This document shows, one piece after another, positions 1 to 64,000 of a stretch of 64,000 nucleotides of DNA. The DNA lies in assembly GCA_025060455.1 (NCBI GenBank), contig JANXBY010000003.1:34719-98718 (forward strand), in the 5' to 3' direction. Made by a program: the position numbers and the translations under genes. This stretch comes from Armatimonadota bacterium (GTDB lineage Bacteria > Sysuimicrobiota > Sysuimicrobiia > Sysuimicrobiales > Sysuimicrobiaceae). How positions within the stretch are numbered: position 1 is the first letter of the stretch; each line of letters opens with the position of its first letter. The notes beneath the pieces are model-generated. The model saw only the letters and a list, made by a program, of their open reading frames with translations. It was not told the DNA's origin and made no database searches.

Positions 1-431
1 CGGTGGCAGGCCAGGACGGAGGCGGGCTGGCGGGCGGCCTGCGGCGGGGCGACCAGGAACTCCTGCACGGTGCGGCCACACGCCGAGCCGACGTCCCGCA
101 GCCGGTCGGCCTCCTGCCGGGCCTCGTCCGGAAACAGGTCCGGGTCGCGGGACAGGCGCTCTAACTGAAGCGACAGCACCCGGGCCAGCAGCTGCTCTTC
201 GTCGGGGCCGGCGGAGGCGTCCGCGGCGCGGAGCAGCACGGTGAAAAGCCGCCGCTCCACCACCGCCAGCGCCAAAAGGACCCGCCCCGCGGCCCGGTTG
301 GCCTGGTCCACCCGCCGGGCCACGTGCACGACCCAGGAGCCCGCGGAGGCCGAGGCCGCCAGCAGGCAGGCCAGCAGGACCGAGACCGCGAGGTATCCCG
401 CCAGGATCCTGCGGCCGATGCGCGAACGCAT
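1..431 (-). CDS. Hypothetical membrane-anchored protein, N-terminal part only (runs off the left edge of the window)
   Basis: Minus-strand ATG at 431 opens a protein-like frame (MRSRIGRRILAGYLAVSVLLACLLAAS...) with an N-terminal hydrophobic segment. It is not in the ORF track because no stop lies inside the window. It is divergent from pxpA. Confidence 0.3.
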   Translation of the reverse strand, partial: MRSRIGRRILAGYLAVSVLLACLLAASASAGSWVVHVARRVDQANRAAGRVLLALAVVERRLFTVLLRAADASAGPDEEQLLARVLSLQLERLSRDPDLFPDEARQEADRLRDVGSACGRTVQEFLVAPPQAARQPASVLACH

Positions 432-485
432 CTTACGGGTATCTTCCGGGAACCCTGCGGCGGCTGGCAAGCGAAGGAGGCAGCG

Positions 486-1253
486 GTGCGGTACCTGGAC
501 TTGAACTGCGACCTGGGAGAGTCCTTCGGCCCCTACCGGCTCGGGGAGGACGAGGCGGTGCTGGCGTATGTGACCTCCGCCAACGTGGCGTGCGGGATGC
601 ACGCGGGCGACCCGGTGGTGATGCGCAGGACGGTGCAGCTGTGCCGGGAGCGCGGCGTGGCGGTGGGTGCCCACCCGGGCTACCCCGACCTGTGGGGGTT
701 CGGTCGGCGGCCCCTGCCCATGACCCCCGAGGAGGTGTACGCGTTCGTCGTGGCGCAGGTGGGAGCCCTGGAGGCGGTGGCGCGCGCGGAGGGCGTCCGG
801 CTGCAGCACGTCAAGGCCCACGGCGCCCTCTACAACGTGAGCGCGCGGGACGAGGCCACCGCCGCGGCGGTGGCGGAGGCTGTGCGACGCGCGTGGCCGG
901 ACGCCATCCTGGTGGTGCTGAGCGGCTCAGTGAGCGAGCAGGTGGCGCGGAAGGCGGGCCTGCGGGTGGCGCGGGAGGGCTTCTGCGACCGTGGGTACCG
1001 TAGGGACGGCAGCCTGGTACCCCGGGACCAGCCGGGAGCGGTGCTCACGGAGCCACACGAGGTGGCTTCCCGGGCCGTCCGGATGGCCTACGGGGAACCC
1101 ATTGACGCCGTGGACGGGGGCCAGGTGGTGGTGCAGGCGGACACCCTGTGCATCCACGGCGACACCCCGGGCGCAGCGGAGCTGGCGGCCGCGGTCCGCG
1201 CGGCCCTGGAGGAGGCCCACGTGCGGGTGCAACCTCTGGGCACGTGGCTGTGA
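486..1253 (+). CDS. pxpA: 5-oxoprolinase subunit A (LamB/YcsF family)
   Basis: N-terminal VRYLDLNCDLGESFG motif and the LamB/YcsF family signature. GTG start at 486 lies 8 nt after GGAGG. The track ORF 324..1253 extends upstream of the likely start. Confidence 0.8.
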   Translation: MRYLDLNCDLGESFGPYRLGEDEAVLAYVTSANVACGMHAGDPVVMRRTVQLCRERGVAVGAHPGYPDLWGFGRRPLPMTPEEVYAFVVAQVGALEAVARAEGVRLQHVKAHGALYNVSARDEATAAAVAEAVRRAWPDAILVVLSGSVSEQVARKAGLRVAREGFCDRGYRRDGSLVPRDQPGAVLTEPHEVASRAVRMAYGEPIDAVDGGQVVVQADTLCIHGDTPGAAELAAAVRAALEEAHVRVQPLGTWL

Positions 1254-1347
1254 AGCGTCCTCTGGCCGCGACGAGGAGCGCGGCCGGGGTGTACCTGTTG
1301 GGGCGCGCGTTTCCTCAGGAGGTAAGGTAGCCGGCCCGCCACAGGCC

Positions 1348-1396
1348 TTGACCGGGAGGCGACAGCGGGGTAGACTGCACCCACCGAACGTTTGGT
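1348..1396 (+). promoter_or_regulatory. Sigma-A-like promoter (TTGACC-17 nt-TAGACT) plus imperfect palindrome ACCGAACGTTTGGT, a candidate TetR operator
   Basis: TTGACC at 1348-1353, a 17-nt spacer, TAGACT at 1371-1376. A 14-nt near-palindrome at 1383-1396 lies between the -10 and the TetR start at 1406. Confidence 0.35.
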
Positions 1397-1405
1397 AGGC
1401 GACCG

Positions 1406-2005
1406 GTGCAGGCGGGGGTACGTCCGAAGCACGAGGAGCTGTTAGCTGCGGCGGTGCGGCTGTTCCGCCAGAAGGGCTACCACGACACCTCGATGCAGGA
1501 CTTGGCGGAGGCGGTGGGGATCCAGCGGGGCAGCCTGTACCACTACATCGAGGCCAAAGAAGACCTGCTGCACGAGATCATGGAGCGGGCCATGCGGCGG
1601 CTGCTGGACGCAGTAGAGCCCGTCGCCGCCTCCACAGCCCCCGCCTCGGAGAAGCTGCGCCGGGCGGTGGAAGCTCACCTGGCGGTGGCGGCCTCCTACC
1701 GGGACGAGCTGGTGGTGCTGCACGTGGAGCTTAAGAGCCTGTCCGCAGCCCGCCGGCAGCGCATGTTGGCCCTGCGGGATCGGTACGAGGGGTTGTTCCG
1801 ACGCATCGTGCAGGAAGGTGTGCGTACGGGAGAGTTCCGGGAGGTAGATCCCAAGACGGTGGGGCTGGCGGTGCTGGGAGTGTGCAACTGGTTCACCACG
1901 TGGTTCCGGCCGGACGGACCGCTGTCACACGCGGACTTCGCCCGGGCGTTTGCGGACCTGTTCCTGGACGGGCTGGTCCGTCGGCCCCAACCCGGAGGAG
2001 GCTGA
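1406..2005 (+). CDS. TetR/AcrR family transcriptional regulator (FadR-like regulator of the downstream beta-oxidation operon)
   Basis: TetR HTH signature LLAAAVRLFRQKGYHDTSMQDLAEAVGIQRGSLYHYI. Its stop lies 1 nt before the fadN start. Confidence 0.8.
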   Translation: MQAGVRPKHEELLAAAVRLFRQKGYHDTSMQDLAEAVGIQRGSLYHYIEAKEDLLHEIMERAMRRLLDAVEPVAASTAPASEKLRRAVEAHLAVAASYRDELVVLHVELKSLSAARRQRMLALRDRYEGLFRRIVQEGVRTGEFREVDPKTVGLAVLGVCNWFTTWFRPDGPLSHADFARAFADLFLDGLVRRPQPGGG

Positions 2006-2006
2006 C

Positions 2007-4394
2007 GTGCGGAGGATCCGCCGCGCCGCGGTGCTGGGAGCCGGGACCATGGGATCCCAACTGGCCGCGCTCCTGGCCAACGCCGGCGTTCCCGTGCTGC
2101 TGCTGGACCTGGTACCCACGGAGCTCACGGAAGACGAGGGGCGCCGGGAGCTGACCCTCGAACACCCGGAGGTCCGCAACCGCCTCAGCCGGGCGGGCCT
2201 GGACCGGGCGCTGCAGATGCGGCCCACGGCCTTCACGGTGCCCGAACGTGCGCAGCTGGTCACCGTGGGCAACTTCGAGGACGACCTGCACCGGGTGGCG
2301 GAGTGCGACTGGGTCATCGAGGCGGTGGTGGAGGACCTGGCGGTGAAGCAGGCCCTCATGGAGCGTCTGGAGCGCGTGTGGAGGCCGGGCGTGGTGGTGA
2401 CGACCAACACCTCGGGCCTGCCGGTCCGCGAGATCGCCCACGGCCGGTCCGAAGCCTTCCGCCGCCACTTCCTCGGCACCCACTTCTTCAACCCGCCCCG
2501 CTACCTGAGGCTGCTGGAGGTCATCCCACTCCCGGAGACAGACCCGGAGGTGGTGCGGTGGGTGGAGGAGGTGGCGGGACGGGTGCTGGGCAAGGGCGTG
2601 GTGGTGTGCAAGGACACGCCCAACTTCATCGCCAACCGCATCGCCACCTTCGGCTTCCTGCACACGGTCCGGGTGATGGTAGAGGAGGGGCTGACGGTCG
2701 AGGAGGTGGACGAGCTCACCGGACCTTTCCTCGGACGGCCCCGCAGCGCCACCTTCCGCACCGCGGACCTGGTGGGGTTGGACGTGCTGGCCCACGTGGC
2801 CCGCAACGCCTACCAACGCCTGGTGGACGACGAACAGCGGGACACCTTCCGCCTTCCCGACTGGCTAGAGGCCATGCTGGAGCGCGGGTGGTTGGGGGAC
2901 AAGGCGGGAGGCGGGTTCTACCGGCGGACGGACGGAGAGATCCTCACGTTGGACTACCGGACCCTGGAGTACCGGCCGCGGCAGCGGCCGCGCGTTCCCG
3001 CGTTGGAGGCGGTGCGCAACCTGGACGACTGGGCGCGGCGGGTGAAGGCGGTGCTGGGGGCGGGGGACCGGGCCGGCCGGTTCCTGTGGCGTGTGCTGTC
3101 CGGGGGCCTGGTGTACGCGGCCCGCCGCATCCCCGAGATCTCCGAGGACCTCGTCAGCGTGGACCGGGCGATGCGCTGGGGGTTCGGGTGGGAAATGGGG
3201 CCGTTTGAGACGTGGGACGCCCTGGGCGTCGTGGAGGTGGCGGGCCGGCTGCAGCGGGAGGGCGTGTCGCTGCCGCCGCTGGTGGAGGAGGTCCTGGGAG
3301 CCGGGGGCCGCTTCTACCGGCGCTCGGACGGGGTGCTCGAGGTGTACGACCCCCGGCACCGCACGTACGTGCCCGTCCAATGGCCCCAGGGCGTGATCGT
3401 GTTACAGGAGCGCAAAGCCCGAGGGGCCGTGGTGGCCCGAAACGCGGGCTGCAGCCTGGTGGACCTGGGGGACGGGGTGGCGTGCGTGGAGTTCCACGCC
3501 AAGATGAACGCCATCGGCGAGGACATCGTGCGCATGCTTCAGCAGGCCCTCCGCGAGGCGGAGCCCCGGTTCGAGGCCGTGGTGGTGGCAAACCAGGGCC
3601 CTGACTTCTCCGCGGGCGCCAACCTGGTGCTGCTGCTGATGGAAGCACAGGAGGGCAACTGGGACGACCTCGAGCTGGCGGTGCGCAGCTTCCAGCAGCT
3701 GAACCAGGCCATCAAGTACTTCCCCAAACCGGTGGTGGTGGCTCCCCACGGCCGCACCCTGGGGGGAGGGTGCGAGCTGGTGCTACACGCGGGCCGGGTG
3801 CAGGCGGCCATGGAGACGTACATGGGTCTGGTGGAGACCGCGGTCGGGCTGGTCCCTGCGGGAGGTGGGCTCAAGGAGATGGCGGTGCGGGCCTCCGAAC
3901 GCTTCCCGGAAGGGGTGGGCGCGGATCTGTTCCCCGTCTTGCGTTGGGCCTTCGAGCTGGTGGCCACCGCGCGGGTGGCCACTTCCGCGGAGGAGGCCCG
4001 CCAGCTCGGATTCCTCCGGGACGGAGACGGCATCACCCTCAACCCGGACCGGCTGGTGGCGGACGCCAAGGACCTGGCCCTGTGCCTGGTCCGCACTGGC
4101 TACCGGCCGCCCCTGCGTCGCCCGGTCCGGGTGGGCGGCCAGCGGGTGCGCGCCGCCCTGTACGCGGGACTGCACAACCTGCGGGTGGGCGGCCACATCA
4201 CCGAGTACGACGAGTACATCGGCCGGAAGGTGGCGCATGTACTTACCGGCGGCGACGTGCCGGAGGGTAGCCGCGTGGACGAGCAGCACCTCCTAGACCT
4301 GGAGCGGGAGGCGTTTTTGAGCCTGTTGGGCGAGCGCAGGACGCAGGACCGGATCCGACACATGCTGGAGCGGGGCCGGCCGCTCCGCAACTGA
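2007..4394 (+). CDS. fadN: Bifunctional 3-hydroxyacyl-CoA dehydrogenase / enoyl-CoA hydratase
   Basis: N-terminal Rossmann AVLGAGTMGSQLAA, 3-hydroxyacyl-CoA dehydrogenase motifs and a C-terminal crotonase domain. About 795 aa from the GTG at 2007, preceded by GGAGGAGG. Confidence 0.85.
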   Translation: MRRIRRAAVLGAGTMGSQLAALLANAGVPVLLLDLVPTELTEDEGRRELTLEHPEVRNRLSRAGLDRALQMRPTAFTVPERAQLVTVGNFEDDLHRVAECDWVIEAVVEDLAVKQALMERLERVWRPGVVVTTNTSGLPVREIAHGRSEAFRRHFLGTHFFNPPRYLRLLEVIPLPETDPEVVRWVEEVAGRVLGKGVVVCKDTPNFIANRIATFGFLHTVRVMVEEGLTVEEVDELTGPFLGRPRSATFRTADLVGLDVLAHVARNAYQRLVDDEQRDTFRLPDWLEAMLERGWLGDKAGGGFYRRTDGEILTLDYRTLEYRPRQRPRVPALEAVRNLDDWARRVKAVLGAGDRAGRFLWRVLSGGLVYAARRIPEISEDLVSVDRAMRWGFGWEMGPFETWDALGVVEVAGRLQREGVSLPPLVEEVLGAGGRFYRRSDGVLEVYDPRHRTYVPVQWPQGVIVLQERKARGAVVARNAGCSLVDLGDGVACVEFHAKMNAIGEDIVRMLQQALREAEPRFEAVVVANQGPDFSAGANLVLLLMEAQEGNWDDLELAVRSFQQLNQAIKYFPKPVVVAPHGRTLGGGCELVLHAGRVQAAMETYMGLVETAVGLVPAGGGLKEMAVRASERFPEGVGADLFPVLRWAFELVATARVATSAEEARQLGFLRDGDGITLNPDRLVADAKDLALCLVRTGYRPPLRRPVRVGGQRVRAALYAGLHNLRVGGHITEYDEYIGRKVAHVLTGGDVPEGSRVDEQHLLDLEREAFLSLLGERRTQDRIRHMLERGRPLRN

Positions 4395-4474
4395 GGAGGC
4401 TGCAGGGAAGTGCGGTCCCCGGATGAGGCGGCCCAGGACGTGCGGCAGGTGCACACGGAGCCGGGAGGTGCGCG

Positions 4475-5650
4475 GTGAGGCAGGCGGTGGTGGTGACCGC
4501 GGTCCGGTCGGCGGTGGGCAAGGCCCCCAAGGGGTCGCTCAAGGACGCGCGGCCGGACGAGCTCGCCAGCCAGGTGATCCGCCAGGCTCTGGAGCGCACG
4601 CCCGGCCTGGAACCGAGCGAGGTGGACGACGTGATCCTGGGCTGCGCCATGCCCGAGGGCGAGCAGGGCCTGAACGTGGCGCGTGTGGCCGCGCTGCGGG
4701 CGGGGCTTCCCGACTCCGTGCCCGGGGTGACGGTGAACCGTTTCTGCGCCTCCGGCCTGCAGGCCATCGCCATGGCGGCGGAGCGGATCCTGGCAGGCTG
4801 GGCCGAGGTGGTGGTGGCCGGTGGGGTGGAGAGCATGAGCCTAATCCCCATGACCGGGTGGAAGTTCGCGCCGCACCCCGAGCTGGTGGAGCGGTGGCCG
4901 GACGTGTACCTGAGCATGGGGAACACCGCGGAGGTGGTGGCGCGGCGGTTCGAGGTGTCCAGGGAGGACCAGGACCGGTGGGCCTTGCGCAGCCACCAGC
5001 GAGCCGCCGCGGCCATCCGCGAGGGGCGGTTCCGGGACGAGATCGTTCCCGTCCGGGTGCGGCGGTGGGAGGACGCAAGCCTGGCGCCTCGGCCGCAGGA
5101 GCTGGTCTTCGAGGTGGACGAAGGGGTGCGGTTTGACACCTCCCTGGAGGCCCTGGCCCGGCTGAAGCCCGCGTTTGCCAAAGACGGCACGGTGACCGCG
5201 GGCAACGCCTCCCAGACCAGTGACGGGGCAGCCGCCTGCGTGGTGATGAGCGACCGGAAGGCCGCCGAACTGGGCCTGCGACCCCTCGGGGTGTTCCGGT
5301 CGTTTGCGGTGGCGGGCGTGTCGCCGGAGGTCATGGGGATCGGGCCCGTGGAGGCGGTGCCCAAGGCTCTGCGGCTGGCGGGCCTCCGGCTGCAGGACGT
5401 GGACCTGGTGGAGCTCAACGAGGCGTTTGCGAGCCAGACCCTGGCGGTGATCCGGCTGCTGGAGCTGGACCCCGAGCGGGTGAACCCGAACGGCGGCGCC
5501 ATCGCCCTGGGTCACCCGCTGGGCTGTACGGGCGCCAAGCTGACCGCCACCCTGCTGCACGAGATGCGGCGGCGAGGTGCCCGGTACGGGGTGGTGACCA
5601 TGTGCGTGGGCGGCGGCATGGGTGCCGCGGGCGTGTTCGAACGGGCGTAG
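4475..5650 (+). CDS. fadA: Acetyl-CoA C-acyltransferase (3-ketoacyl-CoA thiolase)
   Basis: Thiolase N- and C-terminal signatures ([17 protein letters not shown] ... [18 protein letters not shown]). GTG start after GGAGG. Confidence 0.85.
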
Positions 5651-5672
5651 GCCCAGAGGGGAGGGGACCACC

Positions 5673-7436
5673 GTGGAGACCAGAGAAAAGGCGCAGCTAC
5701 CCGGTGGGGGATTCCTGGTGACGCCGAGCGCCCCGGAGGAGGTGTTCACCCCCGAGGATTTGGACACCACCCACCGCATGGTGCGCAAGGCCGCCGCGGA
5801 CTTCATGGAACGTGAGGTCCTCCCGCGGGATGCGCAGCTGGAAAACCAGGACTGGGAGCTCACGCGGTCGCTGCTGCGCAAGCTGGGCGAACTGGGGTTC
5901 CTGGCCCCGGACCTGCCGGAGGAGTACGGGGGCGGAGGCATGGACAGCCTGACCTCCCTGGTGCTGGCGGAGGAGCTGTCCGGGTCGTCCTTTTCGGTGA
6001 GCTACGGAGGCCACGTGGGCATCGGCACCCTGCCCATCGCCTTCTTCGGCAACGAGGATCAGAAGCGCCGGTACCTTCCCGCCATGGCCCGCGGGGAGAA
6101 GGTGGGTGCCTACGCCCTCACGGAGCCCACCGCGGGGTCGGACGCCCTGTCCATCCGGACCCGGGCTACCCTCAGCCCGGACGGCCGGTATTACCTGCTG
6201 TCCGGCCAGAAGCAGTTCATCACCAACGCGGCCTTCGCGGACGTGTTCACGGTGTACGCCAAGGTGGACGGCGAGCACTTCACCGCGTTCATCGTGGACC
6301 GGGACACCGAAGGGCTCAGCCTGGGGGACGAGGAGCATAAGATGGGGGTTAAGGGCTCCTCCACCCGCAGCGTGTTCCTGGAGAACGCCAAGGTGCCCGT
6401 GGAGAACCTCCTGGGGGAGGTGGGGAAGGGTCACCGCATCGCCTTCAACATCCTGAACCTGGGCCGCTTCAAGATCGGCGCCGCGTGTCTGGGCGGTGGC
6501 AAGAAGGCCCTTCGGCACGCGGTGGCGTACGCCCAGCAGCGCCACCAGTTCGGCCGGCCCATCGCGGAGTTCGGGCTGATCCGCCAGAAGCTGGCGCGCA
6601 TCGCGGTGGGGTTGTATGCGGTGGAGAGCATGGTCTACCGCACGGGTGGGTTGGTGGAGGGCGCGGTGGGCCGCATCCGCTCGGGCCAGGAGGTCCTGCG
6701 GGCGCTGGAGGAGTACGCGGTGGAGTCGTCCATGAACAAAGTGTTCGCCACGGAGGTGCTGGACTTCGTGGTGGACGAGGTGGTGCAGATCTACGGCGGC
6801 TACGGCTACGTCGAGGAGTACCCCGCGGCCCGGGCGTACCGGGACGCCCGCATCAACCGGATCTGGGAGGGCACCAACGAGATCAACCGGCTGTTGATCG
6901 TGGACATGCTCACCAAGCGGGCCCTGCGGGGCCGGCTGGATCTCACAGGCGCCATCCAGCGGGTGGTGGCGGAGCTCACTGCGCCGCCCGCCGACGAGCC
7001 CGGGGACGGGCCCCTGGCGGAGGAGGCCCGGTTGGTGGAGGGCATGCGGAAGGCGGCCCTGCTCGCCGCGGGGGTGGCGGTGCAGAAGCAGCTGGATCGG
7101 TTGGAGGAGCTGCAGGAAGTCCTGGGCTGGATCGCGGACCTGGCCACGGAGGTGTTCGCCGCGCAGAGCAGCCTGTTGCGGGCCCAGAAGGCGGCGCTGC
7201 GGCAGGATCCCAAGGCGGCGCTGCTCGCGACCCTGACCCGGGCTCACGTGTACGAAGCCCTACCCCGGGTGGAGGCGACCACACGCCAGGTGCTGGCCGC
7301 GGTGGACGAGGGCGACAGCCTCCGCACGGAGCTGGCAGGCCTGCGCCGGTTCTTGCGCCACACACCCACGAACCTGGTGGCCCTGCAGCGGGAGGTGGCG
7401 GAGGCGGTGCTGCGCGCGGGGGGCTACCCCGTGTAG
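5673..7436 (+). CDS. fadE: Acyl-CoA dehydrogenase (long FadE-type)
   Basis: Acyl-CoA dehydrogenase N, middle and C domains (YALTEPTAGSDA, GYVEEYPAARAYRDARINRIWEGTNEI). GTG at 5673 follows GGAGGGGA. About 588 aa, matching B. subtilis FadE. Confidence 0.8.
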   Translation: METREKAQLPGGGFLVTPSAPEEVFTPEDLDTTHRMVRKAAADFMEREVLPRDAQLENQDWELTRSLLRKLGELGFLAPDLPEEYGGGGMDSLTSLVLAEELSGSSFSVSYGGHVGIGTLPIAFFGNEDQKRRYLPAMARGEKVGAYALTEPTAGSDALSIRTRATLSPDGRYYLLSGQKQFITNAAFADVFTVYAKVDGEHFTAFIVDRDTEGLSLGDEEHKMGVKGSSTRSVFLENAKVPVENLLGEVGKGHRIAFNILNLGRFKIGAACLGGGKKALRHAVAYAQQRHQFGRPIAEFGLIRQKLARIAVGLYAVESMVYRTGGLVEGAVGRIRSGQEVLRALEEYAVESSMNKVFATEVLDFVVDEVVQIYGGYGYVEEYPAARAYRDARINRIWEGTNEINRLLIVDMLTKRALRGRLDLTGAIQRVVAELTAPPADEPGDGPLAEEARLVEGMRKAALLAAGVAVQKQLDRLEELQEVLGWIADLATEVFAAQSSLLRAQKAALRQDPKAALLATLTRAHVYEALPRVEATTRQVLAAVDEGDSLRTELAGLRRFLRHTPTNLVALQREVAEAVLRAGGYPV

Positions 7437-7459
7437 GGTTGCGGGAGGAGGGGTGGAGG

Positions 7460-9136
7460 ATGGCACCGGTGGGCGTGGAGCGGCCGTGGCTGAGGCACTA
7501 CGACCCGGGCGTGCCGGCGCACGTGCACATCCCCGACCTTCGGCTGGACGAGATCGTGCGGCGCGCCGCGGGCGCCTACGGCAGCCGGGTGGCCTTGGTG
7601 TTCTTCGGACGGAAGATCACCTTCGCAGAGCTGGACCGTTTGGTGGACCGCTGCGCCGCGGGCCTTCAGCGGCTGGGGGTGCGGCGGGGCACGCCCGTGT
7701 CCCTGCACCTGCCCAACTGCCCGCAGTTCGTGGTGGCGTACTACGGCACGCTGCGGGCCGGTGGGGTGGTGGTGCCCCACAACCCCCTGTACACGGAAAC
7801 CGAAGTCGCCCGCCAGCTCCAGGACAGCGGCGCGGAGGTGGCCATCACCCTCTCCCTGCTCTACCCCCGGGTGGCCGCGGCGGCCCGGCAGGCCCGGGTG
7901 CGGGAGGTGGTGTTCACCGCCATCCACGAGTTCATGGGAACGGTGGCACGCCTGCTCTATCCCCTGAAGGCGCGTCGGCAAGGCCAGTGGGTGAACGTGC
8001 GGCCCCAGCCCGGGGTGCGTCCCTTCTCCGAGCTGCTGCGCCCGGGCAGCCCGCAACCCACCTCCGTGACCCCGCAGGATCCCGCCGCCTACTTGTACAC
8101 GGGGGGTACGACGGGCGTGCCGAAGGCCGCGGTCCTCACCCACCGCAACCTGGTTGCCAACCTGCTGCAGGCGGCCAGCTGGGACCCGCAGCTGCGCCCG
8201 GGACAGGAGGTGGCGCTGGCGGTCCTGCCCTTCTTCCACAGCTACGGGATGACCTCCGTGTTGAACTTCTCCATGTGGATGGGCGCCACGGTGGTCCTGG
8301 TGCCCCGCTTTGATCCCGAGCTGGTCCTCGACGCGGTGCGGCGGTACCGCCCCACCCTGTTCCACGGTGTCCCGACCATGTACATCGCCCTGCTCAACGC
8401 GCCTGAGCTGCAGCGGGTGAGCTTCCAGTCTGTCCGGGCGGGGATCAGCGGGGCCATGGGCCTGCCGCGGGAGGTGCAACGGCGGTGGGAGGCGGTCACC
8501 GGAGGACGGCTCGTGGAAGGCTACGGTCTGACGGAGGCGTCCCCGGTCACCCACTGCAACCCGCTGTACGGGTTGCGGAAGGAGGGCAGCATCGGAATCC
8601 CGGTCCCGGACACCGACGCCCGGGTGGTGGACCCGGAGAGCGGCCAGGCACTGCCACCCGGTGAGGTGGGCGAGCTGGAGGTGCGGGGCCCGCAGGTGAT
8701 GCAAGGCTACCTGAACCGCCCGGACGAGACCGCGAAGGTGCTGCACGACGGCTGGCTGCGCACAGGCGACATGGCGCGCATGGACGAGGACGGATTCTTC
8801 TACGTGGTGGACCGCAAGAAGGACATGATCAACGTGGGCGGCCTGAAGGTGTTCCCCCGCGAGGTGGAGGAGGTGCTGTACCGGCACCCCGCGGTGCGGG
8901 AGGCGGCCGCGGTGGGCGTCCCGGATCCCACCCGGGGCGAGGTGGTCAAGGCGTTCGTGAGCCTCAAGGAAGGCCACCACGTGACCGAGGAGGAGCTGGT
9001 GCACTTCTGCCGGCAGCACCTGGCGCCCCACAAGGTGCCGCGGGCCGTGGAAGTACGACCGGAGCTCCCGAAGACCCTGATCGGGAAGGTCCTCCGGCGC
9101 GCCCTGGCGGAGGAGGAGGCCAAGGCGGCGCGCTGA
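7460..9136 (+). CDS. fadD: Long-chain-fatty-acid--CoA ligase (AMP-binding)
   Basis: AMP-binding motifs (YTGGTTGVPKAAVLTHRN, GYGLTEASP). ATG at 7460 follows GGAGGAGGGGTGGAGG. The track ORF extends spuriously upstream to 6485. Confidence 0.85.
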   Translation: MAPVGVERPWLRHYDPGVPAHVHIPDLRLDEIVRRAAGAYGSRVALVFFGRKITFAELDRLVDRCAAGLQRLGVRRGTPVSLHLPNCPQFVVAYYGTLRAGGVVVPHNPLYTETEVARQLQDSGAEVAITLSLLYPRVAAAARQARVREVVFTAIHEFMGTVARLLYPLKARRQGQWVNVRPQPGVRPFSELLRPGSPQPTSVTPQDPAAYLYTGGTTGVPKAAVLTHRNLVANLLQAASWDPQLRPGQEVALAVLPFFHSYGMTSVLNFSMWMGATVVLVPRFDPELVLDAVRRYRPTLFHGVPTMYIALLNAPELQRVSFQSVRAGISGAMGLPREVQRRWEAVTGGRLVEGYGLTEASPVTHCNPLYGLRKEGSIGIPVPDTDARVVDPESGQALPPGEVGELEVRGPQVMQGYLNRPDETAKVLHDGWLRTGDMARMDEDGFFYVVDRKKDMINVGGLKVFPREVEEVLYRHPAVREAAAVGVPDPTRGEVVKAFVSLKEGHHVTEEELVHFCRQHLAPHKVPRAVEVRPELPKTLIGKVLRRALAEEEAKAAR

Positions 9137-9214
9137 CCTCCTCGGGTCGGCGGTCTGCAGCAAGCGGGGCAGACGGCGCCCGCCGGCCGGGTGTACCCTT
9201 TCTGGAGGCCTCGC

Positions 9215-10942
9215 ATGGGCAGCCGCAGGTTCTGGACCCTGGTCCGCGGCCATCTGCGCGCCTACCTGCTGGGATACGCGGCGGCGGTGGGTGCGGTGGC
9301 CGCGGCGCAGGTATCCCCCTGGGTCCTGCGGGGCGCGGTGGACCGCCTGCAGCACGCGGCGCCAGCGGTGGAAGCCCTGGCGGCGGCGCTGCTGGGGCTG
9401 GCCCTGGTAGAGGCGGCCTTCAGCTACGCCATGCGCTGGCAGATTTTGGGTGCCGCCTTCCGGATCGAGGCACAGCTGCGGGAGGAGCTGTTCGCGCACC
9501 TGCAACGCCTGGACGCCACCTTCTTCCACCGGTGGCGCACGGGCGACCTGATGGCCCGCGCGGTCAGCGACGTGCGCGCGGTGCAGCGGTTTGCGGGCGT
9601 GGGGCTGATGCGGTCCTTCCACACCGCGCTGATGGTCACCAGCTCTGTGGCCTTCATGTTGGCCACCAGCCCCCGCCTCACCGCGGTCACCATGGGGATC
9701 CTGCCCGGCGCCACGGTGCTGTTCGTGGTCCTGGGCCGGCAGGTCCACCGCCGGTTCGAGCGGGTGCAGGAGCGTCTGAGCGACCTGTCGGTGCTGGGCC
9801 AGGAAAACTTCAGCGGCATCCGGGTGGTCAAGGCCTTCGCCCGGGAGGCCTTGGAGGTGCGCCGCTTCCGCGCCTCCGCGGAGGAGCTAGCCCGTGCCCA
9901 GGTCCACCTGGCGCGGGTGCAGGGGGCCCTGTGGCCTGCGGTGGGCTTGGTGCTGGGCACCGCGGCGGTGGCCCTGCTGTGGGAAGGGGGCCAGCTGGTG
10001 GCCTCCGGGCAGCTCACCCTGGGCCAGCTGGTGCAGTTCTCGTACTACCTGGCCCGGCTCAGCTTCCCCATGATCGCCGCGGGGTGGGTGCTGAACCTGT
10101 GGCAGCAGGGCCGCACGTCCATGGCTCGGCTGGAGGAGGTTTTCCGGGCGAAGCCGCAGGTGCAGGACCCCCCGGTCCCCGTGGTGCTGCCCCAGGTGCA
10201 GGGGGAGGTGGAGTTCCGGGGCGTGTGGTTCGCGTACGACGGCCGCTTTGTACTGCGCGGGGTGGACCTGCACATCCCCGCGGGCCGCACGGTGGCCCTG
10301 GTGGGTCCCACGGGCTCGGGCAAGACCACCCTGGTGAGCCTGGTGCCGCGGCTGTTTGACCCGAGCCGGGGCGCGGTCCTGCTGGACGGGGTGGACCTGC
10401 GCCGCCTTCCCCTGCGCACGGTGCGCAAGGCGGTGGGCTTTGTCCCTCAGGACCCGTTCCTGTTCAGCGACACCCTCTTGGCCAACGTGGCCTTCGGCGC
10501 CGCGGACGAGGCTCAGGCGCGGGAGGCCATGCGGGTGGCGGGGCTCCTCAAGGACCTGAGCCAGCTGCCCGAGCGCGAGCGGACGGTGGTGGGGGAACGG
10601 GGCGTCAGCCTGTCCGGAGGCCAGCGGCAGCGGGCGGCATTAGCGAGGGCCCTGGCTCAAGACCCGCGGGTGCTGATCCTGGACGACGCCTTGAGCAGCG
10701 TGGACGCGCAGACGGAGGCGGAGATCGTGGCGGAGCTTCGGCGCTGGCTGCGCTCCCGCACCGCGGTGGTGATCACCCACCGGCTGGCGGCCCTGGAGGA
10801 GGTGGATTGGATCGTGGTGCTGGCCGGGGGGCGCGTGGCCGAACAAGGCACCCACCGGGACCTGATCCGGCAAGGCGGGGTGTACGCGGAACTGTACGAG
10901 CAGCAGCGGCTGCGGGAGCTGCTGGAGGCGGAGGCGCCGTGA
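9215..10942 (+). CDS. ABC exporter, fused permease/ATP-binding subunit (MdlA/type I exporter-like)
   Basis: Six-TM N-terminal domain. C-terminal NBD with Walker A GPTGSGKTT, signature LSGGQRQR and Walker B LILDDALSSVD. Confidence 0.8.
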   Translation: MGSRRFWTLVRGHLRAYLLGYAAAVGAVAAAQVSPWVLRGAVDRLQHAAPAVEALAAALLGLALVEAAFSYAMRWQILGAAFRIEAQLREELFAHLQRLDATFFHRWRTGDLMARAVSDVRAVQRFAGVGLMRSFHTALMVTSSVAFMLATSPRLTAVTMGILPGATVLFVVLGRQVHRRFERVQERLSDLSVLGQENFSGIRVVKAFAREALEVRRFRASAEELARAQVHLARVQGALWPAVGLVLGTAAVALLWEGGQLVASGQLTLGQLVQFSYYLARLSFPMIAAGWVLNLWQQGRTSMARLEEVFRAKPQVQDPPVPVVLPQVQGEVEFRGVWFAYDGRFVLRGVDLHIPAGRTVALVGPTGSGKTTLVSLVPRLFDPSRGAVLLDGVDLRRLPLRTVRKAVGFVPQDPFLFSDTLLANVAFGAADEAQAREAMRVAGLLKDLSQLPERERTVVGERGVSLSGGQRQRAALARALAQDPRVLILDDALSSVDAQTEAEIVAELRRWLRSRTAVVITHRLAALEEVDWIVVLAGGRVAEQGTHRDLIRQGGVYAELYEQQRLRELLEAEAP

Positions 10943-12771
10943 CCGTCCCCGGCGACGAGGAAGAGGCTGTCGGCACGCCGGACCGCCGGACGGTGGGGCG
11001 GCTGCTGGCGTACGTGTGGCCCTACCGGGTTCAGGTGGTGGCGGCCGCAGGGCTCCTCCTGGTGACTTCCGCCGCGGACCTGGCAGGCCCCCAGCTGTAC
11101 CGGGTGGCCATCGACCGGTACATCGCGCCCCGTTCGGGCTCCCCGGACGTGTGGGGGCTGTCGAAGTTGGCCGCGGCGTACCTCGCGGTGCTGACGGTAG
11201 GGTTCGCCGCCCGCTGGGCGCAGAACGTGCTGATGCAGGCCGCGGGCCAGAGGGCCATGGCGGACCTACGGACGGATCTGTTCGCGCACCTTCAACGCCT
11301 GCCCGTGGCTTTCTTCCACCGCCACCCCGTGGGTCGGCTGGTTACGCGGGTGACCCACGACGTGGACAGCCTGAACGAGCTGTTGACCTCGGGTCTGGTG
11401 GCGGTGTTCGGGGACCTGTTGACCCTGCTGGGGGTGGTGGCCGCCATGCTGTGGCTGGACTGGCGGCTGGCGCTGGTGGTCCTGGCAGTCCTGCCCCTCG
11501 TGTACGGGGTCACCGAACGCTTCCGGAGGCGGGCCCTGCAGGCGTACCGGGCCGTGCGGAGCCGCCTGGCGCGGCTGAACGCGTACCTCAACGAACGGAT
11601 CACGGGGATGTCCACGGTGCAGCTGTTCGGCAAGGAGCCGCGGGCCCGGGCCCAGTTCCGCGAGCTGAACGAGGACCACCTGCAGGCCAACCTGGCGTCT
11701 GTGGCCAACATGGCCCAGTTCTTCCCCGCGGTGCAGGTCCTGGGGACCCTGACGGTAGCCCTGCTGCTGTGGGTGGGCGGGGGCCGGGTGGTGCAGGGCT
11801 GGGTCACCCTGGGGGTTCTGGTGGCCATGATCCAGTACGCGGAGCGGCTGTTCGACCCCATCCGGGAGCTGGCGGAGAAGTTCAACCTGCTACAGCAGGC
11901 GGTGGCCAGCAGCGAGCGGATCTTCCGGCTGCTGGACGAGCCCGTCACGCTGCAGGACCCGGCGGCCCCGGTCTCCCTCGGCCGGGTTCGGGGCGCGGTG
12001 GAGTTCCAAGACGTGTGGTTTTCCTACCACACCCCAAAGGCGGTTCAGGACGAGGTGGGCTGGGCACTCCGGGGCGTGTCTTTCCGGGTAGAGCCGGGCC
12101 AGAGGGTGGCCCTGGTAGGCCCCACGGGCGCCGGGAAGAGCTCTGTGGTGCAGCTGCTGTGCCGGTTCTACGACCCCCAGCGGGGGAGGGTGCTGCTGGA
12201 CGGGGTAGACGTGCGGGCGGTGCGCCAACAAGACCTGCGGCGCCACGTGGGCTTGGTGCTACAGGACGTCTTCCTGTTCTCCGGTACGATCCTGGACAAC
12301 ATCCGGCTGTGGGATCCTGACGTCCCGTTGGAGCGGGTCCGGGAGGCCGCCCGGCGGGCCGGCGCGGAAGGGTTCATCGAGCGCCTCCCGAAAGGCTACC
12401 TGACGGAGGTGGGGGAGCGGGGCGTGCGCCTCTCCGCGGGCCAGCGGCAGCTCATCGCCCTAGCGCGGGCCTTGCTACAGGACCCCGCGGTGCTGGTGGT
12501 GCTGGACGAAGCCACCAGCAGCGTGGATGCGGAGACGGAGCGGGAGGTGCTCCAGGCGCTGCGCGGCAGCCTGCAGGGGCGGACGGTGTTCGTGGTGGCC
12601 CACCGCCTGGCCACGGTGCAGGACGTAGACCGGATCCTGGTGCTGCACCGGGGGCGCCTGGTGGAGGAGGGTACGCACCGGGAGCTCCTGGCCCGGGACG
12701 GCGTCTATGCGAAGTTGTACAGGCTGCAGACAGGTCGGCTGTGGCAGCCCGACGGGGGAGGTGGCAGGTGA
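10939..12771 (+). CDS. ABC exporter, fused permease/ATP-binding subunit (heterodimer partner)
   Basis: Second TMD-NBD protein (GPTGAGKSS, LSAGQRQL, VVLDEATSSVD). GTG start overlaps the upstream stop (GTGA), indicating translational coupling. Confidence 0.8.
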   Translation: MTVPGDEEEAVGTPDRRTVGRLLAYVWPYRVQVVAAAGLLLVTSAADLAGPQLYRVAIDRYIAPRSGSPDVWGLSKLAAAYLAVLTVGFAARWAQNVLMQAAGQRAMADLRTDLFAHLQRLPVAFFHRHPVGRLVTRVTHDVDSLNELLTSGLVAVFGDLLTLLGVVAAMLWLDWRLALVVLAVLPLVYGVTERFRRRALQAYRAVRSRLARLNAYLNERITGMSTVQLFGKEPRARAQFRELNEDHLQANLASVANMAQFFPAVQVLGTLTVALLLWVGGGRVVQGWVTLGVLVAMIQYAERLFDPIRELAEKFNLLQQAVASSERIFRLLDEPVTLQDPAAPVSLGRVRGAVEFQDVWFSYHTPKAVQDEVGWALRGVSFRVEPGQRVALVGPTGAGKSSVVQLLCRFYDPQRGRVLLDGVDVRAVRQQDLRRHVGLVLQDVFLFSGTILDNIRLWDPDVPLERVREAARRAGAEGFIERLPKGYLTEVGERGVRLSAGQRQLIALARALLQDPAVLVVLDEATSSVDAETEREVLQALRGSLQGRTVFVVAHRLATVQDVDRILVLHRGRLVEEGTHRELLARDGVYAKLYRLQTGRLWQPDGGGGR

Positions 12772-13109
12772 GCGAGCAGCGGCTGCTGGAGGAACTGCGG
12801 GCCGTGGTAGCGGAGGCGGTGGCGGAGCGGCGGGGGCTGGTGGCGTTCACCCGGCTGGCCGCGGCAGACCTAGACCGGATGGCCCGGCAGACGGAGCACC
12901 GGGCGCTGCTGGCGGTGTGGTCCCGCCTGCCGGAGGACGTGCGCCAACCACCCCTCCCGCAGGTGCTGGACGCCCTGCGGGCCATGCAGCGGGAGTTGGA
13001 CGAACTGGAGGCCCGGCAGGACATCCGCCCCGAGTCCCGCTCCCTGGCACGGGATGAGGTGGTGTGGCAGACCTTCGAGCGCGTCGCGGGGCTGCTGGGG
13101 GTGCTCTAG
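12768..13109 (+). CDS. Hypothetical helical protein (~113 aa), translationally coupled to the ABC exporter pair
   Basis: GTGA overlap with the stop of the second ABC gene. Protein-like composition with no recognisable domain. It converges on the S1 gene 10 nt away. Confidence 0.45.
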   Translation: MSEQRLLEELRAVVAEAVAERRGLVAFTRLAAADLDRMARQTEHRALLAVWSRLPEDVRQPPLPQVLDALRAMQRELDELEARQDIRPESRSLARDEVVWQTFERVAGLLGVL

Positions 13110-13119
13110 CCCCTTGGGC

Positions 13120-13515
13120 TCAGCGCCGGCGGCGGCCGCCGCCCCGCTTGGCTTCCGTGTTCCGCTTCAGGTCCAGCAGGCGCTCCTCACTCTGCCGCAG
13201 GAACGCCTTCAGCTTCTCCTCGAAAGTGGTGCGTTGCTTCTGGCGGTTGGCCCGCTCTTCCGGGCTTAAGGCCTGCTTGACGGACAGGTCGAGCTTGCCC
13301 CGCTCGTTGAGCCCCAGGACCTTGACCCGGACCGTCTGCCCCTCCCGCAGGTACTCCCGGATGTCCCGCACGAAGGTGTCGGCGATCTCGGAGATGTGCA
13401 CCAGTCCGCTGCGGCCGTCCGGGAGGTCCACGAAGGCGCCGTAGCTGGTGATCTTGGCCACGACCCCTTCAACGATCTGCCCCGCTTCCACCGCCTGCTG
13501 CGGGTTCGTGCTCAT
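13120..13515 (-). CDS. S1 RNA-binding domain protein (YugI / general stress protein 13-like)
   Basis: Single S1 domain (GQIVEGVVAKITSYGAFVDL...GLVHISEIA) with a basic C-terminal tail. A TACAAT -10 lies upstream on the minus strand. Confidence 0.8.
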   Translation of the reverse strand: MSTNPQQAVEAGQIVEGVVAKITSYGAFVDLPDGRSGLVHISEIADTFVRDIREYLREGQTVRVKVLGLNERGKLDLSVKQALSPEERANRQKQRTTFEEKLKAFLRQSEERLLDLKRNTEAKRGGGRRRR

Positions 13516-13722
13516 GCGACCTCACAACACCCCCGCTCCCGAAGTCCGCTTGCATTGTAGGGAGGAGGGTGCCGGCCGTCAACGCGCCTGCCTTCGGCAC
13601 CGGGCGATCAACAGCTTGCGGCGGACGGGGGCCGGCGTGGCCCCGGGCTTGCCCCGCTCGACCCGACCGGGAGCCGGGTTCGGGTTAGGATAAAGGGGAC
13701 GCACGGCGGTGGGAGGTCGGAT

Positions 13723-14412
13723 TTGCTGCGGGGTAAACGCATCCTGGTAACCTCCGGACCCACCCGGGCTCCCCTGGACGCGGTGCGGTTCATCAGCAAC
13801 AAGGGGTCGGGGCGCACCGGCGCCCTGGTGGCGGAGCTGGCCCTGAGGGCGGGGGCGTCGGTGACCTACGTGTACGGCCGGGGAGCCCAGCTGCCCCAGA
13901 TCCGGGCGCGGGGCCGCGACCACCTACGCCTGATCCCCGTCGAGACCGTGGACGACCTGGTGAACGTGTTCCGGGAGGAGCTGCCCACGGGCTACGACGC
14001 CGTGGTGCACCCCATGGCGGTGTTGGACTTCGCGCCCGCGGAGGTGCGGCGGGAGAAGGTGGGGTCGGAGGAGGCGTGGGTGGTGCGGCTGGTGCCAACC
14101 CCGAAGGCCATCCAGCTGGTGAAGGAGCTGAGCCCCCGCACCTTCCTGGTGGGGTTCAAGCTGGAGGTAGGCAAGACCCGGGAGGAGCTGGTGCGCATCG
14201 CCCACGAGTCCCTGGTCCGGAACCAGGCGGACGTAATGGTGGCCAACGACCTGGAGGAGATTGACCGGGGAGTGCACCGGGGTTACTTCGTGGGCCCAGA
14301 CGGACGGGTGTTGCGGGTGGCCGAAGGCAAGGAGGAGATCGCCCGCGCGGTGGTGGAGCTTCTGGAGGAGCGGCTCGACGGACCGTCGGACGGGGCAGGG
14401 AGGACAACATGA
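13723..14412 (+). CDS. coaB: Phosphopantothenate--cysteine ligase domain protein (stand-alone CoaB-like, no CoaC domain)
   Basis: CoaB signature ILVTSGPTRAPLDAVRFISNKGSGRTG. TTG start follows GGGAGGT. Only about 229 aa, so no flavoprotein CoaC half. Confidence 0.65.
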   Translation: MLRGKRILVTSGPTRAPLDAVRFISNKGSGRTGALVAELALRAGASVTYVYGRGAQLPQIRARGRDHLRLIPVETVDDLVNVFREELPTGYDAVVHPMAVLDFAPAEVRREKVGSEEAWVVRLVPTPKAIQLVKELSPRTFLVGFKLEVGKTREELVRIAHESLVRNQADVMVANDLEEIDRGVHRGYFVGPDGRVLRVAEGKEEIARAVVELLEERLDGPSDGAGRTT

Positions 14413-14783
14413 GCCGGTTCGAGGAAGGCCTGCAGGTGCGCAAGGCGGTGATGGGCGAGGAGTACGTGGAGCGCAGCTTCCAGGAAGCGGACGAGTTCAC
14501 CCGTCCGTTCCAGGAGCTCGTGACGGAGTACGCGTGGGGGGCTGTGTGGGCGCGGCCGGGCCTCCCGAGGAAGGTCCGTAGCCTCCTCACGGTGGCGGTC
14601 ACCGCGGCCCTGAACCGCCCGCACGAGCTCCGGCTGCATTTGCGGGGCGCCCTGCGCAACGGCTGTACCCCGGAGGAGATCCGGGAGACGCTGCTGCAGG
14701 TGGCGGTGTACGCGGGCATGCCCGCGGGCCTGGACGCCTTCCGCGTGGCGCGGGAGGTCCTGGAGGAAGCCCGCGGGGCGTAG
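14409..14783 (+). CDS. Carboxymuconolactone decarboxylase (CMD) family protein
   Basis: CMD/AhpD-like fold motifs. ATGA overlap with the coaB-like stop. Confidence 0.7.
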   Translation: MSRFEEGLQVRKAVMGEEYVERSFQEADEFTRPFQELVTEYAWGAVWARPGLPRKVRSLLTVAVTAALNRPHELRLHLRGALRNGCTPEEIRETLLQVAVYAGMPAGLDAFRVAREVLEEARGA

Positions 14784-14841
14784 GTGGCGCGGCGCCGGTC
14801 AGGGATCTTACCATCGGGGCAGACGACGGCGGAGGTGCGGA

Positions 14842-15933
14842 ATGACGGCCAGTTACCGGGCGGACCAGGTGGGCAGCCTGTTGCGGCCGCAGGAGCTGCT
14901 GGAGGCACGCTACCGCGGCGCGTCGGAGGAAGAGCTGCGGCCCCTGGAGGACCGGCACATCCTCCGGCTGCTGGACCGGCAGCGGGAGCTGGGGGTGGAC
15001 GTGTTCACCGACGGCGAGCTGCGGCGCCGGAACTTCATGAGCGACCTCATGGACTCGGTGGAAGGGTTCGACTTCCGGGAGGCGCTGCCGCGCAGCTGGA
15101 AAGGAGAGGGGCAGGCGCCGCCCGCCAGCGTCACCGGGGTGGTGGTCTCCCGTCTTCGGCAGGTCCGCCGGCTCACCGAGCACGAGGTGCGTTTCCTGCG
15201 GCAGCACAGCCCGGGCCCGTTCAAGATCACCCTACCGAGCGCCAACCAGTTCCCCGCCATCGCGTTCAAGAAGGGTGTCACCGACCGGGTGTACCGGGAC
15301 CACTCGGAGCTGTTGTGGGACATCGTGCCCATCGTGCGGCGAGAGGTGGAAGCTCTGGTGGCGGAGGGCGTGCCGTACGTGCAGATCGACGCACCTCGGT
15401 ACAGCTACTACATCGACCCCCGCTGGCGCCAGTACATCCGGGACGAGATGGGGGTGGAGCCCGAGGTGGCCCTGGAGGAGGCCATCCGGGCGGACAACGC
15501 TTGCCTGGAGGGGCTTCGGGGCCGGGGGACGGTGCTGGCCATCCACCTGTGCCGTGGGAACAACCGCAGCCAGTGGTACGCGGAGGGCGGGTACGACGCC
15601 ATCGCGGAGAAGCTGTTCGGCGAGCTGCAGGTGGACCGGTTCCTCCTGGAGTACGACGACGAGCGATCGGGCACCTTCGAGCCCCTGCGGTTCGTGCCCG
15701 CGGACAAGACCGTGGTGCTGGGGCTGGTAAGCACCAAGCGCCCGCAGCTGGAGTCCCAGGATACTCTCCTGAGGCGCCTAGAGGAGGCCAGCCGCTACGT
15801 TCCCCTGGACCGGTTGGCCCTGAGCCCCCAGTGCGGCTTCGCCTCCGTGATGGAGGGTAACCTCCTCAGCGAGGCGGACCAGTGGGCGAAGCTGCAGCTG
15901 GTGGTGGACACCGCGCGCCGAGTCTGGGGCTAG
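14842..15933 (+). CDS. Cobalamin-independent methionine synthase II family protein (MetE C-terminal domain-like)
   Basis: Family signature at the N-terminus (DQVGSLLRPQELLEA) and zinc-binding C-terminal motifs typical of MetE-like methyltransferases. Confidence 0.7.
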   Translation: MTASYRADQVGSLLRPQELLEARYRGASEEELRPLEDRHILRLLDRQRELGVDVFTDGELRRRNFMSDLMDSVEGFDFREALPRSWKGEGQAPPASVTGVVVSRLRQVRRLTEHEVRFLRQHSPGPFKITLPSANQFPAIAFKKGVTDRVYRDHSELLWDIVPIVRREVEALVAEGVPYVQIDAPRYSYYIDPRWRQYIRDEMGVEPEVALEEAIRADNACLEGLRGRGTVLAIHLCRGNNRSQWYAEGGYDAIAEKLFGELQVDRFLLEYDDERSGTFEPLRFVPADKTVVLGLVSTKRPQLESQDTLLRRLEEASRYVPLDRLALSPQCGFASVMEGNLLSEADQWAKLQLVVDTARRVWG

Positions 15934-16032
15934 GACCGGCCGGAGTCCGCCGGCCCCGCGGCCCAGGCGCTGGCTTCCCTGTTCGTCATATATCCTTGAC
16001 GTAGTTTTTCTATCGTTGCCTAGCCTGCAGCC

Positions 16033-17081
16033 GTGGGGCGGCGGGTGCCGGTGGAGCTGGAAAGCAGGGTGCGCAGGGTCCGGCAGTCCCGGGGCCTGTC
16101 GCAGGCGGAGCTGGCCCGGGCCGTGGGGCTGTCCCCGCAGGCGCTGTCCGCGGTGGAAGCCGGCCGCTACGTGCCGAACACCGCGGTGGCGCTGCGCCTG
16201 GCGCAGGTGCTGGGGTGTGCCGTGGAGGACCTGTTCGTCGGGCTGCCACCTCCACGGTGCAGGTGCTCCTGGCGGAGGAGACACCGGCCACGCGGGTGCG
16301 GGTGGGCCGCATCCGGTACCGGCTGGTAGCCTGGCCCATGCAGGGCGCCTGGGCGTACGCTCCCGCGGACGGCACCGTGGTGGGCCGTGACGGCCTTAAG
16401 GCGAGGGTCGCTGTTGCGGGGGGTGCGCCCGAACGGACCCTGTTTGTGGCCGGATGCGACCCGGCCCTGCGGATCGCGGGGCCTTGGCGGAGGCCACCGG
16501 GCGGGTGCGGGTCCACTGGATTCCCACCGGCAGCGTCCAGGCCCTGCAGGCAGCGGGCAAAGGGCTGGTGCACGTGGCGGGCACCCACCTCCACCCACCT
16601 GGAGACCCGGAGGGCGTGGGGACGATCCAGCGAGCCCTGGGGCGGAGGCGCGGTGGTGGTGACCCTGGCGAGGTGGGTGGAGGGCCTCCTGCTGCGGCCG
16701 GGCGTGCGGGTCCGTAGCGCCGAGGATCTCCTCCGCAGGGGCCTGCGGGTGGTGAACCGCGAGCAGGGCTCAGGAAGCTGTGTGGTTTTTGACCAGTGGC
16801 TCCGCAGCTTGGCAGTGCCCCCAGAAAAGGTGTCCGGCTACGGCCGTGAGTTGTCTACCCACCTTGCGGTGGCGGAGGCGGTGGCCGCGGGGTTTGCGGA
16901 CTTGGGCCCCGGGGTGCTGCCGGTAGCCCGGTTGTACGGCCTGGACTTCCTGCCCCTGACGGAGCCGTGCTACGACCTGGTGATTCCCCGGGACCTGGCG
17001 GACCACGAACCGGTTCGGGTCCTCCTGGAGGTGATCAGCCCAACACCCGCAGGGACCACGCGCAAGCTGGGGGTCCGATGA
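16033..17081 (+). pseudogene. XRE-type HTH + PBP_like (PF12727-type) regulator upstream of modAB, apparently disrupted by three frameshifts
   Basis: HTH ([47 protein letters not shown]) is in frame 1 up to about 16250. PBP_like segments then run in frame 0 (TLFVAGCDPALRIAG), frame 2 (ALAEATGRVRVHWIPTGSVQALQAAGKGLVHVAGTHLH) and frame 0 again (VVVTLARW...NREQGSGS...LDFLPLTEPCYDLVIPRD). Its last codons overlap the modA start (ATGA). Confidence 0.5.
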
Positions 17082-17854
17082 CGCGATTGGTGGCCTTGGC
17101 ATGTGTGGTCCTGCTGGCGGGGTACGCGGCGCCTGCGCCCGCGCAGCCCGCGCTGCTGGTGGCCGCGGCCGCCGACCTGAGGTATGCCTTCGAGGAGATC
17201 GGGGCTGCGTTCCACTCCCGGGGCGGCGTCCCCATCACCTTCTCCTTCGGTTCGTCGGGCCAGCTGGCTTTTCAGGTGGAGCACGGGGCACCCTTCGACG
17301 CGTTCTTCTCCGCCAACGAGGCGTTCGTCCACCGGCTGGCCGAACGCGGCCTCGTCGTACCGGACACGGTGCAGCTGTACGCCCTCGGGCGCATCGTCCT
17401 GTGGGTGCGCCGTGAAAGCGGCCTTCCCGTGGAGCGGGGGTTGAACGTCTTGACAGACCCCCGGGTGCGGTACGTGGCTCTCGCCAACCCGCAGCACGCG
17501 CCCTACGGGGAAGCCGCCCGTCAGGCCCTTCTGCGTTCCAGGCTGTACGAACGGCTGCGGCCGAAGCTGGTGTACGGAGAGAACGTGAACCAGACCCTGC
17601 AGCTGGTTCAGTCGGGAAACGCGGACGTGGGGATCGTAGCCCTGTCCCTGGCCCTGGCGCCGCCGGTATCCCGCGGAGGGCGGTTCTGGCTTGTTCCCCA
17701 ACGACTGCACGAACCCATCCGCCAGGCTGCAGGCGTGGTCACCCGTTCAGTGCGTCCGCGGGAGGCCCGTGCTTTCCTGGCGTTCGTCAACGGCCCGGAG
17801 GGCCGACCGGTGATGCGGCGGTACGGGTTTGTCCTCCCCGGGGAGGGTCCGTAG
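17078..17854 (+). CDS. modA: Molybdate ABC transporter substrate-binding protein
   Basis: Signal peptide followed by the ModA fold motifs (FSFGSSGQLAFQVEHGAPFDAFFSAN). ATG overlaps the upstream stop. Confidence 0.8.
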   Translation: MTRLVALACVVLLAGYAAPAPAQPALLVAAAADLRYAFEEIGAAFHSRGGVPITFSFGSSGQLAFQVEHGAPFDAFFSANEAFVHRLAERGLVVPDTVQLYALGRIVLWVRRESGLPVERGLNVLTDPRVRYVALANPQHAPYGEAARQALLRSRLYERLRPKLVYGENVNQTLQLVQSGNADVGIVALSLALAPPVSRGGRFWLVPQRLHEPIRQAAGVVTRSVRPREARAFLAFVNGPEGRPVMRRYGFVLPGEGP

Positions 17855-17887
17855 CTGGACGCAGCGCCCCTTTGGATCTCCCTGAAG

Positions 17888-18511
17888 GTGGCAACTGCGG
17901 CCACGCTGGTGGCGGGCGTGGTCGGCGTCGGGCTGGCGTACGTGCTGGCGGCGTGCAGATTTCCCGGCCGCGGTGTCCTGGAGGCGCTTACGTCGTTACC
18001 GTTGACCCTGCCGCCCACGGTGCTGGGGTACTACCTCCTGGTCCTCTTGGGCCGCCGGAGCCCGCTGGGAGCCTGGGTGGAGAGCACGTTTGGAGTGCCT
18101 TTGGTGTTCACCTGGCAGGGAGCCGTGGTGGCTGCCGCGGTGCCCTCGCTCCCGCTCGTGGTGCGGACGGTGCGGGCGGCGTTCGCGGAGGTGGCCGCGG
18201 AGGTGGTGGAGGCCGCCCGGATGGACGGCGCGGGCTGGTGGCACCAGTTCGCGTACGTGCTTCTCCCCCTGGCGCGCCGGGGCCTTGCCGCCGGGCTCTC
18301 GCTGGCCTTCGCGCGCGCGTTGGGGGACTTCGGGACCACCCTCATGGTGGCCGGCAACATCCCCGGCCGCACGCAGACCATGCCCATCGCCCTGTACGAC
18401 GCGGTGCAGGCCGGACGGTGGGACGCCGCGGCGGCCCTCGCCGCCGTCCTGGGGGCGGTGGCGGTGGCGGTGGTGGTGGCTGTGGGGCGGCTCGGAGAGC
18501 GGGTCGTCTGA
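17888..18511 (+). CDS. modB: Molybdate ABC transporter permease
   Basis: ModB motifs (PLVFTWQGAVVAAAVPSLPLVVRTV, EAARMDGAGWW). The conserved N-terminal PLWISLKVA is encoded just upstream of the first canonical start, so the real start may be a non-canonical codon near 17855. No modC follows. Confidence 0.7.
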   Translation: MATAATLVAGVVGVGLAYVLAACRFPGRGVLEALTSLPLTLPPTVLGYYLLVLLGRRSPLGAWVESTFGVPLVFTWQGAVVAAAVPSLPLVVRTVRAAFAEVAAEVVEAARMDGAGWWHQFAYVLLPLARRGLAAGLSLAFARALGDFGTTLMVAGNIPGRTQTMPIALYDAVQAGRWDAAAALAAVLGAVAVAVVVAVGRLGERVV

Positions 18512-18550
18512 GCGCTGCAGGCCCGTGGGGCCGCAACCTACTCTGTTCCA

Positions 18551-18593
18551 CTGCCCCCCCCCCAGGCCGAACGGCAGCGGGGAGGGGTCGGGG
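18551..18593. terminator. Candidate bidirectional terminator hairpin with C10 tract between convergent modB and Memo-like genes
   Basis: CTGCC-C10-AGGCCGAAC-GGCAG hairpin followed by a G-rich run (CGGGGAGGGGTCGGGG), in an 82-nt convergent intergenic gap. Confidence 0.25.
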
Positions 18594-19808
18594 TTACGGC
18601 GGTGGCGAGGTGAACGCGAGGGCCGCGAAGCTGACGATGCCGCCCGCGGGGTCCGGAGCCTGTGCGTAGTGCAGCAGGTGGCCGTGGACCGGCTCTAGGA
18701 TCCGCAGGGCGGCGTACAGGGCGCTTGTGGCGTCGATGCGCTGCGGGTTGCCGCCTCCCGCCACCTCCCTCCAGAACCCCTCTGCGTCCCCGCGCAGCAC
18801 ATGCTCCAGGGCCCGGTGGTCGCCCGCGGAGGTGCGCAGCGCCAGGGAAGAGTCCGGCGGCTCTGGGTCGCCGAAGCGCGGCCCCACGTGGCTGAAGTCC
18901 ACCCCCACCACCACCGCGGCGCGGTCCCTCCGACTTTGGAACCCGCGGCGTAGCAACTGCACCACCCGCTCGACCTCTGGGATCCCCCTCGGGGAGCCGC
19001 GCCCCGCCCACTGCTCGAAGGCCGAACACAGGATGGGAACCACACGGACCCGCCGGCCCTGCAGGGCCGCCTGCACGAACACCGCCTGGAACTCCAGGGA
19101 GTGCTCCGCCCTGTGCACGTGTTCGGCTTCAGCCAGGTGCGGTGCTTCCTGCAGGAGTTCGGCCACCCACTCTCGATCCACGGGCAGCGTGCCCAGGGGC
19201 GTGCGGTACGGCTTCGTGCAGAGGACGAACGGGTGCGGGGCGCCGCCGTGGGCGACTCCGAGCATCAACAGGGTGGTGGCGGGCGAGCGGGCCAGCGCGG
19301 CGTATGCCCACCCATAGCAGACACCACCCCGCTGGAAGTCTACGTGGGGTGCCACCACGCCCAGGGGCGGTGTGGACGGCAGCCGCGCCGGGTCCGCGGC
19401 CCGCACGTAGGCGCCGAGCTGCCCCCGGAGGGCTGCCGGCTCCAGGGGGTAAGACTTGCCCGCGAAGTACGGCGGCCGGTCCGGTGCAGCTCGGAAGGCC
19501 TGTTCTGCCGCCTGACGCCTCGCGCGGGCCCGCTCGGTCTCCAGCAGTCCCCACCGGTCCAGCTCCTCCACGATCCGGAGCAGGTCGGACTGCAGCAGGA
19601 GCTGGCCTTGGTGGCGCCGTGCCCACTCCACCTGGACGTCCACCGCGTCCCGTTGCCCGTCCAACAACAGGGCCAGTTCCGCCACCTCTAGGGGTAGCAG
19701 CAGGGTATCCTTCACCAGCCCCTCCGGGTCGCGCACCGCCACCACGGTCCGTCCGCCCACGTGGGTGGGAACAAGGTCCAGGGCTCGCAGCCGCGGAAGG
19801 CTCGACAT
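18594..19808 (-). CDS. MEMO1 / AmmeMemoRadiSam system protein B family protein with ~100-aa N-terminal extension
   Basis: MEMO core (PPYFAGKSYP, VVAPHVDFQRGG, VDFSHVGPRFGD) preceded by an extra N-terminal region. No AMMECR1 or radical SAM partner is adjacent. Confidence 0.6.
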   Translation of the reverse strand: MSSLPRLRALDLVPTHVGGRTVVAVRDPEGLVKDTLLLPLEVAELALLLDGQRDAVDVQVEWARRHQGQLLLQSDLLRIVEELDRWGLLETERARARRQAAEQAFRAAPDRPPYFAGKSYPLEPAALRGQLGAYVRAADPARLPSTPPLGVVAPHVDFQRGGVCYGWAYAALARSPATTLLMLGVAHGGAPHPFVLCTKPYRTPLGTLPVDREWVAELLQEAPHLAEAEHVHRAEHSLEFQAVFVQAALQGRRVRVVPILCSAFEQWAGRGSPRGIPEVERVVQLLRRGFQSRRDRAAVVVGVDFSHVGPRFGDPEPPDSSLALRTSAGDHRALEHVLRGDAEGFWREVAGGGNPQRIDATSALYAALRILEPVHGHLLHYAQAPDPAGGIVSFAALAFTSPPP

Positions 19809-19873
19809 GGCTTCCAGCGCCGCATTGTACCGGGCGGGGCGGGGGGCCGGGGAAGCGGTGGCATAATGATGGG

Positions 19874-21034
19874 GTGAGCCGTCCTCTGTGGGCGATCTTC
19901 CTCACGGTGCTCGCCAACCTGGTCGGCTTCGGGATCGTGATCCCGTTGCTGCCGTTTTACGCTACCAGCTTCGGGGCGACCCCTTTTCAGGTGGGGTTGC
20001 TGTTCGCCAGCTACTCCGCCTGCCAGCTGGTGGCCGCTCCCGTGCTGGGAGCCTGGTCGGACCGATGGGGCCGCCGGCCCGTCCTGCTTCTGAGCCTGCT
20101 GGGGACCGGGGTGAGCTTCGCCCTGCTGGCGCTGGCTCGCAACCTGCCCATGCTGTTCGCCGCGCGGGTGGTGGACGGGCTTTCCGGAGGGAACGTCTCC
20201 ACCGCGCGGGCCTACATCGCGGACGTGACGCCGGACGAGGGCCGGGCGCGCAGCTTCGGCCTCATCGGCGCGGCCTTCGGGATCGGGTTCGTCCTGGGCC
20301 CGGCTCTGGGTGGGGCGCTGTCCCGCTTTGGGTACGCGGCGCCGGCGTGGGCCGCGGTGGGCCTCACGGGAGTGGCCGCGTTGCTGGCCTGGTGGTGGCT
20401 TCCGGAGTCCGTCCGTCGCGTGCATGCGGGCGCAGGGGGGTGGCGGCAGCTAGGCGCGGTGCTGTCGCGGCCCCAGCTGGGGGCGCTGCTGGGCGTGGAC
20501 TTCGCATACTGGGCCACCGCCTCCGTGTACCAGACGACCTTCGCCCTGTTCGTCCACCGGAGGTTCGGGCTGGACGCCACCCACACCGGCTACCTCCTGG
20601 CCCTTTGGGGCTCCGTGGGGGCTGCGGCTCAGGTGGGGCTCGTTGGCCCGGTGGTGAGGCGGTGGGGCGAACGCCGGGCGCTGACGGTGGGCCTGGTGGT
20701 GGCAGGGCTGGCTCTGCTGGGGGCGTCCACCACGCCGAGGCTGCCGTGGTTCGTGGCGAGCACCCTGGTTGCTGCCGTGGGGGCTGCGATCTCCAGTCCC
20801 GCCCTGGTGGCGCTCATCAGCCGGGCTGCGGCGTCCCACGAGCAGGGGGCCGTGCAGGGCGTGGCGAGCACCGTGGAGAGCCTGGGGCGCATGGTGGGGC
20901 CGGTGTGGGGCAACGGGTTGCTGGGCGTCGCAGGGGAAGGTGCGGCCTTTGGCTCCGCGGCGGCGGTGATGATCCTGGCGGGGCTGGCGGCCTCGGCCCT
21001 TCGGCCCCCTTTGCAGGCCACCGACGGGAGGTGA
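19874..21034 (+). CDS. MFS transporter (DHA1/Tet-like, 12 TM)
   Basis: MFS motifs (LPFYATSFGATPFQVGLLFASYS, GAWSDRWGRRPVLLLS). GTG start at 19874. The track ORF 19142..21034 is over-extended upstream. Confidence 0.8.
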   Translation: MSRPLWAIFLTVLANLVGFGIVIPLLPFYATSFGATPFQVGLLFASYSACQLVAAPVLGAWSDRWGRRPVLLLSLLGTGVSFALLALARNLPMLFAARVVDGLSGGNVSTARAYIADVTPDEGRARSFGLIGAAFGIGFVLGPALGGALSRFGYAAPAWAAVGLTGVAALLAWWWLPESVRRVHAGAGGWRQLGAVLSRPQLGALLGVDFAYWATASVYQTTFALFVHRRFGLDATHTGYLLALWGSVGAAAQVGLVGPVVRRWGERRALTVGLVVAGLALLGASTTPRLPWFVASTLVAAVGAAISSPALVALISRAAASHEQGAVQGVASTVESLGRMVGPVWGNGLLGVAGEGAAFGSAAAVMILAGLAASALRPPLQATDGR

Positions 21035-21040
21035 TCCCAC

Positions 21041-21601
21041 CTGGACTGGAAGGCGAAGTTCCAACAGGCACTCCCGTACGGGGAGTTCCTGGAGCGGTAC
21101 GGCACCGAGGCGCACCGGGAGCGGTGGAGCCGGGTGTACGAGGCGGTGACCGTGAGCCCCGAGCAGCAGGCGCTGCTACAGAGCTTCCAGCGGGACATGA
21201 AGCTGCTGGTGCTGGCCGGGACGTGGTGCGGAGACTGCGTGAACCAGTGCCCGGTGCTGCAGCGGATCGCAGAGTCCTCCCCGCGCATCGAGCTTCGGTT
21301 CCTGGACCGGGACGAGCACCCGGACGTGCGGGAGGAGCTGGCCATCAACCGCGGGTATCGGATCCCCATGGTGGTGTTCCTCAGCGAGGACTTCGTCGAG
21401 GTGGCGCGGTACGGGGAGCGGACGCTGTCCATCTACCGCCAGATGGCTGCGGAGCGCCTGGGGCCTGCATGTCCGGTGGGCGTGATCCCACCGGGCCCGG
21501 ACCTTCTCCGGAACGTGACGCAAGAGTGGCTCAACGAGGTGGAGCGGGTGCAGCTGCTGCTGCGGCTGTCGCCGCGCCTGCGGCAGCTCCACGGCGACTG
21601 A
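21041..21601 (+). CDS. Thioredoxin-like protein (WCGDC motif, TRP14/DUF953-like); putative CTG start
   Basis: The conserved N-terminus (LDWKAKFQQALPYGEFLERYGTEAHRERW) is encoded immediately after the MFS TGA, in the same frame. No ATG/GTG/TTG exists there. CTG at 21041 lies 6 nt after GGGAGGTGA. The first canonical start is GTG at 21134. Confidence 0.5.
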   Translation: MDWKAKFQQALPYGEFLERYGTEAHRERWSRVYEAVTVSPEQQALLQSFQRDMKLLVLAGTWCGDCVNQCPVLQRIAESSPRIELRFLDRDEHPDVREELAINRGYRIPMVVFLSEDFVEVARYGERTLSIYRQMAAERLGPACPVGVIPPGPDLLRNVTQEWLNEVERVQLLLRLSPRLRQLHGD

Positions 21602-21641
21602 GCGGAGGCGGGATGGGGTTTCAAGGCTCACGGGAGGGGCC

Positions 21642-23132
21642 ATGTTGGAGCTGATCGTGTTCACCAGCGGGGGCGTGCTGCTGGCCCTGGAGATCGTCGC
21701 GAGCCGTGTGCTGGCCCCGACCTTCGGAAACTCCATCTACGTGTGGGGTAGCCTCATCGGCGTGTTCCTGACCGCGCTGAGCGTGGGCTACTGGCTGGGC
21801 GGGCGTGTGGCGGACCGCTACCCCACCCACGGGGTGTTCTGCGGGTTGGTGTTCTTGGCTGGGCTGCTCACGGTCCCCATCCCCGCCGCAGCACCCCCCC
21901 TGTTGTCGGCCTTGGCGGCCGCGGACCTGGACAGCCGCGCGGGGCCCCTGGTGGCGGCGTTGGTGCTGTTCTTCCCCGCCAGTGTGGTTATGGGTACCAT
22001 CTCCCCGTACGCGGTGCGGTTGAGCGCCCGGTCCGTGGCCACCGTGGGCGGGACCGCGGGGCGGCTGTACGCCCTGTCTACCCTGGGAAGCATCGCGGGC
22101 TGCTTTGCGGCGGCGTTCTGGCTCATCTCGGTGATGGGAGTGCGCGAGGTGATCCTGGCCTTGGGGCTGGTGGAGATGGGCCTGGCGGTGCTGGGGCTGT
22201 TGGGTCTTCGGCGCGCGGGAGCTGCCACCGTGGCCGCCCTGCTGCTCGTGGGATCCGGCGCAGGCAGCGCCCGGCTAGTGCCACCGGAGGGCCCGGAGGT
22301 GGTGTACGCCCGGGACACCGTGTACCACCGAATCACCGTGAGCGACGAGGGGCGGATCCGCTACCTGAAGCTGGACAATTACTGGCAGAGCGCCCTGGAC
22401 CTGGACGACCCGCATCGGACGGTCTTCCGGTACGCGGACTACATGCACCTGGGGATGGTGTTCCAACCCAACCCGCAACGGGTGCTGGTGATCGGCATGG
22501 GGGGCGGGACGATCCCCAAGCGCTACGTGGAGGACTACCCACAGGTGCACGTGGACGTGGTGGACATCGACCCGGAGGTGGTGGAGGTGGCCCACCGCTT
22601 CTTCGGGGTCCCGCGGGGCGGGCGGATCCGGGCGTTCGCGCAGGACGGCCGGCAGTTCGTCCGACGCACGCAGGACCGCTACGACCACGTCCTCATGGAC
22701 GCGTACCTGCGGGACACCCTGCCCTTCCACCTGGCCACGCGGGAGTTCTTTCAGGAGGTGCGGGCAAAGCTCCGGCCTGGCGGCGCCTTCGTGGTGAACG
22801 TGATCGGTGCCCTGGAGGGGCCCCGCAGCCGGCTGTTCCGCGCGGTGTACCGGACGCTGGCGGAGGTGTACGCCGGCGTGTACGTGTTCCCCGTGGACTT
22901 CCATCCCGGGGGGTGGGCCGAGGCGCTGCGCAACATCATCGTGGTGGGCACAGACCACCGGTGGCCGCCCGGGCAGGTGCGGGCGCGGGCACAGGCGGTG
23001 CGCTCCCTGGTGAAGGTGTCGGGGTTTGATGCCGCGGTGGCGGACCTGTACACCCGTCCCATCGCCACCGACGACGTCCCCACCCTCACCGACGACTTCG
23101 CGCCCACGGACGTCCTGCTAGCCGTACGCTAG
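21642..23132 (+). CDS. Fused multi-TM membrane domain / spermidine synthase-like (polyamine aminopropyltransferase family) protein
   Basis: About 200-aa N-terminal hydrophobic domain followed by a SpeE-like methyltransferase fold (VLVIGMGGGTIPKRYVEDYP...DVVDIDPEVVEVA...VLMDAY). Confidence 0.7.
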   Translation: MLELIVFTSGGVLLALEIVASRVLAPTFGNSIYVWGSLIGVFLTALSVGYWLGGRVADRYPTHGVFCGLVFLAGLLTVPIPAAAPPLLSALAAADLDSRAGPLVAALVLFFPASVVMGTISPYAVRLSARSVATVGGTAGRLYALSTLGSIAGCFAAAFWLISVMGVREVILALGLVEMGLAVLGLLGLRRAGAATVAALLLVGSGAGSARLVPPEGPEVVYARDTVYHRITVSDEGRIRYLKLDNYWQSALDLDDPHRTVFRYADYMHLGMVFQPNPQRVLVIGMGGGTIPKRYVEDYPQVHVDVVDIDPEVVEVAHRFFGVPRGGRIRAFAQDGRQFVRRTQDRYDHVLMDAYLRDTLPFHLATREFFQEVRAKLRPGGAFVVNVIGALEGPRSRLFRAVYRTLAEVYAGVYVFPVDFHPGGWAEALRNIIVVGTDHRWPPGQVRARAQAVRSLVKVSGFDAAVADLYTRPIATDDVPTLTDDFAPTDVLLAVR

Positions 23133-23140
23133 GAGCCAGG

Positions 23141-23464
23141 ATGCCTGCCCCGTACGTGAAGCTGTACGTGGGAGATGTCATCCGCACCCGCAAGGCGCAC
23201 CCGTGCGGAGGTGACGTGTGGGTGATCGAGCGCCTGGGTGCGGACGTGGGCATCCGCTGCCGCACCTGCGGGCGGTTCGTGTTGATGGACCGCATCAAGC
23301 TGGAGCGGCGGATCCGGGCGTTCCTGCGGCGCGGCAACGAGCCCGTACCTGAGCCCGAACCGCCCCCGCCGCCGGAGGCCGCCAAGCCCCGGGGACGCAG
23401 GCCTGCGCAGCCGTCGCCCGAGCCGCGGCCCCGCCGTCGTATCGTGAAGCGGGCGAGGGCGTAG
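23141..23464 (+). CDS. DUF951 family protein (YyzM-like) with Pro/Arg-rich C-terminal tail
   Basis: Zinc-ribbon-like HPCGGD...CRTCGR core. Conserved position immediately upstream of ychF as in Bacillus. AGGAG lies 5 nt before the ATG. Confidence 0.7.
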   Translation: MPAPYVKLYVGDVIRTRKAHPCGGDVWVIERLGADVGIRCRTCGRFVLMDRIKLERRIRAFLRRGNEPVPEPEPPPPPEAAKPRGRRPAQPSPEPRPRRRIVKRARA

Positions 23465-23485
23465 GGGCCACAGGGGAGCCCAGAC

Positions 23486-24562
23486 GTGCTTTCCGTGGGG
23501 ATCGTGGGCCTGCCCAACGCCGGCAAGAGCACCCTGTTTCGCGCGCTCACGCGGGCCCGGGTAGCGGTGGCGCCGTACCCGTTCACCACCGTGGACCCCA
23601 ACACGGGGGTCGCCCCGGTGCCCGACGAACGGCTGGAGGTTCTGGCGGGGCTGGTGGCCGCGGAGCGGGTGGTGCCAGCCACCGTGCGGGTGGTGGACAT
23701 CGCGGGGCTGGTGCGGGGCGCACACCGGGGGGAGGGCCTCGGGAACCGCTTCCTGGCCCACGTGCGGGAGATGGCGGCTTTGCTGCACGTGGTGCGCGCC
23801 TTCCACCAGCCGCAGGTGGTGCACGTGGAAGGAAGCCCCGACCCCGTGCGGGACATCGAGGTGGTGGAGACCGAGCTGTTGCTGGCGGACCTGGAGACGG
23901 TGCAGCGCCGCGCGGAGCGGATCCGGCCGAGGGCCCGCACGGGCGACACCAAAGCGAGGGAAGAGCTCTCGGCCCTGGAGCAGGCCGAGGAAGCCCTGGA
24001 CGCGGGCCGGCCGGCGCGCTTCCTGCCCCGCGAGGTGCGGCAGGTGTTGCGGCCGCTGCGGCTGCTCACGGACAAGCCGGTGGCGTACGTGGTAAACGTG
24101 GGCGAAGGCCAGCAGGACGGCGCGGTGGAGGCGGTGAAGGCCGTGGCCCGAGCCCGGGACGTGCCCGTGCTGGTCGCCAGCCTGAGGGTGGAGGAGGAAC
24201 TGCTGGACCTGCCGGAGGAGGAGGCCCGCGCGTACCGGGCCGAGGCTGGACTCGGAGAGGAAGTGCTGGCTCAGGTGGTGCGTACGGGCTACCGGCTCCT
24301 CGACCTGGTGACGTTCTTCACCACGGAGAGCCGGGAGGTGCGGGCCTGGCCCGTGCCTAGGGGGACGCGGGCCCCCCAGGCCGCGGGCGTCATCCACACC
24401 GACATGGAGCGGGGGTTCGTACGGGCGGAGGTGATCGGGTTCGAGGAGCTGGTCCGGATCGGCTCTCTCCAGGCCGCCCGGGATGCGGGCAGGATCCGGC
24501 TGGAGGGCCGGGACTACGAGGTGCAGGAAGGCGACGTGATTACCTTCCGCTTCCACACCTAG
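23486..24562 (+). CDS. ychF: Ribosome-binding ATPase YchF (Obg-family GTPase)
   Basis: G1 GLPNAGKSTLF, G3/G4 motifs and a C-terminal TGS domain (RAWPVPRGTRAPQAAGVIHTDMERGFVRAEV). Confidence 0.9.
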   Translation: MLSVGIVGLPNAGKSTLFRALTRARVAVAPYPFTTVDPNTGVAPVPDERLEVLAGLVAAERVVPATVRVVDIAGLVRGAHRGEGLGNRFLAHVREMAALLHVVRAFHQPQVVHVEGSPDPVRDIEVVETELLLADLETVQRRAERIRPRARTGDTKAREELSALEQAEEALDAGRPARFLPREVRQVLRPLRLLTDKPVAYVVNVGEGQQDGAVEAVKAVARARDVPVLVASLRVEEELLDLPEEEARAYRAEAGLGEEVLAQVVRTGYRLLDLVTFFTTESREVRAWPVPRGTRAPQAAGVIHTDMERGFVRAEVIGFEELVRIGSLQAARDAGRIRLEGRDYEVQEGDVITFRFHT

Positions 24563-24582
24563 ACCACCCCCGAGAAACCGCG

Positions 24583-24612
24583 GCAGCGATTTTTGGGGAT
24601 CCCGGTCCCCTT
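24583..24612. promoter_or_regulatory. Inverted-repeat motif CCCC(G)AGAAACCGCGGCAGCGATTTTTGGGG, first copy of a motif shared with the iolE/iolB intergenic region
   Basis: Shares the 20-nt core CGCGGC-N-GCGATTTTGGGGA with 38137..38164. Lies downstream of ychF and about 130 nt upstream of the small ORF at 24742. Confidence 0.3.
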
Positions 24613-24741
24613 CCGCACGTGCTGCGTTTCACGGACGGGCTCCTGGCCGGCGTGGCACCGGAGTTGCACCAGCCCCTGTGGAAACCATCTGGTATCCTGG
24701 GACGTTGTATGAAGGGCAAGGACCCGAGGGAAGGAGCAGGG

Positions 24742-25032
24742 ATGGGAGTGCCCAACGACTTCGTGGACCCCTTCGAGCTCACGCTGGAGGAGGTGGACCG
24801 CCGCATCGCGGAGCTGGCGGAGCAGCGGCGACGGATCTGGCAGAGCAGCGTCCCGCACACCGGCACGGGGGAGACCGGCCGGCGGGCACTGGCGGCCATC
24901 GAGGCGGAGCTGGAGGAGCTGTACCGGACCAAACGGGAGCTGCTGGCCCGGCGCGCCAACGGGAACCGTACCCCGAAGCTGCGCCGCCGGACGGGGCCCA
25001 CCCCGCCGGCCGGACTGTTCCGCGACGACTGA
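24742..25032 (+). CDS. Small coiled-coil hypothetical protein (DUF2630-like)
   Basis: ATG at 24742 lies 6 nt after GAAGGAG. Predicted helical or coiled-coil (EVDRRIAELAEQRRRIW...AIEAELEELYRTKRELLARR). The track ORF starts further upstream at 24619. Confidence 0.45.
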   Translation: MGVPNDFVDPFELTLEEVDRRIAELAEQRRRIWQSSVPHTGTGETGRRALAAIEAELEELYRTKRELLARRANGNRTPKLRRRTGPTPPAGLFRDD

Positions 25033-25100
25033 ACCAAGCGCAGCACCCCTGGCGGTAGGGCGCGGGTCCAGCCGCTGCCTGGCACGGAGGACGCGCCATC

Positions 25101-25109
25101 TGGTAGAAT
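25101..25109 (+). promoter_or_regulatory. Extended -10 element (TGGTAGAAT) of the putative rpsF operon promoter
   Basis: TGnTAGAAT about 75 nt upstream of the rpsF start. A weak -35 (TGGCAC) lies 17 nt upstream. Confidence 0.35.
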
Positions 25110-25182
25110 CAACCGGCTGAGCACCTCCCGTCTCCGCGAAGCTGAGACCGGGGACGAAACCCCTGACCGAGGGAGGTTGGAA

Positions 25183-25548
25183 GTGCGGAAAGCGTACGAG
25201 ATCGTCTTCATCCTGCGGCCGGACCTGGACGACCAGCAGGTGCAGGCGGCCATCGACCGGGTGGCGGGTCGCATCACCGAGCGAGGCGGAACCCTCCTGG
25301 CCACGGAGCCGTGGGGCAAGCGCCGGCTGGCCTACCCCATCGCGCGCCACCGGGAGGGCTTTTACGTCCTCATGCGGTTCGAGCTGGACGGGCAGCGGGT
25401 GCAGGACCTGAAGAACGCGGTGGGGCTGCAGGAGGAGGTCATCCGCTTTCTGGTGTGTGAGGCAGTCCCCACCGCGCCGGCCGCGGTACCGGCCCAGGCG
25501 GAGGCCGTGCAGCCCGTGCCTTCTGGGGGAGGTGATGGGGGGTGTTGA
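25183..25548 (+). CDS. rpsF: 30S ribosomal protein S6
   Basis: MRKAYEIVFILRPDLDDQQV matches the S6 N-terminus. GTG lies 6 nt after GGGAGG. Acidic C-terminal tail. Confidence 0.9.
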   Translation: MRKAYEIVFILRPDLDDQQVQAAIDRVAGRITERGGTLLATEPWGKRRLAYPIARHREGFYVLMRFELDGQRVQDLKNAVGLQEEVIRFLVCEAVPTAPAAVPAQAEAVQPVPSGGGDGGC

Positions 25549-25943
25549 ACCGGGTGGTGCTGATCGGTCGCCTCACGCGGGACCCGGAGCTCCGCTACCT
25601 GCCCAGCGGACAGCCGGTGGCGACCTTCACCCTGGCCGTGGACCGGCCTTTCGCCGGCCCGCAGGGTGAGCGCAAGGCGGACTTCATCCCCGTGGTCGCT
25701 TGGCGCAAGCTGGCAGAGCAGGTGTCGCAGCACCTGGCCAAGGGCCGCCTGGTGGCGGTGGACGGCCGGCTGCAGATCCGCGAGTACGAAACGCAGGATG
25801 GGCAGCGCCGGCGCGCGGTGGAGGTGGTGGCGGACCACGTGCGGTTCCTGGACCGCAAGGCTTCCGAACCGGTGGCGGAGGCGGCCCCCGAGGAGTTCGA
25901 GCCTGCTCCCGAGCCGGAGGAAGAGGAGGACGTGCCCTTCTAG
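25542..25943 (+). CDS. ssb: Single-stranded DNA-binding protein
   Basis: OB fold (LNRVVLIGRLTRDPELRYLPSGQPVATFTLAV) and an acidic C-terminal EEEDVPF tail. Overlaps the rpsF stop. Confidence 0.9.
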   Translation: MLNRVVLIGRLTRDPELRYLPSGQPVATFTLAVDRPFAGPQGERKADFIPVVAWRKLAEQVSQHLAKGRLVAVDGRLQIREYETQDGQRRRAVEVVADHVRFLDRKASEPVAEAAPEEFEPAPEPEEEEDVPF

Positions 25944-25958
25944 GTCCGGAGGTCCCAG

Positions 25959-26213
25959 ATGGCGGAGAAGGAGAAGAAGGAGAAGCGCGAGTGGAGGCCC
26001 CGGAGGCCCCGCAAGAAGGTGTGCGTGTTCTGCTCGGAGCGCGCGCGGGCGGTGGACTACAAGGACAGCAACCGGCTGCGCCGGTTCGTCTCCGAGCGGG
26101 GCAAGATCCTGCCCCGGCGGGTGACGGGCACCTGCGCCAAGCACCAACGCCTGCTGGCGGTGGCCATCAAGCGGGCACGCGAGCTGGCCCTGCTCCCCTA
26201 CACCGCGGACTGA
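25959..26213 (+). CDS. rpsR: 30S ribosomal protein S18
   Basis: S18 signature [43 protein letters not shown]. Confidence 0.9.
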
Positions 26214-26249
26214 CGGCACGGGCGAGGCCCCCGACGGGGCCGGAGGCGT

Positions 26250-27242
26250 ATGTCCAGGGCACAGGGCAGCGCCGCAGCGGCGGGAACCCGCACCGCGAGT
26301 CTGACCGAGGGCGCCCTGCTGGCGGCCCTGACCGCGCTCGTGGCCTTGCTGGTGGCGCTGCTGGGCTCTCCGGGACTGGTGGCTGCTCCCCTTCCGCTGT
26401 TCGTGCTCACGTACCGCCGCGGGGTCCGGACCGCGGTCCTGAGCGCGGTCGTTGCGGGGCTGGCGCTTTCCCCCTTCTTCGGCTTCCCGCAGGGTCTTTT
26501 GTTCGTGGCCGCGTTCGCGCCCGTGGGCGTGGTGCAGGGATGGGTGGCCCGGAGGGGAGGAGGCGAAGTCGCCGGGCGCGCGGTGCTGGCTGGCGCGGCG
26601 GTGGGTGTGGCGGTGACCGTGCTGAGCCTTGCGGTCAGCCGTTTCGTGATCGGGATCGACCCTCTCGAGGCGGTGGTGGAAGCCCAGGTGAAGGGGGCCG
26701 AGGCGGCTGCGGACCTCAGCCGGCGGCTTGGGGCACCGCCTCAGCAGATCCAGCAGATGGAGCAGCTGGCCAAGCAGATGCCGGAGCTGGTTCGCACCAT
26801 CCTGCCCGCAGCCGTGGCCTTGGGCGTCCTGGTGTGGGCCTACGCTGCGTACGCCCTGGGGCGGCACGTGATGCGCCGCCTCGGGACAGAGCTGCCTGGG
26901 TTCGCACCCATCCTCACGTGGCGGCTGCCGCCCGCGGGCGCGGTGATCCTGGTCCTGCCCGTGCTGGCGGGAGTGGTGGTCCAGCCGTGGGCTCCTCAAG
27001 TGGGCCGGGCGCTGGCCGCAAACGGGTTCATGGCCAGCGTATTGGTGTTCGCGTTTTTCGGCGTCCTCACCATGTTGCACTACCTGAACTCCCGGGAGGT
27101 TCCCCGGGCGGGCAGGGTGATGGCGGTGGTGGCGGTCCTGATGCTGGGTGACCTGGGTACCTTCGCGATGGTGGCCCTGGGCGTGGTGGACCTGTGGCTG
27201 GACCTGCGGAAGGTGGGGCCGCGGGGGGAACGTCCGCTATGA
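26250..27242 (+). CDS. yybS: YybS-like integral membrane protein (DUF2232)
   Basis: Multi-TM protein in the conserved position between rpsR and rplI. Its stop overlaps the rplI start (ATGA). Confidence 0.7.
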   Translation: MSRAQGSAAAAGTRTASLTEGALLAALTALVALLVALLGSPGLVAAPLPLFVLTYRRGVRTAVLSAVVAGLALSPFFGFPQGLLFVAAFAPVGVVQGWVARRGGGEVAGRAVLAGAAVGVAVTVLSLAVSRFVIGIDPLEAVVEAQVKGAEAAADLSRRLGAPPQQIQQMEQLAKQMPELVRTILPAAVALGVLVWAYAAYALGRHVMRRLGTELPGFAPILTWRLPPAGAVILVLPVLAGVVVQPWAPQVGRALAANGFMASVLVFAFFGVLTMLHYLNSREVPRAGRVMAVVAVLMLGDLGTFAMVALGVVDLWLDLRKVGPRGERPL

Positions 27243-27685
27243 AGGTGATCCTGATCCAGGACGTGCCGTCGTTGGGTAAGGCCGGCGCGGTGGTGGACGT
27301 CCGGGAGGGCTACGCCCGCAACTACCTGCTGCCCAGGGGGCTTGCGCGGGAGGCCACGGAGGGCCAGCTGCGGGCGCTGGAGCAGGAGCGGGCGGTGCGC
27401 GAACGGAAGCTGGCGCGGGAGCGGCAGCGGGCCGTGGAGGTGGCTCACGCCCTGCAGAGCCGTCCGGTGCGGATCCGGGCGAAGGCAGGGGCCGGCGGGA
27501 AGCTGTTCGGGTCGGTGACCGCGCAGCAGGTGGCGGAGGCGCTGCGGCAGATGGGCTTTGAGGTGGACCGCAGGCAGGTAGAGCTGGCGGAGCCCATCAA
27601 GGCGGTGGGAACCTACCGGGTCACGGTCCGGCTCCCCCACGGGCAGCAGGCAGAGGTGGAAGTGCAGGTGACCGGCGATGGCTGA
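27239..27685 (+). CDS. rplI: 50S ribosomal protein L9
   Basis: MKVILIQDVPSLGKAGAVVDVREGYARNYLLPRGLA matches the L9 N-domain. Confidence 0.9.
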   Translation: MKVILIQDVPSLGKAGAVVDVREGYARNYLLPRGLAREATEGQLRALEQERAVRERKLARERQRAVEVAHALQSRPVRIRAKAGAGGKLFGSVTAQQVAEALRQMGFEVDRRQVELAEPIKAVGTYRVTVRLPHGQQAEVEVQVTGDG

Positions 27686-29594
27686 ACGGGTGGGCGCCGC
27701 ACGCAGCATCAGGGTGCGGAACCGGGCCGAGTTGAAGCGCCGGGTGGGGGCCCTGTTCACGGTCCTCAGCGACGTGTACGGCCCGGAGCGGCTCATCGTG
27801 AAGGCAGGGAAGCTCGAGGCCCTCACACTCATGCGATCCCCCCGCCTGGCGGATCGGGTGGTGGCCCTGCAGCGGCTGGTGTACGAGGATCCGACCATCC
27901 AGCGGGCCCCCTCCGAGGCGGAGATCCCGAAGGTGTTGTCCGAGATCGAGGAGGAGCTGGCGGACCTAGTGGCGCAGCGCCGGGTGGAGGAGGAGCTGGA
28001 GCGCAAGGTGGCCGAGCGCATGAACCGCCGCCAGGACGACTACCTCCAGGAAATCCGGCTCCAGGTGCTCCGCGAGGCCGCGGGGCCGGAGAACGCCAGC
28101 ACCCGAAAGAAGCTGGAGGAGCTGGAAGCGCTGGAACGAGTCCGGCTGTCCCAGTCCGCCCTGGAGGCCCTGCGCCCCCGACGGCTGAAGGAGGTGGTGG
28201 GTCAAGAGCGCGCCATCCGGGCTCTGCTGGCTAAGCTGGCCACCCCCTACCCTCAGCACGTGATCCTGTACGGGCCGCCCGGGGTGGGTAAGACCACCGT
28301 GGCACGGCTGGCCCTGGAGGAAGCACGGCGGCTTCCGTACACCCCCTTCCCGGAGAACGCGCCCTTCGTGGAGGTGGACGGAAGTACCCTGCGGTGGGAC
28401 CCGCGGGAGGTCACCAACCCCCTCCTGGGGTCTGTGCACGACCCCATCTATCAGGGCTCGCGACGGGACTTCGCGGAAGGGGGCATTCCGGAGCCGAAGC
28501 TGGGGCTGGTCACCCGCGCCCACGGCGGCGTGCTGTTCATCGACGAGATCGGGGAGATGGACCCACTCCTGCAGGCCAAGCTGCTGAAGGTCCTGGAGGA
28601 CAAGCGGGTGACCTTTGAGTCCAGCTACTACGACCCGGACGACCCCCACGTGCCCGCCTACGTGCGCCGCCTGTTTGAGCAGGGCGCGCCCGCGGACTTC
28701 GTGCTGATCGGCGCCACCACCCGGGACCCGGAGGAGATCAGCCCCACCCTACGGTCTCGGTGCGCGGAGGTGTTCTTCGACCCTCTGTCGCAGTCGGACA
28801 TCGAGCGCATCGTGGTGCAGGCGGCGAAGCGGCTGCGCGTCAGCCTGGACCCCAAGGTGCCCGAGCTCATCGCCGCGTACACGGTGGAGGGGCGCAAGGC
28901 CGTGAACCTCCTCGCGGACGCCTACGGGATGGCCCTGTACCGCCGGAAGGGGCGGGGCGGCCGGGTGCGGATCACCCAGGAGGACATGCTGGAGGTCGTG
29001 CGGGTCTCACGTCTGGCGCCGTTTTCCAGCGCCCGGGCCTCGGAAACACCTGAGGTGGGGAAGGTGTTCGGGCTGGGCGTGGCGCACTACCTGGGCTCGG
29101 TGGTGGAGGTGGAGGCCGCGGTGTTCCCCGCCGCGCAGCGGGGCCGCGGCACGGTGCGGTTCAACGAGACCGCGGGCACCATGGCCAAGGACTCGGTGTT
29201 CAACGCCCTGTCGGTGCTGCGCCGGCTGCTGGGGGTCGACCTAGCGAACTACGACGTGCACGTGAACGTGGTGGGCGGCGGGTTGGTGGACGGCCCGAGC
29301 CTGGGGCTGGCCATCACGGCGGCCCTGGCGAGCGCGGTGCAGAACCGGCCGGCGCTGCAGAACGTGGCCCTCACCGGCGAGGTGAGCATCCAGGGCCGGG
29401 TGCGGGGCGTCGGAGGCATTCCGGAGAAGCTGTACGGCGCCCGACAGGCGGGGATGAAGAAGGTGGTGGTCCCACAGGAGAATCAGAACGACCTGCCCTC
29501 CGAGGTGTCGGGCCTGCAGGTTGTCCTGGTGCAGACGGTGGAGGAGGCCCTTCCGCACGTGCTGGTGGCCGCCCGGCGCCGGTCGCGGGCCTGA
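27678..29594 (+). CDS. Lon-family ATP-dependent protease (LonB/LonC-like, no Lon N-domain)
   Basis: AAA+ Walker A ILYGPPGVGKTTVARL, Walker B VLFIDEIGEMD, and a Lon proteolytic domain with the DGPSLGLAI serine motif. Overlaps the rplI stop. Confidence 0.85.
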   Translation: MAERVGAARSIRVRNRAELKRRVGALFTVLSDVYGPERLIVKAGKLEALTLMRSPRLADRVVALQRLVYEDPTIQRAPSEAEIPKVLSEIEEELADLVAQRRVEEELERKVAERMNRRQDDYLQEIRLQVLREAAGPENASTRKKLEELEALERVRLSQSALEALRPRRLKEVVGQERAIRALLAKLATPYPQHVILYGPPGVGKTTVARLALEEARRLPYTPFPENAPFVEVDGSTLRWDPREVTNPLLGSVHDPIYQGSRRDFAEGGIPEPKLGLVTRAHGGVLFIDEIGEMDPLLQAKLLKVLEDKRVTFESSYYDPDDPHVPAYVRRLFEQGAPADFVLIGATTRDPEEISPTLRSRCAEVFFDPLSQSDIERIVVQAAKRLRVSLDPKVPELIAAYTVEGRKAVNLLADAYGMALYRRKGRGGRVRITQEDMLEVVRVSRLAPFSSARASETPEVGKVFGLGVAHYLGSVVEVEAAVFPAAQRGRGTVRFNETAGTMAKDSVFNALSVLRRLLGVDLANYDVHVNVVGGGLVDGPSLGLAITAALASAVQNRPALQNVALTGEVSIQGRVRGVGGIPEKLYGARQAGMKKVVVPQENQNDLPSEVSGLQVVLVQTVEEALPHVLVAARRRSRA

Positions 29595-29600
29595 CGGCGG

Positions 29601-29729
29601 TTACCCACACCGTCCACAATCCAGACTCCCCACAGTTTTTCCACACCCCGTCCCGCGCTCCGGCCCGGCCCTTCCCCAGGTGGTCCCCACGGTCCACGAA
29701 TCCACAGCTTGCTCCCGCTGCGTTCCACA
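29601..29729 (+). promoter_or_regulatory. Cluster of DnaA-box-like motifs (TTATCCACA relatives) upstream of dnaB
   Basis: TTACCCACA (29601), GTCCACAAT (29612), TTTTCCACA (29637), GGTCCACGA (29690), AATCCACAG (29699) and GTTCCACAG (29722), all in the same orientation. This 130-nt stretch has lower GC than its surroundings. Confidence 0.45.
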
Positions 29730-29787
29730 GCCGCGGTGTAGTAGGAGTTCCCCGTCGAGCCGGTAGAAAAGCAGGCGAACGGACGTT

Positions 29788-29796
29788 TGCTACAAT
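29788..29796 (+). promoter_or_regulatory. Extended -10 element TGCTACAAT for dnaB
   Basis: TGnTACAAT lies 12 nt upstream of the dnaB ATG region. RBS GGAGGT lies 5 nt before ATG 29808. Confidence 0.35.
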
Positions 29797-29807
29797 GGAG
29801 GTCGGAC

Positions 29808-32183
29808 ATGGCTGTGGCCGTTGACCGGGTCCCGCCCCAGAGCCTGGAGGCGGAGATGGGCGTCCTGGGATCCATGCTGCTGGACCGGGACGCCATCGCC
29901 ACCGTGGTGGAGCTGCTGCGTCCCGAGGACTTCTACCGGGAGGGGCACCGCCTGGTGTACTCCGCCATCGTGGAGTTGTTCGAACGCGGGGAGCCCGTGG
30001 ATCTGATCACCGTCACCGACCGCCTGCGCGACCTGGGCAAGCTGGAGGAGGCCGGGGGGGCCGCGTATGTGTCCAGCCTCCTCAACGCGGTGCCCACCGC
30101 GGCCAACGCGGAGTACTACGCGCGCATCGTGCTGCAGAAGTCCATGCTGCGGGCCCTGATCCGCGTGGGCACCCAGATCGCCCACATGGGCTTCGAGGGC
30201 GAAGAGGACGTCGAAGTGCTCGTGGACCGCGCAGAGCGGCTGGTGTTTGAGATCGCCAACCGCCGCATGCGGCAGGACTTCCAGCCCCTCCGGGACCTGA
30301 TCCGGGAAACCATGGAGCGGCTGGACAGCCACTACGAGCGGGGCATGATCACGGGCGTGCCCACCGGGTTCGTGGACCTGGACGAGCTCACAGGCGGCCT
30401 GCAGCGGGGCGACCTCGTGATCGTGGCCGCCCGGCCGTCCATGGGTAAGTGCCTGAAGTACGACAGCCTCGTGGTGGATCCCCGCACGGGACTCCTGCGC
30501 ACCATCGAGGAGATGGTGCGGTCCGGCGAGGGCACGGTCCTCACCCTGGACGGCGGCCGGCTGCGGGAGGCCAAGCCCTCCCACTTCGTGGACGACGGGG
30601 TCAAGCCCACCTTCCGGGTCCGCACCGCCCTTGGCCGCGAGGTGGAGGTCACCGCCACCCACCCGTTCCTGACGCCGGAAGGCTGGAAGCCCCTGGCCTC
30701 CCTGAGGCCCGGCCACTTCGTGGCCGTACCCGCGCGCATCCCCGTGTTCGGAACGCTGGACCTGCCGGGCGCAGAGGTGCGGATCATGGCGTACCTGAGC
30801 GCGGGTCGGCTGCCGGCTCAGCCGGAGGTGAGCCGGGACTTCTTGGATGCGGCCTCCGCGGCCGCCGCGGTGCGTGCCTCCCGCGTGCCTGCCCTGGTCG
30901 GCGCCCTCGGGGTGCGGGCGCACGGAGAGGGCCCGCAGCCCCAGGAAGCCGCCGCGGTGGTGGCGGAGTTCCTGCAGGACTACCCGGAGCTGGCGGAGCC
31001 GGACCACCGGCGGCGGCTGCCACCCGCGGCCTTCCAGCTGAACCGGGCCAAGCTGTGCCTGCTGCTGCGGTGCCTGCTCGGCTGCGTGGCCACCGTCCAG
31101 GGCGAACCCGACCGCTGGGGAGCGCCGGATGCGGACGCCTCCCAGGAGTTTTCGATCCGGGCGGAGCTGCCCAACGCCACCATGGCCCGACAGGTGCAGC
31201 ACCTCCTCCTGCGCCTGGGCGTGCTCAGCGCGTGGGACGGCCAGCGGGCGTTGGAGGTGAGGGGCACGAATGCCCTGCAGCTGCTCCGCACCTGTGGCGT
31301 CCTGGGCTGGGAACGGCTCCGGCAGTGGGCGCGCTACGCCCCCGAGCCGCTTTTGCCGGAGCCGGACGTGGTGTGGGACCCCATCGTGTCCGTGGAGTAC
31401 ACGGGCGACCACCCCGTGTACGACCTCACCGTGCCCGACACGCACAACTTCGTGGCCAACGACGTGTGCGTCCACAACACCACCTTCTGCCTGAACATCG
31501 CGCAGCACGCCGCGGTGGAGCACCGGGTGCCCGTGGCCATCTTCTCCCTGGAAACGAGCGCGGAGCAGCTGGTGCAGCGCATGCTGTGCGCTCAGGCGCA
31601 GGTAGACGGCCAGCGCCTGCGCCGCGGGTACCTGTCGGAGGCCGACTGGCGACGCCTCACCCGGGCCATGGGGGCCCTGGTGGAGGCGCCCATCTTCATC
31701 GACGACTCTTCCAACCTGTCCGTGGTGGAGATGCGCGCCAAGTCCCGGAAGCTGAAGGCGGAGCACGGGCTCGGGCTCATCGTGGTGGACTACATCCAGC
31801 TCATCCAGTCCTACAAGCGGACGGAGAACCGTACCCAGGAGCTCAGCGAGATCGCGCGGGCCATCAAGTCCCTGGCCAAAGAGCTGGACGTGCCCATCCT
31901 GGCCGTGTCCCAGCTGTCCCGGGCCGCAGAACAGGGAGGGTCCAAGATCCCCATGCTGAGCCACCTGCGGGAATCCGGGGAGCTGGAGCAGGTCGCAGAC
32001 CTGGTCCTGTTCCTGTACCGGGAGGACTACTACGACCCCGAACGCGCGCGCCGGGAGGGCAAGGAGAACGTGGCCCTGGTGCGGGTGGCCAAGCACCGCA
32101 ACGGCCCGACCGACGACCTCGAGTTGTTCTTCCACAAGGAGACCTCGCGGTTCGCGAACCTGGACACCCGGCACGGCGCCTGA
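29808..32183 (+). CDS. dnaB: Replicative DNA helicase DnaB (DnaC in Bacillus nomenclature), interrupted by an in-frame intein
   Basis: DnaB N-domain (SLEAEMGVLGSMLLD), P-loop split as GDLVIVAARPSMGK | intein | TTFCLNIAQ, then RecA-like motifs (LGLIVVDYIQLI, ILAVSQLSRA). The mature helicase is about 448 aa, and 791 aa with the intein. Confidence 0.9.
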   Translation: MAVAVDRVPPQSLEAEMGVLGSMLLDRDAIATVVELLRPEDFYREGHRLVYSAIVELFERGEPVDLITVTDRLRDLGKLEEAGGAAYVSSLLNAVPTAANAEYYARIVLQKSMLRALIRVGTQIAHMGFEGEEDVEVLVDRAERLVFEIANRRMRQDFQPLRDLIRETMERLDSHYERGMITGVPTGFVDLDELTGGLQRGDLVIVAARPSMGKCLKYDSLVVDPRTGLLRTIEEMVRSGEGTVLTLDGGRLREAKPSHFVDDGVKPTFRVRTALGREVEVTATHPFLTPEGWKPLASLRPGHFVAVPARIPVFGTLDLPGAEVRIMAYLSAGRLPAQPEVSRDFLDAASAAAAVRASRVPALVGALGVRAHGEGPQPQEAAAVVAEFLQDYPELAEPDHRRRLPPAAFQLNRAKLCLLLRCLLGCVATVQGEPDRWGAPDADASQEFSIRAELPNATMARQVQHLLLRLGVLSAWDGQRALEVRGTNALQLLRTCGVLGWERLRQWARYAPEPLLPEPDVVWDPIVSVEYTGDHPVYDLTVPDTHNFVANDVCVHNTTFCLNIAQHAAVEHRVPVAIFSLETSAEQLVQRMLCAQAQVDGQRLRRGYLSEADWRRLTRAMGALVEAPIFIDDSSNLSVVEMRAKSRKLKAEHGLGLIVVDYIQLIQSYKRTENRTQELSEIARAIKSLAKELDVPILAVSQLSRAAEQGGSKIPMLSHLRESGELEQVADLVLFLYREDYYDPERARREGKENVALVRVAKHRNGPTDDLELFFHKETSRFANLDTRHGA
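30450..31478 (+). mobile_element. DnaB intein (343 aa) inserted in the Walker A P-loop between GK and T
   Basis: Begins with Cys (CLKYDSLV) right after GK and ends with HN before the Thr +1 residue. Hint blocks present: TATHPFLT, VYDLTVPDTHNFVAN, VCVHN. The central region has only degenerate LAGLIDADG-like segments. Confidence 0.8.
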
Positions 32184-32242
32184 GCTACCTGCGTCCGGCC
32201 CCGCGTGGTAGAGTGGAGGCAAGTCCAGGTGGAGGGCGCGCC

Positions 32243-32665
32243 ATGGGCATTGGCCGGTGGCTACTGGCGGTAGGGGTGTTCGTGGCGGCTGCCGCGGTGT
32301 GGACCGCGGGATACGCAGCCGGCATCCAGCAAGCCTCGCGAGACGCCGTGCCCGTCGCCGCTCAGCCCGTGCAGGCTCCCCTTCAGGAGCTCATCCCGCT
32401 GCCGGGCCCCGGCCAGCAGTTTCCGGGGGCCCGGCCGCAGCCGGGGCAGGGGGACAAGTGCGAGGCCCGGGTATACCTGTTCTTCAACGGCCGGTTCTAC
32501 GAGATGCGGCCCGGCCCAGGGATCGGGCCTGACGGCCGGCCCATGGGCCCCCAGGAGCTGATCCCGCTGCAGCCCGCGCCCTCGCTACCAGGCCCTGGGT
32601 GGCCCGCTCCTCGCGGCAACCCGTTCGCCCCTCCCACCCCGTTCCCGCCCGGGTCGAGGTCGTAG
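32243..32665 (+). CDS. Small Pro-rich secreted or membrane-anchored hypothetical protein with internal repeat
   Basis: ATG lies 6 nt after GGTGGAGGG. N-terminal signal/TM (MGIGRWLLAVGVFVAAAAVW) followed by two copies of a PQELIPL(P/Q) motif, also repeated at the DNA level. Confidence 0.5.
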   Translation: MGIGRWLLAVGVFVAAAAVWTAGYAAGIQQASRDAVPVAAQPVQAPLQELIPLPGPGQQFPGARPQPGQGDKCEARVYLFFNGRFYEMRPGPGIGPDGRPMGPQELIPLQPAPSLPGPGWPAPRGNPFAPPTPFPPGSRS

Positions 32666-32924
32666 CACACGGGGGAGGGACGGCACACCGAGCTCGTCCC
32701 GTGCCTCTGGTACACGACCCAGGAGGAGGAGGCCGCCCGCTTAAACGCCTCGATCTTCCCCGACTCGCGAGTGGAAGCCGTGCACCATCTGCCCGCCGAC
32801 TCACCCAGTGGCCGCGCTGGCTCCGTGGCCATCCTGCGGTTCACCCTGCCGCCTGCCGGTCCGTGTGAGGCATCTGTCCCCGGCCCTCCCCGTGGGCGGC
32901 CCCCGCCGGGGAGAGGAGCGGAGC

Positions 32925-33932
32925 TCACCGGCCTCGTGCGGTGTCCCGCCCCGCCCCGCGGACCGCCTGCACTGTGGCCTCCACGTTGGCCTCCGGCGTG
33001 TCCACGGGGATCACGCAGCCCGGGGCCACCACGTGGCCCACGCCGCCGGTTTGGGCCAGCGCCTCCCGGGCCTCCTCCGCCACCTGCGCGGGATCCCGGT
33101 CCGCGAAGGTGGCCTCGTCCAGCCCACCGCATAGGCAGCCGGAGTAACGAGCCCGCGCCTCCCGCAGGGACGGGGGCGTCCGTCGGTCGTGCCAGTTCAG
33201 GGCGTGGACCGGGTAGCCTGCCAGAAGGTCGAAGTAGGGCCGGTCACCGTGGGCGTGGAGCAACAGCACCTCTGCGCCCGCCGCAGCTTCCAGCACCCGT
33301 AGGTCGTAGGGCCGCCCAAACACCTCGTACTCCTCCTCCGTGACCGCGGCGGGGCAGGCCATCTGCGTGGCGAAGAACAGCCCGTCGGCACCTGCGCTGA
33401 GACACTCGGCGGCGAAGCGGGCGGTGACCTCGGTGATCACCTCCAGGCCCTGGTGCAACGCTTCGGGCTGCTCCCGGAGGTATCGGACCACCGCCTGGTC
33501 TCCGGACAGGGTCCTGGCCACCGTGAGGGGGCTGAACACCGTCGCGAGGACTGGCACCTCACCCCCCACGGCTTGGCGGATGAGCCGCAACGCCTTCAGC
33601 TCGCGGCCGTACGCCCCCGCGGTAACGTCCAGGCGCCGGAGGCGCGCCCAGTCCGCCGCCTTCTTCACCGGCCGGTCCACGTAGGTGCGCACGCCCTCCC
33701 GGTTCGGACGGTAAGCCGCCCGCAGGCCCCAGTCGTCCCCGTAGTAGCCGCTCGCGGGGGTCACCTTCAGCAGGTCGAACCGGAACCGGCGCCAGAAGGC
33801 CACGTGGGCCTCGGCCATGGTGTCCGCCCGGTGGTCTTCACCCGGAAAGTGGCGCCACAAGGCCACCGGCGGCAGGTCCGCCACTTGTCCCCGCAGCGCC
33901 GCCCGCACCCGGTCCCAGTGCACCACGTCCAT
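32925..33932 (-). CDS. Uroporphyrinogen decarboxylase (URO-D) family protein (MtaA/CmuA-like methyltransferase fold)
   Basis: URO-D fold motifs (MDVVHWDRVRAALRGQVADLPPVALWRHF...). The track ORF carries about 120 aa of spurious N-terminal extension. The ATG at 33932 is immediately preceded by AGGAGG. Confidence 0.6.
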   Translation of the reverse strand: MDVVHWDRVRAALRGQVADLPPVALWRHFPGEDHRADTMAEAHVAFWRRFRFDLLKVTPASGYYGDDWGLRAAYRPNREGVRTYVDRPVKKAADWARLRRLDVTAGAYGRELKALRLIRQAVGGEVPVLATVFSPLTVARTLSGDQAVVRYLREQPEALHQGLEVITEVTARFAAECLSAGADGLFFATQMACPAAVTEEEYEVFGRPYDLRVLEAAAGAEVLLLHAHGDRPYFDLLAGYPVHALNWHDRRTPPSLREARARYSGCLCGGLDEATFADRDPAQVAEEAREALAQTGGVGHVVAPGCVIPVDTPEANVEATVQAVRGAGRDTARGR

Positions 33933-33946
33933 CCTCCTATGGCCGC

Positions 33947-34411
33947 TCAGAGGTCCTTCGCCCGGTACACCATGTACGTACGGTAGCCCGCGCGTTCCCA
34001 GAACGCCTCGGCCTGTGGGTTGCCCACGGCCACCGTGAGTTCCACCCGCCGCACCCCCTGCCGTCGCAGCCACGCCTCGATGCGGTCGAGCATCGCCCGC
34101 CCGATCCCCTGTCCCCGGTAGCCCTCCCGGGTGTACACGTCCTGGATGTAGCCCCGGCGCCGCTGCCGGAAGAAGGCCGGCAACAAGGTGATGCGCCCCA
34201 CCGCAAGGCCCACCAGCTGGCCCTGGCTCTCCGCCACCACCACCAGCACGTCGTCCCGGCCCAGCAGGTGGACCAGGTACTCCTCGTACGCCCGCTGCCA
34301 CGTGCGGCTGAGGGCGAACGCGCCGTCCAGCCGCTCATGCAGCGTGGCCAGCTCTCCCCACAGCTCCACCAGGGCCGGAACATCCCGCGGCTCCGCGGGC
34401 CGGATCTGCAC
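33947..34411 (-). CDS. GNAT family N-acetyltransferase
   Basis: Acetyl-CoA binding motif QGQLVGLAV...RGQGIGRAML. The start is uncertain (GTG 34411, TTG 34417 or GTG 34429). The track ORF is over-extended. Confidence 0.6.
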   Translation of the reverse strand: MQIRPAEPRDVPALVELWGELATLHERLDGAFALSRTWQRAYEEYLVHLLGRDDVLVVVAESQGQLVGLAVGRITLLPAFFRQRRRGYIQDVYTREGYRGQGIGRAMLDRIEAWLRRQGVRRVELTVAVGNPQAEAFWERAGYRTYMVYRAKDL

Positions 34412-34505
34412 CGCCAACGCGCGGGCCACACCGCGCTGATTGAACGCGGGCAGGCCGGAATCCTGCGGGGTGGGAGGAGGGCGCCGCGCGTGGGATACTG
34501 GGAGC

Positions 34506-35420
34506 GTGGGCTGGCCGGAGCGGCTGCGGGCCATCGAGGCGATGACGCGGGAGAGCGCCACGGAGATCGGGGTGGCCGCCGCGGAGGCCCTGGAGCTGTG
34601 GGTGGCGGAGCACGAAGGCCCGGACCCCCGGGCCTTCGTGCAGGCCCTGGACGAGGCGACCCGGCAGCTCACCGACCGCAAGCCGGCCACCGCACCCCTC
34701 CACAACCTCCGGTACCGCATGGTGCAGTTCGCCGCAGAGATGCTGCGCGAGGGAGTGCCCCTGGACCAGATGCGGGAGGAGCTGCGGGACTGGCTGCGCG
34801 GCTACCGGACACACGTGGCGGAGTCCCACGCCCGGATCGCCCACCACGGGGCCGAGGCGCTGGTGGAGTGCGAGGTGATCCTCACCCTCTCGTACAGCCG
34901 GACCGTGTTCGCAGTGCTGGAGGAGCTGTACCAGCACAACCCGGACCTCAGCGTGGTGGTGTTCGAGGCGCGGCCCTACCTGGAGGGACGGCGGATGGCC
35001 GAGGCCCTGGCGCAGCTGGGCGTTTCCGTGACCCTCACGGTGGACGCGGCCATGGCGTACTACATGGACGTGGCCTCCGCGGTGCTCACCGGAGCGGAGG
35101 CGGTGTCCCTGGAGGGTAGCTTCGTGAACAAGGTCGGTACCCGGCCCCTGATGACGTGCGCCCACGCTCACGGGGTGCCCGCCTACGTGGCCACAGAGAC
35201 GGTGAAGATCCTCCCTCCCACCCTGCGGGGCGAGTCGGTGACCACCGTGGTGGGCCGCCCGGAGGACCTGACCGCGGGCTGGACGCCGCCGGAGGGGGTT
35301 GAGGTGTCGTCCATCCTGTACGAGCCCACGCCCGACCGGCTGGTGACCGCGTACATCACCGAAGAAGGGGTGGTCTCCCCGGTGCGGTTGGCCACCCTCA
35401 GCCGTCCCCTCGGCGTGTAG
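34506..35420 (+). CDS. eIF-2B alpha/beta/delta-like (IF-2B family) protein, short form
   Basis: IF-2B family Rossmann-like motifs (VILTLSYSRTVFAVLEEL, AVLTGAEAVSLEGSFVNKVGT). The start is uncertain, between 34440 and 34544. Confidence 0.55.
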   Translation: MGWPERLRAIEAMTRESATEIGVAAAEALELWVAEHEGPDPRAFVQALDEATRQLTDRKPATAPLHNLRYRMVQFAAEMLREGVPLDQMREELRDWLRGYRTHVAESHARIAHHGAEALVECEVILTLSYSRTVFAVLEELYQHNPDLSVVVFEARPYLEGRRMAEALAQLGVSVTLTVDAAMAYYMDVASAVLTGAEAVSLEGSFVNKVGTRPLMTCAHAHGVPAYVATETVKILPPTLRGESVTTVVGRPEDLTAGWTPPEGVEVSSILYEPTPDRLVTAYITEEGVVSPVRLATLSRPLGV

Positions 35421-35469
35421 CCCGCGTGGGACGCCCGCGGAGGCACACCGCGCATGGAGGAGGTGCAGG

Positions 35470-36279
35470 TTGCAGCGCCCGCAGCTATCCATTTACGCGC
35501 AGGTGGCGGTGCGCGCGGTGCGTGAGGCCGCCCAGGTGCTCCTGGACCACTTCCGGCGGCCCCCCGCGCCCGGCGAGGTGCGGTACAAGGGACCCGTGGA
35601 CCCTGTGACGGAGGCCGACCACGCGAGCGAGGCCTGCATCGTGTCCGTACTGCGCGAGGCGTTCCCTGACCACAGCGTCGTGGCGGAGGAAGGCCGTGGT
35701 GCGCGGTTCGAAGGTGCGCCCTGCTGGTACGTGGACCCTCTCGACGGTACCACCAACTTCGCGCACCGCCTCCCGTGGTTCGGCGTGTCCGTGGCCCTGG
35801 CCCAGGGCGAGGAGGTGGAGGTGGGAGTGGTGTGCCACCCCGTGCTGGACGAGTTGTTCGTCGCCGAGCGGGGTGCGGGGGCGTGGCTGCTCTCAGACGG
35901 GCAGGTCCGGCGTCTGCGGGTATCCTCCACCGCCCGGCTGCAGGAGGCCCTGGTGGCCACCGGCACCCCGCCGGACATCGGGATCACGGGGAACAACCTG
36001 CCGCAGATCGTCACCATGCTCAAGCTGGCCGAAGACGTGCGCCAGATGGGGTCTGCGGCCCTGAACCTGTGCTACGTGGCCGCGGGCCGGCTGGACGCCT
36101 TCTGGGAGCCAGACCTGAAGCCGTGGGACGTGGCCGCGGGAGCCCTCATGGTGTTAGAGGCGGGTGGGACGGTCACAGGGATGGACGGGGCGCCGTACAC
36201 CGCGGACACCCGCAACCCGCTGGCCACCAACGGCCTGTTGCACGCTCAGCTGCTCGCCTTGTTCCAGACACGCTCCTGA
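35470..36279 (+). CDS. Inositol monophosphatase family protein
   Basis: IMPase motifs WYVDPLDGTTNFAHRLPWFGVSVAL and WDVAAGALMVLEAGG. TTG start follows GGAGGAGGTG. Confidence 0.8.
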   Translation: MQRPQLSIYAQVAVRAVREAAQVLLDHFRRPPAPGEVRYKGPVDPVTEADHASEACIVSVLREAFPDHSVVAEEGRGARFEGAPCWYVDPLDGTTNFAHRLPWFGVSVALAQGEEVEVGVVCHPVLDELFVAERGAGAWLLSDGQVRRLRVSSTARLQEALVATGTPPDIGITGNNLPQIVTMLKLAEDVRQMGSAALNLCYVAAGRLDAFWEPDLKPWDVAAGALMVLEAGGTVTGMDGAPYTADTRNPLATNGLLHAQLLALFQTRS

Positions 36280-36284
36280 CGGGG

Positions 36285-36869
36285 TCACGCACCCCGGCGG
36301 GCCGGGTACCCGGCCAGGGCCGGCACCCGCGTGCGCACCGCGGCCACCAGCCACAGGGTGATGGCGCCGTTGAGCACGCTGGTGATCAGGTTGAAGGGTA
36401 CGAAGACGGACAACAGGAGCGGAGCCACCCGCCGCTGGAGGATCGCCCAGTCCAGGGGGCTGTAGTGGAGGAAGGCGGGCAACACCACGAACGCCAAGAC
36501 CGGCACCATGAAGACCGCGCGGGCCACCGCACCGGCGGCCACCCCCTTGGTCAGGCCCACCAGGTTGGGTTCCCGACGGTATGCCCACGCCGCGGTGGCC
36601 GCGAAGAAGCTCACCGCGGCGAAGTTGGCGAACGGCCCCACCCACCCCGTGGGGCTACCGAACAGGACCACGTACAGCACGTTCTTGAGGAACGCCACCG
36701 CCACACCCGCCGACGGCCCGAACAGGATGCCTGCCAGCAGCGTGGGGACCTCGCTGGGGTCGAACTTCAGGTATGGCGCACCCGGCAGGATGGGGAACTG
36801 GATGAGCCGCATGAGCAACGCGGACAAGGCGGACAGCATGGCCAGGGAGGCCAACCGACGTGCGCGCAT
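36285..36869 (-). CDS. ribU: ECF transporter S component, probable riboflavin transporter
   Basis: Small, about 194-aa, 5-6 TM protein. ATG at 36869 lies 6 nt after GAGGAGG. It sits immediately downstream of an FMN riboswitch. Confidence 0.65.
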   Translation of the reverse strand: MRARRLASLAMLSALSALLMRLIQFPILPGAPYLKFDPSEVPTLLAGILFGPSAGVAVAFLKNVLYVVLFGSPTGWVGPFANFAAVSFFAATAAWAYRREPNLVGLTKGVAAGAVARAVFMVPVLAFVVLPAFLHYSPLDWAILQRRVAPLLLSVFVPFNLITSVLNGAITLWLVAAVRTRVPALAGYPARRGA

Positions 36870-36909
36870 CTCGGCCCTCCTCGTTGGGTTTCCAGCGGAG
36901 CACCGACCC

Positions 36910-36939
36910 AACAAGAATGCCCCGGAGCAACCTCCGGGG
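36910..36939 (-). terminator. Intrinsic terminator hairpin forming the expression platform of the FMN riboswitch
   Basis: In minus sense: CCCCGGAG-GTTG-CTCCGGGG followed by CATTCTTGTT, between the aptamer and the ribU RBS. Confidence 0.5.
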
Positions 36940-36979
36940 CGCCGGATGACGCGACGCCGCCGCCATACGCGGCCGGGCT

Positions 36980-37160
36980 CGCGGCCACCGACCCTCTCCC
37001 ATCCGGACTGTACCGTCGGCCCCGGCTTCGCCCTTTGGCTGGACCGGGTCCACCGCGCCGCAGACCGTGCGCGGGTCGCGGGCTCGCACCCCGTGGTGCC
37101 TACCGCCGGTCGGGAATCGGGGACCGTGCGGCCCCCTCACCCTGCCCCGAAGGTCGTGCT
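36980..37160 (-). ncRNA. FMN riboswitch (RFN element)
   Basis: Minus-sense sequence matches the RFN consensus blocks CUUCGGGGCAGGGUGA...AUUCCCGACCGGCGGUAG...GCCCG.GACCCG...GCGGUGGA...CCGACGGUACAGUCCGGAUGGGAGAGGG. Confidence 0.8.
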
Positions 37161-37209
37161 CGCTGGTCGCCTCGATCCTACCGCGCTCCGGGCGCGGCGG
37201 CAAGCCGCT

Positions 37210-38136
37210 TCACACCCCGAAGACCCGGCGGACGTAGTCGCGGTTGCGGGCCGCGGAGGCCAGGGTGTCGGTGTCCTCCGTGACCACCCGGTCCTGCTCC
37301 ACCACCAGCCAGCCGCGGTAGCCGGCTGCCTGCAGGCAACCCGCGATGGCCGGGAGGTCCACCGACCCACAGCCCAGCTCCACGAACGTGCCCTGTTTGG
37401 CTACCTCCGCGTAGGCGAGCCCCTGCGCCAGCAGTTGCCGGAGGCGGGGGACGTCTACGTCCTTCAGGTGCACGTGGTTGATGCGGGCGGCATGCCTCCG
37501 CGCCACCTCCACGGGGTCGCCGCCCCCGAACAGCAGGTGGCCGGTGTCCAGGCACAGCCCGACCACCTCGGGGTCTGTCTGGGACAGCAACGCCTCCACC
37601 TCCTCGGGGTTCTCCACGTACGTCCCCCCGTGAGGGTGGAAGGCCACCTGGAGCCCGTACGCCTGCCGCACCAGCCGGGCCAGCCGGCTGGCACGTTCCC
37701 CGTAGCCTGGCCACTCGTCCGGGGCGAGCCCGCACGTCCGGGTGAGCTCCACGCGACCTGCGGCCTGGGCCCGGGCTTCGTCCCCCGCGTCCGCGAACAC
37801 CACGCAGCTTCCGCCGCACCGGGCCAGCAGCTCTGAGGTGCGGCGCACCTCCACCTCCGCCCGGCCGAAGGATTCCGGGTCCCGCAGGGGCAGTGGTACG
37901 AACGCCGCCACCAGCTGCAGCCCGCGGGCCCGCAGGGCGTCCTGGAGCCGGTGGGGGTCTGCGGGCAGAAACCCCCACGGGCCCAGCTCCGTACCTTCGT
38001 AGCCCGCCTGGCTCATCTCGTCCAGCACCCGCTCCCACCGCAGCTGGGGGCCCCATCCGGGGATCTCGCACACACCCCAGCTGATGGGAGCCGAAGCCAC
38101 TCGGATCGTGCCCACGTGCACCTCCGTCAGGACCAT
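37210..38136 (-). CDS. iolE: Inosose dehydratase (xylose isomerase-like TIM barrel)
   Basis: Blocks shared with B. subtilis IolE: ASAPISWGV, HPHGGTYVEN, TDPEVVGLCLDTGH, INHVHLKDV, GWLVVEQD. The track ORF is over-extended upstream. Confidence 0.65.
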   Translation of the reverse strand: MVLTEVHVGTIRVASAPISWGVCEIPGWGPQLRWERVLDEMSQAGYEGTELGPWGFLPADPHRLQDALRARGLQLVAAFVPLPLRDPESFGRAEVEVRRTSELLARCGGSCVVFADAGDEARAQAAGRVELTRTCGLAPDEWPGYGERASRLARLVRQAYGLQVAFHPHGGTYVENPEEVEALLSQTDPEVVGLCLDTGHLLFGGGDPVEVARRHAARINHVHLKDVDVPRLRQLLAQGLAYAEVAKQGTFVELGCGSVDLPAIAGCLQAAGYRGWLVVEQDRVVTEDTDTLASAARNRDYVRRVFGV

Positions 38137-38164
38137 CCCCAAAAACGCGGCCGCGATTTTGGGG
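38137..38164. promoter_or_regulatory. Near-perfect 28-nt palindrome CCCCAAAAACGCGGCCGCGATTTTGGGG in the divergent iolE/iolB intergenic region (candidate operator)
   Basis: Directly abuts the iolE start. Shares its core with the motif at 24583..24612. Confidence 0.35.
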
Positions 38165-38258
38165 ACGCCGCTCTCCCGCCGCACCTTGACAGCTAGTTCC
38201 GTTCGCGCGTCGGGTGGCTGGCCCCTGCGTGCACTACAATCGGCAGCGGGAGGAGGCC

Positions 38259-39155
38259 GTGCCCTGGAAGACGCCCCAGGACTTCCGCATCGAGCCGGTC
38301 CGCCCACGCCCTCAGGACGGGGTGGTGGTGCGGGTCACGCCACAGCAGGCGGGCTGGGAGCTGCTGGGCTTCGAGGTACGCCGGCTGCCGCCGGGCGGGC
38401 GGTGGGAGCACCACACGGGTGACTGCGAGACGGTGCTGGTGTGGCTGGGCGGCCGGGCCGGCGTCCGGTCGGACCGGGGCCGGTGGGACCATGTGGGCCG
38501 GCGCCGGGATCCCTTTGACGGGATGCCATACGCCCTCTACCTGCCTCCCCGCACGGAGTTCGAGGTGGTGGCGGAGTCGGACGGTGCGGAGCTGGCGTGG
38601 GGGTGGGCGCCCGCGGAAGGGCGCTTCCCGCCCCGCCTGGTCACGCCGGCGGACGTGGAGATCGAGGTGCGGGGAGGCCACAACGCCACCCGCCAGATCA
38701 ACGGCATCGTCCCGCCCGGTTTCCCGTGCGAGCGGCTGGTGTGCGTGGAGGTGTACACGCCGGGGGGGAACTGGTCCAGCTACCCGCCCCACAAGCACGA
38801 CGTCCACCGGGTGGACCCCTCGGGGCGGGTGGTGGAGGCAGACCTGGAGGAGGTGTACTTTTACAAGTTCGACCGGGCGGAGGGCTTCGCCCTGCAGCGG
38901 ATCTACGCGCACGACGGCTCCTTCGACGTGGCGGTGGTGGCGCGTCAGGACGACCTGGTGCTGGTCCCGTGCGGGTACCACCCCGTGTGCGCGGCCTACG
39001 GCTACACCTGCTACTACCTGAACGTGCTGGCGGGCTCCGCGCAGAGCCTGGCCAACTCCGAGGACCCCGCGCACGCCTGGGTTCGCTCCACCTGGACGGA
39101 GCGGGACCCTCGGGTGCCCGTGGTGACCCATGCCATGGAGGACCGGAATGGATGA
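38259..39155 (+). CDS. iolB: 5-deoxy-glucuronate isomerase
   Basis: IolB C-terminal blocks VEVYTPGGNWSSYPPHKHD, PCGYHPVCAAYGYTCYYLNVLAG, EDPAHAWV. GTG 38259 follows GGGAGGAGG. An alternative GTG lies at 38214. Confidence 0.8.
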   Translation: MPWKTPQDFRIEPVRPRPQDGVVVRVTPQQAGWELLGFEVRRLPPGGRWEHHTGDCETVLVWLGGRAGVRSDRGRWDHVGRRRDPFDGMPYALYLPPRTEFEVVAESDGAELAWGWAPAEGRFPPRLVTPADVEIEVRGGHNATRQINGIVPPGFPCERLVCVEVYTPGGNWSSYPPHKHDVHRVDPSGRVVEADLEEVYFYKFDRAEGFALQRIYAHDGSFDVAVVARQDDLVLVPCGYHPVCAAYGYTCYYLNVLAGSAQSLANSEDPAHAWVRSTWTERDPRVPVVTHAMEDRNG

Positions 39156-39234
39156 CATGTACCAGGCCAGCACAAAGCCCCTGTCCCACACGTCAGCGTG
39201 GTGACCCATGCCATGGAGGACCGGAATGGATGAC
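39119..39234 (+). repeat. Perfect 38-nt direct repeat (CGTGGTGACCCATGCCATGGAGGACCGGAATGGATGAC) flanking a 40-nt lower-GC spacer at the iolB/iolC junction
   Basis: Copies at 39119..39156 and 39197..39234. Copy 1 encodes the iolB C-terminus and stop. Copy 2 carries the iolC RBS (GGAGG) and ATG. Confidence 0.85.
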
Positions 39235-40185
39235 CGCCGGTACGACGTCCTGGCCATGGGCCGGTGCGGGATCGACCTGTACAGCAACGACGTGGGCGCT
39301 CCCTTCGTGGAGATCCGCAGCTTTGCCGCGTACGTGGGCGGGTGTCCCACCAACGTTAGCGTGGGCACGCGGAGGCTGGGGCTGCGCAGCGCGCTGCTGA
39401 CCGCGGTGGGGGACGACCCGGTGGGGGAGTTCGTGCTGCACTTCCTTCGCCGGGAGGGCGTGGACATCCAGTTCGTCCCCCGAAAGCGGGGGCGGCGCAC
39501 GGGGGCCGTGGTGCTGGGCATCGAGCCGCCCGACCGCTTCCCGCTGGTCTTCTACCGCGACAACGCCGCGGACCTGGGGCTGGACCTGGAGGACGTCTGC
39601 CGCGCGCCGGTGGAGGCCAGCCGGGTGTTGTTCTTGACGGGCACGGGCCTCACCGCCGAGCCCAGCCGCACGGCCACGCTGTTCGCCGCGGAACGGGCGG
39701 TGGCGGCGGGCACGCGGGTAGTGGTGGACCTGGACTACCGCGCCAGCCTTTGGCCCGACGCCCGCGCCTACGGGGTGAACGTGCGGGCGCTCGTGCGGTG
39801 GGCGGAGGTGGTGGTGGGCAACGAGGAGGAGCTGCACGCGGCCACAGGAAGGGAAGGGGTTCAGGGCGCGGCGGGTGCCCTGCTGGAACTGGGCCCCAAG
39901 GTGGTGGTGGCCAAGCTGGGCGCCGGGGGGTCCGCGGTGTTCACCCGGGAAGGCCAGCGGGTGGACGTGCCGCCGTTCCCCGTGGAGGTGTACAAGGTGC
40001 TGGGGGCCGGAGACGCCTTCGCCAGCGGGTTGCTGTACGGGTGGTTGCGGGGCTGGGACTGGTACCGGGCGGCGCGGCTGGGCAACGCGTGCGGGGCCAT
40101 CGTGGTGACGCGGCACGGCTGCGCGAACTTCATGCCGTACGAGGAGGAGGCGCTGCGCTTCGTGGAGGAGCGGGGAGGGTTCTGA
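39226..40185 (+). CDS. iolC: 5-dehydro-2-deoxygluconokinase (PfkB family)
   Basis: PfkB signatures (GRCGIDLYS, VLGAGDAFASGLLYGWL). ATG 39226 lies 6 nt after GGAGG. The track start 39208 lies inside the repeat. Confidence 0.8.
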   Translation: MDDRRYDVLAMGRCGIDLYSNDVGAPFVEIRSFAAYVGGCPTNVSVGTRRLGLRSALLTAVGDDPVGEFVLHFLRREGVDIQFVPRKRGRRTGAVVLGIEPPDRFPLVFYRDNAADLGLDLEDVCRAPVEASRVLFLTGTGLTAEPSRTATLFAAERAVAAGTRVVVDLDYRASLWPDARAYGVNVRALVRWAEVVVGNEEELHAATGREGVQGAAGALLELGPKVVVAKLGAGGSAVFTREGQRVDVPPFPVEVYKVLGAGDAFASGLLYGWLRGWDWYRAARLGNACGAIVVTRHGCANFMPYEEEALRFVEERGGF

Positions 40186-40186
40186 G

Positions 40187-40957
40187 GTGGCGAAGGCGGG
40201 GCGGCCCGACGGCGTGCCGTCCGTGGTGCGGGCGGTGCGCATCCTCGAAGCGGTGGGCAACGCGGTCCGGCCGCCCACCCTGGGCGAGCTGGCCAGGTCT
40301 TTGGGGATCCCCAAGAGCACCACCCACGACCTGTGCGCCACCTTGGTGCAGGAACGGCTCCTGTCGCGGTCCGCGGACGGCCGGTTCCGCCTCGGGGTCC
40401 GCGTGCTGGAGCTGTACCGGGCGTACGACGCCGCCTCCGACCTGTCCGCGGCGTTCGCGGAGGTGTGCGAGGAGCTGTTGCCACGCCACGAAGAGACCTT
40501 GGTGCTGTCGGTGCTGGACGGCCCGGAGGTGGTATACGTGGCCTGCCGGAACGGCACCCAGCCCATTGCGGTGAACTACCGCATCGGCCTGCGGCTACCT
40601 GCCCACTGCACCGCCACCGGCAAGGCGATCCTAAGCGCGCTGCCGGAACAACAGGTGCGCCAGCTGTTCGCGTGCGCAGAGCTCCCACGTCCCACCCGGC
40701 GGAGCGTGGGGTCTGTAGACGAACTGGTGGAGGAGCTGGTCCGGACGCGGCAGCGAGGCTACTCCGTGGACGACGAGGAGACGGTGGAGGGGATGTGCTG
40801 CGTGGGGGCGCCCGTGTACACGCGGAGTGGCGTCTCCGCAGGGGTGGCTTTCAGCACCGTGAAGGCCCGGCTCACCCCGAGCCGGCTGGAGGAGCTGGCC
40901 CGTCAGGTCACGGGACTGGCCCGGCGGCTGTCCGAGAGGCTGGGGGCGCGCCCGTGA
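40187..40957 (+). CDS. IclR family transcriptional regulator
   Basis: IclR HTH (LGELARSLGIPKSTTHDLCATLVQERLL) and a C-terminal effector domain. GTG lies 1 nt after the iolC stop, with GGGGAGGG upstream. Confidence 0.8.
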   Translation: MAKAGRPDGVPSVVRAVRILEAVGNAVRPPTLGELARSLGIPKSTTHDLCATLVQERLLSRSADGRFRLGVRVLELYRAYDAASDLSAAFAEVCEELLPRHEETLVLSVLDGPEVVYVACRNGTQPIAVNYRIGLRLPAHCTATGKAILSALPEQQVRQLFACAELPRPTRRSVGSVDELVEELVRTRQRGYSVDDEETVEGMCCVGAPVYTRSGVSAGVAFSTVKARLTPSRLEELARQVTGLARRLSERLGARP

Positions 40958-40967
40958 GCCGGGCAGC

Positions 40968-40990
40968 TTGACAGCGGGCACAGGCCTGTG
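40968..40990 (+). promoter_or_regulatory. Putative -35 TTGACA overlapping the perfect palindrome CACAGGCCTGTG upstream of iolD
   Basis: TTGACA at 40968-40973. The 12-nt palindrome at 40979-40990 sits in the spacer. GAACACRG is repeated twice further downstream. Confidence 0.3.
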
Positions 40991-41055
40991 TTTGTTTGGT
41001 CGCGCGGTCTCCGCGAACACGGAACCTGTCCGTAAATCCGAACACAGGAGGAACC

Positions 41056-42918
41056 GTGAGTACCCTGCGACTGACGGCGGCCCAGGCCCTGGTGAGGTTC
41101 CTGGCCGCCCAGCGGGTGGAGCGGGACGGCCGCACGGTGCCCTTCTTCGCGGGGGTGTGGGGAATCTTCGGCCACGGCAACGTGGCAGGGATCGGGCAGG
41201 CCCTGCAGGAGTCCCCCCAGCTGCGGTTTTACTTCGCCCGCAACGAGCAGGCCATGGTGCACGCGGCGGCCGCGTTCGCGAAGGCGTCGCGGCGGCTGCG
41301 CACCTTCGCGTGCACCTCGTCCATCGGGCCGGGGGCCACCAACATGGTCACCGGGGCCGCGGGGGCCACCATCAACCGCGTGCCCGTGCTGTTGCTGCCG
41401 GGCGACGTCTTCGCCCGGCGGAACGTGGCCCCAGTGTTACAGCAGCTGGAAGCCGGCTGGTCGCTGGACGTTTCCGTGAACGACTGTTTCAAGCCGGTGT
41501 CGCGCTACTGGGACCGCATCAACCGCCCGGACCAACTGCCGTGGGCGTTGATGGAGGCCATGCGGGTTCTCACCTCGCCGGCGGACACGGGTGCGGTGAC
41601 CCTTGCGTTCCCTCAGGACGTGCAGGCAGAGGCGTGGGACTACCCCGCGGAGCTGTTTGAGCCGCGCACCTGGCGGATCCCGCGTCCCGCGCCGGAGCGG
41701 GAGGTGTTGCGGAAGGCGGCCCGGCGCATCCGGGCGAGTCGGAGGCCGTTGGTGGTGGCGGGCGGAGGCGTGTGGTTCAGCGAGGCCGAGCCCGCGCTAC
41801 GCGCCCTGGTGGAGGCCACCGGAATCCCGGTGGCGGAGACCCAGGCGGGCAAGGGCAGCCTCCCGTGGGATCACCCTCAGAACGTGGGCGCGGTCGGGGT
41901 TACCGGGAGCCTGGCCGCCAACCGGCTGGCGCGGACCGCGGACCTCGTGGTGGGGGTGGGCACGGCGTGGGACGACTTCACCACCGCCTCCAAGACCCTG
42001 TTCGAAGGGTCGGGCGTGCAGTTCGTGAACTTGAACGTGTGCGAGCGCGACGCGCGCAAGCACGGGGCCCTGGCGGTGGTGGCGGACGCCCGCGTGGCGC
42101 TGGAAGGGCTGGCCGAGCTGTTGCAGGGCTACCGGGTGGAGCCGTCGTACGCGGAGGAAGTCGCCCGCCTGCGGGAGGCGTGGGACGCAGAGGTGCAGCG
42201 CCTCGTCAGCCAGCGTCACGGCCCCCCCATGGCCCAGGCGGAGGTGATCGGGGTGGTGAACGCCTTCGCCCGGCCGGAAGACGTGGTGGTGTGTGCGGCG
42301 GGGAGCCTGCCCGGAGACCTGCACAAGCTGTGGCGGGCGCGCCAGCCGGGCACGTACCACCTCGAGTACGGCTACTCCTGCATGGGGTACGAGATCCCCG
42401 GCGGGCTGGGAGTGAAGATGGCGGATCCCAGCCGCGAGGTGTACGTGCTGGTGGGCGACGGCTCGTACCTGATGATGCCCAGCGAGATCACCACCTCCCT
42501 GCAGGAGGGCCACAAGCTCACCGTGGTGCTCCTGGACAACCACGGGTACGCCAGCATCGGCGGGCTGTCGGAGTCTCTGGGACTGGGAGGGTTCGGCACC
42601 AAGCACCGGTTCCGCAACCCCGCCACCGGCCAGCTGGACGGCGACCTCCTGCCCATCGACCTGGCCGCGAACGCGGCGAGTCTAGGTGCGTACGTGGTGC
42701 GGGCGCGGACGAGGGAGGAGCTGTGGAAGGCCCTGGAAGAGGCGAGGGCGCAGCCGCGGACCACGGTGGTGGTGGTGGAGGTGGACCGGCACGCCCGGGT
42801 GCCGGCCTACGAGGCGTGGTGGGACGTGCCCGTGGCAGAGGTTTCCGCCATGGCCGCGGTGCGCGAGGCGCGGGCGGAGTACGAGAAGCACCGGGCGAAA
42901 GAGCGGTTTTACCTGTAG
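41056..42918 (+). CDS. iolD: 3D-(3,5/4)-trihydroxycyclohexane-1,2-dione hydrolase (ThDP-dependent)
   Basis: ThDP-enzyme N, M and C domains. N-terminal LRLTAAQALVRFLAAQ is typical of IolD. GTG lies 4 nt after AGGAGG. The ThDP-binding motif GDGSYLM is present. Confidence 0.85.
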   Translation: MSTLRLTAAQALVRFLAAQRVERDGRTVPFFAGVWGIFGHGNVAGIGQALQESPQLRFYFARNEQAMVHAAAAFAKASRRLRTFACTSSIGPGATNMVTGAAGATINRVPVLLLPGDVFARRNVAPVLQQLEAGWSLDVSVNDCFKPVSRYWDRINRPDQLPWALMEAMRVLTSPADTGAVTLAFPQDVQAEAWDYPAELFEPRTWRIPRPAPEREVLRKAARRIRASRRPLVVAGGGVWFSEAEPALRALVEATGIPVAETQAGKGSLPWDHPQNVGAVGVTGSLAANRLARTADLVVGVGTAWDDFTTASKTLFEGSGVQFVNLNVCERDARKHGALAVVADARVALEGLAELLQGYRVEPSYAEEVARLREAWDAEVQRLVSQRHGPPMAQAEVIGVVNAFARPEDVVVCAAGSLPGDLHKLWRARQPGTYHLEYGYSCMGYEIPGGLGVKMADPSREVYVLVGDGSYLMMPSEITTSLQEGHKLTVVLLDNHGYASIGGLSESLGLGGFGTKHRFRNPATGQLDGDLLPIDLAANAASLGAYVVRARTREELWKALEEARAQPRTTVVVVEVDRHARVPAYEAWWDVPVAEVSAMAAVREARAEYEKHRAKERFYL

Positions 42919-42973
42919 ACCGACACCCTTAGGCGACTCAAGGCACCCAGCATTCGAAGGCAGGGGAGGCAAC

Positions 42974-44005
42974 GTGGCCGAGCTGGGACGAGAGCTCCGG
43001 GTGGGGGTGGTGGGGGCCGGCGGGATGGGCACCCGCCACGCCCGCAACCTCCTGCGGGTGCCAGGGGTCCGGGTGGGGGCTGTGGCGGACGCCGACCCCG
43101 GGCGCGCGGAAGCCCTCGCCAAGGACTGCGGGGCTTCCCGTGTGTACGCGGACGGCTACGAGCTCGTGCTAGACCCAGAGGTGGACGCGGTGGTGGTTGC
43201 CAGCCCCGATCCCACCCACGCGAGCTACGTGCTGGCGTGTCTGGAAGCCCGCAAACCGGTGTTCTGCGAGAAGCCCCTGGCCACCCACGCTGCGGAGGCC
43301 CGGGCCGTGGTGGAACAGGAGGTGTCGTTGGGCCGACGCCTCGTGCAGGTGGGCTTCCAGCGCCGCTACGACCCCGACCTCCAGGCGCTGTGGCGGCTGA
43401 TCCGGAACGGAGTGGTGGGAAAGCCGGTGCTGTACCGCACGTGGCACCGGAACGCGCGGGCCGCGTACGGCCCCCGCAGCAACGCCGAGGTCCTGGTGAA
43501 CTCCGCCATCCACGACCTGGACGAGGTCCGGTGGCTGTCCGGTCAGGAGGTGCGCGCGGTGCGCTCGGTGGTGGGCTGCCGGGTGGACCGGTCGCTGGCC
43601 GAGGGGGTGTTCGACCTGCAGCTGATCCAGCTCGAGCTCGGCGACGGTGCCCTGGCCCTGGTGGAGTTGAACCTGTCCGCGGGCTACGGGTACGAGGTGG
43701 GCGCGGAGGTGTGCGGGGAGCGGGGCTCCATCACCGCGGGGTTGCCGGCTGGAGCGTTCGTGCGGGTTGAGGGCGACGCGCGGGTGCACGTGCCCGCGGA
43801 CTGGCTGGAGCGGTTCGACGCGGCGTACGCCGCCGAGGTGGCCGCGTGGGTCGAGCACGTGCGCGCAGGCCAAGCCTGGCCGCACGCGTGGGACGGGTAC
43901 GCCTCGCTGGTGGTGGCCGAGGCGTGCGCAGAGGCACTGGCGACGGGCAGGCCGGTGTCTCTAACTCCGGAGCCGCCTCCCCCTCTCTACGTCACGCCGG
44001 CTTGA
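42974..44005 (+). CDS. iolG: myo-inositol 2-dehydrogenase (Gfo/Idh/MocA family)
   Basis: Rossmann VGVVGAGGMGTRHARNL and the Gfo/Idh/MocA C-domain. GTG lies 4 nt after GGGGAGG. Confidence 0.75.
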   Translation: MAELGRELRVGVVGAGGMGTRHARNLLRVPGVRVGAVADADPGRAEALAKDCGASRVYADGYELVLDPEVDAVVVASPDPTHASYVLACLEARKPVFCEKPLATHAAEARAVVEQEVSLGRRLVQVGFQRRYDPDLQALWRLIRNGVVGKPVLYRTWHRNARAAYGPRSNAEVLVNSAIHDLDEVRWLSGQEVRAVRSVVGCRVDRSLAEGVFDLQLIQLELGDGALALVELNLSAGYGYEVGAEVCGERGSITAGLPAGAFVRVEGDARVHVPADWLERFDAAYAAEVAAWVEHVRAGQAWPHAWDGYASLVVAEACAEALATGRPVSLTPEPPPPLYVTPA

Positions 44006-44015
44006 GGCCAGGGGT

Positions 44016-44981
44016 ATGTGGGTCGGACTGATGACAGATAGCCTGCGGTCCGAGCCGCGACCGCGGGTGTTCGAGCGCTGTGCGCGGTGGGGGATCCGCT
44101 CGGTGGAACTCGGTACGGGGAACTTTTCCGCGGCGCCCCACTTGGACCTTCAGCAGCTCCTCCGTGACCCCGGTGCACGGGCGCAGCTCCTGCGGGAGCT
44201 ACGAGACCACGGGCTCGTCATCAGCGCCCTGAACTGCAGCGGCAACCCCCTTCACCCTCGTCCGGAGGAGGGCGCCCGGCAGGCCCGGGTGGTGCGCGAC
44301 ACCATCGCGCTGGCCGGCCTGCTCGGGGTGGACACGGTGGTGACCATGTCGGGCTGCCCGGGTGGGCCCAACGGGGGCGACCCGAACTGGGTGCTGTCCG
44401 GCTGGCCGCGGGAGTTCCAGGAAGTCCTGGACTGGCAGTGGCAGCAGAAGGTCATCCCCTTCTGGCAGGAGATGGCGGAGTGGGCACAGCGGTGCGGGGT
44501 GCGGCGGATCGCGGTGGAGATGCACCCGGGCCAGTGCGTGTACAACCCCGCCACCCTGCTCCGGCTCCGGGAGGCGGTGGGCCCCACCGTGGGGGCCAAC
44601 CTAGATCCCAGCCACCTGTTCTGGCAGGGCATCGACGTCCTGGCCACGGTGGAGCGGCTGGGCCCGGCCATCTTTCACGTGCACGCGAAGGACACGTGGG
44701 TGGACGAGGCACGGGTCCGTCAGGACGGGGTGCTGTACCTGTCCACGGGTTGGCCTCCCTCACAGGGTCCGTGGACCTTCCGGACCCTGGGCCTCGGCCA
44801 CGACACCTTCTTCTGGCAGCGGTTCGTGGACGCCCTCCGGCGGGTGGGATACCGCGGGGCCCTGAGCGTGGAGCACGAGGATCCCTACCTGGATGCCGCA
44901 GACGGCGTGGCCCGCGCCGTGGAGGTGCTGCGGGCGTGCTTGCCCCGGCAGGCGGAGGGGGGCGACCTCACCGACTCTTAA
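44016..44981 (+). CDS. Sugar phosphate isomerase/epimerase (xylose isomerase-like TIM barrel; IolI/IolH-type)
   Basis: TIM-barrel motifs (RIAVEMHPGQ, FHVHAKD, SVEHEDP). It cannot be assigned to IolI versus IolH from sequence alone. Confidence 0.65.
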   Translation: MWVGLMTDSLRSEPRPRVFERCARWGIRSVELGTGNFSAAPHLDLQQLLRDPGARAQLLRELRDHGLVISALNCSGNPLHPRPEEGARQARVVRDTIALAGLLGVDTVVTMSGCPGGPNGGDPNWVLSGWPREFQEVLDWQWQQKVIPFWQEMAEWAQRCGVRRIAVEMHPGQCVYNPATLLRLREAVGPTVGANLDPSHLFWQGIDVLATVERLGPAIFHVHAKDTWVDEARVRQDGVLYLSTGWPPSQGPWTFRTLGLGHDTFFWQRFVDALRRVGYRGALSVEHEDPYLDAADGVARAVEVLRACLPRQAEGGDLTDS

Positions 44982-45007
44982 CGAAGGGATCCTTTCCTGG
45001 GACTGCG

Positions 45008-45838
45008 ATGCGGTACCGGTTGCTGGTGACCGACGTGGACGGCACGCTGTTGCCGCCTGACCGGAGGCTTTTGCCCTCGGTCCGGGAGGCGGTGCAGGCG
45101 GCCCAGGAGCGGGGCGCGCGCGTGTGCCTGGCCACCGGCCGCATGTGGCGGTCGGTGCAGCCGTACGTGGAGGCCGTGGGGGCCGACAGCCCCGTGGTCC
45201 TCTACAACGGAGCGGTGGTGTACGACTTCCGGGAAGGGCGCGTGCTCGAGCGGCACACCCTGGACCAGGAGGGCCTGCAGTGTGCCCTGGAGGTGCTGCG
45301 GGAGTTTCCCGAGGTACGGCCCCACCTGTTCGCGGACGAGCAGGTGTACGTGGACCGGCAGGACGAGCAGAGCCGGGCGTACCTGGAGCGCGACGGGATC
45401 ACCGCGGAGGAGGTCGGCGACCTCGCGGTGCACCTGCCGTCCGAAGCCGTTAAGGTCCTGGTGGTGGGGCCACCCGACCGGCTGGCGGTGGTGGACGCCG
45501 AGCTGGCTCGGCGCGCTCCCCAGGTCCGGCGGGTGTTCTCGGAGCGCAACTTCCTGGAGCTGTTGCCTGCAGGGGTCTCCAAGGGGAGCGCCCTGCGGAC
45601 CGTCTGTGCCGCCGTGGGTGTTCGGCCGGAGGAGGCGGTGGCGGTGGGCGACAACCCCAACGACCTGGAGATGCTGGAGGCGGCGGGAGTGGGGGTGGCG
45701 GTGTCTGGTGCGCACCCGGCGTTGCTGACGGTGGCGGACTACGTGACGCGCGCCGGACCCGGGCAGGCTATCGTGGAGGTCGTGGAGCGGTTCTTCTTGG
45801 ACGGCCAGGCGTACGTGAAACTCACGGATGGGAGGTGA
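45008..45838 (+). CDS. HAD-superfamily hydrolase, Cof-like phosphatase
   Basis: HAD motif I LLVTDVDGTLL and motif IV GDNPNDLEM. The track ORF is over-extended upstream to 44438. Confidence 0.75.
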   Translation: MRYRLLVTDVDGTLLPPDRRLLPSVREAVQAAQERGARVCLATGRMWRSVQPYVEAVGADSPVVLYNGAVVYDFREGRVLERHTLDQEGLQCALEVLREFPEVRPHLFADEQVYVDRQDEQSRAYLERDGITAEEVGDLAVHLPSEAVKVLVVGPPDRLAVVDAELARRAPQVRRVFSERNFLELLPAGVSKGSALRTVCAAVGVRPEEAVAVGDNPNDLEMLEAAGVGVAVSGAHPALLTVADYVTRAGPGQAIVEVVERFFLDGQAYVKLTDGR

Positions 45839-45842
45839 GGTC

Positions 45843-46862
45843 GTGAGGCGGTGGTCAGTGCTGTTGGTGGGTATGGCGGTGCTCGTGGTGGGCTCGGTGC
45901 CGGTGGGTGCGCAGGCCCGCCGGATCGTGGTGTACTCTGCACTCCCCGACCTGGAGACGTCCCTGATCAACCGGGAGTTCACCCGCAGGACGGGGATCGC
46001 GGTGGAGGCCCTCAGCGTAGCCGCCGCGGGCACCTTGGCGGCCCGGATCCGGGCGGAGCGGGACCGTCCGCGGGCCGACGTGTTCGTGGGCGGGTCCGCG
46101 GACTTCCACGCACCCCTGGCCCGGGAAGGCCTCCTGGTTCCCTACCGGTCTCCCGTGGCACGGGAGGCACGGGTCAGCCCCGCCTTCTTGGACCGGGACG
46201 GGTACTGGCACGGGTGGTACCTCGGGATCCTGTCCATCATCGTGAACACCGAGCGGTGGGACCGGGAGATGGCTCCGCGGCGGGTTCCCAAGCCCGCCAC
46301 CTGGGACGACCTCCTGCGGCCGGAGTTCCGGGGACACTTCATCATGCCCAGCCCGGTGACCACCGGGGCCGGCTACATCTTCGTGGCCGGGCAGATCTTC
46401 CGCCTGGGGGAAGACCGGGCGTGGGCGTACCTGCGCGAGCTGAACCGCAACGCAGCCCAGTACACGCCCACCGCACCGGGCACCATCACCCTGCTGGAAC
46501 GGGGGGAGGCCGTCGTGGCCATGATGTGGGCGCACGAGGGGATCGGGGCGAGGCGGGTGCGCTTCCAGCCACTGGAGGTGATCGTGCCGCCCGACACCGC
46601 CTTTGAGATCGGCGCGGTCTCCATCCTGCGGGGCGGGCCCAACCCGGAGGGCGCCCGCGCGTACGTGGACTTTCTCATGACCCGCACGCCGCAGGACATC
46701 AACGCCCGCTACGGGTTCCGGTACCCGGTGCGGACGGACGTGGAGCCTCCCGCAGGCGCGCCGCCCTTCGAGTCGGTGAAGTTCGTCCGGTACGACCGGG
46801 AGTGGGCGATCACCAACGCGGAGCGGGTGCGGGAGCGGTGGACCCGGGAGATCGGCCGGTAG
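45843..46862 (+). CDS. ABC transporter substrate-binding protein (iron(III)/FbpA-type family 1 SBP)
   Basis: Signal peptide and SBP fold. GTG 45843 follows GGGAGGTGAGG, overlapping the HAD stop. Confidence 0.7.
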   Translation: MRRWSVLLVGMAVLVVGSVPVGAQARRIVVYSALPDLETSLINREFTRRTGIAVEALSVAAAGTLAARIRAERDRPRADVFVGGSADFHAPLAREGLLVPYRSPVAREARVSPAFLDRDGYWHGWYLGILSIIVNTERWDREMAPRRVPKPATWDDLLRPEFRGHFIMPSPVTTGAGYIFVAGQIFRLGEDRAWAYLRELNRNAAQYTPTAPGTITLLERGEAVVAMMWAHEGIGARRVRFQPLEVIVPPDTAFEIGAVSILRGGPNPEGARAYVDFLMTRTPQDINARYGFRYPVRTDVEPPAGAPPFESVKFVRYDREWAITNAERVRERWTREIGR

Positions 46863-46876
46863 TCGAATCCGGGCGG

Positions 46877-48529
46877 ATGCTGGCTGGCCGCGTGGGCGCC
46901 TTGGTTCCGGGGGTCGAGGCCCGGAGGCAGCTGGCCGACCCAGGCCTCGCCCTCGCGTTCCTCGCGGGAGCCTTCGCCCTGGCGGTGTTCGTGCTGTACC
47001 CCACGGTGCGCGTGCTGGCTTACCCGAGCCTGCAGGACTACCTGAGCATCCCGCACAGCGTCCGGTGGGTGCAGGCAGCCCGCAACAGCCTCCTGAGCGC
47101 CGTGCTGTCCACCACCACGGCGGTGGCGGTCGGCCTGGCCTTCGCCTTTGCCACCACCCGCCCGGACGTGCCCGGGAGCCGGTTCTTCCGTGCCGTGGCT
47201 CTGCTGCCGCTGTTCGCGCCGCCGTTCATGGTGGCGTTCTCGTACATCCTGCTGTTCGGCCGGCAGGGCCTGGTAACCCGCCACCTGCTGGGCCTGGACG
47301 TGAACATCTTCGGCCCCCACGGGCTGTGGCTGGTGCAGACGGTGGCCTTCTTCCCCCTGGCCATGCTGGTGATCGTAGGCGTGCTGGAGAGCATCAGTCC
47401 CAGCCTGGAGCAGGCGGCGCGGAACCTGGGCGCGGACGACTGGCAGGTGACCCGCACCGTGACCCTGGCCCTGGCGCGGCCGGGGATCGCGGGAGCGGCC
47501 CTGGTCGTGGCCATCTCGGTTCTGGCGGACTTCGGCAACGCCGTCGTGATCGCAGGCGGCTGGCCCCTGCTGGCCACGGAGGCGTGGTTCCGAATGGAGG
47601 GCATGGCGGACCTGCGAGGCGCCTCCCTCGTGGTCGCCATGCTGGTGGTCCCCACCACGGCCCTGTTCCTGCTGGAACGGTACTGGGTCGGCCGGAAGCG
47701 GTACACCACCGTGACCGGACGCGGGGGACGGCTGGAGCGCCCGCCCACGTACCCGCCCCTCAAGTGGGCGAGTTTCGCCGTATGCGGGGTGACCAGCATC
47801 CTGGTGTTGCTGGTGTACCTGGGCGTGGTGGCGGGGGCCTTCACCGCGGTGTGGGGACGGGACTGGTCGTTCACCCTGGACCACTGGCGCCTGGCTGCAG
47901 ACCGGACTCCGTCCCTGTGGGCGAGCCTCCGGGTGGCCGCCGGCGCGGGCGCGGTCACCGCGGTGGCGGGCATCCTCCTGGCGTTCCTCGCGGGCCGTCC
48001 GCTGCCCCTGCGAAGGGCCCTGGACTTCCTGGCGGTGTTGCCAGGCGCGCTGCCGGGGGTGTTCGTGGGCGTGGGCTTCGTGTTGGCCTTCAACCGGCCT
48101 CCCCTGGAGCTGGTGGGAACACCGTGGATCCTCATCCTGGCCCTGGCCTTCTGGCACCTGCCCCTGGGGTACCAGGCGGCGGCGGCCCAGCTGCAACAGA
48201 TCGACCGGTCCATCGAGGAGGCGGCCAGCAACCTGGGCGCCCGGGGCCTGCACCTCCTGCGGGATGTCTACCTGCCCCTTTTGAGCCGCGCGTTCGTGGA
48301 GGGGTTCACGGTCTCTTTCGTGCGTGCGGTGACCAACGTGAGCATCGCGGTGTTCCTCGTCTCCCCGGGCAACGTGGTGGCCACCTTCGCCATCCTCAAC
48401 ATGATCGGAAACGGGATCTGGGGCGGGGCTGCCGCCCTCACCACCATGCTCCTGCTGGTGACCTTCGCGGTCCTGGCCGGCGCCCGACTGGTAGTGGGGC
48501 GGGCCCTCCGCCCGGCGGGGGTGGGGTAG
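46877..48529 (+). CDS. ABC transporter permease, two-domain iron(III)-type (FbpB-like)
   Basis: About 550 aa with two MetI-like domains. Confidence 0.8.
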   Translation: MLAGRVGALVPGVEARRQLADPGLALAFLAGAFALAVFVLYPTVRVLAYPSLQDYLSIPHSVRWVQAARNSLLSAVLSTTTAVAVGLAFAFATTRPDVPGSRFFRAVALLPLFAPPFMVAFSYILLFGRQGLVTRHLLGLDVNIFGPHGLWLVQTVAFFPLAMLVIVGVLESISPSLEQAARNLGADDWQVTRTVTLALARPGIAGAALVVAISVLADFGNAVVIAGGWPLLATEAWFRMEGMADLRGASLVVAMLVVPTTALFLLERYWVGRKRYTTVTGRGGRLERPPTYPPLKWASFAVCGVTSILVLLVYLGVVAGAFTAVWGRDWSFTLDHWRLAADRTPSLWASLRVAAGAGAVTAVAGILLAFLAGRPLPLRRALDFLAVLPGALPGVFVGVGFVLAFNRPPLELVGTPWILILALAFWHLPLGYQAAAAQLQQIDRSIEEAASNLGARGLHLLRDVYLPLLSRAFVEGFTVSFVRAVTNVSIAVFLVSPGNVVATFAILNMIGNGIWGGAAALTTMLLLVTFAVLAGARLVVGRALRPAGVG

Positions 48530-48532
48530 GCG

Positions 48533-49582
48533 ATGGCGGTGCACCTCCGATTGGTGGACGTGGTCAAGCGGTTCGGCGCCACCACCGCGGTGGACGGCGT
48601 TTCCCTGGATGTCGAGGAAGGCTGCTTTTTCACCCTCCTGGGTCCTTCCGGCTGCGGGAAGACAACCCTGCTGCGCGTGGTGGCGGGATTCCACCTGCCC
48701 GACCGGGGAGAGGTGTTCTTACGGGACCGGCGGATCACCCACCTGCCCCCGCAAGCCCGGGGGACCGCGATGGTGTTCCAGGAGTACGCCCTGTTCCCCC
48801 ACATGACGGTGGAGGAAAACGTGGGCTACGGCCTGCGCATGCGGCGGGTCCCCGCAGGCCAGGCGCGGGAGCGTGTGCGGCGGGTGTTGGAGTTGGTCGG
48901 GCTGGTGGGTCAGGAGCACAAGTACCCGCACCAGCTCAGCGGCGGCCAGCAGCAGCGGGTGGCCCTGGCCCGGGCGCTGGTGGTGGAGCCGGAGGTGTTG
49001 CTCCTGGACGAGCCCCTCAGCAACCTGGACGCAAAGCTGCGGCTGCGGGTCCGCGAGGAGCTGCGGGAGCTCCAGAGGCGTCTCGGGCAGACCACCCTGT
49101 ACGTGACCCACGACCAGGAGGAGGCCCTGGCCCTTTCGGACCGCGTGGCGGTGATGAACGCAGGCCGGGTGCTCCAGGTGGGAACCCCAGAGGAAGTCTA
49201 CCTGCGCCCGCGGAACCGCTTCGTGGCGGAGTTCGTGGGCATGGCCAACTTCGTGCGGGCCCGGTGGGTGGGTCCCGGGCGGGTGCAGGCCGGCGGCATA
49301 GTGCTCCGGGTGGGCGAGGGGAGGACCTCCGGAGGCGACGTGCTGTTGGCGATCCGGCCGGAGGAAGTCCGGGTGCGGACGGAGCCCGGGGACGGTGGCC
49401 CTAACCTCCTCCAGGGCCGTGTGCAGTCGGTCACCTTCCTCGGGCCGGTCCGGCGGTGTACCGTGGAAACAGACGGGCTGCGGTGGGTGGTGGACGTGCA
49501 GCCCGACGTCCGGGTGGAGGCGGCTCAGGAGGTTTACCTGGAGGTGCCGCCCGAGCGGCTGCGCGTGGTGGAAGAAGCATAG
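48533..49582 (+). CDS. ABC transporter ATP-binding protein (FbpC/PotA-like)
   Basis: Walker A GPSGCGKTT, signature LSGGQQQRVALARAL, Walker B LLLDEPLSNLD, and a C-terminal TOBE-like domain. Confidence 0.85.
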   Translation: MAVHLRLVDVVKRFGATTAVDGVSLDVEEGCFFTLLGPSGCGKTTLLRVVAGFHLPDRGEVFLRDRRITHLPPQARGTAMVFQEYALFPHMTVEENVGYGLRMRRVPAGQARERVRRVLELVGLVGQEHKYPHQLSGGQQQRVALARALVVEPEVLLLDEPLSNLDAKLRLRVREELRELQRRLGQTTLYVTHDQEEALALSDRVAVMNAGRVLQVGTPEEVYLRPRNRFVAEFVGMANFVRARWVGPGRVQAGGIVLRVGEGRTSGGDVLLAIRPEEVRVRTEPGDGGPNLLQGRVQSVTFLGPVRRCTVETDGLRWVVDVQPDVRVEAAQEVYLEVPPERLRVVEEA

Positions 49583-49615
49583 GCCGGTCAGTCACATCGG
49601 GAGGGGGGATTCACA

Positions 49616-50635
49616 GTGCGCAGAGCGTGGCTGCTGATTCTCGGTCTGTTGTTGGTGGTGCCCGCGGGATCCGGGGCAGGCCCCGCGCAGCGAGTGGTGG
49701 TGCTGTGTAGCCCGAACCCCGCGTGGTGTGACGCCGTCAAGGAGGAGTTCCCCAAGGCGACGGGAATCGCCCTGGACTACGTGCGGCTGAGCTCCGGTGA
49801 AGGGCTGGCCCGCCTTCGGGCGGAGCGGCGCAACCCCAGCTTCGACGTGTGGTTTGGCGGGACCGGTGACCCGCACATGGTGGCCTTCGAGGAGGGGCTT
49901 ACGGAGGCGTACCGGCCGCGGAGCTGGAACGACCTGCGGCCGGAACTGCGGGAGGCCGTGGGCGGGAAGTACATCCCCCTGTACGCGGGGATCCTGGGCT
50001 GGGCCCTGAACGAGCGGGTGTTGCGAGAGCGGAACGCCCCGGTCCCGAGGACGTGGAAGGACCTGGCGGACCCGCGCTACCGGGGCCTGGTGGCCTACCC
50101 GAACCCGAACACCTCCGGGACGGGCTACACCATGCTGGCCACCCTGGTCCAGCTGTACGGGGAGCAGCAGGCGTTTGAGCTGCTGAAGCAGATCCACCGG
50201 AACGTGGCGGAGTACACCCGCAGCGGTGCCGCGCCGGGCCAGCTCACCGGGCGCGGGGAGGTGGCGGTGGGCATCACGTTCATCCACGACGCCGTGGACC
50301 AGGTGCTGAAGGGGTTCCCCATCAGCTACGGGGCGCCCCGGGACGGCACGGGCTACGAGATCGGGGGCCTGAGTTTGGTGAAGGGAGCTCCGAACCGCAC
50401 CGCCGCGGTGACCTTCATCGAGTGGGCCCTCACTCCCGAGGCGCAGCGCCTTGGGCCGGAGCGGGGCCAGTCCTACCAGATCCCGTCCAACAGCAAGACC
50501 CCCATCCCGCCCGTGGCGCCGCGGTTTGAGGCTTTCCGGGTGATCAAGTACGACTTCCTGAAGTACGGCAGTGCCGCGGTCCGCGACCGGCTCGTGAAGC
50601 GTTGGACGGACGAGGTGTTCCCGCTGCCGAAGTAG
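49616..50635 (+). CDS. ABC transporter substrate-binding protein (second family 1 SBP)
   Basis: Signal peptide MRRAWLLILGLLLVVPAGSGAG and SBP fold. Paralogous to the SBP at 45843. Confidence 0.7.
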   Translation: MRRAWLLILGLLLVVPAGSGAGPAQRVVVLCSPNPAWCDAVKEEFPKATGIALDYVRLSSGEGLARLRAERRNPSFDVWFGGTGDPHMVAFEEGLTEAYRPRSWNDLRPELREAVGGKYIPLYAGILGWALNERVLRERNAPVPRTWKDLADPRYRGLVAYPNPNTSGTGYTMLATLVQLYGEQQAFELLKQIHRNVAEYTRSGAAPGQLTGRGEVAVGITFIHDAVDQVLKGFPISYGAPRDGTGYEIGGLSLVKGAPNRTAAVTFIEWALTPEAQRLGPERGQSYQIPSNSKTPIPPVAPRFEAFRVIKYDFLKYGSAAVRDRLVKRWTDEVFPLPK

Positions 50636-50640
50636 CGGAC

Positions 50641-52860
50641 GTGGCCCGGGCCGTCGCGCTCCCTCAGACCCGGTGGGCGGCCCAGCCGGCGGTGGCCGCG
50701 TGGGCCGCCGCGACCGTGCTCGCCGCCGCGGCACTGCCGTGGGGCCGCGCGGGCCGCGACCTGGGATCCTGGCTGTGGGACTCCACAGGCGTTGTGCTAG
50801 CGTCGGGTTCCCTCCTGGCGGCAGGCGTTCTGCTGGCCTCCTTCGCCGTTCTCCTGGCAGGGCTGTGGCCCGCGCCGGAGCGCACCCGCGGGGTGGCGCT
50901 AGCGGCCTTCGGAGCGTGCGGGATGGCGCTGTCCGGCCTGCTCCTCGGGGTGCGGGGCACGCCCACAGGGCCGGCCGGCGTCCTGGCACCCCTGGGGTTC
51001 TTGACCCTCACGGGCTTCGGGCTTTCGTCCTCCGGTCGATGGTTTGTAGACCCGTTCCTGTCCGCCGCGGTGCTCTGGGCCGCGGCCTTCGTGGCGTTGT
51101 TCATCCTGCTCCCCCTGGCCTCGGTGGTGGTGGCCAGCGTGTGGGTGGACGGCCGCTTCACCCTAGAGGTGGTGCACCGGACCCTGACCTCGCCTGCCTT
51201 CCTCGCCCTCGACCACCCCGGGACGCCGCACAACGAGCTCGCGGTGGCGGCCGCGGTGGGCTTGGCGGTGGCGGTGGGGACCTTGGTCCTCGGATGGTAC
51301 CTCAGGTGGAGCCGCCGGAGCCTTCCCGCGGGCGGGGCGGCCGGCCTCGCCGCAGCCGCACTGGCGAGCCTGTACCTGGGGTTTGGGGCCTTCCGCAACA
51401 GCCTCCTGCTCGCGGTGGTGGTGGGCGCGGTGTCTACGGCCCTGGGGTTCGCGTTTGCGCTCCTTTCGGAACGGTCGCAGCTGCCCACGCGCCGCCTGTT
51501 GGGGACGCTGTCGGCCCTCCCCATCATCACGCCGCCCTTCGTGTTGGGGATCGCCATGCTGTACCTGTTCGGCCGGCGTGGGTTCGTGACGTACCGCCTC
51601 CTGGGAGTTTCCACGGACGTGTTCTTCGGACCGTTGGGGGTAGCGGTGGCCCAGGTGCTGGCGTACACGCCCATCGCGTACCTGGTCCTGGTGGGCGTGG
51701 TCCGAGCGCTGGACGCGAGCCTGGAGGAGGCGGCGCAGACCCTGGGCGCCTCGCCCTGGCACCTGGTGCGCACGGTTATCTGGCCCCTCGCGCGCCCCGG
51801 CCTCGCGAACGCGTTCCTCCTGGTGGCCATCGAGAGTCTGGCGGACTTCGCCAACCCCATCGTGGTGGGCGGCGGAAAGCCGTTTTTGGCCACCGAGGTG
51901 TTCTTCGCCATCGTGGGCCGGTATAACCCGCACGAGGCGGCCACCTACGGGGCGGTGCTGCTGGCCCTCACCCTGACCGTGTTCGTGTTTCAGCAGCGGT
52001 GGTTGGGTGGGGCGTTCTACGTCACCGTCACGGGCCGTCCCACGGGTGCTCGGCCGCAGCCCCTGCCGCTGTGGCTGGACTGGGCCCTGTCCGCGGTGTT
52101 CGTGGTGTGGATGGTAGTGGTGGTCCTGCTGTACGGGTCGGTGTTCGTGGGGGCGGTGACGCGCCTGTGGGGATTCGACTACACCTTCACCCTGCGTCAC
52201 CTGCAGGACCTCCACCCGCAGGGCTGGCAGGTCCTGCGGACCACGGTGCAGCTGTCTGCGTACGCCGCGGTGCCCTCCGTGGTGGTGGGGTTTCTGATCG
52301 GCTACCTGGTGAACCGGGTGGACTTTCCCGGCCGGCGGGCGCTGGAGTTCAGCTCCATGCTGTCGTTCGCCACGCCGGGGACCGTCATGGGGATCGGGTA
52401 CGTGCTGGCCTTCAACCAGGGGCCGTTGCTGCTCACGGGCACGGAGCTGGTGATCGTGCTGGCCTTCGTGTTCCGCAACATGCCAGTGGCCATCCGGGCC
52501 GCGGTGGCCGCCTTGGAGCAGATCGACCGCTCTTTGGAGGAGGCCAGCACGATGCTCCGGGCGGGTGCGAGTACCACGTTGCGGCGGGTGGTGGCACCCC
52601 TCGCCCGGTCTGCCCTCCTGTCCGGGCTGGTGTTCGCGTTCGTGCGGGCCATGACGGCGGTCAGCCAGGTGATCTTCCTCATCACGCCGCAGCACAACCT
52701 GGCCACCACCCAGATCCTGTCGTACCTGGAGTACGGCAGTCAGGGTCGGGGGGCCGCCCTGGCATCCGTCCTGACGCTGCTCCTGGTGACCGTGGTGGCG
52801 TCCCTCCAGGCATTGAGCCGGCGCCTGGATCCCAGGACGGCCCAGCTGGGGGCGGGGTGA
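50641..52860 (+). CDS. ABC transporter permease, two-domain iron(III)-type with extra N-terminal TM region
   Basis: About 739 aa with two MetI-like domains (PLARPGLANAFLLVAIESLADF and a second copy). GTG start at 50641. Confidence 0.75.
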   Translation: MARAVALPQTRWAAQPAVAAWAAATVLAAAALPWGRAGRDLGSWLWDSTGVVLASGSLLAAGVLLASFAVLLAGLWPAPERTRGVALAAFGACGMALSGLLLGVRGTPTGPAGVLAPLGFLTLTGFGLSSSGRWFVDPFLSAAVLWAAAFVALFILLPLASVVVASVWVDGRFTLEVVHRTLTSPAFLALDHPGTPHNELAVAAAVGLAVAVGTLVLGWYLRWSRRSLPAGGAAGLAAAALASLYLGFGAFRNSLLLAVVVGAVSTALGFAFALLSERSQLPTRRLLGTLSALPIITPPFVLGIAMLYLFGRRGFVTYRLLGVSTDVFFGPLGVAVAQVLAYTPIAYLVLVGVVRALDASLEEAAQTLGASPWHLVRTVIWPLARPGLANAFLLVAIESLADFANPIVVGGGKPFLATEVFFAIVGRYNPHEAATYGAVLLALTLTVFVFQQRWLGGAFYVTVTGRPTGARPQPLPLWLDWALSAVFVVWMVVVVLLYGSVFVGAVTRLWGFDYTFTLRHLQDLHPQGWQVLRTTVQLSAYAAVPSVVVGFLIGYLVNRVDFPGRRALEFSSMLSFATPGTVMGIGYVLAFNQGPLLLTGTELVIVLAFVFRNMPVAIRAAVAALEQIDRSLEEASTMLRAGASTTLRRVVAPLARSALLSGLVFAFVRAMTAVSQVIFLITPQHNLATTQILSYLEYGSQGRGAALASVLTLLLVTVVASLQALSRRLDPRTAQLGAG

Positions 52861-53921
52861 ATGCCGTGGCGGAGGGCGTGCCCGTCCGTCTCGAGGGCGT
52901 CACCAAGCGCTTCGGCGCGGTGTTGGCGGTCGACTCCGTGGACCTGCACGTCCCGCCGGGTAAGCTGGTGACGCTGTTGGGGCCGTCGGGGTGCGGCAAG
53001 ACCACTACCCTGCGCCTCGTGGCGGGCTTGGAGCGCCCCACCGCGGGCCGCGTGTGGATCGCAGACGAGGACGTGACGGACCTGCCCGCGGCACGGCGCG
53101 GGGTGACCATGGTGTTCCAGTCCTACGCCCTGTTCCCCCACCTCACGGTGTTTGAGAACGTGGCGTACGGGCTGCGGGTGCAGCGGCTCCCGGCAGCAGA
53201 AGTCCGGCGCCGGGTGATGGAGGCGCTGGAGCTGGTGGGGCTTCCGGAGACCGCGGAGCGCTACCCGGCGCAGCTCAGCGGCGGGCAGCAGCAGCGGGTG
53301 GCGCTGGCGCGGGCGCTGGTGATGCAACCCCGCGTCCTCCTGTTCGACGAACCCCTCAGCAACCTGGACGCGAAGCTGCGGCGGAGGGTGCGGGCGGAGA
53401 TCCGGATGCTGCAGCAGCGGCTCGGGATCACGAGCCTGTACGTCACCCACGACCAGGCGGAGGCGCTGGCCCTGTCCGACGTGGTGGTGGTGATGAACCA
53501 GGGGCGCGTGGAGCAGGTGGGGATCCCGGAGGAGGTGTACCGTCGGCCGAGGACGCGGTTTGTGGCCGACTTCATCGGGGAGGCCAACCTCTTGCCGGCC
53601 ACCTTCTGGGAGGGTGCGGTGGAGGTGGCCAGCTACCGCTTCCCCGTGGAGCAGGAGGAGGTGCGGGACGGGCCGGTGACCGTGATGGTGCGGCCGGAGG
53701 CGGTGGTGGTGTCGCAAGACGCCTCCGGCCTGCCCGGAGTGGTCCGGACCGTGTTCTTCATGGGCATGACCACGGAGCTGCTGGTAGACACGCCGGCGGG
53801 GGAGGTGCTGGCCACCCAACCGTACCGGGCAGACCGGAGGATCGTGCCGGGAGAGCAGGTGCGCCTGCGCTTCGAACCGGCCGGTGTGTACCTGCTGCCC
53901 GCCGAAGACGGGAGGGGCTAG
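52857..53921 (+). CDS. ABC transporter ATP-binding protein (second FbpC/PotA-like)
   Basis: GPSGCGKTT, LSGGQQQRVALARAL, LLFDEPLSNLD. GTGA overlap with the permease stop. Confidence 0.85.
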   Translation: MNAVAEGVPVRLEGVTKRFGAVLAVDSVDLHVPPGKLVTLLGPSGCGKTTTLRLVAGLERPTAGRVWIADEDVTDLPAARRGVTMVFQSYALFPHLTVFENVAYGLRVQRLPAAEVRRRVMEALELVGLPETAERYPAQLSGGQQQRVALARALVMQPRVLLFDEPLSNLDAKLRRRVRAEIRMLQQRLGITSLYVTHDQAEALALSDVVVVMNQGRVEQVGIPEEVYRRPRTRFVADFIGEANLLPATFWEGAVEVASYRFPVEQEEVRDGPVTVMVRPEAVVVSQDASGLPGVVRTVFFMGMTTELLVDTPAGEVLATQPYRADRRIVPGEQVRLRFEPAGVYLLPAEDGRG

Positions 53922-55091
53922 GTGCACGCAGACGTGGTGGTGGTGGGCGGGGGTTGCGTCGGGGCCAGTGCCGCCTTCTACCTGGGCCGGGCGCGTGTGG
54001 GGCGCGTGGTGTTGGTGGAACGCGACCGCGTGGGCAGCGGCCCCACGGCCCGGACCGTGGGGATCGTGCGACTGCACTACTCCCACGAACCGCTGGTGGA
54101 ACTGGCCCGCCGAAGCCTGGAGCGGTTCGTGCACTTCGAGGAGCTCACGGGCAGGACCGCGGACTTCACCCGGACGGGGTTCCTCCTCCTGGCACCGGCT
54201 CCGGAGCTGGAAGGGCTGGCGGCCAACGTCGCCCTGCAGCGGCGGTTGGGCGTGCAGGCGGAGGTTCTGACGCCCGAGGAGGTGGCCCGGCTGGACTCGC
54301 GGCTGGACCTGGAGGGCGTGGCGGGGGCCGCGTACGAGCCGGACGCAGGCTACGCGGACGGGTACGCCACTGCCACGGGCTTCGGGGCCGCAGCACGGCA
54401 GCTAGGGGTGGAGGTGTGGGAGGGTACCTCTGCGCAACGGCTGCAGGTCACCTCCGGCCGCGTGGTGGGTGTGCAAACCTCCAGGGGCGTCGTGTCGTGT
54501 TCTCGCGTGCTCGTGGCCGCAGGGGTGTGGACCGCGGGGCTGCTGAGGACCGTGGGGGTGGACTTCCCGGTGGTGGCGTCCCGGGAGCAGGTGGTGCAGC
54601 TGGCTCCGCCGCGATCCTTCGGCCGCCTCGAGCTGGTGGTGGAGGACCTGGTCTTGGGATTCTACGCGCGCCCGGAGACCGGCGGCACCGTGCTGGCCGG
54701 CGTCCTGGAGGAGGAACCGGAACAGATCGTGCCCGACCCGGATCACTTCCACACAGGAGTGGATTGGGAGTTCGTGGAGCGGGTCGGGACCCTCTGGTCC
54801 AGGCGGTACCCGTCCGGGGCGCAGGCGGAGTTCCGCGGGGGCTACGCCAGCCTGTACGACGTCACCCCGGACTGGCAGCCAGTGCTGGGACCGGTCGAAG
54901 GGGTTGACGGCCTGTTCGTGGCCGCGGGGTTCAGCGGCCACGGGTTCAAGCTGAGCCCGTCCCTGGGCGAGGAGCTGGCCCGGTGGGTGTGCGGCCAGCC
55001 GCCCACGGTGGACCTGCGGATGTTCTCCCTGCGCAGGTTCTCGGAGGGCACGCTGCTGCGCGGCCGTCACGCGAAGGGCCTGCTCGGATAG
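53922..55091 (+). CDS. FAD-dependent oxidoreductase (DAO family; glycine/sarcosine oxidase-like)
   Basis: N-terminal dinucleotide-binding VVVVGGGCVGASAAFYL and the DAO fold. Its start abuts the ATPase stop. Confidence 0.75.
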   Translation: MHADVVVVGGGCVGASAAFYLGRARVGRVVLVERDRVGSGPTARTVGIVRLHYSHEPLVELARRSLERFVHFEELTGRTADFTRTGFLLLAPAPELEGLAANVALQRRLGVQAEVLTPEEVARLDSRLDLEGVAGAAYEPDAGYADGYATATGFGAAARQLGVEVWEGTSAQRLQVTSGRVVGVQTSRGVVSCSRVLVAAGVWTAGLLRTVGVDFPVVASREQVVQLAPPRSFGRLELVVEDLVLGFYARPETGGTVLAGVLEEEPEQIVPDPDHFHTGVDWEFVERVGTLWSRRYPSGAQAEFRGGYASLYDVTPDWQPVLGPVEGVDGLFVAAGFSGHGFKLSPSLGEELARWVCGQPPTVDLRMFSLRRFSEGTLLRGRHAKGLLG

Positions 55092-55099
55092 GAGGACCT

Positions 55100-55193
55100 G
55101 GCGGAGGGGGTGGGATTCGAACCCACGGGCGGGGTTTTTGCCCCGCCACGGTTTAGCAAACCGCCGCCTTGGACCGCTCGGCCACCCCTCCGG
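55100..55193 (-). tRNA. tRNA-Ser (anticodon GCU), class II with long variable arm, CCA encoded
   Basis: Minus-strand sequence GGAGGGG-TG-GCCGAGCGGTCCAAGGC-G-GCGGT-TTGCTAA-ACCGT-[long variable arm]-GTGGG-TTCGAAT-CCCAC-CCCCTCC-G-CCA. A TTGACA -35 lies upstream. Confidence 0.85.
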
Positions 55194-55331
55194 GCCCACC
55201 CCATGGTACACGACCGGTGCGCAGCGGTGTCAAATCCACCAGGAGCGGCCATGAGCCACCGGTTCACCCACCTGAGCCCTCTCCCGCCTCGCTGGGTGTC
55301 AAAGTGGTGTCATAGGGCTGCCGCACGGAAG

Positions 55332-56006
55332 TCAACGGGCCTTCCGGTACAGGGCGTGCAGGTTCCGCCAGAACCCACCCTCGTCCGTGGGGCGGGTGGT
55401 CACGCGGGTCGGGGCTTCGGGGACGAGCCCGTGCTGGCCCATCCAGGCGTCCAGGGTGGCCTCGTCCAGGAGCACGAACCGACGCCCCTCCCCAGAGGGT
55501 TCGGTGGCCTCGAACACGAACGGCCCCGCCGGGCGCATGGGTTGTGGCCACGGCTGGCTCCCCAAGGCGAAGTGTTGGACCAGCAGCAGGCCTCCGGGCC
55601 GCAGCACGCGGGCTGTCTCCGCCACCGCCCGGTGCCACTCCCCCACGTCCTGTGCCTGCTGGTAGATCCCCAAGGCCACCACCACGTCGAAGGACTCCGC
55701 CCCAAAGGCGGCGAGGTCGTCCATGGTGCACTGGAGCACCCTTCGCGCCGCCTCCTCCGGGCCGAGGTACGGCACCAGCCGCCGGCGGGTGTACGCCACC
55801 ATGGCCTCGGAAGCGTCGCAGGCGTACACGTCAAACCCCTCCCGGGCCAGCCACTCGGTGTTGCGGCCCGCCGCACAGCCCAGGTCCAGGACCCGGGTGC
55901 TCCGAGGCGCCCTCGAGAGGAGCTCCACCATGCGGTCGTCCGGCGGCCGCGTGGCGAACCGCTCCACCACCTCGGGCCGCTCCCAGAAGGGGTCTCGAGC
56001 CCTCAC
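55332..56006 (-). CDS. Class I SAM-dependent methyltransferase
   Basis: Motif I VLDLGCAAGRNTEWLA and post-I DVYACDAS. The GTG start overlaps the upstream stop (GTGA). Confidence 0.7.
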   Translation of the reverse strand: MRARDPFWERPEVVERFATRPPDDRMVELLSRAPRSTRVLDLGCAAGRNTEWLAREGFDVYACDASEAMVAYTRRRLVPYLGPEEAARRVLQCTMDDLAAFGAESFDVVVALGIYQQAQDVGEWHRAVAETARVLRPGGLLLVQHFALGSQPWPQPMRPAGPFVFEATEPSGEGRRFVLLDEATLDAWMGQHGLVPEAPTRVTTRPTDEGGFWRNLHALYRKAR

Positions 56007-56842
56007 GGCGCCTCCGGCGTACCCGGCAAGTGGCGGCACAGCCAGTCCACCACCACGGTACACAGACGGTCTTCCGCACCCACGTAGAAGTGGTCACAGT
56101 CCTCCAATACGGCCACCTGCGCGGGTCCCGCACAGCGCTGGACGAACGCGGAAGCGGGGTAGACGTCCTCGGGCTCTCGATCCCCTCGGACGAACAGCAC
56201 GGGGCAGCGGATCCGCGGGGTCTGCTCCAGGAGGTCTGGACAGTGGCGGGAGTAGTCCAGGAACGTCCGGGCGCTGGTCACGTACCACCACCCGGGCAGC
56301 AGGAGCAGCTCGCGCTCGCGACCCTCTGCGACGAGCTCCTCCGCCCTGCGGGTGATCTCTTCCAGCCGGTCGGCAGCCCACAGCCCGCGGGCGGAAAGCC
56401 GCTCGGCGAACCGGGGACCTCCCGCGTGGGCGGACAGGAGGACCAGGGCGGAGACCTCCGGGTGGGCGGCGGCGTAGCACGCGCCCAACAGGCCGCCGTT
56501 GCTGTGCCCCACCACCGCCGGCGCGGGAAACCCCATTTCAGCGAAAAAACGCCCCGCCAGCTCGTTGTCCTCGAGGCCCTCCGCCACCGTCTGGAGAGCC
56601 CCGCCCACCGGCTCTCGGCTGTCGGCGGTGGTGAGGGTGTCGTGGCCGCGGCGGTTGAACGCCAGCACCGCGAACCCGGCGCGCTGGAGCGCGGCGGGCA
56701 AGAACCAAGCCGGGCCCGAGTAGAAGTTCATCTGGTTCCCGTGGAAGTACAGCACGCCGCCCCTCGGGGCACCGTCGGGCCAGTACAGGAGGCCCTCCAG
56801 GGGGCGGGTGGGCGTGGGGATGCGGACGAGCTCCAGGCGCAT
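56003..56842 (-). CDS. Alpha/beta hydrolase
   Basis: Nucleophile elbow GHSNGG and alpha/beta fold. ATG lies 1 nt after the M20 stop. Confidence 0.75.
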   Translation of the reverse strand: MRLELVRIPTPTRPLEGLLYWPDGAPRGGVLYFHGNQMNFYSGPAWFLPAALQRAGFAVLAFNRRGHDTLTTADSREPVGGALQTVAEGLEDNELAGRFFAEMGFPAPAVVGHSNGGLLGACYAAAHPEVSALVLLSAHAGGPRFAERLSARGLWAADRLEEITRRAEELVAEGRERELLLLPGWWYVTSARTFLDYSRHCPDLLEQTPRIRCPVLFVRGDREPEDVYPASAFVQRCAGPAQVAVLEDCDHFYVGAEDRLCTVVVDWLCRHLPGTPEAP

Positions 56843-56843
56843 C

Positions 56844-58211
56844 CTACCCGCCTGCCTCGCTACTGCCGAAGCGTTCCAGGATCAACGCCACGTGTTTGAT
56901 CCCCTCCACGTAGTCCCGCAGGCGGATGTTCTCGTTCGGCGCGTGCACGTTGGTGCCGGGATAGCCCACGCCCGTGCCCACCGCGGGCGTTCCGAAGCGG
57001 GCGCACACCACGTCCATGGGGCCGGTGGCCGCCATCATGGGGTAGATGACAGGGTCCTTGCCGTACACCTCCCGCGCCGCGGCGGCCACCACCCGCACGA
57101 TCTCGGAGTCCGGCGGTGTGCGGGCGGGATCCTCGAGGCCCATGGGGACCACCTCCAGGTCTGCGAACCCAAAGCGTGCCAGGTGCGCCCGGAGCTTCTC
57201 CAGGACGTCCTCCGCCCGCTGCCGCGGCACCAGGCGGAAGTCGATCTTCGCCCGGGCCACCTTCGGGAGCACCGTCTTGGAGCCCTCGCCCGTGTAGCCC
57301 GCCACGAGTCCGCAGACGGTGCACGTGGGCTGGTACAGGTGGCGCTTGAGCAGTTCCACCCCCGACAGGCCCAGGAGGAACCGGTCCAGCCCCAGGTCGC
57401 GCAGGAGGGCTGCGTCGTCGCGGCTCGCGGCGATCCGCCGGAGCCACTCCACCTCCTGCGGCCCCGGTTCCTCCACGTCGTCGTAGAACCCCTCGATGAG
57501 CACGTTCTCCTGCTCGTCCTTCAGGGTGCGCAGGGCCCACACCAGACGCCACGCGGGGTTGGGCACGATGGTGGCCATGGAGGAGTGCAGGTCACGGTTG
57601 GCACCGCGGGCCACCAGCTCCACGTAGCAGATCCCCTTGACGCCCAGGTACAGGTTGGGCACGTCCTGGTGGTCCTTGCCGCCCGACTCCCACAGGCATC
57701 CGTCTGCCCGGAACAGCTCGGGGTGGGCGTCCGCGTACCTGCGCAGGTTGGGGCTGCCGACTTCCTCCTCGCCCTCCACCAGGAACTTGACGGTGACGGG
57801 CAGCTGCCCCCGGACCTGCCGGAGGGCCCGGATGGCGGACAGACGCGCCACCAGGTTGCCCTTGGTGTCCGCCACCCCACGCCCGTAGATGCGGCCTTCC
57901 CGGACCTCGGGCTCGAAGGGGTCGGACTCCCACTCTTCCAAGGGCTCTACAGGCTGCACGTCGTAGTGCTCGTACACCAGCAGGGTCTTCGGGGAGCGGC
58001 CGGGGAACTCCCCGTAGACCAGCGGTGCCGCACCCGGCAGGCGGTAGACGCGCACCTTTGCCCCCGCCTCCCGCAGCAGGTCCGCCACGAGACGGGCGCA
58101 CTCCTCCAGCCCGACGCCCTGTGCCGCGATACTGGGCTGGCGGACCAGGCGGGCGAGCTGCTCCACGTACTCCTGCACGTGGCGGTCGATGTGGTCGAAC
58201 ACGTCCCGCAT
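56844..58211 (-). CDS. M20 family metallopeptidase / dipeptidase (ArgE/DapE/CPG2 family)
   Basis: M20 metal-binding motifs (HYDVQP, GRGVADTKG, EGEEEVGS) and a dimerisation domain. Confidence 0.8.
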   Translation of the reverse strand: MRDVFDHIDRHVQEYVEQLARLVRQPSIAAQGVGLEECARLVADLLREAGAKVRVYRLPGAAPLVYGEFPGRSPKTLLVYEHYDVQPVEPLEEWESDPFEPEVREGRIYGRGVADTKGNLVARLSAIRALRQVRGQLPVTVKFLVEGEEEVGSPNLRRYADAHPELFRADGCLWESGGKDHQDVPNLYLGVKGICYVELVARGANRDLHSSMATIVPNPAWRLVWALRTLKDEQENVLIEGFYDDVEEPGPQEVEWLRRIAASRDDAALLRDLGLDRFLLGLSGVELLKRHLYQPTCTVCGLVAGYTGEGSKTVLPKVARAKIDFRLVPRQRAEDVLEKLRAHLARFGFADLEVVPMGLEDPARTPPDSEIVRVVAAAAREVYGKDPVIYPMMAATGPMDVVCARFGTPAVGTGVGYPGTNVHAPNENIRLRDYVEGIKHVALILERFGSSEAGG

Positions 58212-58229
58212 GGGGCTACCGCCTACCTC

Positions 58230-58856
58230 CTACACCGCCCCGGGAAGCTTCCGCGCCGAGACGAGTACAGGATACGGACCCGGTGTGCCCTGGGCATAGC
58301 GCTCCTCCCACGGCGTCAGCTGCTCGAGCAGCAGGTCTACGTCCAAACCGAGGTGGCTGGGCCGGTAGGTCACGAGCCGCTCCTTGGCTCGGTCCAACAG
58401 CACTCGAGCGCCGGGGCGGTTGCCTTTCTCGTGATGGTAGAAGGCCGCGGCCAGCTGGACCAGGCCCTGGTAGAAACCGCGGTCCTCCGCGGCCGCGGTG
58501 CGCCACAGCCCCTCAAAGTGCTCGTGGCAGGCGAAGAACAGGCCGAAGTCGAACAGGACCAAGCCCAGGTAGGTGGACCTCTCGGGTTCCGGCGCGGGAG
58601 GCGGATCCAGGAGGAACACCGCGGCCCGGTGGAGCCGGTCCGCCTGCACCTGAAAATACCGGCTGTACGGGCGGTACGCACGGGGTAGGGCCAGGCGGCC
58701 GCGCCCCTGCCAGAGGACCCGGGCCTGGACGGCCACGGCGAGCTCCGAGCGGGACCCGGTCCACGCGACAGGCCGCGCCAACCGTGTTGCGTGCTCCTGC
58801 ACCCACTCCACCGGCAGCGGCCCGCCATCGGGCGCAAGCTGCGCGTACGCGGCCAT
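58230..58856 (-). CDS. DUF309 domain-containing protein
   Basis: DUF309 core LVLFDFGLFFACHEHFEGLW. The start is uncertain. ATG 58856 is chosen because it avoids overlap with the upstream gene. The longest ORF runs to 59048. Confidence 0.5.
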   Translation of the reverse strand: MAAYAQLAPDGGPLPVEWVQEHATRLARPVAWTGSRSELAVAVQARVLWQGRGRLALPRAYRPYSRYFQVQADRLHRAAVFLLDPPPAPEPERSTYLGLVLFDFGLFFACHEHFEGLWRTAAAEDRGFYQGLVQLAAAFYHHEKGNRPGARVLLDRAKERLVTYRPSHLGLDVDLLLEQLTPWEERYAQGTPGPYPVLVSARKLPGAV

Positions 58857-58966
58857 CCACGCCACAAACCCTGCCTGGCGGGGCTGAGCGGCCGCGCGCA
58901 GGGTGAGCTCGCTTAAGGAGTGCTTCAGCCGGACGTACAGGGTCCGCTCCCGTTCCCTTCGAAGGG

Positions 58967-61033
58967 TCAGCGGGCCGGGCTTGCCTCCAGCGTCCTGCGG
59001 AGGGCCTCCGGGTCCGCAACCGGCGGGGCGCAGGAGTTGCCAACGCACACGAAGGCCGTGCTCCCGCCCGCAGCCGCCTCGGCGGCGGAGCGCGCCGGCT
59101 CAGGCAGCTCCTGGCCGGGCTCTGCCCAAGAAACGACCCGGTCCGGGTGGGCGGCGGACCACGCGGCGCGGTGCAGGGCCCGGGCCGCGGGGTCGTGGCG
59201 CCCGCCGGCCACCACTACGTGCACGGGAGGCTGCAGGGATCGGCTGGCGGCCAGGGAGTAGGTGGCCGCAAAGTAGCCGTGGGCCCGGGCCACCCCTGCA
59301 AAGGTTCGCACCACCTCCTCCGCGCGTTCTGCCCACCGGACCTCTCCGCTCAGCGCGGACAGGTCCTGCAAGAACAGCGCCGCCACGCCGTTGCCGGACG
59401 GCGTCGGTGCGTCCTGGATCGGCTTGTAGGGTAGCTCCAGGGCGGGGCCCCGCGCCTGAGACCTGGGCACGTCAAAGAAGCCGCCCTCCGCCGGGTCGTG
59501 GTACTCTCGATCTAGCAGCGCGGCGACCTCCCGCGCCGCGTCCAGATGTCTCCGCTCTCCCGTCAGGCTGTAGGCCAGCAGCAGGGCGTATCCCATGTGC
59601 ACCTGGTCGTCCAGGGTCCGGGGGCCCTGCGGCTCGTGCAGGGCGTGCGAAAAGCCCCGTGCTGGGTCAAACCCCTCCCGCAGGAAACGGTCCACGGTGC
59701 GCAGGGCGGCCTGGGCGTACCGTTCCACCGCCGTGGCCTGGTGGGCCACCAACAGGGCGGTGGCCGCCATCCCGTTCCAGGCCGCGTACAGGGTGCGGTC
59801 CACCGCAGGAGCGCTTCGCGCGCTGCGCCCGTGGCGCAGCTTGCGGACCGCGGATTGCAGCAGCTTCTGGACGCGCGGCACGTCCCAGCCCAGCTGTGCT
59901 GCCACCTCTTCCACGGAGGCCGCCACCCACAGGACGTTCCGCCGCGGGTCGTGGTGCATCTCCCCTTGCTCGTGCAGGTCAAACCGTCGCCGCACCACCT
60001 CCAGCTCGTCCGGCTCCAGGAGGGCGGCGGCTTCGTCCACCGTCCACGTGAAGTAGTCGCCGTCGTCCCCCGGGCCGGTGTCGGCGTCCTGGCTTGCGCC
60101 GAACCCGCCTGCGGGGTCAGCCAGCACGTCCAGGAGGAAGCCCGCGGTACCCTCCACCACCTCCGCGTACAGGGGGTCGCGCCACAGCAGGTAGGCGCGG
60201 CTGTAGGTGGCCAGCAGCGCTGCGTTGTCGTACAGCATCTTCTCGAAGTGTGGGACGCACCACCGGGCGTCGGTGCTGTACCGGTGGAAGCCACCCCCCA
60301 GCTGGTCGTAGATGCCGCCGTGGGCCATGGCCCGCAGGGTGTGCCGGGCTACCACCTCCATCCACTCCTCCCGCCGGTAGCCGAAGTGGTACAGCACCAA
60401 ATCCAGGGCGGACGCGTGGGGAAACTTCGGGGCGGTCCCGAACCCCCCGTAGCGGGCGTCGAAGGCCCGCGCGATCCCGTCCAGCACGTCCTCCACCATC
60501 TGCAAACTCACGGGGCCCGGGTCGGTGGCGGTCTGCGCCCGACGGAGCTCCTGCGCCAGCTGGGCTGCCACCTCCCGCGTGCGATCCCGCTGCCGGCGGT
60601 AGGCTTCCGCTACACCCTGGAGGACCCGGAGGAAACCGGGCCGGCCGTAGCGGTCCTCCTTGGGAAAGTACGTCCCGCCGTAGAAGGCATACCCGTCCGG
60701 CGTAAGGAAGACGGTGAGGGGCCATCCGCCCTGCCCACTCAGGGCCGCCACCGCGTTCTGGTAGCGGACGTCCACGTCCGGCCGCTCGTCGCGGTCCACC
60801 TTCACCGGGACGAAGTGCTCGTTGATGAAGGCCGCGATCTGCGGGTCGTCGTAGGACTCGTGGTCCATCACGTGGCACCAGTGGCACCAGGCTGCCCCAA
60901 TGTCCAGGAGTACCGGTTTGTCCTCCCGGCGGGCGCGCTCAAAGGCCTCCTCGCACCACGGGAACCAGTCCACCGGTTGGCGCGCCGCGGCGCGCAGGTA
61001 CGGGCTTGCGGCACCTCGGAGGCGGTTGGTCAT
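58967..61033 (-). CDS. Thioredoxin domain-containing protein YyaL family (DUF255 + six-hairpin glycosidase-like domain)
   Basis: N-terminus [31 protein letters not shown]...AWCHWCHVM matches the YyaL/DUF255 family. The track ORF carries about 95 aa of spurious upstream extension. Confidence 0.8.
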
Positions 61034-61073
61034 CTCCTCCCTATGGTAGATCACCGACGAGGCAGCCGGGCGG

Positions 61074-61889
61074 TCAGAGGGGAGACCTACGGGTGAAACG
61101 GGGTTCCCGCTTTTCGCGGAAGCTGGCCACCCCCTCCCGGGCGTCCGCGCCGAGGAAGGCCAGGAACTCCAGCGCCGTGGAGGTGTCGAACACCGGGCCC
61201 GCCATGCGCAGCCAGTTGTTGAGGGCGTACTTGGTCCACCGGATGGCCTGAGGGCTGCCGGCGGCCAGGCGGCGGGCCACGGCCAGGGCGGTGGGGTAGA
61301 CTTGGTCGTCCGGCACACACAGAGAGACCAAGCCCAGGCGCTCCGCCTCCTCCCCCGACAACGGCTCGTTCAGGAGCAGGTGGTACTTGGCCTTGGCTAG
61401 CCCCACCAGGAGCGGCCACAGGAGCACCGCGTGGTCGCCTGCCGGAACCCCCAGGCGCACGTGCCCGTCCAGTAACCGGGCGGTGCGGCCCACCACGGAC
61501 ACGTCCGCCAGCAGGGCCACCGCCAGCCCCGCGCCCACCGCCACCCCCTCCACGCACGACACCACGGGCTTGCCGCAGTCCAGCAGGTTGTACACGAGAT
61601 CCCTGGCTTCCTTCCACACCCGGAGTCGGACCGTCTCGTCCCGGATGATGTCCTCGATGAGCTGCAGGTCGCCTCCGGAGGAGAAGGTGCCGCCGGCGCC
61701 CCGCACCAGGACCGCGCGCACGTCCTCGTCTGTGTCCAGGTCCCGCCAGATGCGGGCCAGCTCCGCGTGGGCCTCCGCGGTCACGGAGTTCAAGGTGGGA
61801 GGGTTGTGGAGGATCACCTCCACGATGCCGTCCTCCACCGGGCACACCTGCAGGGCGCGGTAGCCGGACCGCCACGTTCCCCCTCTCAT
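61074..61889 (-). CDS. Enoyl-CoA hydratase/isomerase family protein (crotonase fold)
   Basis: Crotonase motifs ([36 protein letters not shown]). ATG 61889 lies 7 nt after GAGGGGG. Confidence 0.8.
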
Positions 61890-61972
61890 CCGGGAACCCC
61901 CTCGGGTGGGTTTTTGGCTGGACGCCCTCCCCATGGTACGGGATCGCAGCCGGCCAGGGGAGGGGTCGCCGG

Positions 61973-62257
61973 TCAGGACTGGCGGCGGCTGGCTTCCAGG
62001 TAGTTCAGACGCACGTCCGCCACGTGCATCAGCAGCTCGGTCAGCCGATCCCCCTGAAGGTGGTTCTGCAGCAGGTCTGTAAGGGCACCTGCAGCGTCGA
62101 TGGCCAGCCGGGCCTGTTGCAGATCCACCTGAGTCTTGCCCGGAATCAGGCCCAGGTACACGCGGGCCTGGTGCAGCATCAACATGACGCACCAGCTCAG
62201 CACGTCCGCTGCCGAGGCGGACTCTAGGGACGCTACGGGGTTGAACTCCTCTGCCAC
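61973..62257 (-). CDS. DUF1844-like small protein
   Basis: Conserved pattern [12 protein letters not shown]...[15 protein letters not shown]...[11 protein letters not shown] lies 5 nt after GGGGAGGT. Confidence 0.5.
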
Positions 62258-62307
62258 CGTCGACCTCCCCGTACTCTATACCCGCCCCGCGCGGCCCGTA
62301 GACCCGG

Positions 62308-64000
62308 TCAGGGTTCCCGTGCGGTGGAGGGCTGCGCCCGCGTAAACCACTGTAGCAGCACCACCACCACCACCGCACCCGCGGCCACCAGGTCCAGGGC
62401 CACGGACGGGTAGATGAGCAACAACCCGGCTCCCACCAGGATCCCCCGCTCGACCCAGGTGGCCTCCCGGATGAGCCACCCGTTGATGCCCGCGGCAAGG
62501 CTGGTGAGGCCCAGCGCCGCGGTCAGGGTGGTCCGGACGACCAAGTCTACGGGCGCGTAGAACAGCAACGCCATCCCGTCGGGGTGCACGGTGAACATGA
62601 AGGGCACCACGAAAGCAGGCAACGTGTACTTCCACGCCATCATCATCGTCCGGAAGGCGTTGCCCCCGGTCAGCGCGGAAGCCGCGAGCGGGCTCAGCCC
62701 CACAGGCGGGGAGACCTCGGAGAGGATGGCGTAGTAGAAGATGAACATGTGCGCAGCCAGCTCGTGCACTCCCAGCTGGATGAGGGCGGGAGCGATGATC
62801 GCCGCGGCGATGATGTAGGTGGCGGTAATGGGCAGTGCGAGGCCCAGGATCCACAGGGCTACGCCCGAGTACACCAGGGTAAGCAGCAGGTTACGGCCAG
62901 CCATGTCCACGATGATACCTGACAGCTTCAGGCCCAGGCCGGTGAGCGTGATGACCCCGACCACGATGCCCGCCACCGCGCAGGTGACGGCCACCGTGAG
63001 GACCTGCTTGGTGCCGTTGGCCAGGGCGGCCACCAGGGGGGTGATGCTGACCTCCCACGGTCCCATCCGGACGAAGCGGTGTTCCGTGGGGCGCAGGGCC
63101 TGTCCGGCGTACACTTCCTCCCAGGCCGGGCGGGCCCGGACGCCCAGGTAGGCGCCGAGGAGCAGGCACAGCGCCGCGGCGGCGGGGGTGGGCAGGCCGG
63201 CAAGGTCCCGTGCCGCGGGCACCAGGGGCGATGCCAGCAGCGCTCCCACGAGGGGAGCGACCAGGGAGCGCAGGGCGGGTGAGGAGCGCCGCACGTCCGT
63301 GGCCCGACGCACCGCGGCCAGGGACGTCTCCGGCCGCAGGAAACTCGTGAGGCAGGCGACCACGGTGGACCAGAACACAGCGGCGATGGCGGTGAACCCG
63401 CGGACCATGAACAGGGGGATCATCACGAGGGAGGCCAGCAGGTACCAGTACCGGCCCGCGAGCCGCCACGGGTTCCCCGCCTGGATCTCCACCTGCCGCA
63501 GGCGGAACCGCCGGGCGTCCAGCTCGATCATCAGGAAGATAGAGAGGTAGTAGAGGAGAGTGGGGATGGTGGCCAGGACCAGCACCTGCAGGTACGAGAT
63601 CTTGAGGATCTCAGCGATGATGAAGGCCGCGGCCCCGAGGATAGGCGGAGAGATCACGGCGCCGATGCCGCCCGCGGACAGCAGACCGCCCGCGGACTCC
63701 GGGTCGTAGCCGGAACGCCGCAACAGGGGGTAGGCGATGGCGCCCACCGTCACCGTGGTGGCCACCCCGCTTCCCGAGGGCCCACCCAGCAGGAACGAAG
63801 CCACGGTGACTGCCTGCCCCGCGCCCGTACGCCGACGGCCCACCAGGGCGAAGGCCAGGTCCACGAAGTACTTCCCCGCACCGGACTGTTCCAGGAACGA
63901 CCCGTAGATGGTGAACAGGATGATGAAGCTGGCCGACACGTCCAGGGGCACCCCGAAGATGCCTTCCAGCCCCACGTACAGGTGCCCGATGATCCGATCC
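62308..64000 (-). CDS. TRAP transporter fused permease subunit (DctQ/DctM-like, 4TM+12TM), C-terminal part; N-terminus beyond window edge
   Basis: TRAP fused-permease motifs ([29 protein letters not shown]). The reading frame stays open to position 64000. Confidence 0.75.

Follow-up and report, generated by a model that had tools for sequence, protein, structure and literature searches.

The regulator gene that precedes modA and modB in the window (the whole stretch of DNA analyzed here, 64 kb in length) is probably a real and recent pseudogene rather than the result of a local assembly error. This reading is favored because the neighboring genes are unbroken, the homopolymers are clean, radical changes have occurred at conserved residues, and a 45-nt deletion of a predicted helix comes in addition to three small frame-breaking deletions. 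Only slightly less firmly, we favor the joint explanation that a one-component Mo/W regulator was recently inactivated and that Mo/W control of the intact modAB genes would have been lost with it.

In the region 16033-17081 of the forward strand, three overlapping ORFs were found, each in another frame, and the recognizable domains pass through them along frames 1, 0, 2, and 0 (Table 1), a path far beyond chance. The first ORF contains a complete XRE-type HTH domain (Pfam HTH_3, PF01381; 57.6 bits at a cut-off of 23, residues 13-67), in which the substitution R35P alters the conserved SRQ start of the recognition helix. The PBP_like domain (PF12727) is split over two frames, neither of them shared with the HTH domain, whereas members of the family are encoded by one ORF of 357-425 aa. 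The GC content of the regulator stretch, 0.71-0.74, is ordinary, the nearby values being 0.68-0.76. The stop codon TGA at 17079-17081 overlaps the modA start codon ATG at 17078 (ATGA). The original prediction had described an HTH and PBP_like regulator of a molybdate locus carrying three frameshifts along the same frame path and overlapping the modA start; the frames agree both with the Pfam matches and with the alignment to an intact ortholog, and the overlap lies at the positions just given. As the sequence stands, the window copy cannot give a full-length family protein because of the three interruptions, the lost C-terminal helix, and the replacements of conserved residues.

The closest homolog of the stitched translation, among 384 homologs found, is P0001, a protein of 365 aa with 83% amino acid identity after frame repair. 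The contig that encodes it, L001, is ~90% identical to the window in DNA and carries the regulator as one intact 365-aa ORF. It is syntenic with the window over ~20 kb at 88-94% DNA identity, the common gene order being DFP, CMD, MetE-like, regulator, modA, modB, convergent Memo, and MFS. The lesions were placed by DNA alignment of the window to this intact ortholog (Table 1). Both 1-nt deletions proposed originally were recovered, the second exactly at the suggested G-run GCGGGGCC near 16475. The third shift, which had been taken for a 1-nt insertion, is a 2-nt deletion, since all homologs have one codon more at this site. The 45-nt deletion had been missed. It takes out GGRRFRQELSAIGGYD, corresponding to P0001 residues ~337-352 and holding the GRRFRQEL..GGYD helix, which is predicted as helix 339-348 in the P0001 model (pLDDT 90.8). 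Comparison with 20 relatives shows R339, L345, G350, and D352 to be invariant in this stretch and four other residues to be nearly invariant; the window protein is left with 8 conserved columns gapped. The window gene has 1049 nt versus 1098 nt in L001, and the deficit of 49 equals the sum of the four lesions (1 + 1 + 2 + 45).

Table 1. Segments of the interrupted regulator, its lesions relative to the intact ortholog, the upstream elements, and the transporter genes of the window
Feature	Position	Strand	Description
Candidate promoter and putative operator	15991-16026	+	Conserved in the window and L001-L008
Direct repeat TATCCTTGAC	15991-16000	+	Holds the -35-like TTGAC
Direct repeat TATCGTTGCC	16011-16020	+	
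TAGCCT	16021-16026	+	~7 nt before the GTG start
ORF, frame 1	16033-16329	+	98 aa; residues 1-70 XRE-type HTH, then 28 out-of-frame residues and a stop
Lesion 1	16239-16243 (~16240)	+	-1 nt, TCCGGAC in L001 versus TCGGGC in the window; linker after HTH; frame 1 to 0
Segment, frame 0	16243-16476	+	Linker beta-domain and start of PBP_like (…FVAGCDPALRI)
Lesion 2	16476/16477	+	-1 nt, GCCGGGG to GCGGGG; first helix of PBP_like; frame 0 to 2
Segment, frame 2	16478-16649	+	PBP_like profile positions 4-47 (…VHWIPTGSVQAL…HVAGTHLHPPGDPEG…); within ORF 16454-16717
Lesion 3	16649/16650	+	-2 nt (CCC to C), GCCCGCGG to GCGCGG; frame 2 to 0
Segment, frame 0	16650-17081	+	PBP_like profile positions 60-192; within ORF 16215-17081
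Lesion 4	~17038/17039	+	Junction of a clean 45-nt in-frame deletion
modA, molybdate-binding periplasmic protein	17078-17854	+	Intact; start overlaps the regulator stop
modB, permease	17888-18511	+	Intact; TIGR02141 212.7 bits versus cut-off 182.6, profile 7-207 of 208
ABC_tran+TOBE_2 ATPases	48533-49582 and 52932-53921		~30 kb downstream; belong to SBP_bac_6 importers

Judged from its distribution among relatives, the intact regulator is the ancestral state, because the gene is whole in L001 and L081, which are independently assembled sequences of the sister species with 98.7% identity to one another, and also in the next relatives and in the closest database proteins. Of the next relatives, six match the regulator in one piece and near full length, and the seventh, L006, ends at a contig edge; the 31 closest database proteins (P0001-P0031) are all full length, 357-425 aa. 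The close loci L001-L008 come from hot-spring MAGs assigned to Candidatus Geohabitans, Sysuimicrobium, Tepidifontimicrobium, and Fervidifonticultor (Sysuimicrobiota/CSP1-3). One continuous ORF in a related strain, which the original prediction would have taken as evidence against the frameshifts, was indeed found in L001 and L081, and the alignment with the orthologous HTH-PBP regulator of L001 allowed the lesions to be mapped. However, an intact relative shows only that the ancestor was intact, not that the window sequence is wrong, and it does not decide whether the window contig is correct.

The most serious alternative is a local sequencing or assembly artifact, that is, unpolished indels or a mosaic of strain variants in a 1-kb stretch, with the gene intact in the organism; we consider it rather unlikely. 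The nearest relatives are all MAGs, as the window probably is too, and consensus quality in such assemblies can vary locally; moreover, no second copy of the broken allele was found in the protein collection, among the GTDB representatives, or in the JGI metagenomes. The three small lesions all shorten C-runs before G, which a technical error could produce as well, but these runs consist of only 2-3 C, and an artifact acting on them would have to strike three times among the 39 short C(2-3)G sites of the regulator and never among the ~2260 others (2302 such sites occur in the window). It would also have spared all 34 homopolymers of 6-10 nt in the window, which are unproblematic and mostly lie inside genes reading through. 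No uncompensated frameshift occurs in the other 20 genes that the window and L001 have in common, which amount to ~17.5 kb of coding sequence. Their coding indels are multiples of three, or lie at a stop codon, or are compensated within 10 nt, as in the -1/+1 pairs relative to L001 in modA (17551/17557) and in Memo (19488/19497). Outside the region shared with L001, most ORFs scanned have Pfam domains of essentially full length. Thus the earlier statement that all other genes read cleanly holds for the 20 shared genes and, by Pfam coverage, for most of the other ORFs scanned.

The possibility raised originally that a GC-rich stretch carries homopolymer errors found no support in this comparison. 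The homopolymer-error model was rejected because of the clean long runs and the shortness of the affected ones, and a locally extreme GC content because of values within the nearby range. A general or homopolymer-length-dependent error process is therefore not supported, and since the damage is confined, the homopolymers are clean, and the GC content is ordinary, any artifact would have to be strictly local. Furthermore, a clean in-frame deletion of 45 nt, by which a helix containing four invariant residues is lost, is not an error of the homopolymer kind, and together with the radical replacements of conserved residues it would be atypical of consensus errors. From these observations we infer that the lesions have a biological and not a technical cause.

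The substitution patterns bear on both readings. Among the columns with at least 90% conservation, the frame-repaired window protein departs from the family at ten. P0001 shares four of these departures, and six are found in the window only (R to P in the HTH domain, R to C twice, R to Q, A to L, and V to I); at such columns, a single replacement is peculiar to P0001. In an amino acid relative-rate test with seven outgroup loci, 17 changes were unique to the window and 6 to L001 (p = 0.035), and nine neighboring genes were balanced in the same test. The relative-rate test and the count of conserved columns lean to relaxation, whereas the nucleotide data give no clear signal. The branch-wise counts for the regulator are S = 20 and N = 23 on the window branch, and S = 12 and N = 12 on the sister branch; for a long-dead gene, N:S of roughly 2.7:1 is expected, so relaxed selection is not clearly seen in these counts. 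In pairwise dN/dS, the regulator (0.25) does not exceed the intact modA (0.26); with modB (0.20) these are the three highest values, those of the flanking genes being from 0 to 0.17. Since N/S on the window branch is far from ~2.7:1, either the inactivation is recent or the lesions are not biological, and the non-neutral character of the substitutions is thus also a point in favor of the artifact. The regulator has thus not been evolving neutrally for a long time, and if the gene is a pseudogene, it is a young one.

The intact regulator of the relatives consists of three parts, namely an XRE-type HTH domain, a small beta linker domain, and a domain with the type-II periplasmic-binding-protein fold (PBP_like). 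A search of solved structures by sequence yielded no PBP_like relative, the only matches being XRE HTH domains, and the fold was examined with the AlphaFold model of P0001 (TM-scores normalized to the target). The best TM matches of the model, 7tav (0.75-0.76), 4rxl (0.71), 3gzg (0.68), and the tungstate-binding TupA 3lr1 (0.65), are YvgL-like or ModA-type oxyanion binders and TupA; the same fold search also returns phosphate, sulfonate, and amino acid binders with similar E-values. Of the 40 loci examined, 38 have a modA/modB-type binding protein and/or permease in linkage with the regulator; in L001-L008 the linked genes are modA-modB itself, and most of L009-L040 have related SBP/permease genes. 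Because of the modeled fold and the fixed position before modA-modB, the cytoplasmic PBP_like domain is predicted to bind most likely molybdate or tungstate. The name given to P0001 in JGI is 'molybdate-binding protein/DNA-binding XRE family transcriptional regulator', and the NCBI name for HTH_3 + PBP_like proteins is 'substrate-binding domain-containing protein'. In the relatives, the reductive glycine pathway depends on a Mo/W formate dehydrogenase (PMC11604079), and the control of Mo/W uptake is therefore physiologically relevant.

Upstream of the GTG start, the window and L001-L008 share a conserved block of the form ATCCTTGAC…CTATCGTT.CCTA.CCTG, which contains two direct repeats of the consensus TATCSTTGMC, spaced by 20 nt. 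The repeats overlap a -35-like TTGAC element, and 12 nt separate their end from the start codon. The two sites are the only occurrences of this consensus in 64 kb versus 0.09 expected, a count that is circular, as the motif was derived from the same place. A scan with the sigma-70 consensus found no promoter, and the putative operator and promoter are defined by conservation. The mRNA would probably be near-leaderless because of the short distance between TAGCCT and the start codon. In the simplest model, the oxyanion state of the sensor would switch HTH binding to the pair of direct repeats that covers the promoter of the operon itself, such that repression would follow when the sensor, loaded with the oxyanion, binds these repeats. 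The regulator-modA-modB transcript would then be autoregulated, with repression probably when the oxyanion is plentiful.

If the lesions are real, the deletions of 1, 1, 2, and 45 nt would have destroyed the sensor, and the translatable product would be reduced to a 98-aa HTH stub carrying R35P, so the Mo/W-responsive control would most likely be lost. In addition, ribosomes would halt ~750 nt before modA, which would end any translational coupling. As a further speculation, to which we give little weight, the lineage-wide regulator-modA-modB unit may be a working importer that borrows a shared ATPase, and the loss of the sensor may be adaptive to the Mo/W regime of hot springs, through constitutive modAB or through the HTH stub.

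A functional remodeling of the gene, in which the 98-aa HTH-only product would act as a sensor-less, constitutive DNA-binder at the conserved operator or recoding would bypass the frameshifts so that a full protein is still produced, seems highly improbable. The native start, the conserved promoter/operator block, and the entire HTH domain have been kept, and the stub ORF is open over 98 codons; however, the stub carries R35P in the SRQ start of its recognition helix, and three shifts that differ in sign or size, together with a deleted helix, are beyond any known recoding mechanism. Such an arrangement occurs in none of the ~40 relatives.

The transporter genes themselves are intact. The modA product scores 204.8 bits with TIGR01256 (cut-off 62.5) over the full profile and covers positions 1-226 of 227 in SBP_bac_11; both modA and modB pass their cut-offs, as expected from the original description of the two genes as intact. 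No ABC ATPase gene follows modB, the next gene being the convergent Memo gene. The original prediction had a convergent gene begin 83 nt after modB; the gene is there, and it ends rather than begins at this side, 82 nt after modB, the gap between them including a C10 run. None of the proteins encoded in the 64-kb window reaches the cut-off of 285 for modC (TIGR02142). As candidates for an orphan modC in the window, two ABC_tran+TOBE_2 ATPases were considered and rejected, as they score 173.6 and 189.2 against this cut-off and lie in SBP_bac_6 importer operons of their own.

The absence of modC, reported correctly in the original prediction, had been read as a possible sign of loss. In a motif-based screen, all eight close loci (L001-L008) carry regulator-modA-modB without an ATPase within 6 kb downstream, and the same screen found the ATPase-less arrangement in ten more distant Chloroflexota-type loci and an ATPase of the 236-aa class directly after the permease in the loci of Binatia, 'delta proteobacteria', and Nitrospirales. 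Because all eight close relatives share it, the ATPase-less arrangement is ancestral, and by these gene orders the lack of modC is conserved throughout the lineage and is not a decay of the window genome. The ATPase for modAB would have to be supplied from elsewhere throughout the lineage. Therefore, the earlier idea of a pseudogene in a decaying locus is favored in its first part only: that the whole molybdate locus is decaying, with the regulator dead, modC lost, and modAB next, is scarcely credible, for although the regulator is broken, modC is neither adjacent nor above the cut-off in the window, and the dN/dS of modA and modB is the highest among the intact genes compared, both genes are full length and score above their equivalog cut-offs, their N/S is no different on the sister branch, which has kept an intact regulator, and the relatives depend on the Mo/W formate dehydrogenase of the reductive glycine pathway (PMC11604079).

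The regulator in the window belongs, in damaged form, to a subfamily for which annotation already exists. It shares with the one-component HTH_3 + PBP_like proteins the domain order, the start, the promoter block, the position before modA-modB, and the overlap of stop and start codons, and differs from them by the three interruptions, the absent C-terminal helix, and the replaced conserved residues. To our knowledge, the subfamily combining an XRE HTH domain with PF12727, annotated and widespread upstream of modAB, is experimentally uncharacterized. Functional analogs would be ModE and the TunR proteins, the latter reportedly described by Kazakov et al. in 2013 as tungstate-responsive regulators of sulfate-reducing bacteria. 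The TunR proteins reportedly also combine a cytoplasmic PBP_like oxyanion sensor with a DNA-binding domain and control molybdate/tungstate transport. The DNA-binding domain of TunR is, however, said to be of the excisionase/MerR-like HTH_17 type, in contrast to the XRE-type HTH_3 of the window; HTH_17 is absent from the Pfam hits, and the phylum is another one.

ModE of E. coli is the classical molybdate-responsive repressor of modABC and consists of a winged HTH and two Mop/TOBE domains. The likeness to ModE would be limited to the presumed role, oxyanion-dependent transcriptional control of a mod operon. No Pfam or NCBIfam match to a ModE-type HTH or to Mop/TOBE domains was obtained in any fragment or in P0001, and since it is without a Mop/TOBE domain, the regulator is not ModE. 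The PBP_like domain is also known from fusions with MoeA, such as DVU0951 of Desulfovibrio (PMC10102598). In P0001, this domain matches positions 416-642 of the 647 in the PRK14498 profile ('molybdopterin biosynthesis protein'), a homology that ties this domain to Mo/W metabolism; P0001 has an HTH domain instead of the MoeA catalytic domain, and its whole-protein score is 149.9 against a cut-off of 534.

The pattern of damage resembles that of other bacterial pseudogenes formed by small deletions, with several independent lesions, all of them deletions, in one gene among neighbors under purifying selection. Lesions of bacterial pseudogenes are usually deletions, and a deletional bias in bacterial genomes was reportedly described by Mira, Ochman, and Moran in 2001. 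The window gene differs in that its substitutions do not yet look neutral, and as a pseudogene it would thus be young. In annotation, the regulator should be labeled a probable pseudogene or be flagged, and the mod locus should not be considered incomplete for the missing modC, as this is the normal state in the lineage. A single pseudogene, or a single assembly error, is ordinary in a MAG, and the by-products of mild interest are the candidate operator and the conserved modAB operon that lacks an ATPase. The conserved pair of direct repeats of the XRE-type HTH-PBP_like regulators provides a minor lead for specialists, and a second one concerns the ATPase that serves modAB in Sysuimicrobiota and thermophilic Chloroflexota.

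The absence of an ABC ATPase gene adjoining the regulator, modA, and modB, or related genes for a solute-binding protein and permease, is common to the regulator loci L001 to L018; this ATPase-less arrangement is conserved in Sysuimicrobiota and in thermophilic Chloroflexota-type relatives. In more distant lineages of the comparison set (L019 to L040), the ATPase gene is located directly 3' of the permease gene.

When compared with the syntenic sister contig L001, the regulator, modA, and modB (16033-18511) show dS of 0.29-0.44 and dN/dS of 0.20-0.26, as against dS of 0.13-0.34 (mostly below 0.27) and dN/dS of 0-0.17 for the flanking genes. Because both values exceed those of most flanking genes, our data suggest that this locus is either faster-evolving or recombined.

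Two direct repeats, TATCCTTGAC and TATCGTTGCC, overlie a TTGAC -35 element just 5' of the GTG start of the regulator gene. This block probably serves as an operator combined with a near-leaderless promoter.

Further differences from L001 were observed nearby. modB and the convergent Memo gene are 82 nt apart, and the intervening DNA contains the longest homopolymer of the window, C10 at 18554-18563, around which the two contigs differ by several small indels. Compensated -1/+1 indel pairs were found in modA (17551/17557) and Memo (19488/19497); with spacings of 6-9 nt, they recode two or three codons and leave the genes unbroken. Upstream of the regulator, a DUF3800 gene encoding 235 aa is present between the DFP and CMD genes in L001 (7348-8283) and wholly absent from the window at 14381-14399, a difference of ~935 nt.

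Elsewhere in the window, the Pfam scan identified an intein in the replicative helicase DnaB, the DnaB_C domain being matched as two stretches. Both of the tandem ABC importers combine a double-permease protein with a binding protein of the SBP_bac_6 family and an ATPase of the ABC_tran+TOBE_2 type. Their best NCBIfam matches are to ferric, PhnT2, and PotA types, and none of these matches reaches its cut-off. Another cluster, containing two AP_endonuc_2 genes, KduI/IolB, a PfkB kinase, an IclR regulator, a TPP enzyme (IolD-like), and GFO_IDH_MocA, looks like one for myo-inositol catabolism.

Features of the window and the basis of their assignment
Feature	Position	Strand	Basis
Direct repeats, 20 nt apart	15991-16026		Conservation, common to L001-L008 (close Sysuimicrobiota loci)
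Intein_splicing, inserted in DnaB_C (DnaB residues 238-564)	29787-32183 (DnaB)	+	Pfam
Myo-inositol catabolism-like cluster	~37210-44981		Gene content
Two tandem ABC importers	45828-53921	+	Pfam and NCBIfam

Follow-up and report, generated by a model that had tools for sequence, protein, structure and literature searches.

The stretch of DNA analyzed here (the window, 64 kb in full) carries on its forward strand a gene for a Tet(A)-like MFS_1 transporter of 386 aa (19874 to 21034), which starts at GTG 19874 and ends with a TGA at 21032 to 21034. The product matched the Pfam MFS_1 model with an E value of 1E−68, but scored only 219 bits against the NCBIfam Tet(A/B/C) model, whose cut-off is 475, and hence it was not called a tetracycline pump. 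The GTG start was assigned from the sequence and agrees with the 386/387-aa calls in three related assemblies (L166, L165, and L085). Immediately past the TGA and in the same frame lies the conserved N terminus of a thioredoxin-like protein, with the coordinates and sequence given in an earlier reading of this DNA made from its letters (the sequence-only reading). The junction reads GAC GGG AGG TGA (21032 to 21034) TCC CAC CTG (21041 to 21043) GAC TGG AAG, which in one frame is translated as ...TDGR*SHLDWKAKFQQALPYGEFLERYGTEAHRERWSRV (asterisk, stop). The list of open reading frames agreed with that reading in showing no in-frame ATG, GTG, or TTG past the TGA ahead of the GTG at 21134 to 21136 on the forward strand. 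This first canonical start is codon 32 (Val32), 31 codons late, and is the one that automatic gene callers use, for a product of 155 aa (21134 to 21601). The loss from such a start had been put at about 30 conserved residues; their conservation was borne out, and the exact number is 31.

Three codons lie ahead of the conserved DW, and among them CTG alone differs from ATG by one base. The forward-strand CTG at 21041 to 21043, separated from the MFS stop codon by 6 nt, was proposed as the initiation codon of the thioredoxin-like gene from its alignment to the first codon of homologues. Read from there, the gene (21041 to 21601, forward strand) encodes 186 aa plus a stop and was assigned to the Thioredoxin_9 family, with a WCGDC active-site motif, from its Pfam match, its homologues, and a structural model. 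It is followed on the same strand by a gene for a spermidine-synthase-like membrane protein of 496 aa (21642 to 23132, from the list of open reading frames). This gene is part of a conserved order, the same neighbor (Pfam Spermine_synth) being found beside the thioredoxin-like gene in L002 to L004 and L165 as well. No promoter-like or terminator-like sites were found within 19700 to 21700, and the predicted folding of the RNA from 20991 to 21090 was unremarkable (−38.3 kcal/mol, z = −0.2). The source is an uncultured bacterium of hot-spring type, thermophilic and from a Sysuimicrobiota-like candidate phylum; tRNA-Ser is the only tRNA gene in the 64-kb window.

The CTG-started protein scored 105.7 bits with Pfam Thioredoxin_9 (PF14595), whose cut-off is 25 (E value of 2E−30). 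The match covers residues 15 to 131 (profile positions 6 to 121 of 129) and thus begins 17 residues ahead of GTG 21134. The CxxC motif, W62-C63-G64-D65-C66, opens the first core helix and is the same in all 21 homologues that were aligned. An AlphaFold model of the 186-aa protein had a pLDDT of 79.5 and a pTM of 0.80, and the modeled helices at residues 3 to 9, 13 to 20, and 23 to 35 had block-mean pLDDT values of 89 to 96, with GTG 21134 falling inside the third of them. By both sequence profile (E value of 2E−8) and fold, the best match was PA1234 of Pseudomonas aeruginosa (PDB 1Z6N, 166 residues), a member of the Thioredoxin_9 family, for which Foldseek aligned 180 columns with a target-normalized TM score of 0.74 and an E value of 1E−7. 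Like PA1234, the window protein has a thioredoxin core after an N-terminal helical segment, and the helical extension seen in 1Z6N would be present in it given a translation start at or near 21041. The model thus shows the first 31 residues to be structurally needed, as part of the nearest solved fold. The two proteins differ in that they share only about 20% sequence identity, that PA1234 has WCPDC where the window protein has WCGDC, and that the C-terminal helical tail of the window protein is longer and carries the conserved motif LRLSPRLR. PA1234 is itself uncharacterized, as is the redox family to which the window protein belongs.

A search for homologues returned 2,301 matches, and the figures given here rest on the 120 that were listed. 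Most of these 120 are 186 aa long with their M1 aligned to CTG 21041, and the CTG-started protein is 82 to 94% identical to full-length homologues. In 80 species-representative genomes, the codon aligned to the CTG is ATG in 46, GTG in 4, and TTG in 1, so that it is canonical in 51 of the 80, and 28 of the remaining 29 have an ATG or GTG 1 to 8 codons upstream. A start at the CTG-equivalent position or 1 to 8 codons before it is therefore available in 79 of the 80 representatives, and homologues do not begin at the equivalent of GTG 21134. Alignment also showed that the 31 residues upstream of that GTG are conserved, with W3, L11, Y13, L17, R26, and R28 invariant in 21 homologues. The refutation that the sequence-only reading had set for itself, with homologues beginning at that GTG and no conservation ahead of it, therefore failed. 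Among the closest relatives, the layout GGGAGG-TGA-6 nt-start is retained, with ATG, GTG, or TTG as the start: L007 has GGGAGGTGA-ACGGGG-ATG and L006 has GGGAGGTGA-CGGCAC-GTG, where the window has GGGAGGTGA-TCCCAC-CTG. The aligned codon is ATG in L007, GTG in L006, L087, L088, and L096, and TTG in L005, L086, and L090. An alignment to relatives of the P0001 type had suggested that a 2-nt deletion destroyed an in-frame start in a GTGA overlap; this was no longer taken for damage, as L006 and L007 share the TGA-6 nt-start layout.

The strong Shine-Dalgarno (SD) sequence that had been noted 6 nt before the CTG, GGGAGGTGA at 21026 to 21034, was confirmed, and its match to the 3′ tail of 16S rRNA runs on to GGGAGGTGATC (21026 to 21036, forward strand), which occupies the final codons of the MFS gene and includes its stop codon. 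With a generic bacterial 16S tail rather than the organism's own, the duplex of GGGAGGTGATC was calculated at −22.0 kcal/mol, and 0.03% of the 20-mers in the window attain this value. The distance from the end of the GGAGG core to CTG 21041 is 9 nt, and the ssb gene of the window has the same motif and spacing (GGAGGTGAT-N5-GTG at 25542). In the two lineages that have the CTG (see below), the anti-SD duplexes were −22.0 and −21.0 kcal/mol with the generic tail, compared with −16.0 to −17.3 kcal/mol in relatives with canonical starts, making the window site the strongest among the relatives compared. Weak start codons have been reported to be compensated by stronger SD sequences (PMC5622118), and the stronger SD in the CTG lineages fits this. 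We also scanned the window for other places where a GGAGG precedes an open frame that lacks a canonical start, and a CTG at the right spacing was found only at the 21027 site. This crude scan, made noisy by the abundance of long open frames at 71% GC, gave no evidence within the window of a genome-wide habit of near-cognate starts.

The CTG junction was found in six independent assemblies from two lineages whose DNA differs by about 8% (92% nt identity). Lineage A, with 99% nt identity, comprises the window, L001 (SRR15826899), and L166 (SRR15826900), all with an identical junction, although L001 differs from the window by 11 mismatches in 1,293 nt. Lineage B, comprising L085 (VAPR01001136.1), L165 (JGI 3300038392), and L167 (SRR7882662), has the same junction design and likewise offers no canonical start for the conserved N terminus, its first being codon 24. 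Neither indels nor stops occur in the first 93 nt of the gene in any of the six. A third lineage, L093, has a CTG at the same position and is nested in a TTG clade of the neighbor-joining tree, by which its CTG is an independent gain.

Taken together, the lack of a canonical start for the conserved N terminus, the positional equivalence of the CTG to the ATG, GTG, or TTG of relatives, the SD and its spacing, the persistence of the junction, the purifying selection acting on the gene (see below), and the structural need for the N terminus argue that a 186-residue Thioredoxin_9 protein is translated from CTG 21041, to which we assign a probability of about 75%. This had been the leading idea of the sequence-only reading, with GGGAGGTGA serving the start, and every comparative test that was run favored it. 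The predicted N-terminal peptide of the product is (M)DWKAKFQQALPYGEFLER.

The first alternative to be considered is a start at GTG 21134, giving the 155-aa protein, with the 93 nt upstream being a decaying remnant of the N terminus after mutation of the start codon. GTG 21134 is the sole canonical in-frame start, five public assemblies carry it as the automatic gene call, and it has a GGAG 4 nt upstream in the window. The pattern of divergence between lineages A and B might also be taken to favor it. For codons 32 to 186 the dN/dS was 0.11, indicating that the gene is expressed and under selection, while for codons 2 to 31 it was 0.42 (4.5 synonymous and 7.5 nonsynonymous changes, only 12 substitutions), and the first 93 nt had diverged about twice as fast as the remaining 468 nt (12 and 31 differences, respectively). 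In comparable pairs that have canonical starts, dN/dS for the N-terminal codons was 0 to 0.34, and with 12 changes neither neutrality (binomial p of about 0.1 to 0.3, a rough hand estimate) nor the family norm was rejected for codons 2 to 31; the spread of the 12 changes over the codon positions (3/2/7) was likewise not significant. Some relaxation of the N terminus in the CTG lineages is possible from these comparisons. However, the five amino acid changes in codons 1 to 31 are all at family-variable positions and spare every invariant residue, the 93 nt are free of indels and stops in all six assemblies, and a dead start would not account for the SD-6 nt-CTG module having been kept and even strengthened. 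Val32 is a nearly invariant internal residue that is encoded by GTG in most of the canonical-start relatives too. The anti-SD duplex upstream of GTG 21134 was at background (−9.9 kcal/mol, reached by 17% of 20-mers) and was similar in most of the canonical-start relatives, which clearly do not start there. Starting inside the helix modeled at residues 23 to 35, the product would lack the first two helices and the greater part of the next, which are all confidently modeled and shared with 1Z6N and the Pfam domain. GTG 21134 was accordingly rejected as the main start, and we consider the remnant explanation unlikely.

A start at the internal CTG at 21089 to 21091 (codon 17, forward strand) appears to be assumed for a 170-aa NCBI protein (MCS7234426.1/MDW8155023.1; P0122). 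This protein is exactly M plus window residues 18 to 186, the identity from which its start at CTG 21089 was deduced, and GGGGAG lies 3 nt upstream of this codon in the window. We regard it as very unlikely to be the true start: lineage B and L093 have CTC as codon 17, so that this start is not common to the lineages without a canonical one, the anti-SD duplex is −7.4 kcal/mol at a spacing of just 3 nt, and the invariant W3, L11, and Y13 would be removed together with two helices.

Another option, raised already in the sequence-only reading, is readthrough at TGA 21032, to which decoding of this codon as an amino acid may be added; either would make the thioredoxin domain a C-terminal extension of the MFS protein. 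The two open reading frames do share one frame with only the stop and two codons between them, and this in-frame layout is also found in L006, L007, and lineage B. Against this, the frames differ in L002 to L005, L086, L090, and L093, which have a GTGA overlap or TGA plus 7 nt, and the 120 homologues listed, at 155 to 197 aa, all stand alone, with no fusion among them. The two bridging codons vary (S-H, A-H, R-H, and T-G), TGA is an ordinary stop here, as at the thioredoxin gene's own end (21599 to 21601), and the strong SD at start-like spacing would be left unexplained. The fusion was consequently set aside as highly improbable.

More improbable still is a start at GTG 21031, in a GTGA overlap as in the 190-aa relatives, followed by a programmed +1 frameshift. 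This GTG corresponds by homology to the GTG at which the 190-aa relatives of the P0001 type start in frame, and its distance from the CTG is 10 nt rather than 12. However, the sequence GTG ATC CCA C, followed by CTG, has no re-pairing slippery site for a +1 shift; L093 would need the opposite shift (11 nt); and there is no spacing between the GGAGG core and GTG 21031. Nothing forces a shift, as the frame of this GTG stays open over hundreds of codons, and L006 and L007 use an ordinary start at the CTG position in the TGA-6 nt-start layout. Finally, although the locus comes from metagenome-type data at a GC content of 71% and a short C run immediately precedes the CTG, the probability that the start is missing through faulty sequencing or assembly (a wrong base in the stop or start codon, or a small indel) is negligible, as the junction is identical in lineage A assemblies that differ elsewhere and its design recurs in three lineage B assemblies at 92% nt identity; the error at the stop codon that had been suggested earlier is excluded by the same junction in six independent assemblies.

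Returning to initiation at CTG 21041, we propose that the long SD GGGAGGTGATC (21026 to 21036) would position ribosomes at this codon and that, because the spacer between stop and start is only 6 nt, ribosomes that end the MFS gene probably reinitiate right there, so that translation of the thioredoxin-like protein would be coupled to that of the MFS transporter by termination-reinitiation. The initiator tRNA would read the CTG, placing Met rather than Leu at position 1. Termination-reinitiation has been associated with intergenic distances between −8 and +10 nt (PMC10666635), and the pair studied here is co-oriented with a spacer of +6 nt, inside this range. Like described termination-reinitiation pairs (PMC6728339, PMC10666635, PMC12548453), the two genes are on the same strand with the SD placed within the 3′ end of the first gene, and the classic 4-nt GTGA overlap is found at this junction in close relatives. 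The known pairs differ in restarting at canonical codons and in often encoding subunits of one complex, a link that an MFS transporter is not known to have with a thioredoxin-like protein. In E. coli, CUG initiation amounts to 1 to 2% of that at AUG (10.1101/063800); being some 50 to 100 times weaker, it could make the output from CTG 21041 very low, though we infer that the output is adequate. Reinitiation in E. coli is still under IF3 proofreading (PMC2268962), and coupling may for that reason not relax the choice of start codon. Reinitiation at noncanonical codons has been described in a eukaryotic expression system (PMC4648390), which is not bacterial evidence.

The proposed CTG start of this gene is of a rare but already documented kind in bacteria. 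The CTG start of rpsL (ribosomal protein S12) is conserved in Deinococcus-Thermus and has peptide evidence from mass spectrometry, and the folK-like Deide_03051 was reannotated to a CTG start on the basis of fold elements that would otherwise be missing (PMC2830850). As in the present case, these are chromosomal genes of GC-rich, partly thermophilic lineages with a conserved N terminus that can be encoded only from a CTG and with conservation of that CTG across species; the argument from otherwise absent fold elements is shared with Deide_03051. Whereas the CTG of rpsL is phylum-wide and backed by mass spectrometry, the one described here is known from sequence and is a recent, lineage-restricted replacement of ATG, GTG, or TTG, with the window-type CTG seen in two or three species-level lineages. 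Also summarized in PMC2830850 are RepA of an E. coli plasmid, initiated at a CTG, and infC, whose AUU/AUA start codon is a regulatory device for IF3 autoregulation. The resemblance to these is in a natural near-cognate initiation codon other than ATG, GTG, or TTG that would be used by the normal machinery. By comparison with infC, nothing at this junction hints at a regulatory role, and the turnover of its start codon looks more like tolerated drift.

A further and doubtful proposal is that the identity of the start codon at this junction is nearly neutral or, in a broader version, that the phylum discriminates less against CUG than E. coli does. Under near neutrality, the strong SD embedding the stop codon and the ribosomes delivered by MFS termination would fix the restart site, and the first base would be free to drift, giving ATG, GTG, TTG, and CTG, the last on two independent occasions, in some ten species-level lineages. 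Relaxed discrimination might act, for example, via the IF3 of the phylum or the anticodon stem of its initiator tRNA, and if it were true, standard gene callers would truncate many of the phylum's genes.

As CTG starts in bacteria are already documented, no principle would be changed by initiation at CTG 21041. It is mainly a matter of annotation, public records giving 155 or 170 residues where the evidence presented here points to 186 with a CTG start, and truncated versions that lack fold elements would mislead work on the structure and function of an uncharacterized redox family. The junction also provides a natural allelic series, with ATG, GTG, TTG, and CTG at one homologous position behind the same ribosome-binding site, which among close relatives is strongest where the start codon is weakest. 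Such a series is suited to the study of how SD strength and start codons compensate for each other and of whether termination-reinitiation relaxes codon choice.

The junction between the MFS gene and the thioredoxin-like gene reads GAC GGG AGG TGA TCC CAC CTG GAC TGG AAG, in which TGA, the MFS stop codon, occupies 21032-34 and the CTG occupies 21041-43. Beyond this stop the unchanged frame encodes SHLDWKAKFQQALPYGEFLERYGTEAHRERWSRVYEAV... and ends at the TGA at 21599-21601, confirming by translation the sequence-only reading that the thioredoxin-like N terminus lies in the MFS frame right after the stop. A mechanical ORF list likewise agreed that no ATG, GTG or TTG precedes the GTG at 21134, which is the earliest such codon past the MFS stop and would yield 155 aa.

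Counting from the CTG at 21041 as residue 1, the Pfam domain Thioredoxin_9 (PF14595, E value of 2e-30) covers residues 15-131 and therefore opens 17 residues ahead of GTG 21134. A homologue search of a large protein collection gave 2,301 matches. Among the 120 matches listed, most were exactly 186 aa with residue 1 opposite the CTG, and a minority of 187-197 aa began some codons earlier. An alignment of 21 sequences showed W3, L11, Y13, L17, R26 and R28 to be invariant and F16, G21, H25 and W29 almost invariant. Across 80 species-representative genomes, the residue-1 codon was ATG in 46, GTG in 4, TTG in 1 and CTG in none; in 28 of the remaining 29 an ATG or GTG lay 1-8 codons upstream (within five codons in 27), so 79 of the 80 place their start at the residue-1 codon or shortly before it and not at the equivalent of GTG 21134. 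The upstream residues are thus conserved among homologues, and the predicted loss of about 30 conserved residues from GTG 21134 held, the exact number being 31.

The closest relatives are MAGs labelled 'Armatimonadota' and Candidatus Tepidifontimicrobium thermophilum, phylum Candidatus Sysuimicrobiota. Relatives keep the order Memo-like, MFS, Thioredoxin_9, spermidine-synthase-like membrane protein, DUF951 and YchF. The same order was seen in the window (18594-23132) and in the related loci L002, L165 and L166, with the Memo-like gene on the minus strand and a spermidine-synthase-like protein of 496 aa; a functional link between the transporter, redox protein and polyamine-synthase-like protein is possible from this gene order. 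The ORF upstream of the thioredoxin-like gene is an MFS_1 transporter (Pfam, E value of 1e-68) on the plus strand, whose real start is GTG 19874, giving 386 aa up to the TGA at 21032-34. It resembles Tet(A/B/C) pumps and scores far under the NCBIfam cut-off, so the name "tetracycline pump" is unwarranted. Within 19859-19876, an extended -10-like box, TGGCATAAT, lies 6 nt ahead of GTG 19874 with no Shine-Dalgarno (SD) sequence; it is conserved in L002 and in lineages A and B (described below), and is present but displaced in the related locus L093. A leaderless MFS-thioredoxin mRNA is possible. Over 19700-21700, a simple scan for promoters gave no complete -35/-10 site, and neither a promoter-like nor a terminator-like site was found between the two genes.

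Two junction designs were observed among close relatives. In design (i), GAGGAGGTGA-CGGAGGCG-TTG, carried by L002-L005, L086 and L090, an in-frame GTG overlaps the MFS stop (GTGA) to give 190 aa, and TTG occupies the M1 position. Design (ii), GGGAGGTGA-N6-start, uses ATG in L007 and L089 and GTG in L006, and L088 and L096 are near-identical to it with GCGGAGGTGA-N6-GTG. The window follows design (ii) but with CTG in the start position; what sets it apart from these relatives is the start codon's first base and the 6-nt spacer, which is not conserved. The 155-aa gene call is one of a six-member cluster of public proteins, and their underlying DNA was examined. Lineage A comprises the window, L001 (SRR15826899; 11 mismatches in 1,293 nt) and L166 (SRR15826900). 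Lineage B, with 92% DNA and 94% protein identity to lineage A, comprises L085 (VAPR01001136.1), L165 (JGI 3300038392) and L167 (SRR7882662). CTG 21041 is common to both lineages, and all six assemblies read GGGAGG TGA NCCCAC CTG GAC TGG. L093 (VAPR01000936.1, 1477-1503) also has CTG at this codon, as GGAGG-TGAAAACGCC-CTG with 10-nt spacing; since a neighbour-joining tree placed it within the TTG clade, its CTG arose independently, from TTG. Its MFS gene ends in a different frame, and the case is less clear-cut because eight codons upstream there is an in-frame GTG that lacks an SD.

Between lineages A and B, codons 32-186 have a dN/dS of 0.11; the gene is clearly under selection, and translation must therefore begin somewhere. 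Ahead of CTG 21041 is an 11-nt SD, GGGAGGTGATC (21026-21036). Pairing it with a generic bacterial 16S tail rather than the organism's own gave a calculated -22.0 kcal/mol in lineage A and -21.0 in lineage B. With the same generic tail, the canonical-start relatives compared (L006, L007 and L086) gave -16.0 to -17.3 kcal/mol, and only 0.03% of window 20-mers reach -22. As an internal control, ssb (GTG 25542..25943, overlapping rpsF 25177..25548 by 7 nt) has the SD and spacing of the thioredoxin junction, GGAGGTGAT-N5-GTG at 25542 / GGGGGAGGTGAT-N5-GTG. Alignment, SD duplex, sharing between lineages and structure model all back the earlier proposal of a start at CTG 21041 behind this SD, to which we assign a probability of about 0.75.

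The main alternative, a truncated product from GTG 21134 (codon 32), is improbable. This codon is a nearly invariant internal valine, and the duplex ahead of it, at -9.9 kcal/mol, does not rise above background and is alike in relatives demonstrably starting elsewhere. In an AlphaFold model of the 186-aa protein (pLDDT 79.5, pTM 0.80), helices span residues 3-9, 13-20 and 23-35 (block-mean pLDDT 89-96), with codon 32 inside the third. The model aligned over 180 columns with the PA1234 crystal structure (1Z6N, 166 residues), also the top sequence-profile match; by this model, shortening the protein to 155 aa would cost it part of the family fold. For codons 2-31, lineages A and B differ by 4.5 synonymous and 7.5 non-synonymous changes (dN/dS 0.42), counts too small to exclude neutrality or normal constraint; canonical-start pairs gave 0-0.34. 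Window 21041-21133 differs from L085 1501-1593 at 12 of 93 nt, versus 31 of 468 in the remainder, about twice the rate, and such acceleration was absent from three comparable canonical-start pairs. All five amino-acid changes fall at family-variable positions, and every invariant residue is retained. Public records disagree on the start, with 155 aa from the GTG in five, 170 aa in P0122 and CTG 21041 in none (P0014, P0121, P0122, P0123-P0125). The 170-aa protein (MCS7234426.1/MDW8155023.1 at NCBI, P0122) is M plus window residues 18-186, and its annotation appears to have taken the internal CTG 21089-21091 (codon 17) as start. We rejected that codon: lineage B and L093 have CTC there, and its upstream duplex reaches only -7.4 kcal/mol.

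Initiation at the overlapping GTG 21031 followed by a frameshift is poorly supported: the sequence offers no slippery site, and in L093 the shift would have to run in the opposite direction. Readthrough of the TGA into an MFS-thioredoxin fusion, as the sequence-only reading had offered, is unsupported: the two frames differ in several relatives, the bridging codons are unconserved, and no fused homologue occurred among the 120 matches listed. Its other option, a sequencing error at the stop, is excluded by the shared junction design in six assemblies.

For initiation at CTG 21041, the CUG would be read by initiator tRNA through a first-position mismatch, with the 11-nt SD holding the 30S subunit in register. 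The sole tRNA in the window is a tRNA-Ser (GCT) at 55099-55191 on the minus strand; no initiator tRNA lies within the 64,000 nt. Ribosomes terminating on the MFS gene would probably provide much of the initiation. The MFS stop sits within the SD and the restart codon 6 nt further downstream, a spacing that falls between the -8 and +10 nt limits linked to termination-reinitiation (PMC10666635). Coupling may or may not relax the choice of codon, since E. coli re-initiation still involves IF3 (PMC2268962). CUG initiation in E. coli reaches only about 1-2% of AUG (10.1101/063800). Weak GUG and UUG starts are reported to be compensated by SD strength (PMC5622118), and the stronger SD of the CTG lineages fits this pattern; judged on a few sequences and with the generic 16S tail, it resembles compensation for a weak codon.

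CTG starts are documented in nature, if rarely, as in plasmid RepA, rpsL and Deide_03051 (PMC2830850), and evolutionary canonical-to-CUG switches were observed at rates of about 1e-5 to 4e-4 for each reconstructed start (PMC5622118). The rpsL CTG start is found throughout Deinococcus-Thermus with peptide evidence (PMC2830850), whereas the present locus is known from sequence comparison. Two features are mildly unusual, namely that CTG recurs at a single junction and that the strongest SD accompanies the weakest codon, and the comparisons make this locus a well-supported candidate for a further example of a CTG start, in a candidate phylum.

Follow-up and report, generated by a model that had tools for sequence, protein, structure and literature searches.

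A single-orientation cluster of predicted DnaA boxes, adjoined by a putative LexA operator, upstream of dnaB, the gene of the replicative helicase, in a lineage near bacterium HR32

Why should the short stretch of DNA that leads into the gene of the replicative helicase be crowded with motifs resembling the binding site of the initiator DnaA, all of them pointing the same way? This is the question raised by positions 29601-29729 of the 64 kb of DNA analysed here (hereafter the window, 71% G+C), where an earlier note had seen a cluster of DnaA boxes that could either regulate dnaB or titrate DnaA. The answer bears on more than one locus. DnaA acting as a transcription factor, and being itself buffered by clusters of boxes outside the origin, has been shown in a few model bacteria, and the generality of this behavior is poorly known.

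The genome closest to the window is that of bacterium HR32, with DNA 81% identical across 5.6 kb. HR32 is the namesake of the family HRBIN32 in the candidate phylum CSP1-3, a group of hot-spring thermophiles (PMC11962464). The host is thus a lineage near HR32 and no relative of Bacillus, and the succession ychF-ssb-yybS-rplI-dnaB resembles the origin-proximal block of Firmicutes. In its first 20 kb the window encodes transporters, enzymes for the oxidation of fatty acids and further metabolic functions, and contains neither dnaA, dnaN nor any other gene of an origin. A gene for a Lon-like protease is wedged between rplI and dnaB, its own start overlapping the stop of rplI. The dnaB gene carries an intein at about codons 215-557, inserted in the P-loop between GK and T; the dnaB of HR32 appears to have an intein at the same P-loop site, and its counterpart in a metagenome-assembled genome (MAG) from Centralia matches the spliced protein contiguously.

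The array in the window

Six [T/C]CCACA cores, eight when CCACG variants are counted, lie between 29601 and 29729, every one of them on the + strand (Table 1). The six motifs that the earlier note had listed are all in place (TTACCCACA at 29601-09, GTCCACAAT at 29612-20, TTTTCCACA at 29637-45, GGTCCACGA at 29691-99, AATCCACAG at 29699-707 and GTTCCACAG at 29722-30), and its claim of a common orientation holds too, the - strand of the region containing zero [TC]CCACA. Some details had to be amended. Only two of the six motifs had been read in the right register, the other four being off that of a DnaA box (the corrected 9-mers are CCGTCCACA, CGGTCCACG, GAATCCACA and CGTTCCACA); two further motifs, CTCCCCACA and GTCCCCACG, had been missed; and the end given for the array, 29729, drops the final G of its last motif as the note itself had read it.

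Table 1. Features of the dnaB locus, with coordinates in the window. Bits are scores of a weight matrix derived from relatives.
Feature	Position	Strand	Remarks
ychF, ssb, DUF2232 (yybS-like) membrane protein gene, then rplI	rplI 27194-27685	+	Gene order before the Lon-like gene and dnaB
Lon-like AAA+/S16 protease gene	27678-29594	+	Co-directional, upstream of dnaB; Pfam
Predicted DnaA box 1, TTACCCACA	29601-29609	+	1 mismatch to TTATCCACA; 12.0 bits; HR32 has CTACCCACA
Predicted DnaA box 2, CCGTCCACA	29610-29618	+	Abuts box 1; 2 mismatches to TTGTCCACA; 9.6 bits; GTCCACAA identical in HR32
Predicted DnaA box 3, CTCCCCACA	29626-29634	+	Weak; 10.0 bits; HR32 has CTGCCCACA
Predicted DnaA box 4, TTTTCCACA	29637-29645	+	11 bp past box 3; 1 mismatch; 12.0 bits; aligned HR32 sequence is TTACCCACA
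Box-like motifs 5, GTCCCCACG (29683-91), and 6, CGGTCCACG (29690-98)	29683-29698	+	Overlapping, weak, doubtful; CGGTCCACG 3.1 bits; not conserved in HR32
Predicted DnaA box 7, GAATCCACA	29698-29706	+	Top score, 13.6 bits; 2 mismatches; GAATCCACAGCTTG identical in HR32
Predicted DnaA box 8, CGTTCCACA	29721-29729	+	9.6 bits; 23 bp past box 7; the expected -35 follows after about 40 bp; HR32 has a degenerate version (GGTCACAG)
Putative LexA (Cheo/SOS) box, CGAACGGACGTTTG	29776-29789		In the promoter spacer; overlaps the TG of the extended -10
Extended -10, TGcTACAAT (TGCTACAAT)	29788-29796	+	-35 poor; no tool-called -35/-10 pair in the window
Shine-Dalgarno, GGAGG	29797-29801	+	6 nt before the ATG, directly after the -10 hexamer
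dnaB, replicative helicase, with intein at the P-loop	29808-32183	+	Pfam DnaB, DnaB_C and Intein_splicing; translation

The individual motifs differ widely in quality. On a scoring that assumes the near-universal consensus, from which the box preference of this lineage's own oriC may differ, three of the eight are at most two mismatches away from TTATCCACA (one for TTACCCACA and TTTTCCACA, two for GAATCCACA) and the other five have three to four. The window has three boxes with at most one mismatch to TTATCCACA; two of them fall in the array, 36 nt apart. The spacing between neighbors (9, 16 and 11 bp at the upstream end, 8 and 23 bp at the downstream end) keeps the motifs only partly in phase. 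The array is probably best described as six to eight head-to-tail boxes directed towards dnaB, among which one to three would be moderately good (TTACCCACA, TTTTCCACA and GAATCCACA) and the rest weak, a description that shares the rather favorable standing we give to the explanation as a whole. A tandem or slippage repeat was considered and rejected, the direct repeats found being imperfect, 8-15 nt long and irregularly spaced; so was an inverted repeat formed by 29586-29600 and 29653-29667, since HR32 differs from it over most of the alignment.

Is such a cluster to be expected by chance in DNA of this composition? The + strand of the 64 kb contains 35 [TC]CCACA, six of them packed within 126 nt at the array, and 16 TCCACA, of which the array has four. 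Outside the span of the cluster no other 130-nt window on the + strand reaches three cores, and the best one on the - strand has two. Shuffling the region never reproduced its six cores, whether mononucleotide composition (0/20000) or first-order Markov structure (0/20000) was kept. The earlier note had held that its reading would fall if boxes were no more frequent here than in random windows of matched GC, and the array proved far denser: among 9321 GC-matched windows (129 nt, 60-72% GC, drawn from all sequence compared), at least three cores were found exclusively upstream of dnaB, in the clade described below and in a contig designated L157. The weight-matrix scan that the note had proposed gave a similar picture. 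With a matrix made from the relatives alone, the window and HR32 being excluded, the array totals 73 bits per 130 nt, against 23 and 32 bits for the next best stretches on the + and - strands. The runner-up on the - strand is a loose trio of TGTGG[A/G] at 52069-52175, within an open reading frame of the + strand, and is probably due to chance. The note's remark on a lower GC content is borne out as well: the region has 65% G+C, which puts it in the 6th percentile of 129-nt windows.

Conservation of the array and identity of its boxes

Relatives of the locus were gathered with a metagenome scan using the DnaB N-terminal domain, which returned L081-L090 (95-64% identity), and with a genome scan, which added HR32 (L036) and the Centralia MAG (L001; 70% identity over the spliced DnaB, 63% over its N-terminal domain). 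Ten relatives, whose DnaB N-termini are 63-95% identical, carry same-orientation arrays of TCCACA/CCCACA at the same place, between the upstream stop codon and dnaB. The weakest is that of L088, with two CCACA sites only, located far upstream. The gene that precedes the array is the Lon-like protease in most relatives, rplI in L001 and L090, where it lies directly upstream of dnaB with no Lon-like gene in between, and yet another gene in L088. Since the upstream gene varies while the array persists, the array travels with dnaB.

An unbiased hexamer count over 10 non-redundant intergenic regions of the clade points to the same motif. TCCACA comes out as the top hexamer, with 20 occurrences observed for 0.7 expected and not a single reverse complement, and is followed by CCACAG and CCCACA. 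Conservation is concentrated in the motifs: when the intergenic regions of the window and HR32 are aligned, 74% of the box columns are identical versus 41% of the others, although two of the eight window motifs are not conserved in HR32. Box columns were the better conserved ones in 7/7 pairs compared, by a slight margin in two of them. Such islands of conservation mark the array as being under selection.

The sequences that flank the core argue that these islands are DnaA boxes. Because the clade sites are phylogenetically related, flank and spacing statistics are inflated, and it is with this inflation that the following should be read: over 36 CCACA sites of the clade, position 2 is T in 50% (10% in 156 background sites), position 1 is T or C, position 3 is A in 44% and G in 31%, and position 4 is T in 56%, C in 33% and A in 0%, while adjacent boxes are spaced by 11 bp in 11/47 pairs and by 22-24 bp in 9/47. 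Such spacings put the boxes head-to-tail along the same helical face. The resulting consensus, [TC][TA][AG][TC]CCACA, agrees with the T, T, A/G and T found at positions 1-4 of a DnaA box. Perfect boxes are also present in seven relatives, as TTATCCACA in L085 and as TTGTCCACA, the form typical of high-GC bacteria, in L081, L082, L083, L086, L087 and L001.

Direct repeats spaced by one helical turn can have other owners. Repeats 11 bp apart are typical of winged-helix response regulators, so that the motifs might be sites for another direct-repeat-binding protein, for instance of the OmpR/WalR/MtrA type, and L001 does contain GTCACAGCG, which we take to match the reported mycobacterial MtrA motif. 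We regard this as quite improbable. The T-T-[A/G]-T flanks and the perfect boxes of the seven relatives are features of DnaA boxes, response regulators do not usually have arrays of 5-8 units, the locus has no linked regulator gene, and the core read on the reverse strand, TGTGGA, is unlike the WalR motif TGTWAH. A further signal, TCCCCA(G), is co-enriched in the orientation of the boxes (13 observed versus 1 expected; e.g. 29673-29679 in the window). It is no recognised variant of the DnaA box and counts against the DnaA-box reading.

The region could also act as RNA. With 62 C versus 22 G in 129 nt, and no intrinsic terminator found by a terminator scan between the Lon-like gene and dnaB, one may think of a C-rich, G-poor Rho utilisation site that ends the rplI-lon transcript, or of some other element in the dnaB leader. 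A Rho utilisation site calls for some 80 nt or more of transcribed sequence in which C far outnumbers G, and the raw composition fits. This reading is in our opinion very improbable. With the boxes masked, the skew of the window shrinks from -0.38 to -0.12 and that of most relatives to about 0; the C excess nearly vanishes, and is therefore a by-product of box orientation. Also, the enrichment concerns one specific hexamer and not C-rich words generally. A structured RNA or a known RNA family was rejected, as the region folds no better than its shuffles (z = +0.23) and has no match in Rfam; the sole Rfam match in the window is a tRNA-Ser (GCT) at 55099-55191, on the - strand.

Enrichment, conserved islands, box-like flanks, uniform orientation, spacing and linkage to dnaB thus converge on the reading proposed at the outset, which is supported because it came through every computational test able to refute it. 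By sequence-level criteria, the region is supported as a non-origin cluster of predicted DnaA boxes.

A putative LexA operator in the dnaB core promoter

The clade has a second enriched signal downstream of the array, made of GCGAAC, GTTTGC and TTGCTA. In the window it reads CGAACGGACGTTTG and is followed by cTACAAT. The LexA operator of Gram-positive bacteria is an inverted repeat, GAAC-N4-GTT[C/T], and this Cheo-type motif has been published for Firmicutes, Actinobacteria and Clostridia (PMC4951493, PMC4234289). Allowing one mismatch, CGAACGGACGTTTG is one of only two matches in the 64 kb, the other being inside an open reading frame. A LexA box is found at the same place in 11/11 loci of the clade (e.g. 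CGAACATATGTTCT in L001 and CGAACACAGGTTCG in L086) and in 0/148 other dnaB loci; these 11 account for a third of the 34 occurrences of the motif in 1.34 Mb. The box is 85-100% identical between relatives. Neither lexA nor recA was found among the open reading frames scanned (window 1-34 kb).

What kind of promoter does this box belong to? The earlier note had pointed to an extended -10 upstream of dnaB. This is supported by relatives, in which the scan tool calls sigma-70 promoters at the corresponding site (TTGACA-18-TATACT in L090, TTGACA-18-TATTCT in L087 and TGGACG-17-TATAAT in L001); what the note overlooked is the putative LexA operator in the spacer. In these three relatives exactly one promoter was called each, and each time the LexA box lies in its spacer. 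With an operator in this position, transcription of dnaB from the core promoter is predicted to be repressed by LexA and inducible by SOS. We found no report of LexA control of dnaB in the searchable literature.

The note had also assigned a strong ribosome-binding site to dnaB. GGAGG is indeed present, but it directly adjoins the -10 hexamer TACAAT (29791-96), and the two are unable to serve the same mRNA. The same adjacency is seen in L081-L085 and in HR32. A transcript from this promoter would, because of it, start about 5 nt before the ATG, devoid of a Shine-Dalgarno sequence and nearly leaderless. As the Shine-Dalgarno sequence is conserved, we infer that longer transcripts also exist, produced by read-through from the co-directional upstream gene.

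Possible roles of the array

A cluster of many DnaA boxes in the same direction, sitting beside the helicase gene, brings to mind an origin of replication, or the module of a split origin that serves for unwinding, and a sequence that follows the last box, GTAGTAGGAG (29738-47), superficially resembles DnaA-trios. We give this idea next to no credit, and an oriC or secondary origin was rejected on three counts: skew, trios and AT content. An origin needs a left flank with negative GC skew; here that flank is strongly positive (+0.12 at 27-29 kb), and the right one is positive too (+0.05 at 29-31 kb). More broadly, the skew is about +0.10 to the left of 29.6 kb, and at 30-38 kb, as again after 55 kb, it drops to values around or below zero over genes of the - strand. 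This pattern indicates that the + strand is leading all along and that the site does not lie at an origin-type skew switch. (From about 55 kb on, both genes and GC skew turn to the - strand.) As for the trios, the rule for the basal unwinding system (BUS) asks for a box with at most two mismatches, a spacer of 0-16 bp and then at least three DnaA-trios (NAN) (PMC8287927). No run of at least three NAN or NTN trios was found within 16 bp of any box of the window under either strand convention, GTAGTAGGAG is not conserved in relatives, and the trio matches that relatives do have are sporadic and non-conserved. There is no AT-rich unwinding element either: no stretch of 20 nt exceeds 55% AT, a value reached at the -10. 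Finally, no dnaA or dnaN was seen within 30 kb either way, nor an oriC in the window or the relatives' loci (open reading frames scanned: window 1-34 kb).

The array can be compared with several known systems. Low-affinity arrays of oriC and BUS share with the clade arrays their same-orientation boxes and a spacing of 11 bp, the commonest in the clade, a layout that supports head-to-tail DnaA oligomers; the window departs from them in lacking DnaA-trios, an AT-rich unwinding element and a switch of GC skew. The E. coli datA and DARS sites are likewise clusters of DnaA boxes outside the origin, and modulate the availability of DnaA or its nucleotide state; datA needs an IHF site and DARS a specific three-box core. 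The DnaA-box clusters of Bacillus are stably occupied by DnaA, control the gene that follows them (sda is up-regulated, ywlC and yydA are down-regulated) and restrain initiation (PMC3245932, PMC4447404). They resemble the array in having several boxes in intergenic or promoter DNA away from the origin. In contrast, the array of the window belongs to another lineage, has dnaB as its putative target, keeps one orientation, consists mostly of weak boxes and adjoins a putative LexA operator. Closer in terms of target is Caulobacter crescentus, an unrelated phylum, where the account of Hottes 2005 given in PMC8203912 places dnaB in the DnaA regulon, with predicted DnaA boxes upstream and DnaA-dependent expression. 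Both systems would thus have predicted boxes upstream of the replicative helicase gene; that account describes no long conserved array and reports no LexA operator. For the pairing of DnaA with LexA, the closest functional precedent is, by analogy, the promoter region of E. coli uvrB, in which DnaA and LexA boxes overlap and compete and both proteins repress (PMC6015884). There, as in the window, the two kinds of boxes share one promoter region, but uvrB is a repair gene, whereas the window has a helicase gene and its two elements are about 45 bp apart.

The reading we lean towards, and consider rather probable, is that of a cooperative DnaA-binding array that would modulate transcription into dnaB and titrate DnaA, upstream of an SOS-repressed core promoter. 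DnaA, most likely in its ATP form, would nucleate on the better boxes and then spread cooperatively over the weak and partly phased ones, as it does on the low-affinity arrays of oriC and on the Bacillus clusters. The bound oligomer would occupy the gap that separates the upstream gene from dnaB, with the core promoter of dnaB lying 40-170 bp further downstream. There it would stand in the path of read-through transcription and could modulate the transcription that enters dnaB, while the LexA operator in the core-promoter spacer would add SOS control.

The direction of this regulation is a guess from the position of the boxes. The box layout of B. subtilis sda offers an analogue for activation. 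We favor activation of the promoter, which would couple the supply of helicase to the potential for initiation, because the array precedes the -35 and because dnaB of Caulobacter (PMC8203912) and B. subtilis sda offer analogies. Alternatively, the oligomer could repress, or act as a roadblock to transcription that reads through from the operon before it. Titration of DnaA would be a by-product of the array in either direction.

Titration could also be the whole story. The array would then be a pure site of DnaA titration or inactivation, like the Bacillus cluster DBC[yydA-yycS] or E. coli datA, that buffers free DnaA and delays re-initiation with no direct effect on dnaB. Any array of DnaA boxes titrates DnaA, no box overlaps the -35 or the -10, and in B. 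subtilis the clusters affect initiation independently of the expression of the neighboring gene and precede different genes in different species (PMC3245932). Here, to the contrary, the array is kept exactly upstream of dnaB across the clade despite differing upstream genes, which is more readily understood as a cis-regulatory link than as a sink that could lie anywhere, and all boxes face dnaB. We consider a pure sink unlikely on these grounds, although regulation and titration are not separable from sequence.

DnaA-box clusters outside oriC are already known, and no new mechanism is revealed here. New are dnaB as the target, the strict single orientation, the conservation across an uncultured lineage and the pairing with a putative LexA operator at an essential gene of the replisome. 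We found no report, in the searchable literature, of a DnaA array combined with a LexA operator on such a gene. It is tempting to go one step further and to imagine, as a tentative possibility, that two sensors of replication status set the supply of helicase throughout the lineage: the array of weak, phased boxes would sense ATP-DnaA, and the LexA operator would make an essential replisome gene SOS-inducible. There would then be two classes of dnaB mRNA, one bearing the Shine-Dalgarno sequence, produced by read-through and gated by the array, the other nearly leaderless and induced by damage.

Comparative sequence alone has in this case brought out a selected array of predicted DnaA boxes that stays with the helicase gene throughout an uncultured lineage of thermophiles, beside a putative LexA operator. 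The locus offers a clean, testable case in which the initiator and the SOS repressor would converge on a core gene of the replisome, and its 10 diverged arrays constitute a natural set of box variants for studies of cooperative DnaA binding.

The array is not a general feature of dnaB genes, as no such cluster was found at 77 dnaB loci of other phyla. Isolated cases exist in two lineages. In L052, a Chloroflexia MAG, TTGTCCACG-gg-TTATCCACA (5850-5880) lies about 135 nt upstream of dnaB. In L157, a contig of 71% GC, TTGTCCACA is accompanied by two further TCCACA motifs and by TGTGGATAA in inverted orientation upstream of dnaB (745-850), about 210-290 nt before the ATG that opens a long N-terminal extension of DnaB. 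Given these boxes in unrelated lineages, the link between DnaA and dnaB may have arisen more than once.

Follow-up and report, generated by a model that had tools for sequence, protein, structure and literature searches.

A predicted class 1 intein with a degenerate LAGLIDADG domain in the P-loop of DnaB from an Armatimonadota bacterium

Background

DnaB, the replicative helicase, is the commonest bacterial host of inteins (317 inteins in ten phyla, including Firmicutes), and three insertion sites in it were distinguished by Novikova et al. 2016: a and c in motif H4, and b in the P-loop (PMC4760082). Site b, defined in PMC4760082 and PMC6195587, is also occupied by the inteins of mycobacterial DnaB proteins (M. 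smegmatis DnaBi1, M. leprae DnaB and MchDnaB-1, PDB 6riy), in which splicing is required to rebuild the P-loop (PMC6195587). The DnaB inteins of Synechocystis and Nostoc punctiforme (PDB 1mi8, 4o1r and 6frh) are found in site a, in motif H4 and not in the P-loop; for the Ssp type this position is read from the native flanks LRESG/.../SIEQD (slashes mark the intein junctions) in the PDB constructs 6frh, 6frg and 6fre. The solved Synechocystis and Nostoc forms are engineered or natural mini-inteins. An earlier note on the locus described here named cyanobacterial DnaB as a P-loop comparator, and this is right for other cyanobacterial DnaBs, which carry site-b inteins, but not for the Synechocystis type.

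The homing cycle is well known to include a stage at which the endonuclease of an intein has been inactivated. Class 3 inteins have no position-1 nucleophile and are recognized by a Trp-Cys-Thr signature, with the Cys of block F as the first nucleophile.

Results

The dnaB gene and its neighbourhood

The dnaB open-reading frame occupies positions 29787..32183 on the plus strand of the window (the whole 64-kb stretch of DNA that was analysed), and its translation and profile matches show that it encodes DnaB. The gene likely starts at the ATG at 29808, which is preceded, 6 nt upstream, by GGAGG at 29797-29801 (Table 1). The 791-aa product has a residue-for-residue match in public databases (NCBI), where the records, from Armatimonadota MAGs, name it only 'replicative DNA helicase'. 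Other members of its cluster carry the label candidate division GAL15, a group that the NCBI taxonomy now puts under Candidatus Sysuimicrobiota.

The neighbourhood of the gene is chromosomal, with replication and translation genes: ychF, rpsF, ssb, a DUF2232 membrane protein gene, rplI and a Lon-family (Lon-like) protease gene lie upstream in this order, and dnaB is followed by a minus-strand gene of the URO-D family and a gene of the IF-2B family. The order Lon-dnaB is also found in HRbin32. Two other long open-reading frames, an antisense one of 810 aa (29790..32222) and a +2-frame one of 738 aa (30449..32665), were rejected as genes, because long frames other than dnaB are expected where the window has a GC content of 71% and GC3 in the dnaB frame is 0.93.

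Table 1. Coordinates of dnaB and of its intein in the window
Feature	Position	Strand	Remarks
dnaB precursor gene	29808..32183	+	791 codons and TGA stop; Pfam DnaB matches, exact database product
N-extein, 214 aa	29808..30449	+	DnaB N-terminal domain, linker and start of ATPase domain; ends ...AARPSMGK (first part of Walker A); Pfam DnaB N-domain and DnaB_C matches
Intein, 343 aa, predicted class 1 (Cys1 ... His342-Asn343)	30450..31478	+	Profiles, alignment and fold
N-terminal splicing region, intein aa 1-102	30450..30755	+	TIGR01445, 41.9 bits (cut-off 24.5); dN/dS 0.11
Block A, Cys1	30450-30452	+	
Block B, TxxH within TATHPFLT (T68-A-T-H71)	30651-30674	+	T68 and H71 invariant
Degenerate LAGLIDADG-fold domain, intein aa 103-295	30756..31334	+	Predicted to be catalytically dead
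LAGLIDADG motif 1 remnant (block C), IMAYLSAGRL, intein aa 112-121	30783..30812	+	Gly at the catalytic Asp/Glu position; alignment and HMM alignment
LAGLIDADG motif 2 remnant (block E), LCLLLRCLLGCVATV, intein aa 202-216	31053..31097	+	Val at the catalytic Asp position; alignment and HMM alignment
ARQVQHLLLRLG, endonuclease-domain motif most conserved in the family	31185..31220	+	Sole part still recognized by Pfam LAGLIDADG_3
C-terminal splicing region, intein aa 296-343	31335..31478	+	TIGR01443, 34.1 bits (cut-off 15.6); invariant columns; dN/dS 0.17
Block F, VYDLTVPDTHNFVAND	31416-31463	+	Contains no Cys
Block G, VCVHN	31464-31478	+	His342-Asn343
C-extein, 234 aa	31479..32180	+	First residue Thr+1 (31479-31481), the Walker A Thr and predicted splicing nucleophile

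Insertion in the P-loop

The insert translates to exactly 343 codons (CLKYDSLV...VCVHN), with ...VIVAARPSMGK before it and TTFCLNIAQ... after it. Since the flanks are GK and T, the insert falls between the Lys and the Thr of the Walker A motif GK[TS] (ARPSMGK/C...N/TTF), and the intein thus occupies DnaB insertion site b. Database relatives show both sites, many reading GK/C...HN/T (site b) and others RESG/C...HN/SIEQD (site a); the H4-site sequence LRESGELEQ in the C-extein of the window is uninterrupted. An intein-free homologue (L001) reads AARPSVGKTTFC at the insertion point. The insertion is in frame at a conserved host site, and its clean excision restores the host protein: removal of residues 215-557 leaves a spliced DnaB of 448 aa that matches the equivalog models as a single contiguous stretch, with 553 bits for TIGR00665 (cut-off 385) and 568 bits for NF004384 (cut-off 525). 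All of the coordinates, junction residues and internal strings given in the earlier note for a 343-aa P-loop intein were correct, and its assignment of Cys1, the terminal HN and Thr+1 was borne out by the Hint profiles given below, the contiguous spliced DnaB and the homologue L001.

The splicing domain

Curated profiles identify a Hint-fold splicing domain, as the earlier note had anticipated: Pfam Intein_splicing matches the intein with 80.1 bits (cut-off 35.8), and both TIGR01445 (intein_Nterm) and TIGR01443 (intein_Cterm) match above their cut-offs. The closest solved proteins are the Npu (Nostoc) and Ssp (Synechocystis) DnaB mini-inteins (E = 2e-22 to 7e-19). No second Hint domain was found in the six frames of the 64-kb window. 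The Hint profile matches and the contiguous spliced DnaB reject the reading of the insert as a normal DnaB linker.

The position-1 nucleophile (Cys1), the block B TxxH (T68 and H71), D325, H332, and the C-terminal His-Asn (H342 and N343) followed by Thr at +1 are all present, and the catalytic residues of the intein are invariant both in a nine-sequence alignment of distant relatives and in 11 close relatives; in the latter Thr+1 does not vary either. By the residues present, the insert is a class 1 intein, and it is predicted to splice. A class 3 mechanism was rejected, since the intein has Cys1 and there is no Cys in its block F. The site-b inteins of M. smegmatis and M. leprae, in contrast, have been described as class 3, and the structure of MchDnaB-1 (6riy) is absent from the phmmer matches of the window's intein.

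Compared with DnaB site-b LAGLIDADG inteins (PMC4760082; P0016, P0019, P0030 and P0033), the insertion is at the same point, after Lys in A/G-R-P-x-M-G-K-T. Site-b inteins are seen in cyanobacterial, acidobacterial, Chloroflexota and Gemmatimonadota DnaBs, and these have Cys1, a ...NDxCVHN terminus and Thr/Ser at +1, as does the intein of the window. The Hint blocks and the endonuclease scaffold of the site-b relatives are homologous to those of the window, with 31-37% identity over the whole intein. Their longest aligned canonical members (P0019 and P0011) have 424-432 aa, against the 343 aa found here.

The degenerate LAGLIDADG domain

Unlike the solved mini-inteins of Synechocystis and Nostoc, the window's intein keeps an endonuclease remnant. 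A profile HMM built from the 42 canonical central domains of alignment A2, with the degenerate clade excluded, matched residues 99-300 with 54.3 bits (best of 500 shuffles, 3.9), although only positions 1-167 of 276 of the model were spanned; by this profile evidence the central domain shares ancestry with the endonuclease domains of canonical inteins. The score for Pfam LAGLIDADG_3 (PF14528) was 12.0 bits (E = 0.27), under the cut-off of 22.5 and thus short of family membership, and it falls in a graded manner from 70 bits in the canonical P0019 to 19 in P0001, 13 in P0002 and 12 in the window. The stretch recognized is intein aa 245-260 (central-query aa 147-162). HLLLR is invariant in the nine-sequence alignment of distant relatives and nearly invariant in the larger alignment A2.

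At motif 1, the window reads IMAYLSAGR where canonical site-b relatives have LLAYLIGDG, ILAYLIADG and LIAHLIAEG, and at motif 2 it reads LLRCLLGCVA where they have FLARLFATDG and FLNRLFTCDG. In this alignment the two positions of the metal-binding acids are thus taken by Gly and Val, and no Asp or Glu is found at the C-terminal end of either motif, in contrast to the solved endonuclease-bearing inteins. The stretch LLRCLLGCVATV is present within intein aa 202-216, and the motif 2 remnant holds three lineage-specific cysteines. Compared with canonical relatives, the domain lacks about 11 residues that follow motif 1 and about 13 that follow the invariant HLLLRFG, and ahead of block F it lacks an accessory module of about 75 residues; hairpin segments are lost as well.

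The LAGLIDADG fold itself (two halves, each alpha-beta-beta-alpha-beta-beta-alpha, that pack against each other by way of the motif helices) was recognized in the fold comparison (Table 2). The endonuclease-bearing inteins in this comparison (TliVMA 7qsu, PI-PkoII 2cw8, PI-PfuI 1dq3 and PI-SceI 1jva) come from other host proteins and are only 13-20% identical in sequence. The domain retains its fold, but the catalytic chemistry appears, from the residues at the two motifs, to have been lost. The two stretches that the earlier note had quoted as decayed LAGLIDADG correspond in the alignment to motif 1 (LLAYLIGDG) and motif 2 (FLNRLFATDG) of canonical relatives, Gly and Val standing in place of the acids; 'decayed' holds for the catalytic acids but not in the sense of free decay, since the fold is retained and purifying selection acts on the domain (dN/dS 0.30; see below).

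Table 2. Fold comparison of the window's intein
Group	Structures	Score	Extent
Endonuclease-bearing inteins	TliVMA, PI-PkoII, PI-PfuI, PI-SceI	28.0, 26.1, 22.7, 20.1	285-292
Mini-inteins	Npu DnaB, Mtu RecA and others	up to 24.1	95-146
Free-standing LAGLIDADG folds	WhiA, I-Tsp061I, I-DmoI, I-CreI	7-10	up to ~150

Relatives, selection and age

A scan of species-representative genomes found one orthologous intein-bearing allele, that of Bacterium HR32 (HRbin32). Its DnaB has 786 aa, with the same junctions and degenerate motifs, and its intein is 80% identical. The next nearest DnaB alleles are uninterrupted, namely that of a Bacillota-labelled MAG (70% identity) and the best metagenome match (67%). 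Intein-free dnaB alleles, which the earlier note had suggested looking for in sister taxa, exist at 67-76% identity, but the closest ortholog carries the intein. No closer allele, intein-free or intein-bearing, was found above 67% in the metagenome scan, and this is weak evidence, because ranking by the best contiguous segment disfavours split alleles. The 90%-identity cluster of the protein has 33 members; among the 15 listed, ten have 791 aa and one has 790 aa, and the intein is present, free of frameshifts, in all 11 of the aligned members.

More distantly, P0001, P0002, P0003 and P0013 have motif losses and deletions in common with the window's intein; their inteins are 51-55% and their C-exteins 66-74% identical to those of the window (about 50% and 66-72% for P0001 and P0002). 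In P0003 the intein has shrunk to 255 aa and the motif-2 region is gone. The degenerate state is common to HRbin32, P0001 and P0002, and the decay is therefore old; the shared losses indicate that the inactivation of the endonuclease predates the P0001, P0002, P0003 and P0013 lineages. The GC3 of the intein (0.93) equals that of the exteins (0.935-0.944), so the element has been long resident.

By Nei-Gojobori counting for one pair (window versus HRbin32; 95% bootstrap CI), dN/dS was 0.07 (0.04-0.11) for the exteins, 0.13 (0.07-0.21) for the Hint blocks and 0.30 (0.20-0.44) for the central domain. The strong constraint on the exteins and the Hint blocks implies that the gene is functional and that splicing is under selection. 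The dead endonuclease is relaxed about four-fold relative to the exteins and is clearly non-neutral.

Discussion

We consider it highly probable that the insert is a class 1 site-b intein in a chromosomal dnaB of an uncultured high-GC bacterium, with a dead endonuclease, and that it is now a fixed passenger passed on by vertical descent. From the conserved residues and the selection on them, splicing would follow class 1 chemistry: Cys1 would undergo an N-S acyl shift to a thioester, the N-extein would then be transferred to the hydroxyl of Thr+1, Asn343 would cyclise with the assistance of His342 to release the intein, and an O-N shift would re-form the GK-T peptide bond. Because Thr+1 doubles as the Walker A Thr, the precursor has no intact P-loop, and since the P-loop is intact only after splicing, splicing would be obligatory for helicase activity; we infer that the precursor cannot hydrolyse ATP before it is spliced. 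The intein would formerly have borne a homing endonuclease of the LAGLIDADG type, from which the two catalytic acids, the C-terminal accessory module and some of the DNA-contacting beta-hairpin structure have since disappeared. With these catalytic and structural losses homing would be impossible, and the inheritance therefore vertical. The remnant is still folded and selected, probably because the intein must fold to splice: as it sits in a loop of the Hint fold, splicing, and with it the essential helicase, would depend on its compact folding.

An endonuclease that is still active through non-canonical catalytic residues, in an intein that is still mobile, would account for the intact open-reading frame under purifying selection and for the retained LAGLIDADG fold, and a few LAGLIDADG enzymes do tolerate unusual active-site residues. 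However, we know of none that works without any acidic residue at either motif, and here neither motif ends in one, the deletions have removed segments after motif 1 and after HLLLRFG as well as the accessory module, the composition is fully ameliorated, the degenerate state is found in hosts at 66-75% extein identity, which fits vertical descent, and DnaB alleles at 67-76% identity stay intein-free. We regard continued activity as very improbable. Nothing beyond the insertion itself speaks for a lineage-specific DnaB insertion domain or a decaying pseudogene, and both are refuted by the Hint profiles above their cut-offs, by boundaries that fall exactly at Cys1 and HN/T, by the extein dN/dS of 0.07, by the frameshift-free insert in 11 genomes and by the contiguity of the spliced DnaB; their likelihood is negligible.

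At 0.30, the dN/dS of the central domain is below the expectation for pure decay, so a function beyond scaffolding is possible, and the dead LAGLIDADG domain might have been co-opted for the benefit of the host: it might bind DNA or a partner, or its Cys-rich remnant might sense redox state, and DnaB splicing and hence replication would thereby become conditional. The same constraint, however, is expected of a domain in the Hint loop that merely needs to fold for splicing. The DNA-contacting hairpins and the accessory module have been deleted, the motif-2 cysteines are missing in P0001 and P0002, and the clade member P0003 lost the motif-2 region, so a relative can do without the domain. Co-option is accordingly unlikely, and its more particular form, in which a domesticated LAGLIDADG module analogous to WhiA would gate P-loop splicing through invariant cysteines or DNA binding, slightly more so; if it were true, the environment would determine in this lineage whether the replicative helicase is activated. 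That the remnant regulates splicing or has been co-opted is possible, and is unsupported by the evidence of this analysis.

Beyond annotation, the importance of the intein as a vertically inherited passenger is small: it is genuine, but it belongs to the most common kind of intein in bacteria and is an ordinary case of it, DnaB being the top bacterial host and the P-loop one of three documented sites. The annotation of a protein that stands on public record under a generic name can be corrected. A single clade offers a size series, from intact-motif forms of up to 424-432 aa through dead forms of 326-343 aa to a near-mini-intein of 255 aa, which could help studies of intein shrinkage. If the organism is thermophilic, protein engineers might also take an interest in the intein, which would then be a candidate for a thermostable P-loop intein of class 1 with Thr+1.

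Two apparent intein lineages at the DnaB P-loop

In its Hint domain, the window intein (positions 30450-31478), inserted in the Walker A P-loop of DnaB (site b), matches the cyanobacterial DnaB inteins of site a, which lies in motif H4, far better (43% identity; PDB 4o1r) than it does mycobacterial MchDnaB-1 (22% identity; PDB 6riy). The P-loop inteins of M. smegmatis and M. leprae belong to class 3 (PMC6195587). Taken with these identities, this points to two intein lineages that apparently reached the DnaB P-loop independently, one being akin to the inteins of the H4 site.

Close relatives of the window intein are also carried by unrelated host proteins, in which the insertion point immediately follows a Gly-Lys dipeptide, and these relatives show the pattern …VYDLT[VI]P.THNFVA[ND]D..VHN. 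The hosts are AAA_24 ATPases (P0023, P0038 and P0039), with the intein at GK/S (the slash marks the insertion point), and dCTP deaminases (P0020, P0025, P0035, P0042 and P0066), with the intein at C[VL]GK/STYARCG. These insertions suggest that the family moved from host to host, at sites sharing a local GK[ST] sequence. P0011 and P0012 are further intein relatives of this group.

Reduction of the intein

Within one clade, intein lengths descend from as much as 424–432 aa in relatives with intact LAGLIDADG motifs, through 326–343 aa, to 255 aa. In a sister group (P0003, P0004, P0007 and P0013) of the degenerate clade, the one with decayed motifs, Glu is still present at the motif-1 position (LLAYLCAETMP), and the 255-aa intein of P0003 has undergone an additional internal deletion that takes out the motif-2 region. 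In the motif-intact relatives (for example, P0016, P0019 and P0011), both in the nine-sequence alignment of distant relatives and in the larger alignment, the endonuclease domain is followed by an additional module of about 75 aa that precedes block F and has the pattern N.D.IP...W...HVG.R.L.R.RL...LA.SDVYWD. In the window intein, this module is completely deleted. It probably served as an accessory for DNA recognition; in several relatives, the protein also has, at some position along its length, a Pfam HTH_3 or HTH_31 call.

Conserved cysteines

Among the database relatives and in the nine-sequence alignment, almost every class 1 DnaB intein of site b has a Cys three residues ahead of the terminal Asn (NDxCVHN; Cys340 in the window intein, within VCVHN), but this Cys is not conserved in the inteins of site a. 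All six Cys of the window intein are invariant across the 11-member cluster of close relatives, and a putative redox-sensitive disulfide with Cys1 is conceivable. The further Cys are Cys203, Cys208, Cys212 and Cys282.

Annotation and neighborhood of dnaB

Features in and around dnaB (window positions)
Feature	Position	Strand	Size	Remark
Lon-family protease	27678-29594	+	638 aa	AAA+ and Lon_C domains
Antisense ORF over dnaB	29790..32222	-	810 aa	rejected as a gene
+2-frame ORF over dnaB	30449..32665	+	738 aa	rejected as a gene
Cys340 codon	31467-31469

The product of dnaB (window positions 29808-32183) is labelled only 'replicative DNA helicase' in the public records (MCS7234436.1 and MDW8155034.1), in which the intein is unmentioned. 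Near-identical proteins bear conflicting taxon labels, namely, Armatimonadota, candidate division GAL15 (Ca. Sysuimicrobiota) and Firmicutes/Bacillota. The two long ORFs overlapping dnaB were rejected as genes, because such artefacts are expected at 71% GC and a GC3 of 0.93. The Lon-family protease gene lies directly 5' of dnaB, and the same arrangement is found in Bacterium HR32 (HRbin32), which carries the orthologous intein-bearing dnaB.
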